Of a DNA stretch of 35,217 nucleotides, positions 1-35,217 are shown in pieces. Made by a program: the position numbers and the translations under genes. The stretch covers positions 1 to 35,217 of the forward strand of contig JASFYO010000008.1 in assembly GCA_045047305.1 (NCBI GenBank), read 5' to 3'. The notes below the pieces were generated by a model. That model searched no databases. It was not told the DNA's origin and saw nothing but the letters and a program-made list of their open reading frames with translations. Source of the stretch: Planctomycetota bacterium. GTDB taxonomy: Bacteria > Planctomycetota > UBA1135. The first letter of the stretch is position 1; each line of letters begins with the position of its first letter.

Positions 1-627
1 CGTCAGGCAAAATTTACGACCTGGCTTTACACCATTGCAGCGCGCGCCTGTGGCCGGATGCACCGTTTGCGCGCCGGGCAGCCGAAACGTATGCAATCAC
101 TGGAGGCTTTACTCCCCTTTGGCGAGGCCAGCATGGGTTTCGTGGACCCCACTAGTAAATCTCCGCTTGACGAACAAATTCGGCTCGAGGGCAAGGAAAG
201 AATCGAGGCGGCCATCGTCAACCTACCGATTGAGTTCCGCCTGCCACTTTTATTGAAGGATATTTTGGGCCTTCCAGGGAAAGAGGTCGCCGAAATCTTG
301 GATATGAAAGAAGCTACGGTGAAAACACGTGTCCACCGTGCTCGCCTACGTCTTAGACAGGTGTTAGAGACTGTTTTACCGAAGAAAGAGGTCCCAAAGG
401 CACAATACACGGTACAAGTATGCATGGACCTATTGCGTTTAAAACAAGACTCCCTGGATCAAGGGAAGGCTTCTACGCCCGAATTAGATGCCATGATGTG
501 CCAGCGGTGTGAGGTAATTTTCGACACCATGGACTCCACACTCAATATTTGTCAAGAAATTGGGGCTGGAAGGATGCCGGAAGAGCTCCGCGAAAGTATC
601 CTTCTCCACTTCCGGGATTCCAAATGA
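1..627 (+). CDS. ECF sigma-70 family RNA polymerase sigma factor (5'-truncated by window) with Cys-containing C-terminal extension
   Basis: Frame 1 is open from base 1 (RQAKFTTWLYTIAAR, region 2). Region 4 HTH: LPIEFRLPLLLKDILGLPGKEVAEILDMKEATVKTRVHRARLRL. The tail carries C..CQRC..C. Ends at TGA. Confidence 0.88.
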   Translation, partial: RQAKFTTWLYTIAARACGRMHRLRAGQPKRMQSLEALLPFGEASMGFVDPTSKSPLDEQIRLEGKERIEAAIVNLPIEFRLPLLLKDILGLPGKEVAEILDMKEATVKTRVHRARLRLRQVLETVLPKKEVPKAQYTVQVCMDLLRLKQDSLDQGKASTPELDAMMCQRCEVIFDTMDSTLNICQEIGAGRMPEELRESILLHFRDSK

Positions 628-669
628 CTCTGTTTTAGGATTTTGGGAAAGTTCTTGAAACCAATTGCG

Positions 670-830
670 CTGATTGTGCACTAAGTAATCAGTGGGCCTC
701 ACATGTGTGCGGCTTGATAAGAAAGACAGGAACTTATTTCCCGGTTCGTCGGGGAGAATGAGACTGGATCGTCGACACCGTGGGGGTTGGCGTCGATTCG
801 GGAGACTTCTCTCCGGCGGCCTTTTTTTTT
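670..830 (+). ncRNA. Candidate structured small RNA or long terminator-like element
   Basis: Intergenic. Hairpin CTGATT..AATCAG, then a long imperfect stem (743-758 GGTTCGTCGGGGAGAA with 807-821 TTCTCTCCGGCGGCC) enclosing an internal loop and an inner stem, followed by T9 at 822-830. Confidence 0.35.
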
Positions 831-859
831 GCGTGAAGCCCAACTGCTAAACTCGGAAC

Positions 860-1792
860 ATGCCGAGTTTCACACGCAGGCGTTTTCTATCCGGGTTGTC
901 ATGCCTCGCTGGCCTGGGCTTAACCCACCCGCTACGCACTTCGCAGCTGTTCGCTGCATCCCTGCCCCCAAATGAGATATTCCCACTATCTCTAGCGCAA
1001 TGGTCACTCCATCGCAGCTTGCACAGCGGAAAGTTAAGCAACTTGGGATTTCCAGCAGAAGCTGCACGGCTTGGCTTTCGTGGTGTGGAATACGTGAATC
1101 AGTTCTTCATGCACCGAGCCAAAGATCAAGGCTACTTGGGAGAGCTCAAACGTCGCTGCGAGCAGGTCGGGGTGAAGAGCTTGCTCATCATGTGCGATGC
1201 CGAAGGTGCGCTCGGAGATCCAGATGATGCGCGACGCACCTCTGCGATTGAAAATCACCGCAAGTGGATTGGCGCGGCAGCCTTCCTTGGATGCCATTCG
1301 ATTCGGGTCAACGCGCAGAGTGAAGGCACCCGAGAGGAGCAGCAACATTTAGCTGCGGACGGGTTACGCAGACTAACCGAGATTGGTGCCGACGCCGGGA
1401 TTCAAGTCATTGTAGAAAACCACGGCGGATGGTCATCGGATGGCGTGTGGTTGGCAAATGTAATGCACGAAGTCGATCACCCGATGTGCGGGACCCTGCC
1501 TGACTTCGGCAACTTTTCCGTCGGCGATGTTCTCTATGACCGTTACCAAGGCGTGAAACTCATGATGCCTTTCGCCAAAGCTGTAAGCGCCAAATCGCAT
1601 GACTTTGCCGAAGATGGTTCAGAGAAACATACGGATTACTTACGCATGCTAAAAATCGTGCACGCTGCTGGTTACCGCAGCTGGATTGGAGTGGAATATG
1701 AAGGCAGCAGCATGAGCGAAGTCGAGGGAATCCTGGCTACCAAACGTTTGCTTGAGGAAGTCCGTATGCAAATCCAAGACGAGTGTTCATGA
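860..1792 (+). CDS. Tat-exported sugar phosphate isomerase/epimerase family (xylose isomerase-like TIM barrel) protein
   Basis: Tat motif TRRRFL; SLAQWSLH, VENHGG, LPDFGNF, SAKSHDF and GVEYEG motifs. Confidence 0.88.
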   Translation: MPSFTRRRFLSGLSCLAGLGLTHPLRTSQLFAASLPPNEIFPLSLAQWSLHRSLHSGKLSNLGFPAEAARLGFRGVEYVNQFFMHRAKDQGYLGELKRRCEQVGVKSLLIMCDAEGALGDPDDARRTSAIENHRKWIGAAAFLGCHSIRVNAQSEGTREEQQHLAADGLRRLTEIGADAGIQVIVENHGGWSSDGVWLANVMHEVDHPMCGTLPDFGNFSVGDVLYDRYQGVKLMMPFAKAVSAKSHDFAEDGSEKHTDYLRMLKIVHAAGYRSWIGVEYEGSSMSEVEGILATKRLLEEVRMQIQDECS

Positions 1793-3105
1793 ACCCCCTA
1801 ATCCTTTGCCTCAGCTTGGCTTGTTTTGCGCAAGAAGAAAGCGCAGGCCAGAACACCCAGGATCCGCAGATACTATTGCACGAAGCCGTTTCGTTTAGCA
1901 AACCCAAAGAACGCGCAGCGGCGGCGAAACGCTTGATAAAGCTGCGCGGTGTAAGTTTGCACCAGTGGCTCGAGATCATGCACGATTTTGGGTCCTTCGA
2001 CACTGCCGAAGCTGGCGCCCACGGCGAAAAGATTGCGGCGTGGGTGGATTCCAAAAAAGTTGAGCTACAAATCGATTACTTCGTGCCCTCGAGTTATGCG
2101 CCAAGCAAACCTGCTCCGCTGCTCATGTTGTTACATGGTTCCGGAGGGACGGGGGCTGGAATGTTACGCAGCTGGATGCGCTTTGCTGAACAGCATGGAT
2201 TTCTACTGTTAGCGCCCACCGACCCCAAATCGCAGCAAGGCTATGCCTTCACTCAGCGCGAGCGCGATGAAGGTCTTGAGGCCCTACGTTGGATGCGATT
2301 GCACTACAACGTAGATGAGAACCAGGTCCACTTACACGGAGTCAGTCGCGGCGGGCATATGGCCTGGGATCTGGGAGTCCGGCACAGCGATCAGTTCGCT
2401 TCCTTGGTGCCTGCGATTGGTGGACCGACCTGGATTGTTAGTGGTGGCCGCAACAATATTCGTTTAGTGGAGAACCTGTTCCTAACACCGATACGTCAGT
2501 TGCAAGGATCGCAAGATGACCCACGCTTACTAAGAAACTTACGCCTGAGTTTCGAACGCATCCGTGCTGCTGGTAACGACGATGCCATGTTGATTGAATT
2601 CCCCGACCTGGGGCATTCTTTTCGCACCGACACAGTGGATTGGGGTGAGTTTTTTTCGAGCCACCCACGGAATCCGCTGCCTCAGAAAATCTCCTATTCC
2701 ACTGCGCGCAAACACAACCCACGACGCTCTTGGTTATGGGTGGAGCGGCTAGACAAAGCGATGGATGAAACCTTTTTGATTAAGGTCGACCCCAAAGAGT
2801 GGCAACGCATGGATACCAACAAGCGCGCAAACTATATTCAGAACCTGGCTGATGAGCAAACGTCGCGGATCATGGTAGAGCGAACCGACACTGGAACGTT
2901 TGTCCTGCAGGCCTTTGGGGTTAAAAAATGCTCACTCATGCTTCCTCAAGAGTGGATTGGTGAGGACAACAAGGTCACCGTGACTGTCGCAGATAAAACC
3001 AGCCAATTAAAGGCTAAGCCCTCGCGCAAGGTACTTCTCAACGACTTCGTCGAACGCTTTGACCGCACTTTTTTGCCGGTTGCCGAGGTCCGGATAAAAC
3101 CTTAA
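1789..3105 (+). CDS. Secreted alpha/beta hydrolase (esterase/peptidase-like)
   Basis: ATGA overlap with the upstream stop; signal peptide; LLHGSGG oxyanion motif, GVSRGG nucleophile elbow, GSQDD acid residue and LGH His. Confidence 0.78.
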   Translation: MNPLILCLSLACFAQEESAGQNTQDPQILLHEAVSFSKPKERAAAAKRLIKLRGVSLHQWLEIMHDFGSFDTAEAGAHGEKIAAWVDSKKVELQIDYFVPSSYAPSKPAPLLMLLHGSGGTGAGMLRSWMRFAEQHGFLLLAPTDPKSQQGYAFTQRERDEGLEALRWMRLHYNVDENQVHLHGVSRGGHMAWDLGVRHSDQFASLVPAIGGPTWIVSGGRNNIRLVENLFLTPIRQLQGSQDDPRLLRNLRLSFERIRAAGNDDAMLIEFPDLGHSFRTDTVDWGEFFSSHPRNPLPQKISYSTARKHNPRRSWLWVERLDKAMDETFLIKVDPKEWQRMDTNKRANYIQNLADEQTSRIMVERTDTGTFVLQAFGVKKCSLMLPQEWIGEDNKVTVTVADKTSQLKAKPSRKVLLNDFVERFDRTFLPVAEVRIKP

Positions 3106-3152
3106 TCCAACGCCACGCATAGAGTTTTGACTTACAATCGCTACCGACATCG

Positions 3153-5057
3153 ATGAATAACGTCCTCCCCCTCTCTGTACTTGCACTGTGTGCCGCTGCT
3201 CCACTTGCCGCGCAGCAGTCGCCCCATCTTCAATTTCACGAGGTCAGCCTTGCTGTTGGCATTGATGCCGACATGACTAATAGCCTTGACCATGAAGTCG
3301 GCTCGATGAATGGTGGCGCATCCATTGGCGATTTCAACAACGATGGCATCGGTGATATTTTCCTTCCATCGACCGGCGTTCATCCTGACCGTATTTTCTT
3401 CGGCAAGTCAGATGACAGCTTCGAAAAAGTAATTCCTACAGTGCACAACGCAACCGTTTTATACCGCGGGGTGGGTTCCACGATTGGTGACTTCGATAGC
3501 GACGGTTGGCAAGACATTTACATCACCAGCTTTGGTGACATGGCAAACCTACCAGGTCCCGGCGCCAATCGTCTTTACCACAACAACGGAGATGGCACTT
3601 TTACCGACGTTGCTGCTTATGCCGGCGTTTCCTTTGATGCGCCTTCAATCCCCGATGGCTTCGGCTCCTGTTTTGGCGATTATGATTTAGATGGTGATCT
3701 AGATTTATTTGTATGTGCATGGAATGTGGCGGACCAAGGGAATCAGCTGTTCCGCAACAATGGAAACGGAACCTTCACCACTGTCACCATTGCCGCAGGG
3801 CTTAACTTTGGCATCGTGCGCGGCTTCTCACCTAGATTCGCTGACCTCAATGGAGACCGCTACCCCGAACTGCTAATGGCTTCGGACTTTGGAACGACCC
3901 ACCTATTCGAAAATCAGCGCGATGGAAGCTTCCGCGATATCACCCCGGCACTCGTGCCCGACAAGGTGCATTACGGCATGGGTCAGGCACTTGGTGACTT
4001 CAACGGCGACGGCTTGCTCGATTGGTATGTCACCTCCATTTTCTTCGACGTAGCAACACCATTCGTAGCGAACGGCAACCGCTTGTACATGAACCAAGGA
4101 GCAGGACTACCGATGAAAGCGACACGCTTCGCATCCGGTGTCGTCGATGGCGGCTGGGGCTGGGGCGCCGTTGCCGGTGATTTCGACCTTGATGGCGATA
4201 TGGATATCGCTGAGGTCAACGGTTGGCAAGACCCTGAATGGGCTGTCGAAAGTAGCAAACTATTGCTTAATGATGGCACTGCTAACTTCCAAGAGGATGC
4301 CGCCGGAACTGGCTTTGAGGACTTCGGTCAAGGCCGCGGGCTAGTCAGCTTCGACTACCAGAACGATGGGGATTTAGACCTACTCGTGGTGAACAACAAC
4401 GGGCCAGTGCATCTATATCGCAACGACGTCCACGGCAACACTCACTGGTTGCGCATCAATACGGACACCTCCAGGAATCCCGCGCTGGCACCAAATGGAG
4501 CTGGCACAAGGATCATCACTGAAATAAACGGAGTCGAGCAGGTTCAGGTGATAGATGGTGGCACCTCCTATCTCGGCTGCAGCCAGATGACGGCTATTTT
4601 TGGCTTAGGGCAGAATCATGACGTCGACCATTTGACCGTGGTTTGGAGCGACGGTTTCCGCACGGTCCTCAGCGACGTAGATGACCATCAAATCCTGAAC
4701 ATTGCTGCGCTCGAGCCGCTCACTCAGGATGTATCGATTCATCGTGGTCAAATGTTCGACAGCACCATCCATGGCCTCATTCCGGGAGAGAACGCGTGGT
4801 TCCTTTCCTCCCTCTCCGGCACCACCGATCATGGCCCCAGCTTTGCGGTGTTGGGTGACATGGCTTTGAACTTGCGTCAACCCATCATCCTTTTGGGCCG
4901 CGCCACCGCCAACGCTGACGGGATTGCAACCCTACGCACTAGTCTGGCGCCTTGGCATCCGTTGGTGCCACTCGCTACCCAAGTGGTCGTGAATCGAGAA
5001 CTGGAAGATGGCGGCAGTATCAAGAGCAACGTGACGCTGCGCCAGATTCAGCGCTAA
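3153..5057 (+). CDS. Secreted FG-GAP/VCBS-repeat protein (CRTAC1 family, ASPIC/UnbV-like domain) with extra C-terminal domain
   Basis: Signal peptide; repeated GDFNNDG/GDYDLDGDLD/DLNGD Ca-binding motifs; LYRN..HWLRI..GTSYLG..FGLG..W.DG (ASPIC/UnbV). Confidence 0.85.
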   Translation: MNNVLPLSVLALCAAAPLAAQQSPHLQFHEVSLAVGIDADMTNSLDHEVGSMNGGASIGDFNNDGIGDIFLPSTGVHPDRIFFGKSDDSFEKVIPTVHNATVLYRGVGSTIGDFDSDGWQDIYITSFGDMANLPGPGANRLYHNNGDGTFTDVAAYAGVSFDAPSIPDGFGSCFGDYDLDGDLDLFVCAWNVADQGNQLFRNNGNGTFTTVTIAAGLNFGIVRGFSPRFADLNGDRYPELLMASDFGTTHLFENQRDGSFRDITPALVPDKVHYGMGQALGDFNGDGLLDWYVTSIFFDVATPFVANGNRLYMNQGAGLPMKATRFASGVVDGGWGWGAVAGDFDLDGDMDIAEVNGWQDPEWAVESSKLLLNDGTANFQEDAAGTGFEDFGQGRGLVSFDYQNDGDLDLLVVNNNGPVHLYRNDVHGNTHWLRINTDTSRNPALAPNGAGTRIITEINGVEQVQVIDGGTSYLGCSQMTAIFGLGQNHDVDHLTVVWSDGFRTVLSDVDDHQILNIAALEPLTQDVSIHRGQMFDSTIHGLIPGENAWFLSSLSGTTDHGPSFAVLGDMALNLRQPIILLGRATANADGIATLRTSLAPWHPLVPLATQVVVNRELEDGGSIKSNVTLRQIQR

Positions 5058-5075
5058 GACTGGTATCCTTTGAGG

Positions 5076-5567
5076 ATGCTGATTAAGCAGCCCTACACCA
5101 ATTTCACCTTGGGCCTCATGGCTTTGGTGCTCTTGACTTCGTTTACTCTCAGCGCGGTCGTGCGCTCCACGGCGCTCCCGCAAGAGCCAGAAGCCCATGA
5201 GGGACACGATCAAGATAGCCCCCTTGCGCACGCCATGTCAAAGTTGAAGGACAACATGCGGGGTCTACGTAAAACCCTTGGCAAACCGGACAAGACTGAA
5301 GATGGGATGGCTTTTGCTACGGGCATGCGTCATGCGGCCCTCGAAGCCCTACCCCTATGGCCCGATGCCCCACAAGGATTGTCGAAGTCCGAACAAGTGA
5401 AATGGCGCGTGGATTTCCAGCGTAAATTGCTCGCCGTTTGTGATGGCACGCTGCAAATAGAACTCGCCTTGGCAGAAGAACGGCCAGAAGATGCGAAAGC
5501 GGTTTACAAAACGCTCCTCGGCATCAAAAAAGAAGGCCACGACACCTACGACCCCGACGAAGAGTAA
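5076..5567 (+). CDS. Exported four-helix-bundle protein, cytochrome b562-like
   Basis: N-terminal hydrophobic signal; SPLAHAM (candidate Met ligand) and KKEGH (candidate His ligand) at opposite ends of an all-helical domain; no CxxCH. Confidence 0.6.
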   Translation: MLIKQPYTNFTLGLMALVLLTSFTLSAVVRSTALPQEPEAHEGHDQDSPLAHAMSKLKDNMRGLRKTLGKPDKTEDGMAFATGMRHAALEALPLWPDAPQGLSKSEQVKWRVDFQRKLLAVCDGTLQIELALAEERPEDAKAVYKTLLGIKKEGHDTYDPDEE

Positions 5568-5573
5568 AGCTCC

Positions 5574-6413
5574 TTGTTGCTCTCCCTTCTGCTAACCACA
5601 GCAAGTCTTCTCCCACAACAAGAGCCTGACTTGGGTGGCCAAGTGCGCAACTTATTCGCGGATAAGTGTGTGCAATGTCACAATCCACAATCCGATTCGC
5701 GCAAAGCTAAGCGAGAGCTTGATCAGGCGTGGGATTTGCGCGCGGTCGCACGTGAGTGGGGCGACGCCCTGGACCCAGAGTCCTCCGTTCTGATCGAGGT
5801 TGCAGAAGATCGCAGTATGCCTCCGGAGGATAGTGATTACCTTCCGGTCACAGAGCAAGAAGCAATATTGTTAATAGATTGGGCACTCGCTGGGACACCC
5901 ATGCCGCACGATGGCAATCCCTTCGTAGATATGGATATGGCTGCGCAGTATATGCCGAAGTCAGATCAACCCCCTGCGCCACCGGTGGAACATAGTTTGT
6001 GGCAACGAGCGCTCATTTTGCTGGGGCATTTCCACCCATTGGTCGTGCACTTTCCAGTTGCGTTTTTGCTCCTTGCAACGCTCCTCCGTTGTGGATTCTT
6101 ATTCCGTAAAAACGAGACATGCCTAAAACTAGAGTTTATCTGTTTTTGCGTCGGCGCACCCTCTGCGATTTTTGCTGCCGGGCTTGGTTGGCTCAATGCA
6201 GCCAATAGTGGTGCAGGTGGTCATGACCTTTTCCTTCACCGCTGGCTCGGTGTTGGCGTTGCAGCTGGAGCCGTTCTTGTGCTGATTTTACACAAAAGCA
6301 CTGCGCGCAAAAAATGGTATAGCTTGCTGGTGTTTGCCCTAGCCATCGCTCTCGCTTGGGGCGCGCACATGGGTGGCGAGATGGTGTACGGCGAAAGCTA
6401 TCTTCAGTTCTAG
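5574..6413 (+). CDS. Planctomycete-type cytochrome c domain fused to DUF2231-like membrane domain
   Basis: TTG start, signal peptide, CVQCH heme motif, MPP distal Met; C-terminal TM domain with HFHPLVVHFP, HRWLG and GAHMGGEMVYG. Confidence 0.8.
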   Translation: MLLSLLLTTASLLPQQEPDLGGQVRNLFADKCVQCHNPQSDSRKAKRELDQAWDLRAVAREWGDALDPESSVLIEVAEDRSMPPEDSDYLPVTEQEAILLIDWALAGTPMPHDGNPFVDMDMAAQYMPKSDQPPAPPVEHSLWQRALILLGHFHPLVVHFPVAFLLLATLLRCGFLFRKNETCLKLEFICFCVGAPSAIFAAGLGWLNAANSGAGGHDLFLHRWLGVGVAAGAVLVLILHKSTARKKWYSLLVFALAIALAWGAHMGGEMVYGESYLQF

Positions 6414-6428
6414 AGCGCCGAAGGGATT

Positions 6429-6459
6429 CCCGCGTGAACCAGATCCTTCACGCGGGTTT
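6429..6459 (+). terminator. Probable intrinsic terminator hairpin
   Basis: Perfect 10-bp stem CCCGCGTGAA/TTCACGCGGG followed by TTT, between convergent genes. Confidence 0.6.
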
Positions 6460-6619
6460 GCAAACCAACGCCGAGCAACAAGCCCATGCGTTGCGGAAAA
6501 CCAAGCCAAGTAAAATCACTTACAGCAGTGCGCCAAAGCGAAGTTGGCCATCCACGCAAGCACAGTGGCAACCATGACGCCTGGAATCCAAGCGCGATGA
6601 GATACGGTTGTAACTATGC

Positions 6620-7210
6620 TTACTCGTTGTAGGCAAGTTCGCGTTCATGCAACTGATAGCCGCCAGCGTCTTGCTTTTCGAAAGTATTACAGCGCAGGAT
6701 TTCCCCGCCGTACACGTGGACCGTAACCGCGGTTTCCGTTCCCGGGTTTTCGATAATGTGATACTCAAAAGGCGGAATCAATTTGCCCGCCTCGCCCACA
6801 CCTGCCATTTGCGATTGCGCTTCCGTGAAATCCAAGATTCCAGCCTCGGAGTCGAGGTTGGCCTCGCGGCGAAAATTGGTAACCTTGATGGAACCTTGGC
6901 TCACACATTCGACACACCATGTACCGGCGTGATCATGCAGCGGAGTGCCTTGTCCTGGCCCCCACACCATGACGACAACCGAATAAGCGCCGTGTGGATG
7001 CCGGTGAAGTAGGCGTCGAGCGTATCCATCTTTACTGGGAGTACACATGGATGCATCGAGAATCGGGGCGCCGCTAGAGAAAGTGCGGATAAGGACCTCC
7101 ATCACCTGACGACAGCGAGTTGGGTCATCGCTTGCGGCGACGGCATCATCGAGACCAGCAATCAGATCTTCCAGATTGCGGATGGGTTGGCTAGGTTCGG
7201 TCTCCGTCAC
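6620..7210 (-). CDS. Cysteine dioxygenase family (cupin) protein
   Basis: YARRLLH, WGPGQGTPLHDH, YHII and VHVYG motifs of thiol dioxygenases; GTG start 6 nt after TAAACT. Confidence 0.85.
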   Translation of the reverse strand: MTETEPSQPIRNLEDLIAGLDDAVAASDDPTRCRQVMEVLIRTFSSGAPILDASMCTPSKDGYARRLLHRHPHGAYSVVVMVWGPGQGTPLHDHAGTWCVECVSQGSIKVTNFRREANLDSEAGILDFTEAQSQMAGVGEAGKLIPPFEYHIIENPGTETAVTVHVYGGEILRCNTFEKQDAGGYQLHERELAYNE

Positions 7211-7235
7211 GCAGCGAGTTTATCATGGCCTGAAT

Positions 7236-8198
7236 ATGCCAGGCTCCTCATCACCTCACCGCGGCTGGTTGTTACCGCCACGGCCACGCATTGCCGTGGT
7301 CGGCGCACATGGACTCGTCGGAGAAGCCTTGGTGCAGGTCTTAGAGCTGCGGGAATTCCCCACAGAAAAAGTTGTGGAGCACCACTTACGCGATTTCACT
7401 CCGGCTGCAGCAGCAAATGCCGACCTCGTGTTCCTTGCCGCCCCTGCCACACTCTCATTGCAGTGGGCAAAAAAACTGGTGCACCAAGGCTGCATCGTCA
7501 TTGACCTTTCGGAGGCTTGGCGCTTGGACTACAAGGTTCCGCTTGTTCTATCGGGGCACAACTTGGAGGCGCTGCAGCAGCATCAAGGCCTCATCGCAAG
7601 CCCGAACTGCACCAATGGCGGCTTGGTTCATGTGCTAAATCTGCTGCGCCGCCACTTCGCTTTGAAAAAGGTAGTCGTGACCACTTTTCAAGCAGCCAGT
7701 GGCGGTGGCCGCGAGCTATTAGAAGCCTTGAACCAACCCTCTGCTGCACTGCACGCCAATGTAATCCCGCAATGTGATAGCTTCTCCCCTGATGGCTCCA
7801 CTCTTGAGGAATTACGTGTGGTAGAGGAAAGCCAACGACTACTTGGCCCACCAGCAGTCGAAATCAGCGCCACGTGCGTGCGGGTACCAGTCGCAGTGGG
7901 ACACGGACTTTCGGTGTGGATGGATTTCGAGAACGATTTGAGTCTCGAAGCGGTGCGCAAGATACTCGATGCAGAAGATGCCATTGTCCTGGCACCGCGT
8001 GCTGCCGACTACCCAACTCCCAAAAGTCATAGTGGACAAGAAGGCGTGTTCGTCGGACGCGTGCGCCACGGCGCCACCGCGAAGCAACTGCAAATGTGGA
8101 TTGTAACCGACAACCTGCTGACTGGCGCCGCGAGTAACGCGGTGGACCTTGCGCAAGCCTTATTGCCTAACTCACAGTCACTTCAGCAGTCTCACTAG
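7236..8198 (+). CDS. asd: Aspartate-semialdehyde dehydrogenase
   Basis: IAVVGAHGLVG, VIDLS..WR, VPLV, SPNCT (catalytic Cys), QAASGGG, CVRVPV..GH and DNLLTGAA. Start moved to ATG 7236 to avoid overlapping the divergent gene. Confidence 0.85.
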   Translation: MPGSSSPHRGWLLPPRPRIAVVGAHGLVGEALVQVLELREFPTEKVVEHHLRDFTPAAAANADLVFLAAPATLSLQWAKKLVHQGCIVIDLSEAWRLDYKVPLVLSGHNLEALQQHQGLIASPNCTNGGLVHVLNLLRRHFALKKVVVTTFQAASGGGRELLEALNQPSAALHANVIPQCDSFSPDGSTLEELRVVEESQRLLGPPAVEISATCVRVPVAVGHGLSVWMDFENDLSLEAVRKILDAEDAIVLAPRAADYPTPKSHSGQEGVFVGRVRHGATAKQLQMWIVTDNLLTGAASNAVDLAQALLPNSQSLQQSH

Positions 8199-9300
8199 AG
8201 ACCTTGCCCTTTTCCGCCGGAGGACCGCTTCCAAGCAGCACGGCAACCGGCCGAGTGCGTTCATTCGAGAGTAAAATCACCTGGAGAGCCGAGGTCAATG
8301 GAACTGCAAGGAACGCACCAACGACTCCCCAGATTCCAGCCCACACCACCACGGAAACGATGATGACCAAGGGTGAAAGGTTGAGTTCCCGGCCAAGTAC
8401 CTTTGGCTCCAGATAGCTGCCTAATGTCAGGTTTACGCTGAGATAGGCCACTAAAACAAACAGCGCCTTATTCCAGGAGGACTCAATTGCAAGAGCCGTC
8501 ACTGTTGGGAAAATCGCCGCAATGATGGAGCCAAACGTTGGAATGAAATTCAGCAGAAAAGTCAGCAGGCCAAACAGTAATGCATATGGAATCTGCAACA
8601 TGACCAAGATGAAGTAACACAGGGATCCGGTCATTAAGGAAACGGCTGTCTTCACGCTGAGGTACTTTTGGATACCGCGCCCGATGCTATCGAGTACGCG
8701 TGCGGCCTCGTCCTGGCGGTCTCCTGCGATCGCTAAAATCTTACGGCGGAAAATCTTTTGCTCAGCAAAGATGAAGATCATGTAAATCATCACCAGAATC
8801 AAGGCTCGGGTAAAGCCTAGGCCGCCGTCGAAAATTCCACGAGCAACACCCGTCAGGTCAAGGTCGTGCAAAGATTCCACCAAAAGCCGGCGCATGGCTT
8901 CCGGCATGGAGGAATTCTCCATACGCACACCAAGGCCATCCACCACCGATGGCCAATCAAAATCCTGTGACAACTCTTCCTGATTTTGGTTTACCGGATC
9001 GATACCTTCCTGGTAAGTCGTCTGCGAAGTATCGCCAAGAAACTGCACGATATTCGCCTGCAACAGACTGCCTGCTTGGACTAGACCGAGAAACAAGGAT
9101 GCAACCAATGCAATCACGGTGAGTGCAGGGGGGATTTTCCACCGCGCCAGACGCACCACCACAGGTTGCAGCATACTCGCCAAAAGCAAAGCGATGACCA
9201 AAGGCTGCAAAATGCTGGCGCCCACATGCAACACCCACCCCACCATAATCGTGGTGAGGATGCTTTGCAGAATCAACGTGGAGCGGTTTGGTGGCGGCAC
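8167..9300 (-). CDS. AI-2E family transporter
   Basis: Multi-TM protein; LLNFIPTFGS, YLEPKVLGRELNLSP and WGVVGAFLAVPL. Confidence 0.9.
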   Translation of the reverse strand: MPPPNRSTLILQSILTTIMVGWVLHVGASILQPLVIALLLASMLQPVVVRLARWKIPPALTVIALVASLFLGLVQAGSLLQANIVQFLGDTSQTTYQEGIDPVNQNQEELSQDFDWPSVVDGLGVRMENSSMPEAMRRLLVESLHDLDLTGVARGIFDGGLGFTRALILVMIYMIFIFAEQKIFRRKILAIAGDRQDEAARVLDSIGRGIQKYLSVKTAVSLMTGSLCYFILVMLQIPYALLFGLLTFLLNFIPTFGSIIAAIFPTVTALAIESSWNKALFVLVAYLSVNLTLGSYLEPKVLGRELNLSPLVIIVSVVVWAGIWGVVGAFLAVPLTSALQVILLSNERTRPVAVLLGSGPPAEKGKVSSETAEVTVS

Positions 9301-9351
9301 AGCATAATGTTATCCGCGCCCACCCCAACTCCGGGTCATGGTCTGTTGGAT

Positions 9352-12300
9352 TTAAGCAACAGGCTGAATCGCACGCAACTGCGGAGCCAGGCGTTGAGTC
9401 GCTTCGCCCAAGGAAATCCCACGTCGTTTCGCGTAATCCGCAACCTGGTCTTCTCCAATGGTGCCAATGCCAAAGTAGCAAGCATCCGGGTGAGCGAAGT
9501 AAAAACCACTCACGCTGGCAGCCGGCCACATCGCCCGTGTCTCAGTCAGCTGAACTCCGATTTGCTTCTCCACATCCAGAAGCGCAAACAAATCATCCTT
9601 CAAACTATGGTCCGGGCAGGCAGGGTAACCAGGCGCTGGCCGGATTCCTCGATAGCCCTCTTCAATCAGCGCTGCAGAACCCAAATCCTCGCCGGCAGCA
9701 TACCCCCAATCTTCACGGCGCACTCGGCGATGCAAATATTCAGCAAATGCCTCCGCTAGACGATCCGCTAAAGCCTTCACCATGATGGCTTGATAATCGT
9801 CATGTTCCGCCTCAAAACGCTCGATCCACTTCTCGATTCCAAACCCCGTACTCACTACGAAGGCGCCAACGTGATCGCTGCGTCCACTCGATGCGGGTGC
9901 CACGAAATCCGCAAGGCAGCGGTTGACGCGCCCTGACTGAGTGCTCCGTTGTTGACGCAACATCGGTACACGGGCTTCACCATGCGGGCCTTGGATTAGT
10001 AAGTCGTCACCATCTGAATTGGCTTCGAAAAGCCCCAATATGGCTCGCCCTGTGAGTCCACCGGGAGCACATATTTCATCCAGCATGCTCTCTGCATCCG
10101 CGTGCAATTCTCGTGCTTGGGCGCCGACGACTTTGTCGTTGAGAATTGATGGATAACGACCTTTTAGCTCCCAAGTGCTAAAGAATGGGGTCCAATCGAT
10201 GAAGGGGCGCAATTCGGATAGCGGGAAATCATCCAATAACTGAATACCCATACGCTTTGGTGTCGGCAATTCAGCACGCGACCAATCCGAAAAGGGCGCG
10301 GCTTTGCGTGCGGCATCCAACTTGGCAAGCGGACGTTTGGTGTGCCGCGATTGGTGCCGCGAACGCGCCTCCTGCAAACGTTTCTGATTCAACTCTAAAA
10401 ACTCTTCGCGCAAGTCCTCCGACAACAAACTCTGTACCTGATTGACTGCCTGTGAGGCATCGCGTCCGTGCACTACGGCTTGGCTGTACTCCCCAGCGAT
10501 ACGCACCGCTGTATGAGCGACGGAGGTGGTGGCGCCACCCACCAACAGAGGCAGCTTGGATCCAGTCCGCTCCATTTCCTTTGCGACGTGCACCATCTCA
10601 TCCAACGATGGTGTAATCAAACCGCTCAGGCCAATGATGTCGACCTCCTCCTCTAGAGCCCTCTTCAAAATTGTTTCCACTGGCACCATCACCCCGAGAT
10701 CAATAATCTTAAAACCATTACAAGCCAAGATCACTCCCACAATGTTCTTGCCGATGTCATGCACATCGCCCTTCACGGTTGCAAGCAAGACGCTACCCCG
10801 GCTGATGGAGCCGCCATCGACCTTGGCCGCTTCAAGATAAGGCTCCAGCCAGGCAACCGCGCGCTTCATCACCCGTGCACTCTTCACCACTTGAGGCAGA
10901 AACATGCGGCCACTGCCAAAACGTTCACCAACTACGTCCATTCCAGCCATCAGAGGCACTTCAATGACTTTCAATGGTTGTTGATGTAACTCAAGAGCCT
11001 CCGGCAAATCCTCCTCAAGGAAATCTGTGATTCCGTGAATCAGGGCATAAGCCAAACGCGCATCCACGTCCTCCGAGCGCCACGCTGCAGCTTCCTTTTC
11101 AGCATTGCCGGAACCATCGTCGACATGTGCAGCAGCATAAGCGAGTAGGTCATCCGAAGATTCCCTGCGTCGGTTCAGGATGAGGTCTTCACACCAACCG
11201 CGGAGATCTTCCGGCAGGTCATCGTAAAGCGGGAGGTTGCCAGCATGAACAATACCCATGGTGAGTCCTGCCTGAACTGCATGAAACAGAAATACCGCAT
11301 GCATCGCTTGACGCACGGTTTCTGCACCACGGAAACTAAACGAGAGATTACTGATGCCTCCACTGAACGAGCAAAGTGGATACCGCTGCTTCAATACGCG
11401 CAAGGCGTCGAGGAAGTCTGCGGCATAGGAATCATGCTCTTCAATTCCAGTTGCAATCGCGAGCACATTCAAGTCCAACACCACGTCTTGATCATGGAAA
11501 CCGACCTCACGCAAAATGCTGATGGCACGGTCTACAATCTCAACGCGTCGCCCGACATCGACCGCCTGCCCCGCCTCGTCAAAGGCCATGATGACTACGG
11601 CTGCGCCCATGCGCTTGACATGGGTGGCCCGACGGCGGAACTCTTCCTCGCCATCCTTGAGGCTGAGAGAGTTCACTAAAGCGCGGCCCTGCACATTCTT
11701 TAAACCTTCCTCCAGCACCTCCCAACGCGAAGAATCCAAAACAATCGGAACCCGCGCAATCTCCGGTTCCGCTGCTAATAAGCGTAGATAACGGCGCATC
11801 GCATCGACCGAATCAAGCAAGCCCTCATCCATATTCACGTCTAAGGCTTGCGCGCCACTCTCCACTTGATCGCGTGCAACGGCAAGCGCGGCGTCGTAAT
11901 CATCGGAAAGAATCAAGCGCGCAAAACGACGCGAACCTGTCACATTGGTACGTTCTCCAATGTTCATAAAGTTGGCATCTGGACGCAACTCCAAAGCCTC
12001 TAAGCCCGCCAAGTGCGGGAAGCCAGGCACTTGTGGGATTACGCGCGGGGGCAATCCCTTCACCGCCTCTACCATCGATCGAATGTGCTCCGGCGTAGTG
12101 CCACAACAACCGCCCACCAGATTCAATAATCCTTCCCCTGCCCAGGTTCGCACGTGTTCCGCCATCGCCTCGGGGCCGAGATCATATTCGCCAAAAGCGT
12201 TAGGCAGACCCGCGTTGGGATAGCACATGACTGGGCAATCGGCAATCGCTGCCACACTCTCCAAGTGTGGACGCATTTCCTCTGGACCTAAGGCGCAATT

Positions 12301-13047
12301 AAATCCAATCGCTCCCAAATCTCCATGCGCTACGGAGTACCAAAACGCCTCAACCGTTTGCCCGGAAAGCGTGCGCCCCGAAGCATCGGTAATGGTTCCA
12401 GAAACAAAAACGGGGAGCCGTTTCCCGCACTTGTCAAATGCCTCTCCTGCCGCAAACAAAGCAGCCTTGCAGTTCAAGGTATCGAATACGGTTTCGATCA
12501 GTAGGAAGTCTGCTCCACCATCCACCAGGCCTCGTATTTGATCCTTATATGCGTCTTTGAGAGTGTCAAAGTCAATCGCGCGATCGCCTGGGTCCTCAAC
12601 CGAAGAGCTCATCGAGCACATACGATTGGTCGGTCCAATCGAGCCTGCAACGAAACGCGGCTGTTGCGGATTCTGTGTCGTGAACCTTACGGCCACCTCG
12701 CGCGCGACCTCGGCCGCGGCACGATTTAAGTCGTAGCAAGCATCTTCTAACTGATAGTCTGCCTGTGAAATCGCATTGGCGCTAAAGGTATCGGTCTCGA
12801 TAATGTCGGCACCAACCTCGAGGTAAGCGGCATGGACCTCGGCGATGACCTCGGGCTTAGTAAGCACTAAGACATCGTGGTTACCCAACAGGGGGACCGC
12901 GTGATTGGAAAAACGCTCGCCACGATAATCCTCCTCAGATAAGCCACAGGCTTGCACCATCGTTCCCATCGCGCCATCCAAAACCAAAATGCGTTTTTGC
13001 AACGCGTGGGCGATGCAGGGGAGGTCGTTTGCGTGATTCGGCTTCAT
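9352..13047 (-). CDS. metH: Cobalamin-dependent methionine synthase
   Basis: [32 protein letters not shown] (B12-binding) and [12 protein letters not shown]; start placed at ATG 13047. Confidence 0.97.
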
Positions 13048-13087
13048 GTCCTTGGGTGCACTCTTATGCAAGTATGGGGACAGGCGC

Positions 13088-13184
13088 GCGCATTATTCCG
13101 AAACATCGGAGGGTTTTGCCACCGTGCTCGCAAGCCGGTTGGCCGAGTTTCGCAGGGCCTGTCCCTCCACTCGTCTGAATGCGT
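13088..13184 (-). promoter_or_regulatory. SAM-I (S-box) riboswitch
   Basis: Minus strand reads GCATTCAGACGAGTGGAGGGACAGGCCCTGCGAAACTCGGCCAACC..GGTGGC..AATGC: P1 GCATT/AATGC, kink-turn GAGGGA..CCC..GAA, P3 CAACC/GGTG. It lies directly upstream of metH, with a TGtTAGGAT -10 box (TAGGAT at 13189-13194). Confidence 0.9.
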
Positions 13185-13213
13185 AATCATCCTAACAACT
13201 CGAAAGCGAAAGC

Positions 13214-15172
13214 TCAATCCCAGGAATCGTGCGACGCTTCCAAGTAGGTGTAACCATTCAAGCCATTCACGTAAAACTCCATTAAAGTGCGGCTCTCTAC
13301 CGGCGTAATCGAGCCTGCTCGCACAGCTTTTTCGCAATCCTTACGTAATTGCGCCTCTAAACGCTCTGGCTCATATTGCACATAGCCGAGCACTTCGCGT
13401 GCAGTATCGCCGGGCACCACTTCCTCGACCGACCACCCGCCGCTCTCATCGACGCGGATGTGCGCGACATGAGTATCGCCAAACAGGTTGTGCAAATCAC
13501 CCAAAGTTTCCTGATAAGCACCGACCAGGAAAACGCCTAAGTAGTACGGCTCCCCCGCCTTTAAGCTGTGCACGGCCAAAGCGGGTTGCGGGTCGCCAGC
13601 GGAAATGAAGCGATCGATCTTGCCGTCGGAGTCACAGGTGACGTCGCCCAGCACCACGCGCGCAGTGGGCTCCTCGTCTAGGCGGTGAATCGGCATGACT
13701 GGAAAGAGTTGTTGGATCGCCCAGGCATCGGGGACCGATTGAAAAACCGAGAAGTTGCAAAAATAGGTTTCCCGCAACAGGTGTTCTAGTTCCTCTAACT
13801 CCGACGGATGGTCGCCAGATGTACGCATGAGATCACGCAGACGCAAGCAGGTGGACCAATAAAGCTTTTCCGCCAGCGCGCGGCCTTCCAAATCTAAATA
13901 GCCCAAGGCAAATAAATCGAGTGCTTCATCACGAGATTGGCTGATGTCGTGCAAGCGTTCGACCAGACGATCATCATCTAGATTGTCGGAAGCATCTTGC
14001 AAATCCTGCAGCGGCAGCGGCACCTCGCGGTTTGCCCCCCACGCATCAAGCTCCCCTGGTGCATGAGCGACCCTTTCGACACTATTCCGCCCCAACACAT
14101 CGAAAACCAGCATGCTGTGTTGCGCCACCATAGCGCGACCGCTTTCGCTCACAATCCTGGGATGCGGCACCTTGGCGTTATCGCAAATGTGACCGATGCG
14201 ATAAACCACATCGTAGGCATACTCTTCCAAGGAATAGTTCATGGAAGATTCAGTCGCACTTGCGGAGCCATCGTAATCCACACCGAGGCCGCCGCCGATG
14301 TCTAGATACCGCATTCCAGCACCAAGACGTACTAGCTCAACATAAATATGCCCGACCTCGTTGATTACATTTTTGATTAAGCGGATGTTGGGGATTTGAC
14401 TCCCGACATGACAATGTAAAAGCTGCAGGCAATCCAACATGTTGTGTTTTTTCAGCAACTGCGTCATCTGCAGAACTTCCGAGAGGAACAAACCAAACTT
14501 GGAACGGTGTCCAGAGCTTTCGCGCCACCGACCGACACCTTGACTGGCTAACTTCACCCGCACGCCAATCTTCGGCCGCACCTGATATTTTTCTGCATAT
14601 CGAATCACGCGTTCTAGTTCACGAAATCCCTCCACCACCGGAACAATGTTGCGCCCAATTTTTTTCGCAAGAATGACAGCCTCAATGTATGGGTCATCCT
14701 TAAAGCCATTACAAATGATCAATCGCTCTGGGTGAGCAGCGGTCAACGGCATCACCGCCAATAACTCCGGCTTACTCCCTACTTCAAGACCAAAACGAAA
14801 CTCTTGTCCGAACTCCACCAACTGCTCGACTAAATGCCGTTGCTGGTTCACCTTAATCGGGTAAACCGCGTGGTAGCTATTTTGGTATTGGTTTTCCTCG
14901 ATCGCAGCCTCAAAAGCGGAGGCCAGATGCGCGAGACGATTTTGCAAGATATCAGGGAAACGTAGAATTAAAGGAGTCGAATAGCCGCGGTCGGATAACC
15001 CCTTCACGATTTCCCCTAGGGCTACCCCCTGGGCACCCTGTCGCGCAGGATCGACCACTAATTCGCCATCTTCCCGCACCCGAAAGTAGCCCTGAGACCA
15101 GCCAGGCACTTGGTAGAGAAGGGAGGATCGATCTGGCGTCCAATCAGAAGGGGGCGGGGTGCGTGTGCTCAA
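13214..15172 (-). CDS. speA: Biosynthetic arginine decarboxylase
   Basis: VYPIKVNQ (PLP Lys), GLEVGSKPEL, HCHVGSQI, DIGGGLGVDYDG, TCDSDG and GAYQETLGDLHNLFG. Start uncertain (TTG 15172 vs GTG 15229). Confidence 0.95.
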   Translation of the reverse strand: MSTRTPPPSDWTPDRSSLLYQVPGWSQGYFRVREDGELVVDPARQGAQGVALGEIVKGLSDRGYSTPLILRFPDILQNRLAHLASAFEAAIEENQYQNSYHAVYPIKVNQQRHLVEQLVEFGQEFRFGLEVGSKPELLAVMPLTAAHPERLIICNGFKDDPYIEAVILAKKIGRNIVPVVEGFRELERVIRYAEKYQVRPKIGVRVKLASQGVGRWRESSGHRSKFGLFLSEVLQMTQLLKKHNMLDCLQLLHCHVGSQIPNIRLIKNVINEVGHIYVELVRLGAGMRYLDIGGGLGVDYDGSASATESSMNYSLEEYAYDVVYRIGHICDNAKVPHPRIVSESGRAMVAQHSMLVFDVLGRNSVERVAHAPGELDAWGANREVPLPLQDLQDASDNLDDDRLVERLHDISQSRDEALDLFALGYLDLEGRALAEKLYWSTCLRLRDLMRTSGDHPSELEELEHLLRETYFCNFSVFQSVPDAWAIQQLFPVMPIHRLDEEPTARVVLGDVTCDSDGKIDRFISAGDPQPALAVHSLKAGEPYYLGVFLVGAYQETLGDLHNLFGDTHVAHIRVDESGGWSVEEVVPGDTAREVLGYVQYEPERLEAQLRKDCEKAVRAGSITPVESRTLMEFYVNGLNGYTYLEASHDSWD

Positions 15173-15250
15173 GCCAGCATTGTGCCGTGGTTGGAGAAAA
15201 AGAGAAAGATTTAGACCAATTGCTTTCACTTAAACACTCTAAAATCTGGC

Positions 15251-15514
15251 ATGGCAACTATTAGCAAAGACGTCGGCGGAGTCCTGGTAACTTTAAAAGT
15301 GACCCTGAATTCAAATGGAGAATATGTAGCAACATTCCTCACTCCCGCCAACACTGCCGGACATTCTCAAACCGTCGAACCCGGCTCTAAAACTGCCGTG
15401 ACCAGCGATAGAGATCAAGATTGCGTTTACCGGTTGACGCCCATCGGCGTAAATTGGGAAGACGTGACCTCCGCATCCCAAGTACATTGGGAAGTCAACT
15501 GTTCCACTAACTAG
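15251..15514 (+). CDS. Small hypothetical beta-rich protein (87 aa)
   Basis: ATG preceded by TAAAAT 5 nt upstream; fills the gap before the ECF gene; no recognisable motif. Confidence 0.6.
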   Translation: MATISKDVGGVLVTLKVTLNSNGEYVATFLTPANTAGHSQTVEPGSKTAVTSDRDQDCVYRLTPIGVNWEDVTSASQVHWEVNCSTN

Positions 15515-15544
15515 ACCACTCAATAACTCTGGCACCCACCCCAC

Positions 15545-18445
15545 ATGCCTTCCCCACATATTTCTGCTGAGAATCTGCTCCAACACCAGGACTGGTTATT
15601 TCGTTTTGTCCGCAAGCTAGTCCGAGATGACTTCACCGCCGACGACATGGTGCAGGCTACTTTTGCCCAAGCCTTAACCGACCCTAAAGCAGGTAAAACC
15701 AATCTTCCGGCATGGTTGGCATCCACCGCGCGGCGCATCACGGCCCAAGATTGGCGCAGCAACTCACGCCGTAAAAACAGAGAGAATAGTCTCCGCATTT
15801 CAGATGAAGCGATTGTCAAACAGTCGTCGGAACTCACAGAACTATTTCAAGTTGCAAACTCCGCGCTCCACGATTTGCCGGAGCAGGAACGGGTGGTACT
15901 TATGTTGCGCCACATGCAGGGCTGGAAACCCAAAGCCATCGCGAAGGAATTGGACCTTCCACTAGAAGTCGTATACCGGCATGCGGAACGTGGTTGCCAA
16001 AAGCTCCGTGGCCGACTGAAGAATTCTTATGGCCACGGTTGGCAAACCAGTTGCCTAGCGATTTTGGTCCTTCCGAATCTTCAGAAGAATGTCAGCCTTA
16101 CCACCATGGTTACCGGCCTTGTAGCTAGCATTGCGCTGGTTGCAGCAGGGATATGGGGGTTCGCTACCATGAATTCCAAGTCAAACGACCTCGCTTTGGC
16201 CGACAAGACCGGGGCCTTTGCCATGGAGGCTTTGGCTTCCCCTCCGTTGGAGTCAACCATGGCCTCCCTCCCAGGACGTATCGACCTAGAGGGGCCTGCT
16301 GCTGATTTCTTTCCGATTCGATTCCAAGCCTTGTCACCACAGGGGGATCCTTACCCAAATTGTTGGGTTCGCGCGGGTTGGATCGTTGGCCGGGATTATC
16401 CAGAAGGCCATACCGATGCAAGTGGTTTCATCAGCCTCGATATTCCTGTTGGCGCGGAAGGAATGTTTGTTGAATTCGGAGCCACCAACCTTTTTGGTAA
16501 AAAGATGCTTTTGGATGATGCAGACCTCAGCCAACCCATCGCCCTGCAACTAGTGAAGGGCACCATCCCGGTTTCTTTCCAAACACTCGCTGAAGAGGAA
16601 GGCCAACTGCTTTCCATTCGAGGCGGATCCGCATGGCTAGCCTTTAAGGAATGGTGTGGTTTTGCGCAAACCGATGCCACTGGGCTCGCGGAAGTTCTTC
16701 TACCCGCTCCCGGCCGATTCCATGCTAAGAGCGCACAGCCAACCCCAGGCTGGCACCGCTCGGAAATCACCGTTGGCGCGGAAGGATTCCCATTCCCTAT
16801 TCCAGTAATCTTCAAGGATGCCACGGAATACAACCTAGTGGTGCATGACAAAGCTGGAGGCGGACTTATTGACCATGCACAGTTTTTCCTTTCGTCCCAG
16901 GATCGTGATCGCGGAAACCTTGCTTTCCTTGAAAGCCATTCGGAATTCCCATCTTCCCGTGGAAGGCTCTCCATTTTGGCCTCCGCACTTCCGGGACCGG
17001 AATTCTATGTCACTATTCAGGCAGAGAATTATGCCAGCACCTCAATCCAACTACGTGACCCGCGCGGCGAAGAAATTGTAGTGGAGTTAAGTAAAATTGA
17101 ATGGGTTCCAGCCACCCTAGTTTGTGGCCAACCTGGAGTTCGGTTTGCCTCCCTCTTTATCTACGAAGATAACGGGGCCTTCCGCTACCCCAGCAATAGC
17201 AGCAACCATCAATCATGGGGAACCTACCTCAGAAAGGAGCTCTCCATCTCGCCACAAGGTAATTTCATGCTACCGAGAACCTTGGACGGTTCCAGAGGCT
17301 CTTTCAAGCTAGTCGGCATCGATACTCAAGGGCGTGAATGGATTGCTAATGATTTAAGCCTACCCGACCGCGAAGGCACCGATTTGCGGTTTGTACCGAC
17401 CCCTCCCGCGACCGGGCATTCCATAGTCAAGATTGCTGGTGCGCGCCCAGCATCCCCTTCGGTTTCCTACCGGAGTTATTTAAATGGTCCAGTCAATGCT
17501 GACTTGGTGCAGGTCGTCCCGAATGAACTTGAGGAGTTACATTATGCGACGCGCCCAGGAAGCCGAATTGCAGTTTCTTATTGGGAGAAGGGCCTCCATT
17601 TCGAGTTGGAACGATGGCTCCCCGCCGGTGAAGATTCTGCCACCTTCCTCGCTGAAATCCCTAAAGGTAACGCAACTCTGGAAGGCCTGTTTTACGATCA
17701 AGATGGCCACCAGATCCCAGATGGCACGCTCCTCGCCTTCCGTTATATGCCACAGGGAGCCAATACTTCCGAGGGCTTGCAGACTGCAGACATCCTCACC
17801 CTGCGAGGCCGCATCAAGGATGGGGAAATCTCCCTGCAGGATTGCCCTCCAGGTGAGTACCTCTTTTCATCTGGCCCCTTCCAAGACCAAATGGAGCAAA
17901 TCGTGCATACGGGAGTGCCATTCGTAGTGCATTTCCCCGCAACCAAGGCACTCATTCTGCAAGCCTTTAGCGAGACAGAATCCAATCCCATACTCTCCCA
18001 TTTCGTGCTATCGAATATCCGACGCACACCAAAGTCTCCCATGGTTTACGGTGACTCGAATGAAGGATCGGGCTTTCTCTCTTACGAATTCCCGCAGGAT
18101 TTCGACCAAAGCTACCTCTTAGTTTCTGCCTTTAGGCATCAGCCGCAAGCGCTCCCCGATCTACTGCCCGGTCAAACCCTACGAGTCTTCCTAAAACCTG
18201 GCCGTTACCTAAAAATGGACTTAGAGGAGTTGGGCGTGGTCCATCAAGAAGACCACCGCTGGATTTGTGATGCATGGGGCCATGCCAACGATCCACGCCA
18301 ATCTCTTATCCGAGTGGTGGATCAAGCTATCCAACTCTCTGGCCTTCCACTGGAGGCTGTGCGCTTTATCGAACTCGATGAGAACGACGCAGCAACAGGC
18401 GTGGTGATTTACGTCGATCCTTCTGGCGCTGCAGTGCTGGAATAA
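15545..18445 (+). CDS. Membrane-anchored ECF sigma factor with ~750-aa extracytoplasmic extension
   Basis: N-terminal sigma2 (ADDMVQATF..AWL) and sigma4 (LPEQERVVLMLRHMQG..IAKELDLP); TM segment VTGLVASIALVAAGIWGF; beta-sandwich-like motifs (TDASG, TDATG, CPPGEY). Confidence 0.82.
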   Translation: MPSPHISAENLLQHQDWLFRFVRKLVRDDFTADDMVQATFAQALTDPKAGKTNLPAWLASTARRITAQDWRSNSRRKNRENSLRISDEAIVKQSSELTELFQVANSALHDLPEQERVVLMLRHMQGWKPKAIAKELDLPLEVVYRHAERGCQKLRGRLKNSYGHGWQTSCLAILVLPNLQKNVSLTTMVTGLVASIALVAAGIWGFATMNSKSNDLALADKTGAFAMEALASPPLESTMASLPGRIDLEGPAADFFPIRFQALSPQGDPYPNCWVRAGWIVGRDYPEGHTDASGFISLDIPVGAEGMFVEFGATNLFGKKMLLDDADLSQPIALQLVKGTIPVSFQTLAEEEGQLLSIRGGSAWLAFKEWCGFAQTDATGLAEVLLPAPGRFHAKSAQPTPGWHRSEITVGAEGFPFPIPVIFKDATEYNLVVHDKAGGGLIDHAQFFLSSQDRDRGNLAFLESHSEFPSSRGRLSILASALPGPEFYVTIQAENYASTSIQLRDPRGEEIVVELSKIEWVPATLVCGQPGVRFASLFIYEDNGAFRYPSNSSNHQSWGTYLRKELSISPQGNFMLPRTLDGSRGSFKLVGIDTQGREWIANDLSLPDREGTDLRFVPTPPATGHSIVKIAGARPASPSVSYRSYLNGPVNADLVQVVPNELEELHYATRPGSRIAVSYWEKGLHFELERWLPAGEDSATFLAEIPKGNATLEGLFYDQDGHQIPDGTLLAFRYMPQGANTSEGLQTADILTLRGRIKDGEISLQDCPPGEYLFSSGPFQDQMEQIVHTGVPFVVHFPATKALILQAFSETESNPILSHFVLSNIRRTPKSPMVYGDSNEGSGFLSYEFPQDFDQSYLLVSAFRHQPQALPDLLPGQTLRVFLKPGRYLKMDLEELGVVHQEDHRWICDAWGHANDPRQSLIRVVDQAIQLSGLPLEAVRFIELDENDAATGVVIYVDPSGAAVLE

Positions 18446-18460
18446 GTTGCCTGCGCGAGA

Positions 18461-19438
18461 TTGAAACAGCGCCGTTATCCTCTGCGCTGCATGATTCGCT
18501 CCGTCGCCGCATCCATCCTTTCGCTAATTCTGATCCTTGGACTGGTAAGTTGCGGTGAACCTGCAACGACACAGCTCAGCGCAGTAGAACTCGACCACCC
18601 CTCCTTCTTGTGGGAGGTAGAAAAGGATGGTTCGCATGCATGGCTCTTCGGCACCATGCACTTCACCGATCCAGAAGTCACAACCCTAGGCCAAGAAGTG
18701 GATGACGCCATCACCGCTGCCGACGCCATCTTCACCGAGGTCGAGGAAACCCCTAGCTCCGGTGCCTTCATTTCGACGGCTGGACGTTTACCTAGCGGCG
18801 AGTCACTCAGCGATCTCGTCCCAGCAGAGCTATTGCAAAGCCTTCACGCTTATCTCCAATCGCGTGGACTTCCACCAAGCTCGATGGACCAATGGCGGCC
18901 ATGGATGGTAAGTGTGCAAATTGGACTACTCGACGCCATCCCCTTTATGTCGGATGGCCAGAAGTTAGATGTGCAACTCATGCATCGCGCTAAAAATGAG
19001 GGGAAAGAATTTGGTGCGATTGAGAAAACCGAAGATCAGTTACGCGCCCTGACTGTGGGAAGCGTTGCCGATCAAGTGCATATGCTTGGCGTCACCCTAG
19101 AGAAGCTTGTGAAGGAGCAAGCCAATGGAGCTTCCAGCCTCGCCAAGCTTCGCGACCTTTATCTGGCCGGTGACGAAGATGCGTTGTGGAAATTCGCTAT
19201 GTCAGAAACGGATTTGGATGATCCAATTCAAATCGATTGGCTGCATGCTATCTTGCAGGAGCGCAATCTGCTGATGGCGCAACGCATTCACGCGCGACTG
19301 CAGGAGTTTCCCGAAAGATCAACCTTCTTCGCATTTGGAGCCCTGCACTTCGTCGGCCCCGACAGCGTAGGCGAGCATTTGAAATCTCTGGGATACACAG
19401 TTACGCGAGTGCAGCATATCGCTCCCGCGATGGACTAA
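18461..19438 (+). CDS. TraB/GumN family lipoprotein
   Basis: Lipobox LVSC; LWEV..WLFGTMH, PWM, ERN..M and FFAFGALHFVG..V. Start may be ATG 18491. Confidence 0.85.
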   Translation: MKQRRYPLRCMIRSVAASILSLILILGLVSCGEPATTQLSAVELDHPSFLWEVEKDGSHAWLFGTMHFTDPEVTTLGQEVDDAITAADAIFTEVEETPSSGAFISTAGRLPSGESLSDLVPAELLQSLHAYLQSRGLPPSSMDQWRPWMVSVQIGLLDAIPFMSDGQKLDVQLMHRAKNEGKEFGAIEKTEDQLRALTVGSVADQVHMLGVTLEKLVKEQANGASSLAKLRDLYLAGDEDALWKFAMSETDLDDPIQIDWLHAILQERNLLMAQRIHARLQEFPERSTFFAFGALHFVGPDSVGEHLKSLGYTVTRVQHIAPAMD

Positions 19439-20607
19439 ATCAGGCTTTCCACAGCATCAGCCAGTCGGAGATACTCCGATTCCGTGTTGTAGATGTGAGC
19501 GGACAAGCGCACCACAGTGCCGAGGCCATCGGGTAGTGGGATAGCAGGAATTTGAATTCCCCACTGGTCGTGCAACTCGGCGTAAATACTGGTCTTGCGT
19601 TTTGCCACCGACTCGACTGCTGCGACCGGAACGAAAACTGAAGCCATGGTGCCTATCATCGAGTCCGGCGCCGGCAACGTGGTTGCAAAACGTTGCGCCA
19701 ACATCCTGCGCATGGAGAGCGCCAGTTCATGATTACGCTGCATGATGGCATTCCATCCCCCATCCACTAGATCCTCCATAAAATCAAGGACGTCGGCGAT
19801 GCTGCCCCACGCAGTGGGATCAAAGGTTCCGGTCCAATCGAACTCCTGTAGAAAGCGAGAACGGTTTTTAGTACTAGCGTTATAGCCATGACTGATCGTG
19901 ACTGGGTGGATTTCCTCTTGCAACTCTGGACGTACATAAAGGAAGGCGGACCCCTTCGGCGCACAAGCCCATTTATGAAGATTGCCGGTGTAGTAATCGG
20001 CCCCGATCATTTTCAAATCCAAGGGGATTTGCCCTGGTGCATGAGCGCCATCAATCAAAACGCGAATGCCTTGGGCACGCATGGCCTTAGTCACCGCCTC
20101 TACCGGCAACAACAATGCGGTTGGACTTGTGAGATGGTCGATCAAACAGAACACGGTGCGTTTGGTCACCTTTGCCATCATCGCATCGACAATTTGCTGT
20201 GAATCAGTTAATGGAAATGGCAGTTTCACCACCACCACCGTTGCGCCCCACCGCTCTGCGGCAAAATCCAATGCGTTGCGGCAGGCGTTGTATTCGTGGT
20301 CGGTGACTAAAACCTCATCGCCCTTCCTCCAGCGTTGCGAGCCAATGGCTGCATTCACTCCATGGGTGGCATTCGGGACGAAAGCTAAATCCTCCGCCGG
20401 CGCCCCTACGAAAGTGGCCAACCGCTCTCGCGAACGATCCAACAGGGCCGTGCGATGTGCCATGAAGCGCACCGGCTCACGTTCCAACTCTTGACGTAGC
20501 TCCTGCTGCCGCAATTGAATCCGTGCTGGGCACGCACCGTAAGAGCCGTGGTTCAAAAAAGTCACTTCTGGATCCAAGGTCCAATGCCGCCGATAAGGAT
20601 TCTCCAT
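19435..20607 (-). CDS. Class V PLP aminotransferase, isopenicillin-N epimerase / cysteine desulfhydrase-like
   Basis: FLNHGSYGACP, VPNAT, DHLTSPT, DGAHAPG, GNLHKW (PLP Lys) and WTGTFD; start ATG 20607 with TACACT 7 nt upstream. Confidence 0.88.
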   Translation of the reverse strand: MENPYRRHWTLDPEVTFLNHGSYGACPARIQLRQQELRQELEREPVRFMAHRTALLDRSRERLATFVGAPAEDLAFVPNATHGVNAAIGSQRWRKGDEVLVTDHEYNACRNALDFAAERWGATVVVVKLPFPLTDSQQIVDAMMAKVTKRTVFCLIDHLTSPTALLLPVEAVTKAMRAQGIRVLIDGAHAPGQIPLDLKMIGADYYTGNLHKWACAPKGSAFLYVRPELQEEIHPVTISHGYNASTKNRSRFLQEFDWTGTFDPTAWGSIADVLDFMEDLVDGGWNAIMQRNHELALSMRRMLAQRFATTLPAPDSMIGTMASVFVPVAAVESVAKRKTSIYAELHDQWGIQIPAIPLPDGLGTVVRLSAHIYNTESEYLRLADAVESLI

Positions 20608-20651
20608 AAAAACTAGTGTAGAAGCTCCGCAACATGACCTAGAATGTCTGT

Positions 20652-20999
20652 ATGAACAGACAGTCCATAATTGCCCTGTTGCCTTGGTTTGCCTTGGGTG
20701 CATGCGCCCAGCCGCAAAACTCTGGCACACAGGCTAATACTGCGCCTGAAGAGGTCGTGGTGATGCAAGCTGAGGAGGCGATGGTGCAAACCGTCAACCT
20801 CAGCGTGACTGGCATGACCTGAGGCATTGCCTGAGTGGGCAAGATAAACTCGGCGCTCGCCGCTCTACCGTGGGTAGAGGAAAGCTCAGTAGATTTCAAA
20901 AATAAAATGGCTACCGTAATCGTCAGATCTGACGACTACGATGAAGCCGCAACCATCGCAGCGATTGAAGCGCTGGACTTTGGAGTATCGGTTCTCTAA
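20652..20999 (+). CDS. HMA-domain lipoprotein with two in-frame UGA codons at the Cys positions (candidate selenoprotein, UxxxU)
   Basis: Manual translation (115 aa): MNRQSIIALLPWFALGAC AQPQNSGTQANTAPEEVVVMQAEEAMVQTVNLSVTGMT-U-GIA-U-VGKINSALAALPWVEESSVDFKNKMATVIVRSDDYDEAATIAAIEALDFGVSVL. TGA at 20820-20822 and 20832-20834, TAA stop; lipobox LGAC. Confidence 0.85.
20851..20879 (+). promoter_or_regulatory. Candidate bacterial SECIS-like hairpins
   Basis: CGGC-GCTC-GCCG (20851-20862) and perfect 7-bp CTCTACC-GTG-GGTAGAG (20863-20879), both with loops starting in G, downstream of the two UGAs. Confidence 0.4.
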
Positions 21000-21016
21000 G
21001 AGAATCCAATCGGACT

Positions 21017-21047
21017 AGGTCACGGCTGAAATGCTGTGGCCTTTTTT
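21017..21047 (+). terminator. Intrinsic terminator of the HMA gene
   Basis: AGGTCACGGC-TGAAAT-GCTGTGGCCT stem (with G-U pairs) followed by a T run, 17 nt after the TAA. Confidence 0.8.
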
Positions 21048-21088
21048 AATGTACTTATGCCAAAGCCTTTAGGACAGTTCGTGCCGGG

Positions 21089-21108
21089 TTATTAACAGCT
21101 TATCCACA
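21089..21108 (+). promoter_or_regulatory. Tandem DnaA-box-like sites
   Basis: Perfect TTATCCACA (21100-21108) preceded by TTATTAACA (21089-21097); TATAAT at 21115-21120. Confidence 0.35.
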
Positions 21109-21269
21109 ACGCTCTATAATTCAGATGACTCCATAAAGAGAAGCCTATGACGCAGCCTAAGCGAACAGGAGACCTCGACTTCGTTCGCCAAGCGGTGCCC
21201 ATGGGGAAACCATCAGTCTCACCTTCAGCGCCTTTGCCAAGGAACCCGTGGTAACGCTTATCATCCATC

Positions 21270-22577
21270 ATGCTGTTCACCCTAACTCTCAGTCTTGCGC
21301 TTCCCCTTATGGGGCTCTGCCCTCCACAAACGCAAGAAGCACTGCCCGCAGGTGATGCGACGCGAATCGAAGCTGACATTCGTACCCTCGCTGGATTTGG
21401 AACCCGCAACACCTTATCCGACACCAAAAGCAAAACACGCGGCATTGGCGCGGCGCGGCGGTGGTTAAAGCAGGAAATGGAAAGCATTTCCAAGCAGTAT
21501 CACGGGGGACGCCTGGAAGTGCGGTTGCAACATTTTGAAATCAAGCCAGGGCGTCGGATTGCGCGCAAGGTGGATTTAGCGAACGTCGTGGGAGTGCTAC
21601 CTGGAACCGACCCGAATCGCCTTATTGTGCTATCTGGGCACTATGATTCTATGCCAAGCTCACCCACCGATGGCAAGAGTGATGCACCTGGAGCAAACGA
21701 TGATGCAAGTGGCACCGCGGCGGTTCTAGAAGCGGCAAGACTGCTTGGCGGATTGCGCCCTCGTGCAACCATTGTATTTCTTGCCGTCGCAGGTGAGGAG
21801 CAAGGACTTTATGGCAGCACGCGGCAAGCAGAATGGTGGAAGGAGGAAGGTAAGGAAATTGAGGCCATGTTCACCATGGACATTGTTGGGGGTGTGGTTG
21901 GCTCCTCGGGCAAGCAAGAGCCACATCGTCTGCGCGTGTTCAGCGAAGGAGTTCCCACCACGGGTCCGAAAATTGTAGGCAGCGATAACGATGCACCATC
22001 ACGTCAACTCGCGCGTTATCTCAAACGTACCGCAGCGCTTTCTTTGCCCGATTTCGAGCTCACCTTGGTGTTCCGCCAAGACCGCTATCTGCGTGGCGGT
22101 GACCACCGCCCCTTCAATGATTTAGGTTGGGCCGCCATCCGACTTACCGAACCGCACGAAAACTATCACTGGCAACACCAAGATGTGCGCGAGGAAAATG
22201 GCATTGCCTATGGCGACGTCCCCGACAACGTTGATTTCGCTTACACCGGACGGGTTGCCACCTGTGTTGCTAGTGCAGTCCGCGAGCTCGGTCTGGCCCC
22301 AGCATCTCCCAAGAAGGTCCGCGTCGACATCTCTCGTCTCACCCCACACACCACTCTGCGCTGGGAGCCGAATACGGAAAAGGACCTCGCTGGTTATGCC
22401 ATTCTGATCCGCCGCACGCATGAGCCGCTTTGGACGGAACGCATCGAGGTGAAGGAAGGGCACGAAATGACGCTGAAAGGCTATAGCAAGGATGATTTCC
22501 TCTTTGCTGTGGAAGCCGTCGACAAAAATGGGAACCGCAGCCTTCCGCTCTATCCTTACCCTAGCCGGGGAAACTAA
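21270..22577 (+). CDS. M28 family metallopeptidase with C-terminal FN3-like domain
   Basis: Signal peptide; SGHYDS, PGANDDASG, AGEEQGL, DIVG, GGDHRPF and QHQD. Confidence 0.92.
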   Translation: MLFTLTLSLALPLMGLCPPQTQEALPAGDATRIEADIRTLAGFGTRNTLSDTKSKTRGIGAARRWLKQEMESISKQYHGGRLEVRLQHFEIKPGRRIARKVDLANVVGVLPGTDPNRLIVLSGHYDSMPSSPTDGKSDAPGANDDASGTAAVLEAARLLGGLRPRATIVFLAVAGEEQGLYGSTRQAEWWKEEGKEIEAMFTMDIVGGVVGSSGKQEPHRLRVFSEGVPTTGPKIVGSDNDAPSRQLARYLKRTAALSLPDFELTLVFRQDRYLRGGDHRPFNDLGWAAIRLTEPHENYHWQHQDVREENGIAYGDVPDNVDFAYTGRVATCVASAVRELGLAPASPKKVRVDISRLTPHTTLRWEPNTEKDLAGYAILIRRTHEPLWTERIEVKEGHEMTLKGYSKDDFLFAVEAVDKNGNRSLPLYPYPSRGN

Positions 22578-22587
22578 ACTCATCAGC

Positions 22588-23169
22588 ATGCGTCGTCTGT
22601 TGCCCCTTGCATTGCTGCTCCCCTTCGCTTCTTGCGTAACTCCAGCATTGCCGCCTGAAGCCCCCGCAGATCCGGTGAAGGTTTACTTGCTCCTTGAAGG
22701 TGAGCACGCAGGCCTGTTGCTTCCGGACGGGTCTGATTCTTGGATTGAATATAGCTATGGCGATTACGGTTGGGTTGTCATGGGCCGCGATACCCCTTGC
22801 TACGCGAGCTTTGCATTATTCACCGAGACCGATGGCGCGTTGGGCAGGCGGAGCTTTCAGGGCCATCCGGCCGCCGACTCCTTCAGCTTATCGCGCGGTA
22901 CACGCTTTCAGCCGTTTCTGGTGGAGCGTCGCAAGGCCGACGCCCTACGTCTTCAGCTCGATACCGAGTTTTCGCGCAACCAAGAAGAACCATTCTTCAA
23001 TCAAGGCTTTGGCCTCAACTATGTGCACGCCACGCACAACTACCACCTTTTCCACCACTGCGCCCACGCCACCATTGAATGGCTGCAAGCACTGGGCTGC
23101 GACGTCTCGTCTTCCGGCATCATCCGCAGCGTAGAAATGCGCGGGATTGACCCTGAGTATGCGCCTTAG
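22588..23169 (+). CDS. DUF2459-like lipoprotein
   Basis: Lipobox FASC; HAGLLLP, EYSYGD and YHLFHHC..W. Confidence 0.6.
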   Translation: MRRLLPLALLLPFASCVTPALPPEAPADPVKVYLLLEGEHAGLLLPDGSDSWIEYSYGDYGWVVMGRDTPCYASFALFTETDGALGRRSFQGHPAADSFSLSRGTRFQPFLVERRKADALRLQLDTEFSRNQEEPFFNQGFGLNYVHATHNYHLFHHCAHATIEWLQALGCDVSSSGIIRSVEMRGIDPEYAP

Positions 23170-23179
23170 GCTTGAGGCC

Positions 23180-23905
23180 TTAACGTAGCTCCAACTCGTG
23201 GTAGACGGACAGGAAGTCTTCCCCAGCAGCCACCCGCTCGAACAACTGCAGCACACCTTGCTGCCCTACCAAGCGATACCAGCGACGGACTTCCAGCTTC
23301 GCGAACACCAGATGGCTCTCTCCCTCGGGCCCCAAGAACCAATCGGCCTGCTCCATCGTTGCGAAGGAAGGGATTTCTATACCTGCTGCTTCTTGAGCAT
23401 CGAGGGTGGCATCGGAAAGGAACTTGCGCTGATCTAGCAAGGTGCAAAGCCCTTCATCGAACCATGCTGGAAGCTGCGCAAAAACCTCCTCGCCTAAGCG
23501 CTGCTTCACTTCGGCATGGGCATAGGCGTGCGCCATGACATCGGGATGGTTACCGCGTGGCGCAATGACGATCAAGATATCCGAGAAGTGAAAGTAGCTC
23601 GAAGCAAAGGGGTTGCCCACCGACAAGCGATCCTTGAGTTCTTTATGGTCGGCATAAGCCACCATCGGATGCGCACGACGTGATCCAAAAAAGTCGTCCG
23701 CCGCCTTTTGAGCAACTCCGAGATTACGCAGAAAAGCAAGTGCTTGGGGCTCAGCTAAATCGGTGCCGAAGAAGATTTGCGGCTCCCTCTCTTCCATCTG
23801 CATTTGCATTACAAAGCTGCGCCGAAAGGCAACAGGGTCACGAAACGCAAAGACTGTAAACCCGATAAGGGCAAGTGAAGCAAGAAGAAGAGCGGTTTTG
23901 CGCAT
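23180..23905 (-). CDS. Exported gluzincin/peptidase MA-like protein with degenerate HExxH (HAYAH)
   Basis: N-terminal signal/TM; VMAHAYAHAE followed by LPAWFDEGL. Confidence 0.6.
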   Translation of the reverse strand: MRKTALLLASLALIGFTVFAFRDPVAFRRSFVMQMQMEEREPQIFFGTDLAEPQALAFLRNLGVAQKAADDFFGSRRAHPMVAYADHKELKDRLSVGNPFASSYFHFSDILIVIAPRGNHPDVMAHAYAHAEVKQRLGEEVFAQLPAWFDEGLCTLLDQRKFLSDATLDAQEAAGIEIPSFATMEQADWFLGPEGESHLVFAKLEVRRWYRLVGQQGVLQLFERVAAGEDFLSVYHELELR

Positions 23906-23925
23906 CCTGCGCTTTGCGGCAACGG

Positions 23926-24288
23926 CTAAGAGACCAGCAAGGTCTCAACGGAATCGACTAGCTCTTCCCGCGTGAATGGCTTAAGCAAGGTAGCACCCGC
24001 ACCAAGCATTCTAGCTGCACGCAAGTAGAACTCTGCTCCCACTACACCTGACATCGCAATGATGCCGATCTCTGGATAGAGCTTGCGCAATTCCATGACC
24101 GTTTCGGCACCTTCCTTTTCTGGCATGACCAAGTCAGTCAACACCAAATCACAACGCGTAGTCTGGAGTACATCCAATGCCTCAAAGCCGTTGCCAGCTT
24201 CAACGGTTTCGTAGCCAGCATCTTCTAAGAAAGCGCACGCAACCCGGCGCACATCTTCTTCATCATCGACAACAAGAATTCTTTTCAT
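23926..24288 (-). CDS. Single-domain response regulator
   Basis: ILVVDDEE, DLVLTDLVMP..G, IIAMSG and KPF. Confidence 0.92.
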   Translation of the reverse strand: MKRILVVDDEEDVRRVACAFLEDAGYETVEAGNGFEALDVLQTTRCDLVLTDLVMPEKEGAETVMELRKLYPEIGIIAMSGVVGAEFYLRAARMLGAGATLLKPFTREELVDSVETLLVS

Positions 24289-24341
24289 CTTAGGCCCGAG
24301 GGGAGGGACAGGCATTGGCACCCAAGAGGGCGCTTACCCGA

Positions 24342-25061
24342 TTATCCACCAATTGCATCCGATATGTCAAACCCAGATTGAAAGACTTTTGCAGGAACTC
24401 CAGGTTTAAAAAGAGTTGCGCAACCATATTTTAGTTGAATGCGCCCGTCCTCGTTGCGTAGGAAGGCTCCTTCATCCAATCCAACTACTGGAGCGGCGTT
24501 CATTTCATGGAATTCGCGGATACGATCTTCACGCGTTTCGCCAAAATGTTCGGCCATACCAGAGCTATTCTTAGTCCAAATCTGGCCGGCATAGTAATGC
24601 GCATTGACCTGATACGGCACGAGACCAAAACCTTCAAAGGATGTGGGATACACGATAGGCATATCATTTGTGGTCATCATGGTGGGGCAAGCAACGTTAG
24701 TCCCAGCACTAACCCCCATGTAAGGCAAACCGGTGGCGACCAACTTCCGCATCGGCTCCAGTAATTTTTGCTGATGAATCTCGTGAATTAGCCGGAAAGA
24801 ATTTCCACCCCCTACATACACGGCCTCGGCTTGCTCCAATGCTTGCTTTGCATCGGGAAGCTGATGGATGCCCACCAATTCATAACCGCCACCGAAGCCA
24901 TGCATGTTCATGGCCTCTAGGTAGGCCTCGTAATCATGGAGCGCATAGGGGATAAATAGAATCTTCGAAACCGAAGGGCCGAAAAAATCCTGCATTTCAC
25001 TGCGGAGATTTTCACGTCTTTCGTCCGATCGAAACCCACCACTGCCAAGGAGAACACGCAT
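24342..25061 (-). CDS. pepE: Dipeptidase E (peptidase S51)
   Basis: LFIPYA, VGGGNSF, GVSAG, TTNDMPI, NAHY and GETREDRIREFH. Confidence 0.93.
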   Translation of the reverse strand: MRVLLGSGGFRSDERRENLRSEMQDFFGPSVSKILFIPYALHDYEAYLEAMNMHGFGGGYELVGIHQLPDAKQALEQAEAVYVGGGNSFRLIHEIHQQKLLEPMRKLVATGLPYMGVSAGTNVACPTMMTTNDMPIVYPTSFEGFGLVPYQVNAHYYAGQIWTKNSSGMAEHFGETREDRIREFHEMNAAPVVGLDEGAFLRNEDGRIQLKYGCATLFKPGVPAKVFQSGFDISDAIGG

Positions 25062-25097
25062 TAGCAAAGAATACGCCCACACTGCTAGACTGCAAAC

Positions 25098-25526
25098 ATG
25101 AAAGACTGGCTGTTGCTGTTACTGCGGATTGCGACCGGCGTCGGCTTGGCGTACTGGGTAGGCCACGACAAGGTGTTTGATCCGGATGCACGCGAAAATT
25201 ATGCCCGCCTCCTGCAAGACGCCGGAATCCCTGCGGCTGGCATCCTCACCATCATGTTTGGTGTCGTTGAGTTTTTCGCTTCACTCTTTCTAGCCGCAGG
25301 ATTCTTTTTCCGTCAGGCAGCAGGCCTCTTGCTCCTTGCCTGCGCCGGAAGCTCTGCGATTCAGCTTCTTGCGTTCGACCAGTCTGCCTCCGTGCTGTTT
25401 ACTTATCGCGATTTGCACGGCCTCGGCACTGGCTACTACATAGTTGCCTTACTTTTAATGCTCGTCCTTGGCGCTGGCCGCATTTCCTTTGATGCGGGCC
25501 GTCGGACGATGCAGGAAGCAGAGTAA
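25098..25526 (+). CDS. DoxX family membrane protein
   Basis: LLLRI..G..K, VEF..L.AG...R.A and GAGRISFD. Confidence 0.8.
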   Translation: MKDWLLLLLRIATGVGLAYWVGHDKVFDPDARENYARLLQDAGIPAAGILTIMFGVVEFFASLFLAAGFFFRQAAGLLLLACAGSSAIQLLAFDQSASVLFTYRDLHGLGTGYYIVALLLMLVLGAGRISFDAGRRTMQEAE

Positions 25527-25547
25527 GTCCCTGCGCAAATCAGGGTT

Positions 25548-27020
25548 TCACTCCACGACTTCCATCGTCACGTTGGAAACTTGGCCATTCTGGATGGCCT
25601 GTAACCAAATTGCGCGATCAAAAAGCACACCAGGCAGCACCACAGGGAAATCTGCGACGCCCGCACTGTCGGATGTGGTGATCCCTGCCAAGGCTGGATT
25701 ATCCAAGAGCACGGTGACGCCAAGTTGCGCGACGGTAAACATGCCGACCCCGCTCATGCTGTAAGCGAGAAAAACGGTAGAGCTTGGGGTGCAGCGTTCC
25801 ACCACCATGGTGTCGGAAATGCCAGTGAACAGATGCGGCACCTTGAGGTACATCCCAGCGGGCACCACCTTACGCAGGGTGCGGCCGAAACATATATAGA
25901 CCTCGCCATCGAAGTCGGTGCCAATCGAACGACCAGAACCTTGCACCCCGCTCTCTGCCGAGTGGTCAGTGAAATCTGTCACCCCGTTGGTGGGGTCATA
26001 ACGGAAAGACCACAACTCCAAGCTGCAGGCATCAGAGAACATAAAACGCCCGTCCATGTTGGCCATGCTGCGCCCACGATACATCGCGCCGCCGATGATG
26101 CAGCAACGCAATGGGTTGAGATTATGCGCGTATTCATAAATGGGAAGTTCCAAGCCATTCATGTTGCAACCCACACTCGGATTGAAGCAATGCCCGCCTT
26201 CGAGAATGCGCCAACCATAATTTTCCCCACCAGGAGAATTGCCCGGCTGAAAGTGCACATACTCCCACTCGTTCTGGCCGACGTCGGCAATGTACAGGTC
26301 ACGAGTCAGGCGATCGAAAGTGAATCGCCAGGGATTACGTAGGCCGGTAGCCCAGATCTCGTCCAGAGTATTCGGGTCTCCGACGAATGGATTCGACGCG
26401 GGAATGGAATATGGTAATCCGTTGTCGACATCTAAGCGCAGAATCTTGCCGAGAAAGCTCTGAGGGTCCTGCGCAAAGTTTCCAGGGTCGCCCGTATTCC
26501 CGCCATCGCCAAGTCCGATGTAAAGAAATCCGTCTGGGCCAAACCGAATGCACCCACCGTTGTGATTTCCGAAAGGCTGGACCTGGCTGAATATATTCAC
26601 TCCAGAGGAGGCGTCGGCAAGGTCTGGGTTCGCCGATACGGTGTAGCGATCGACCCGCGTATCTCCCGCCAAGTCGGTGTAATTGAGATAGAACCAACCG
26701 TTGGTGGCGTAATCTGGATGAAAGGTCACCCCCAACAGACCTTGCTCTCCTGAAGGAATCGTCAGGTTAGAGACATCAAGAAATGGAGTGGTGAAGCGCA
26801 CTCCGTCTTTTAACAGCCAAATGCGGCCCTCCTTCTCAGCAATAAAGATGCGCTCACGATCCTCTGGCGCAAAAGTGACATCTAAGACTTGGCCCATGTT
26901 GAAGGCCACAATCTCACTGTCGAGTGGGACTTGCTCTGCGGCAAAGACTTGGCCACCAGAACAAGCAAGCAGCGTGACAAAAGCAAGACAGCAAAGGTGA
27001 GGCAAGGTATGGATTCTCAT
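25548..27020 (-). CDS. PQQ-dependent sugar dehydrogenase (GSDH family), paralog 1, with C-terminal extra domain
   Basis: GEQGLLG..FHPDY, NHNGG..FGPDG.LY..GDGG, GKILR, GLRNPWR, DVGQ and NYGW. Confidence 0.88.
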   Translation of the reverse strand: MRIHTLPHLCCLAFVTLLACSGGQVFAAEQVPLDSEIVAFNMGQVLDVTFAPEDRERIFIAEKEGRIWLLKDGVRFTTPFLDVSNLTIPSGEQGLLGVTFHPDYATNGWFYLNYTDLAGDTRVDRYTVSANPDLADASSGVNIFSQVQPFGNHNGGCIRFGPDGFLYIGLGDGGNTGDPGNFAQDPQSFLGKILRLDVDNGLPYSIPASNPFVGDPNTLDEIWATGLRNPWRFTFDRLTRDLYIADVGQNEWEYVHFQPGNSPGGENYGWRILEGGHCFNPSVGCNMNGLELPIYEYAHNLNPLRCCIIGGAMYRGRSMANMDGRFMFSDACSLELWSFRYDPTNGVTDFTDHSAESGVQGSGRSIGTDFDGEVYICFGRTLRKVVPAGMYLKVPHLFTGISDTMVVERCTPSSTVFLAYSMSGVGMFTVAQLGVTVLLDNPALAGITTSDSAGVADFPVVLPGVLFDRAIWLQAIQNGQVSNVTMEVVE

Positions 27021-27090
27021 CGTAGGTTGGTCAAAGAAAGGAGGCTGAACCGAAAATTCGGAACAGCCTCAAAATGCGCAGGCTGAACCT

Positions 27091-28557
27091 TTACTCCACT
27101 GTTTCTAAGGTCACATTTGAGACCTGACCATTTTGCACGGCCTCAAGCCAAACAGTGCGGCCGAACAAAGACCCTGGGGGCACGATGGGGAACAATGCCT
27201 TGCCACTCCCATTGGAAGTGGTGGTTGCAGCAAGTGCAGGGTTATCCAGCAACACATTCGCTCCAAGCCGCCCTACCGGGAACATGCCAACGCCGGAAAA
27301 GCTAAAGGCCAAAAACACCGTTTGGTTAGGGTTGCAGCGAACAACCTCAATTGTGTCTGCCACACCAGTGAATAGGTGCGGAACCTTCAAGTACATGCCA
27401 GCAGGCACGACACGGCGTACGGTGCCGCCAGCACAAATGTACAGTTCGCCATCGAAATCCGTGCCCAGCGAGGTACCAGAACCTTGGATGCCAGATTGGC
27501 TGGTGTGATCGGTGAAGTTGGTAACACCACCACTAACGCTGTAGCGGAATGACCACAACTCCTTGCTGCAGGAGTCGGTAAAAAAGTAACGCCCATGCAT
27601 GTTGGCCATGCTGCGACCGCGGTAAGTCTCCGAACCAAGGATGCTGCAGCGAAATGGGTTGAAGGTATGCCCATACTCGTAAATCGGGAGCTCCAAACCG
27701 GCCATATTACATCCAACGCTCGGGTTAAAGCAGTGGTTGCCTTCTATGATGCGCCAACCGTAGTTACGTCCGCCAGGGTCGCCCGCTGGCTCGAAGTGCA
27801 CATACTCCCAAGCGTTTTGGCCGACGTCGGCAATGTAAAGATCCCCGGTAGCGCGATCGAAGTTGAAGCGCCATGGGTTACGCAAACCGATTGCCCAAAT
27901 CTCATCGGCGGTGTTTGGGTCGGCTACGAATGGATTGGATGGTGGAATCGAATAAGGCAATCCATGATCAACATCGAGACGCAACATCTTACCGAGCAAG
28001 TTGGTGGGGTTTTGCGCGCGGTTGCCGGGGTCGCCGCCGCTTCCACCATCTCCGGTACCGATATAGAGGTAACCGTCAGGGCCGAAACGAACACAACCAC
28101 CGTTGTGATTGGAGAAAGGCTGCGCCAAGCTGAGCACATTGACCTGGGACGCGACGTCGGCCAAGTCTGGGTTCGCGGAAACCGTAAAACGATCGACGCG
28201 AGTGTCGCCAGCATTGTTGGTGTAGTTAATGTAGAACCAACCGTTGTTCTGATAGTCCGGGTGGAAGGCAAGGCCTAGCAGGCCGCGCTCACCACTGCCA
28301 TTGGTCTGCGCGGTGATATTCAAGAAAGGAGTCGTAAGTTTGACACCGTTCTTGATGAGGTAAATGCGACCGTTCTGGTCCAGCACGAATAAACGATCAC
28401 GATCGCCTGGGGCAAAGGTAACCAAAAGTGAGTTCCCCAAACCTGTAGCTACGACCTCGGTGTCGAGAGCCACTTGTGCTTGTGCAGCATTGGGAAGCAA
28501 AAACAAGCCTATGCTTAAGGCAAGGCTGGTAAGAAGGAAATGAGGTTTAGTTTTCAT
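27091..28557 (-). CDS. PQQ-dependent sugar dehydrogenase (GSDH family), paralog 2, with C-terminal extra domain
   Basis: Same motifs as paralog 1 (GERGLLG, NHNGG, GLRNPWR, NYGW); signal peptide from ATG 28557. Confidence 0.88.
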   Translation of the reverse strand: MKTKPHFLLTSLALSIGLFLLPNAAQAQVALDTEVVATGLGNSLLVTFAPGDRDRLFVLDQNGRIYLIKNGVKLTTPFLNITAQTNGSGERGLLGLAFHPDYQNNGWFYINYTNNAGDTRVDRFTVSANPDLADVASQVNVLSLAQPFSNHNGGCVRFGPDGYLYIGTGDGGSGGDPGNRAQNPTNLLGKMLRLDVDHGLPYSIPPSNPFVADPNTADEIWAIGLRNPWRFNFDRATGDLYIADVGQNAWEYVHFEPAGDPGGRNYGWRIIEGNHCFNPSVGCNMAGLELPIYEYGHTFNPFRCSILGSETYRGRSMANMHGRYFFTDSCSKELWSFRYSVSGGVTNFTDHTSQSGIQGSGTSLGTDFDGELYICAGGTVRRVVPAGMYLKVPHLFTGVADTIEVVRCNPNQTVFLAFSFSGVGMFPVGRLGANVLLDNPALAATTTSNGSGKALFPIVPPGSLFGRTVWLEAVQNGQVSNVTLETVE

Positions 28558-28738
28558 GTCTGGAGGAACGGGTTCATGCCCAATTCCTGAGGGTCCGAAG
28601 GTAAGACAGCTATGCCCTACATAGTTCCGTGAACACAAGAAGGCACACCCTAAATTACCCGATTTTTAGGGCTTTTTCGGTAAAAAACCGCGGGCTACGG
28701 GCATATTGGCCTAAGAACGAATGCCAAGACTCCGATTG

Positions 28739-29266
28739 ATGAAAACCGCCACCCTAATCCTGCTCTTTACAAGCCCCTTGGCTTGGTCTTGTGCTGCCAA
28801 GCAAAACACCCCGCCTGCAGCCACCTCCACCGTGGCTGCCATTGACCTAGCAGGCCCACCCACCGTCGACCACGATGGGCTGGTTCGCCTCAGCGAGGAC
28901 GAGTGGCGTCAGCGCCTGACCCCAGAACAATTCAAGGTCACCCGCAAGGCAGGAACCGAGCGCGCGTTCACCGGAGTTTACTGGGATGAGCATGCTGCCG
29001 GCACCTACACCTGTGTTGGCTGCGCGCTACCACTGTTCGATGCTGCTACCAAATTCAAGTCCGGCACTGGTTGGCCCAGCTTTTGGCAGCCTATTCAAGC
29101 CAACGCAGTGGATGAGGTCGAGGACAACGGTCTTTTTTCACGGCGTACCGAAATCCGCTGCAGCCGCTGTGAGGCTCACCTTGGGCACGTGTTCGCCGAT
29201 GGGCCCAAGCCCACTGGCTTGCGCTACTGCATGAATTCGGCCGCCCTACGCCTCGTGCAGCCCTAA
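28739..29266 (+). CDS. msrB: Peptide-methionine (R)-S-oxide reductase with lipoprotein signal
   Basis: GTERAF, CxxC, KFKSGTGWPSF, CxxC, HLGHVF.DGP and RYCMNS; lipobox AWSC. Confidence 0.95.
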   Translation: MKTATLILLFTSPLAWSCAAKQNTPPAATSTVAAIDLAGPPTVDHDGLVRLSEDEWRQRLTPEQFKVTRKAGTERAFTGVYWDEHAAGTYTCVGCALPLFDAATKFKSGTGWPSFWQPIQANAVDEVEDNGLFSRRTEIRCSRCEAHLGHVFADGPKPTGLRYCMNSAALRLVQP

Positions 29267-29283
29267 TCCATCGCTAGGAAACG

Positions 29284-29317
29284 AAAAAAACCAGCGACCG
29301 TAAACGATCACTGGTTT
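29284..29317 (-). terminator. Intrinsic terminator (minus strand)
   Basis: Minus strand reads AAACCAGTGATCG-TTTA-CGGTCGCTGG-T7. Confidence 0.75.
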
Positions 29318-29399
29318 CCTTTCCCCTTGCTACATTTATCGGGAGCCGCCATCCCCTGCGACTGTCCGAACTAGGTAAAACCCATTCGCAGCATATTTT

Positions 29400-29426
29400 C
29401 CATCGGCGCATGAAGGACTTTACTTA
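29400..29426 (-). promoter_or_regulatory. Sigma28 (FliA)-like promoter
   Basis: Minus strand TAAG-N15-GCCGATGG versus consensus TAAA-N15-GCCGATAA. Confidence 0.45.
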
Positions 29427-29490
29427 AGGAAAAACCAGATTATTTTCTTAGTTTCTTCACAAAGCCCATAAGCCATTTGCTGCACATGGC

Positions 29491-30429
29491 TTATGCCTTG
29501 GCCCAGGTTCCGGCCCGCCATCTCCCACGCTCCAGTTTCTGCTCCAACTGGAGTCCCTTCGCTGCGAAGGCCTCGCAAGTAGCCAACCAGTGGACATCGA
29601 GAATACCACCCGCAAAGAGTCTTCCTTGCGGAGCCACTAACTGGGCCAAATCCTGCGCACCATCTTGGAGCAAGTCGGCGACGAGGTTTGCCATCACCGC
29701 GGGCCAAGTACCGCGAGCAGTTTCATAGCCGCCGCGCCAAAACGCACATTGCCCCCCAACTCCATTCGCCGCGGCCGTTCTTGCTGCCTGAGGAGCACTC
29801 TGAGCATCAGGGTCCATCCCGACCACCTCGGCCACGCCGCGCAAAGCAGCCGCTACCGCCAAAATCCCAGAGCCCGTGCCCACGTCTAGCATCCGCGAGG
29901 GCGGGTTCCGCTGGCACCACTCCGAAAGCACCTTCAACGCCAGTCGGGTACTTGCATGCCCTCCTGTGCCGAATGCTGAGCCGGCAAAAATTGTAAGTGG
30001 GATATCGTCGGGGCGTAGAGTCAGTGATGCGCGAGGGTGAAAATCAGCATGAATCACGTAGCCGGCGCAGCGAAAGGGGCGCCAACTTGCTCGCCATAAA
30101 GTTTCTGGATCGACTTCATCGACTTGGTGCGCTTCCTGATCCACACGCCATTGCTCAGTCGAAAGCCCCCACGCCTGAAACCATGACTCCACGACGCACA
30201 TGAGCTTCGGGCAGAGCTCAGCAGAGACTAATAGGCGGACCTCGGACTCACGATGCGGATCTTCGGCGTCGGATTCGAGGGCTCCTGATGCATAGCTACA
30301 TTCCGCCACCGCAGCGCCGAAACCGCCATCGGCCAGCATGGCTACCAAGGTTTCATCCCACACGGAAGGCAGGTGAAAGCGCAGCAGAGTTTGGCCAGCG
30401 GTGGATTTGGAGCACGCAGATTTGGTCAC
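29491..30429 (-). CDS. prmA: 50S ribosomal protein L11 methyltransferase-like
   Basis: WRASWRPF, AFGTGGHAST, LDVGTGSGILA, ANL and GIL; divergent N-terminus. Confidence 0.8.
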   Translation of the reverse strand: MTKSACSKSTAGQTLLRFHLPSVWDETLVAMLADGGFGAAVAECSYASGALESDAEDPHRESEVRLLVSAELCPKLMCVVESWFQAWGLSTEQWRVDQEAHQVDEVDPETLWRASWRPFRCAGYVIHADFHPRASLTLRPDDIPLTIFAGSAFGTGGHASTRLALKVLSEWCQRNPPSRMLDVGTGSGILAVAAALRGVAEVVGMDPDAQSAPQAARTAAANGVGGQCAFWRGGYETARGTWPAVMANLVADLLQDGAQDLAQLVAPQGRLFAGGILDVHWLATCEAFAAKGLQLEQKLERGRWRAGTWAKA

Positions 30430-30450
30430 GTCGGTCTACCATAGCCGCCG

Positions 30451-31155
30451 ATGGCGACGCCCACCCGACCACGGAAGCAGAATCCCGATTTCCCAACTCG
30501 TGAGAGCTTGGCCGCCATGCGGGTGCGGGCTGAATTGGTTTTGCAGCACCTCCATGAGGGCTATCCAGATTCTAAAACTGCCTTGGATTGGGAGACGCCA
30601 TTTCAGCTTTTGATTGCCACTATGCTTTCTGCGCAATGTACGGATGTCTTGGTCAACAAAGTCACCCCAGCCCTGTTTGCGGCTTATCCCACCCCGGAGC
30701 GGATGGCTAAGGCCGAGCAGCTGCATCTACAGGATTTGGTCAAACGCACCAACTTCTTCCGCAACAAGTCTAAGAACATGTTAGCGACCGCAATTCGCAT
30801 CTGCGATGTCTTTGATGGAGAAGTACCGCAGGTCATGGAGGACCTAGTGAGCCTGCCAGGCGTCGCGCGCAAAACCGCGAACTGCGTGCTCGGCACAGCC
30901 TTTGGCATCAAGGTCGGCGTGGTGGTGGACACGCACGTGGGACGCATTGCCCGGCGCATGGGATTCACCAGAGCTATAGATCCTGTGGCCATCGAACGCG
31001 ACTTAGTGAAGATCTTCCCACAGGAAGATTGGGTTTATCTGAGCCATTCTTGGATTGACCACGGGCGGGCGGTCTGCAGCGCACGGACGGCCAAGTGCAG
31101 TGCCTGCTTTATGGCGGAAATCTGCCCGCGCCGAGTCGAAGGAAAGGTCCTGTAG
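30451..31155 (+). CDS. nth: Endonuclease III
   Basis: LLIATMLSAQCTD, HhH LPGVARKTAN, VDTHV and 4Fe-4S motif C-x6-C-x2-C-x5-C. Confidence 0.95.
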   Translation: MATPTRPRKQNPDFPTRESLAAMRVRAELVLQHLHEGYPDSKTALDWETPFQLLIATMLSAQCTDVLVNKVTPALFAAYPTPERMAKAEQLHLQDLVKRTNFFRNKSKNMLATAIRICDVFDGEVPQVMEDLVSLPGVARKTANCVLGTAFGIKVGVVVDTHVGRIARRMGFTRAIDPVAIERDLVKIFPQEDWVYLSHSWIDHGRAVCSARTAKCSACFMAEICPRRVEGKVL

Positions 31156-31221
31156 GCCCTCAAGGTAGTTAGAACCATATTTCCAGTTGACGTTAGCTGG
31201 CAACAGAAGCTAGGCTTTGCT

Positions 31222-31626
31222 ATGGCGCCGGAGCCCACCACCTACGACATCGCCGCACTCGCCCGCACCGCTGGCGTCAGTTCGCGGACGATTCGCTACT
31301 ACGGAGAACTTGATTTACTCAAGGCTTCGTCGCGTGGTCCGGGAGGACGCAGGCTTTATGCAGCCGATGCCGCAGAACGCTTGCGATTTATCTCGCGGCT
31401 TAAGACTCTGGGCATGAGCCTAGAAGAGATTGGCGAGTTGAATCGCAGCTTTGATCTCGGAGCCACGCCAGCCATGTTGAAGCATCTCGACTCCCTACTC
31501 GAGATGCGCCTGCAAGAAGTTACGGAACGCATCTGTGACTTACGCGCTTTAGAAAGCGACTTGCAGACCTACCGCGATCGCATCCGCGGAAAATCCAGCC
31601 CAGAATCGGGAGACCTAGCGTCATGA
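31222..31626 (+). CDS. MerR family transcriptional regulator
   Basis: [27 protein letters not shown] and [12 protein letters not shown] overlap with icmF; upstream TTGACG-N18-TAGGCT promoter. Confidence 0.92.
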
Positions 31627-34600
31627 ATCCTTCGACCCAAAAAGAAACCACCACCGAAGTGCCATTCGTTCTTAAGAACAAGTTGCGCTTTGTCACCGCT
31701 GCATCTTTGTTTGATGGCCACGACGCCGCGATTAACATCATGCGCCGCATCTTGCAGCAGGAAGGCGGAGAAATCATTCACCTCGGGCATAACCGTAGCG
31801 TGGAAGAGATTGTTGAAGCTGCGATTGAGGAAGATGCCCAGGGCATCGCGATTTCCTCCTACCAAGGTGGACACGTGGAATTCTTCGAATACATGGTCGA
31901 CTTGCTGAAGCAGCGCGGTTGCGGTCACATCAAGATCTTTGGCGGTGGTGGCGGCACGATTACCGATGCCGAGATCAAGCATCTCCAGGCCTATGGTGTC
32001 GAGCGCATCTACTCGGTGGAAGATGGCCGCATGATGGGCTTGGTCGGCATGATCCGCGACATGATGCTGCGTGCCGATTATTCCACGGTGGATCCCAACT
32101 CCGATTTCCCCGAAGGCTTTAGCGGACGTCAGTCCCCCGCTCTGGCCAAAGCCATCACTTGGTTAGAGAAACTGCACGGCGAAGATGCGCCTGCCGATGC
32201 GGAATCGCGTTTACTAGCAACCCGTAAAAGCCTTGCTGCCCTGACCCCAACTCCCAAGGCCGTAGTCATTGGAATTACGGGCACCGGAGGCGCAGGTAAA
32301 TCTTCGCTCACCGATGAATTAGTCCGCCGCTACCTCGACCGTTTTCCAGATCGCTCGATTGGCATTTTATCGGTGGACCCAAGCCGTCGGCGCACCGGTG
32401 GCGCACTCCTTGGCGACCGCATCCGCATGAATGCCGCTAAAGGTCCGCGCGTATTTATGCGCTCGATGGCTACACGTCAGGCCAACGCAGCGACATCGGA
32501 ATCAGTGCGAGATGCCCTCGCCGCCATGGCTGCATCTGGCTACGACATGCTATTGCTTGAAACGGCCGGTATCGGACAAAGCGATTCCGCCGTCACCGAC
32601 CTATGCGACCTTTCGCTCTACGTCATGACGCCAGAGTTTGGCGCGCCCACGCAGCTTGAAAAAATCGACATGCTCGACTTTGCCGACGGTGTGGTGCTCA
32701 ATAAAGCCGACAAACGTGGCGCCGAAGATGCCCAACGCGAGGTCGCAAAAACCTATCAGCGCAACCGCAACTTATTCGATCAGCCGCTAGAGAACATGCC
32801 GGTATTTCTGACCTCGGCTAGCCGCTTCGGCGACGTAGGGGTCGACAATTTATTCCAATGGCTTATGACCCAAGTCGATGCGAGTTCAGAACGCAATTGG
32901 GATCCGGGTGAGCAGGTCTCTCGTGATCAGAAAATCGCAACGGTGGTGCCGACGGATCGCATTCGTTACTTATCCGAAATCGCGACTGCTGTGCGTAAGC
33001 ATAAACAGGATACGCGCAACCATGCGGATGTCGCAGGTCGCGCCGATGCGTTAGCGCGCAGCCTCCGGGAGTTTGGCGATACCGTGCCTCCACTGGATCA
33101 GGATTACTCCGCCGACGCTCTGCTTGACACTCAAGCGGACCCCGTGGTTTTAGTGTTGCGCCAGCGCTACCACGAAGTTGTGCGCGAAATGGATTCCACT
33201 TTACGCAACCGCCTTGCAAACTGGCATGAGACCCGCGCGCGTTACGCGGAAGACACGTACGTGTATCAAGTGCGTGGACGCGACATCAAGGTTGCCGCCC
33301 AGCATAAAACTTTATCGGGTACTCGCGTGCCCAAAGTTTCACTTCCAGTAACACGTAGTTGGGAAGACCTGGCCCGTTGGTTTGGTCTAGAAAACCTGCC
33401 GGGAGAATACCCGTACACCGCAGGCGTTTTCCCCTTCAAGCGCACCGGTGAAGATCCAACCCGTATGTTTGCTGGCGAAGGACCGGCCGAACGCACCAAC
33501 CGACGTTTTCATTACGTCAGTCAAGGACAACCTGCCGCACGCCTGTCCACGGCATTCGATTCAGTCACGCTATACGGTGAAGATCCCGCTGAGCGCCCAG
33601 ACATTTACGGCAAGGTTGGTAACTCCGGAGTCTCGATCTGTTCGCTCGATGACATCAAACGCCTCTACTCCGGCTTTGATTTATGCTCCCCCACGACCTC
33701 GGTGTCGATGACCATCAACGGACCTGCTCCGATGATCCTCGCCTTCTTCCTCAATGCGGCAATTGATCAACAAGTCGAGCGTCGGCTGAAAGAAACCGGA
33801 CGCTGGGAAGTTGCTGAAGAAAAAATCCGTACTCTTTGCGCAGGTGATCCTCCGATCTACCGCGGCGAACTTCCCGTCGGCAATGATGGTTTTGGGCTCG
33901 GTACCTTGGGTGTGAGCGGCGACCAGTTATTGCCCGCAGAGGAATATGCAGAGATCCGTCAAGCGGCACTCACTGCAGTACGCGGCACGGTACAGGCCGA
34001 TATTCTGAAAGAGGATCAAGCGCAGAACACTTGCATCTTCAGCACAGAGTTTGCGCTCAAGCTTATGGGCGACACCCAAGAGTTCTTTGTCGACAACGCT
34101 GTGCGTAACTTCTATTCGGTGTCGATTTCCGGTTATCACATTGCTGAAGCTGGAGCGAACCCGATCTCGCAACTCGCATTCACGCTTGCGAATGGATTTA
34201 CATTCGTGGAGTATTACCGCGCGCGCGGATTAGACGTCGACACCTTCGCACCAAACTTATCCTTCTTCTTCAGCAATGGACTGGATGCTGAGTATTCCGT
34301 CATCGGACGTGTCGCACGGCGTATTTGGGCGGTCGCAATGAAGGATTTGTATGGCGCGAGTGATCGCTCGCAAAAATTGAAATACCATATTCAAACGAGT
34401 GGGCGTTCCTTGCACGCGCAAGAGATCGACTTCAATGACATTCGCACCACTTTGCAGGCGCTTTATGCCATCTACGACAACTGTCAAAGCTTGCACACCA
34501 ACGCCTACGACGAAGCGATTACCACCCCCACCGAAGAGTCGGTGCGCAGGGCCTTAGCGATTCAACTCATCATCAACCGTGAGCTTGGTGAGGCAAAGAA

Positions 34601-35084
34601 TGAAAACCCACTGCAAGGTTGCTTCATCATCGAAGAGCTCACAGAATTAGTCGAGGAGGCGGTACTCACAGAGTTCGAGCGCCTAACCGACCGTGGCGGT
34701 GTGCTTGGTGCCATGGAAACGATGTACCAACGAGGCAAGATTCAGGAAGAGAGCATGCACTATGAAATGCTGAAACATAGTGGTGAGCTTCCGATTGTTG
34801 GAGTGAATACATTCCTCAATCCAGCTGCGGGAGATGGCTCCGTGGTTGAGGTGGAACTAATTCGCTCCACCGCAGAAGAAAAGGATGCGCAAGTACAGCA
34901 AGTAGCTAACTTACGCAACCTCCACCGCGCTCATGCTGAGCAAGCTCTGGCCCGACTCAGCGAAGCAGCGGAAAGTCATCAAAACGTGTTCGCGGAAATG
35001 ATGGAAGCAGTCAAGGTTTGCACCCTGGGTCAAATCAGCCACACCCTATATCAGGTGGGCGGACAATACCGACGCAACATGTAA
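31623..35084 (+). CDS. icmF: Fused isobutyryl-CoA mutase / MeaB-like GTPase
   Basis: B12-binding domain ([16 protein letters not shown]), GTPase ([22 protein letters not shown]) and mutase ([27 protein letters not shown]). Confidence 0.95.
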
Positions 35085-35217
35085 AGCGCTGCAAAGGCTA
35101 CTGCAGGCCAAAAAAGAACGGAACTATGTAGTTGTTGAAACTTAGTTAGTGCGAAGCGCAGCAGCCCTAGGGCTTGGTCCACACGACATCATGCCCACCC
35201 AGGCCGGAGTCCTGAAT

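Follow-up and report, generated by a model that had tools for sequence, protein, structure and literature searches.

The analysed window, a stretch of 35,217 nucleotides from a Planctomycetota genome, very probably contains a real, unannotated gene for an HMA lipoprotein with two selenocysteines (Sec). Judging from the Sec machinery of the host, the conservation of the gene and the structure of its RNA, both in-frame UGA codons (UGA1 and UGA2) would be read as Sec, and we place high confidence in this sequence-based assignment. The gene represents an uncatalogued, exported family of UxxxU/UxxxC HMA proteins, which is widespread in Planctomycetota and cut at UGA by gene callers. It adds to the short list of predicted metal-binding selenoproteins, and its natural CC, UC and UU versions of a 70-residue domain offer a clean system for studying the effect of selenium at a metal site. 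Furthermore, a Sec pair a few codons apart with a SECIS element inside the coding sequence raises the general question of how bacteria manage such a combination. The features of the locus are summarized in Table 1.

Table 1. Coordinates of the features at and around the HMA lipoprotein gene in the window.
Feature	Position	Strand	Basis
Lipoprotein gene, 115 aa, HMA domain and two in-frame UGA (putative Sec)	20652..20999	+	Frame, PF00403, conservation
Predicted lipoprotein signal peptide, lipobox L15-G-A-C18 at its end	20652..20705	+	Inspection and homologs
HMA (MerP/CopZ-like) domain, beta-alpha-beta-beta-alpha-beta	20787..20996	+	Profile and predicted fold
UGA1, putative Sec57, first metal-loop ligand	20820..20822	+	TGA in 90/96 x3-spaced domains, TGY in 6
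UGA2, putative Sec61, second ligand	20832..20834	+	TGA in 27/96 domains, TGY in 69
TAGAAT -10-like box, 6 nt before ATG	20640..20645	+	Sequence; box counts in homologs and genome
Hairpin H1, candidate spacer, A-rich loop	20835..20860	+	-7.2 kcal/mol, z -1.76; lies where other members carry SECIS
Hairpin H2, candidate SECIS, 7-bp stem, GUG triloop (20870-20872)	20863..20879	+	Pairing and codon conservation
Intrinsic-terminator-like hairpin and T tract	21017..21047	+	Hairpin 21017-21042; fold z -3.0
Divergent neighbour, class V aminotransferase (outside the finding)	19435..20607	-	Pfam; start ATG 20607 probable

The gene and its product

A hidden lipoprotein frame with an LGAC signal had been claimed from the sequence alone, and the frame translates in exactly this way: an 18-residue signal ending in LGAC and a tether are followed by VNLSVTGMT-TGA-GIA-TGA-VGKIN and the remaining codons up to the TAA at 20997-20999. 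The only internal stops are the two TGAs, at residues 57 and 61. They fall at the two Cys positions, as had been proposed, with the correction that the spacing is U-x3-U, one residue more than the CxxC usual for HMA ligands. A hydrophobic signal, a lipobox Cys and signal peptidase II in the genome (PF01252 match) were found, and sequence inspection revealed the Cys closing the hydrophobic stretch in the homologs as well. A location in the cell envelope and a lipid anchor at Cys18 are predicted. The postulated completeness of the HMA domain was borne out by the PF00403 search, which yielded 35.6 bits with U read as C (cut-off 24.8), and by an AlphaFold2 model of the domain (pLDDT 93.3, 20-row alignment) with a ferredoxin-like fold and the ligand loop ahead of helix 1. 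Using Foldseek, this predicted model was placed at a TM of about 0.9 to MerP, CopZ and ATP7B domains, with 0.91 for oxidised MerP (1osd).

The TAGAAT box described before is present, while a full promoter was not called there by the sigma-70 scan. Of 17 homologous lipoprotein genes checked, 16 have such a TAnnnT box 5-7 nt ahead of the ATG; in the genome, 140 of the 1,189 long ORFs have one at this distance from their first ATG, versus 23 at a control offset. Because of these counts, a leaderless transcript of the gene is likely. Leaderless transcription looks common across the whole genome from the same counts. The presumed own terminator was recovered behind the TAA stop. An overlap with the aminotransferase gene in the ORF list is probably not real, since the probable start of the latter is preceded by its own TACACT box. 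In agreement with the expectation that gene callers would miss the gene, the public protein collection holds only a 56-aa fragment ahead of the first TGA, and a search of the protein database gave no match for the full protein. Profile searches of the protein database were dominated by multi-HMA ATPases and were uninformative.

Selenocysteine machinery of the host

The host is a marine Planctomycetota bacterium with a genome of 2.83 Mb (87.7% complete). All components that had been named for a check were found above their cut-offs: selA (464 bits), selB, selD, which itself carries an in-frame TGA, and a tRNA-Sec (selC) with UCA anticodon (75.6 bits), the sole UCA tRNA found. Global reassignment of UGA, already doubted from neighbouring genes, was rejected, as UGA terminates 405 of 1,344 long ORFs and both HMA domains of the genome's CopA are encoded with Cys codons. 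A codon-usage scan of the genome revealed 46 TGA read-through candidates. Sixteen candidate frames were compared with NCBIfam and five of the proteins also with Pfam; 14 matched selenoprotein or redox families (peroxiredoxin, MsrA, VPGUxxT, deiodinase-like, Ogt, AhpD-like, FdhA, DUF3179 and five thioredoxin-like proteins) and two matched nothing. About 15 further selenoproteins are likely encoded in this genome. One of the frames (L115; contig C56, 16000-17200, minus strand) contains two UGAs and joins a VPGUxxT thioredoxin-like domain to an MsrA-like GMSUFW motif; it matches NF041383, a known two-part selenoprotein. Two other read-through candidates, on C70 near 22510 (L127) and C82 near 35604 (L128), have coding-like codons and belong to no family, and they may be noise.

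In the relatives, selB scored above the cut-off in 58 of 61 genomes and in 14 of 15 additional ones. An in-frame TGA was present in 34 of 35 selD matches of the host's taxonomic family. The use of Sec is thus near universal in the lineage. As a consequence of its wide occurrence, selB cannot discriminate the UGA from the Cys forms of the gene.

Conservation of the two UGA codons

Each of the 8 same-genus genomes searched has kept both TGAs, with protein identities of 38-81%. The single-protein search gave two loci (L053, L054), both from Planctomycetota MAGs and with 78-80% identity. A protein search of 61 genomes matched 33 of them, 27 of 36 within the taxonomic family. With a profile, many more TGA-containing HMA domains were recovered from 301 genomes in the phylum and 201 in the order. 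The wider Planctomycetota homologs are UxxxU, UxxxC or CxxxC. A set of 96 distinct x3-spaced domains, drawn from fetched loci that are a subset of the matches, by a pattern that demanded three residues between the ligands and omitted x2-spaced domains and loci failing the filter, comprised 27 UxxxU, 63 UxxxC and 6 CxxxC. All 96 have U or C in both ligand columns, as the search pattern required. In the aligned homologs, TGA is confined to the Cys-equivalent columns. The comparison with homologs suggested by the sequence-only reading hence gave TGA or TGY at both sites and an intact frame behind them: downstream of UGA2, none of the 16 aligned genes has a stop or a frameshift; the 54 codons past it are conserved and complete the fold. 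Relative to the nearest relative, 19 synonymous versus 8 non-synonymous codon differences were counted, and 12 versus 11 to the next one. The GM of the motif is GA in 4 same-genus genes.

In a tree of 54 domains with the ligand columns masked, which rests on 70 columns only, UxxxU needs 5 changes, at least 3 of them forced by well-supported branches, and the state of the second-ligand column (Sec61) switches at least 3 times. Cys forms did not track a loss of the Sec machinery, as selA and selB were found in 5 of 5 CxxxC genomes tested. Contigs from four sequencing runs (X1-X4) were compared with the locus, X3 and X4 being more distant. A 178-nt contig of X2 that spans both TGAs is identical to the locus, and the 10 differences listed for X1 all lie away from the two TGAs. 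No RNA run was listed among the sequencing runs matching the locus.

Several multi-UGA arrangements were observed among the homologs. L061 (G246:C17), L041 and L043 comprise a protein of three HMA domains, each with a single UGA, and tandem pairs of single-UGA HMA genes. L132 (G238:C220, plus strand) encodes an exported protein in which two HMA domains follow each other, both of them UxxxU, giving four possible Sec.

Relation to known families

The best NCBIfam match was NF041115 (UxxU_metal_bind; E 2.4e-10), with 40.4 bits well below the cut-off of 95; the relatives reached 22-64.5 bits. NF041115 is described as a 'metal-binding (seleno)protein' and listed as 'putative mercuric reductase' with UxxU and 2 Sec (PMC13188914, Table 1), and the same row is given in a 2022 review (PMC9312934). 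With this two-Sec HMA family already in the selenoprotein catalogues, the rarity attributed to two Sec in one motif had been overrated. The likeness consists in an HMA-type domain with both ligands Sec, NF041115 itself also being a prediction only; the protein of the window differs by UxxxU and by carrying, beyond the 74 positions of the model, a lipoprotein signal and a tether. The main text of the 2007 Olavius paper cited by the review (PMC1976440) is without 'UxxU'; its supplement may hold the founder of NF041115. The predicted fold and the G-M-x-C motif are shared with MerP (TIGR02052; 1osd, 1afi) and CopZ/Atx1 (PF00403), and export with MerP. However, Sec stands here for both Cys, an extra residue lies between the ligands, a lipid anchor is predicted and a mer or cop operon is lacking. 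TIGR02052 scored 34.2 bits against a cut-off of 92.55, and no linked merT was found, nor any MerT in the 88%-complete genome. The protein is MerP/CopZ-like by fold and, by cut-off or motif, not a member of NF041115 or MerP.

The MerT/CopZ fusion selenoprotein NF045683 also has Sec in an HMA-type metal site, and L072, L084 and L131 are MerT-like. The protein of the window has no membrane transport domain and scored 28.7 bits against a cut-off of 375, and the three MerT-like fused relatives fell below this cut-off, too. Another Sec-containing HMA-type site is the UxxC of a P1B ATPase (PMC13188914, Table 1). Exported, paired-Sec metal-handling selenoproteins were predicted for the SAO system as well (bioRxiv 2022.07.06.499078). 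Among the 119 families in the part of the 2026 review available to us, none is UxxxU or a lipoprotein HMA (PMC13188914). The accessible text of the BSepDB paper, which finds a canonical SECIS in 87.4% of entries, makes no mention of Planctomycetota; the database itself may hold UxxxU/UxxxC members (PMC13326102). In the literature covered, which leaves most subscription papers outside, no paper was found on a UxxxU/UxxxC HMA family or on one bacterial SECIS for two close UGAs. Double-Sec HMA proteins have already been predicted, and the new part is the RNA layout.

A candidate SECIS element for two UGA codons

Two hairpins lie downstream of UGA2 (Table 1). H2 (CUCUACC-GUG-GGUAGAG, 17 nt, -8.0 kcal/mol) follows UGA1 at a distance of 47 nt and UGA2 at 35 nt, and it is nearly invariant in 16 genes. 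In these first 16 sequences 99.1% of the cells are paired, with two one-sided changes and 0 both-sided (covarying) changes; a both-sided change, U-A to C-G, was found in L180, a gene of a different family in the order. At H2 the synonymous codon identity amounts to 0.91, versus 0.47 at other conserved residues, and H2 uses CTA and GTA, which are rare codons in the genome (8% and 11%). The bacterial SECIS model describes a 3-9 nt loop (G, then G/U) on a 4-16 bp stem at 16-37 nt with -7.5 kcal/mol or less (PMC13188914). For UGA2, H2 agrees with this model in loop, stem, energy and distance. For UGA1 the distance of H2 is too long, and H1, at 22 nt, has the loop UAAAC without G; a strict scan of the gene from UGA1 found only the loop at 47 nt. 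The 3-nt loop beginning with GU and the 7-bp stem of H2 resemble the bacterial consensus (PMC13188914) and the fdhF SECIS of E. coli (PMC8659212), the differences from the consensus being the 47-nt distance and the separate hairpin that precedes. Because seven single-Sec genes of the same clade also use the hairpin at 47 nt, this spacing works, or at least is kept, for UGA1 alone. A different hairpin across UGA2, with its loop 10 nt after UGA1, was dropped from consideration, since it is not kept in homologs.

Compared with synonymous shuffles, H1 had a z below -1 in 18 of the 20 genes of the clade and in 25 of the other 28 Sec genes, and among the 6 Cys-only genes in 1; three downstream control windows reached this value in 4, 4 and 7 of 20. 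A SECIS-type loop sits on H1 in only 1 of the 20 clade genes, compared to 24 of the 28 Sec genes outside the clade and 0 of the 6 Cys-only genes. H1 is weak in the gene of the window, and its register shifts between genes. In the strict scan of all 96 domains, the 56 UxxxC domains from outside the clade had a SECIS-type loop 16-27 nt after UGA1 (chance rate 6%) in 47 cases and 28-49 nt after it (chance rate 10%) in 3, while for the 27 UxxxU domains these numbers were 3 and 23. As the clade was defined by the sequence of H2 itself, 20 of the 27 UxxxU domains are circular for the distal loop; the non-circular part is 5 of the 7 UxxxU domains outside the clade, or 7 of 7 counting by-eye cases, the other two (L132) having a bulged GGA-loop stem at 44 nt. 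The two-hairpin layout is repeated in L084, L133 and each domain of L132, and L040, L179 and L131 possess a single loop at 32-35 nt, fitting both codons. The distal loop also occurs in 3 of 6 CxxxC domains, all three from one genus; related genes do not count as independent cases. In other genes of the host genome, clear loops at 21-33 nt were found for selD, FdhA, Ogt and two thioredoxin-like genes. A genome-wide consensus did not emerge; the scan turned up no 5-bp stem with a G loop in several other candidates, and the pattern used for selD captured only 8 of 30 loci.

From these observations we propose that a monocistronic, probably leaderless mRNA would be translated with SelB and tRNA-Sec reading both UGAs. 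H2 as the SelB site for both codons is a tentative assignment, its chances falling slightly short of even. UGA2 would be served by H2 within the bacterial SECIS window, and UGA1 would be beyond this window unless H1 folds and shortens the path. Such a 'telescoping' SECIS, in which a single SelB-binding hairpin decodes two UGAs four codons apart, is an idea of which we are a little less sure still. With UGA1 in the A site, the folded spacer H1 would bring H2 within reach; four codons on, the ribosome would have opened H1 and H2 would stand at its normal distance from UGA2. Ribosomes open the mRNA roughly a dozen nucleotides in front of the A site. The upper SECIS stem of E. coli is 11 nt from the UGA (PMC8659212). 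Because a proximal SECIS would be only 6-13 nt from UGA2, which is too close, the second Sec presumably needs a distal loop. The outward shift of the loop, seen in several separate Planctomycetota lineages, would then permit the second Cys-to-Sec change. If the link between loop position and the second UGA is right, it would offer a rule for designing multi-Sec proteins and speak for wider SECIS search windows.

Genomic context and predicted function

Within the genus the gene is flanked by the divergent class V aminotransferase gene, together with a TraB-like gene, on one side and usually by an M28 peptidase gene on the other; no metal gene was found among these conserved neighbours, and there is no metal operon. 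When the larger neighbours of 23 other loci were scanned, only four loci had a metal-related gene among them: an ArsP_1 permease (L037, L039), a cation-efflux gene (L026) and a MerR-type regulator (L031). In L026, L034, L036 and L038 an exported thioredoxin-like UxxC domain is fused in front of the HMA domain, with three UGAs in L034. The order is the other way round in L180/L199, where a CxxC thioredoxin-like domain follows two double-UGA HMA domains, so that thioredoxin-like fusions occur in two domain orders. A free-standing version of the UxxC thioredoxin-like domain is encoded on contig C23 of the host's own genome. Its gene (L118; 20343-21314, minus strand) specifies an exported thioredoxin-like protein with UGPC, a helical tail and a weak Thioredoxin_7 match, and at E 1e-6 no NCBIfam family was found for it. 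L199 (935-2000 of the locus; G358:C207, plus strand) encodes an exported protein whose HMA pair is UxxxU and UxxU, with four possible Sec. Fusions to a MerT-like domain are represented by L072, L084 and L131; L084 (758-1324, plus strand) combines a CU motif in the membrane part with UxxxU in the HMA domain, giving three possible Sec. Copper-related genes of the host genome are those for CopA, PCuAC and a COX2 domain (CuA-type oxidase subunit). MerT was not found in the 88%-complete genome.

Because of the fusions and of CopA, COX2 and PCuAC in the genome, we favour an exported binder of a soft metal, with Cu(I) as the first candidate. The lipoprotein, anchored by Cys18, would hold its HMA domain outside the cytoplasm on a flexible tether, and the two selenolates would occupy the thiolate positions of MerP and CopZ. 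It would act as a periplasmic chaperone or buffer in an organism with CopA, PCuAC and a CuA-type subunit, and an exported thioredoxin-like Sec protein would keep the metal site reduced. The latter step is drawn by analogy only from the periplasmic chaperone ScoI, whose CX3C site is maintained in the reduced state by TlpA (PMC6669012). In both cases a membrane-anchored, periplasmic site with CX3C spacing would need a thioredoxin-like reductant; however, ScoI adopts the fold of thioredoxin and has His as a third ligand, instead of an HMA fold and Sec. Based on sequence and model, binding of a metal by the domain is probable; copper in particular is a tentative choice, with somewhat less than an even chance. 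The complete account, a two-Sec exported Cu(I)/soft-metal HMA lipoprotein with H2 serving both UGAs, we regard as modestly favoured.

Alternative explanations

Could the frame be a pseudogene with two nonsense changes, or the product of an assembly error? Public gene calls ending at the first TGA would fit this explanation. Nevertheless, the conservation of both TGAs throughout the genus refutes it, in line with the earlier judgement that two such mutations are unlikely; the confinement of TGA to Cys-equivalent columns and the X1 and X2 contigs also speak against it. The probability left is negligible. Incomplete or altered decoding is also very unlikely, be it poor reading of UGA2, with a 60-aa Sec-terminated main product or a selenium-dependent switch as the result, or reading of one UGA as Cys or Trp via a near-cognate tRNA. 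It would be compatible with the position of H2 beyond the 16-37 nt window for UGA1 and with the single UCA tRNA found, but the codons conserved after UGA2 complete the fold, the position of the loop follows the presence of UGA2, the sole UCA tRNA scores as tRNA-Sec and UGA often serves as a stop in this genome.

With the codons taken as Sec, the strongest rival of metal binding is a role in redox chemistry alone, and mercury capture comes next. A MerP-like surface scavenger of Hg(II) or another toxic soft metal, working through the affinity of selenium for mercury, seems improbable to us. The affinity of selenium for mercury is high, MerP is among the closest folds, MerT-like fusions exist in the wider family and two matching sequencing runs are labelled hydrothermal vent metagenome. 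On the other hand, the genome lacks a detected MerT and the locus a mer operon, the gene occupies one chromosomal place throughout the genus, unlike mobile resistance genes, and two Se atoms per Hg would be costly. The Sec pair might instead form a redox switch (diselenide/diselenol) that exchanges electrons with exported thioredoxin-like selenoproteins, on an HMA scaffold for which metal is secondary; we consider this unlikely, yet clearly less so than mercury capture. It would explain the two independent fusions with thioredoxin-like domains, a genome with many exported thioredoxin-like UxxC candidates, a genus without a metal operon at the gene and the 4 genes that no longer have the conserved Met. 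It would also suit the x3 spacing, which departs from solved HMA metal sites and counts against the metal account. However, fold and G-M-x-C motif are those of metal chaperones, the fusions to MerT-like domains and the neighbouring permease genes are signs of metal transport, and a thioredoxin partner is likewise expected for an exported metal site (PMC6669012). Binding of a soft metal thus remains our preferred reading.

Outside this locus, two tandem paralogous ORFs of 490 and 515 aa were observed on the minus strand of the window (25548-28638), which may be glucose/sorbosone dehydrogenase-type beta-propellers.
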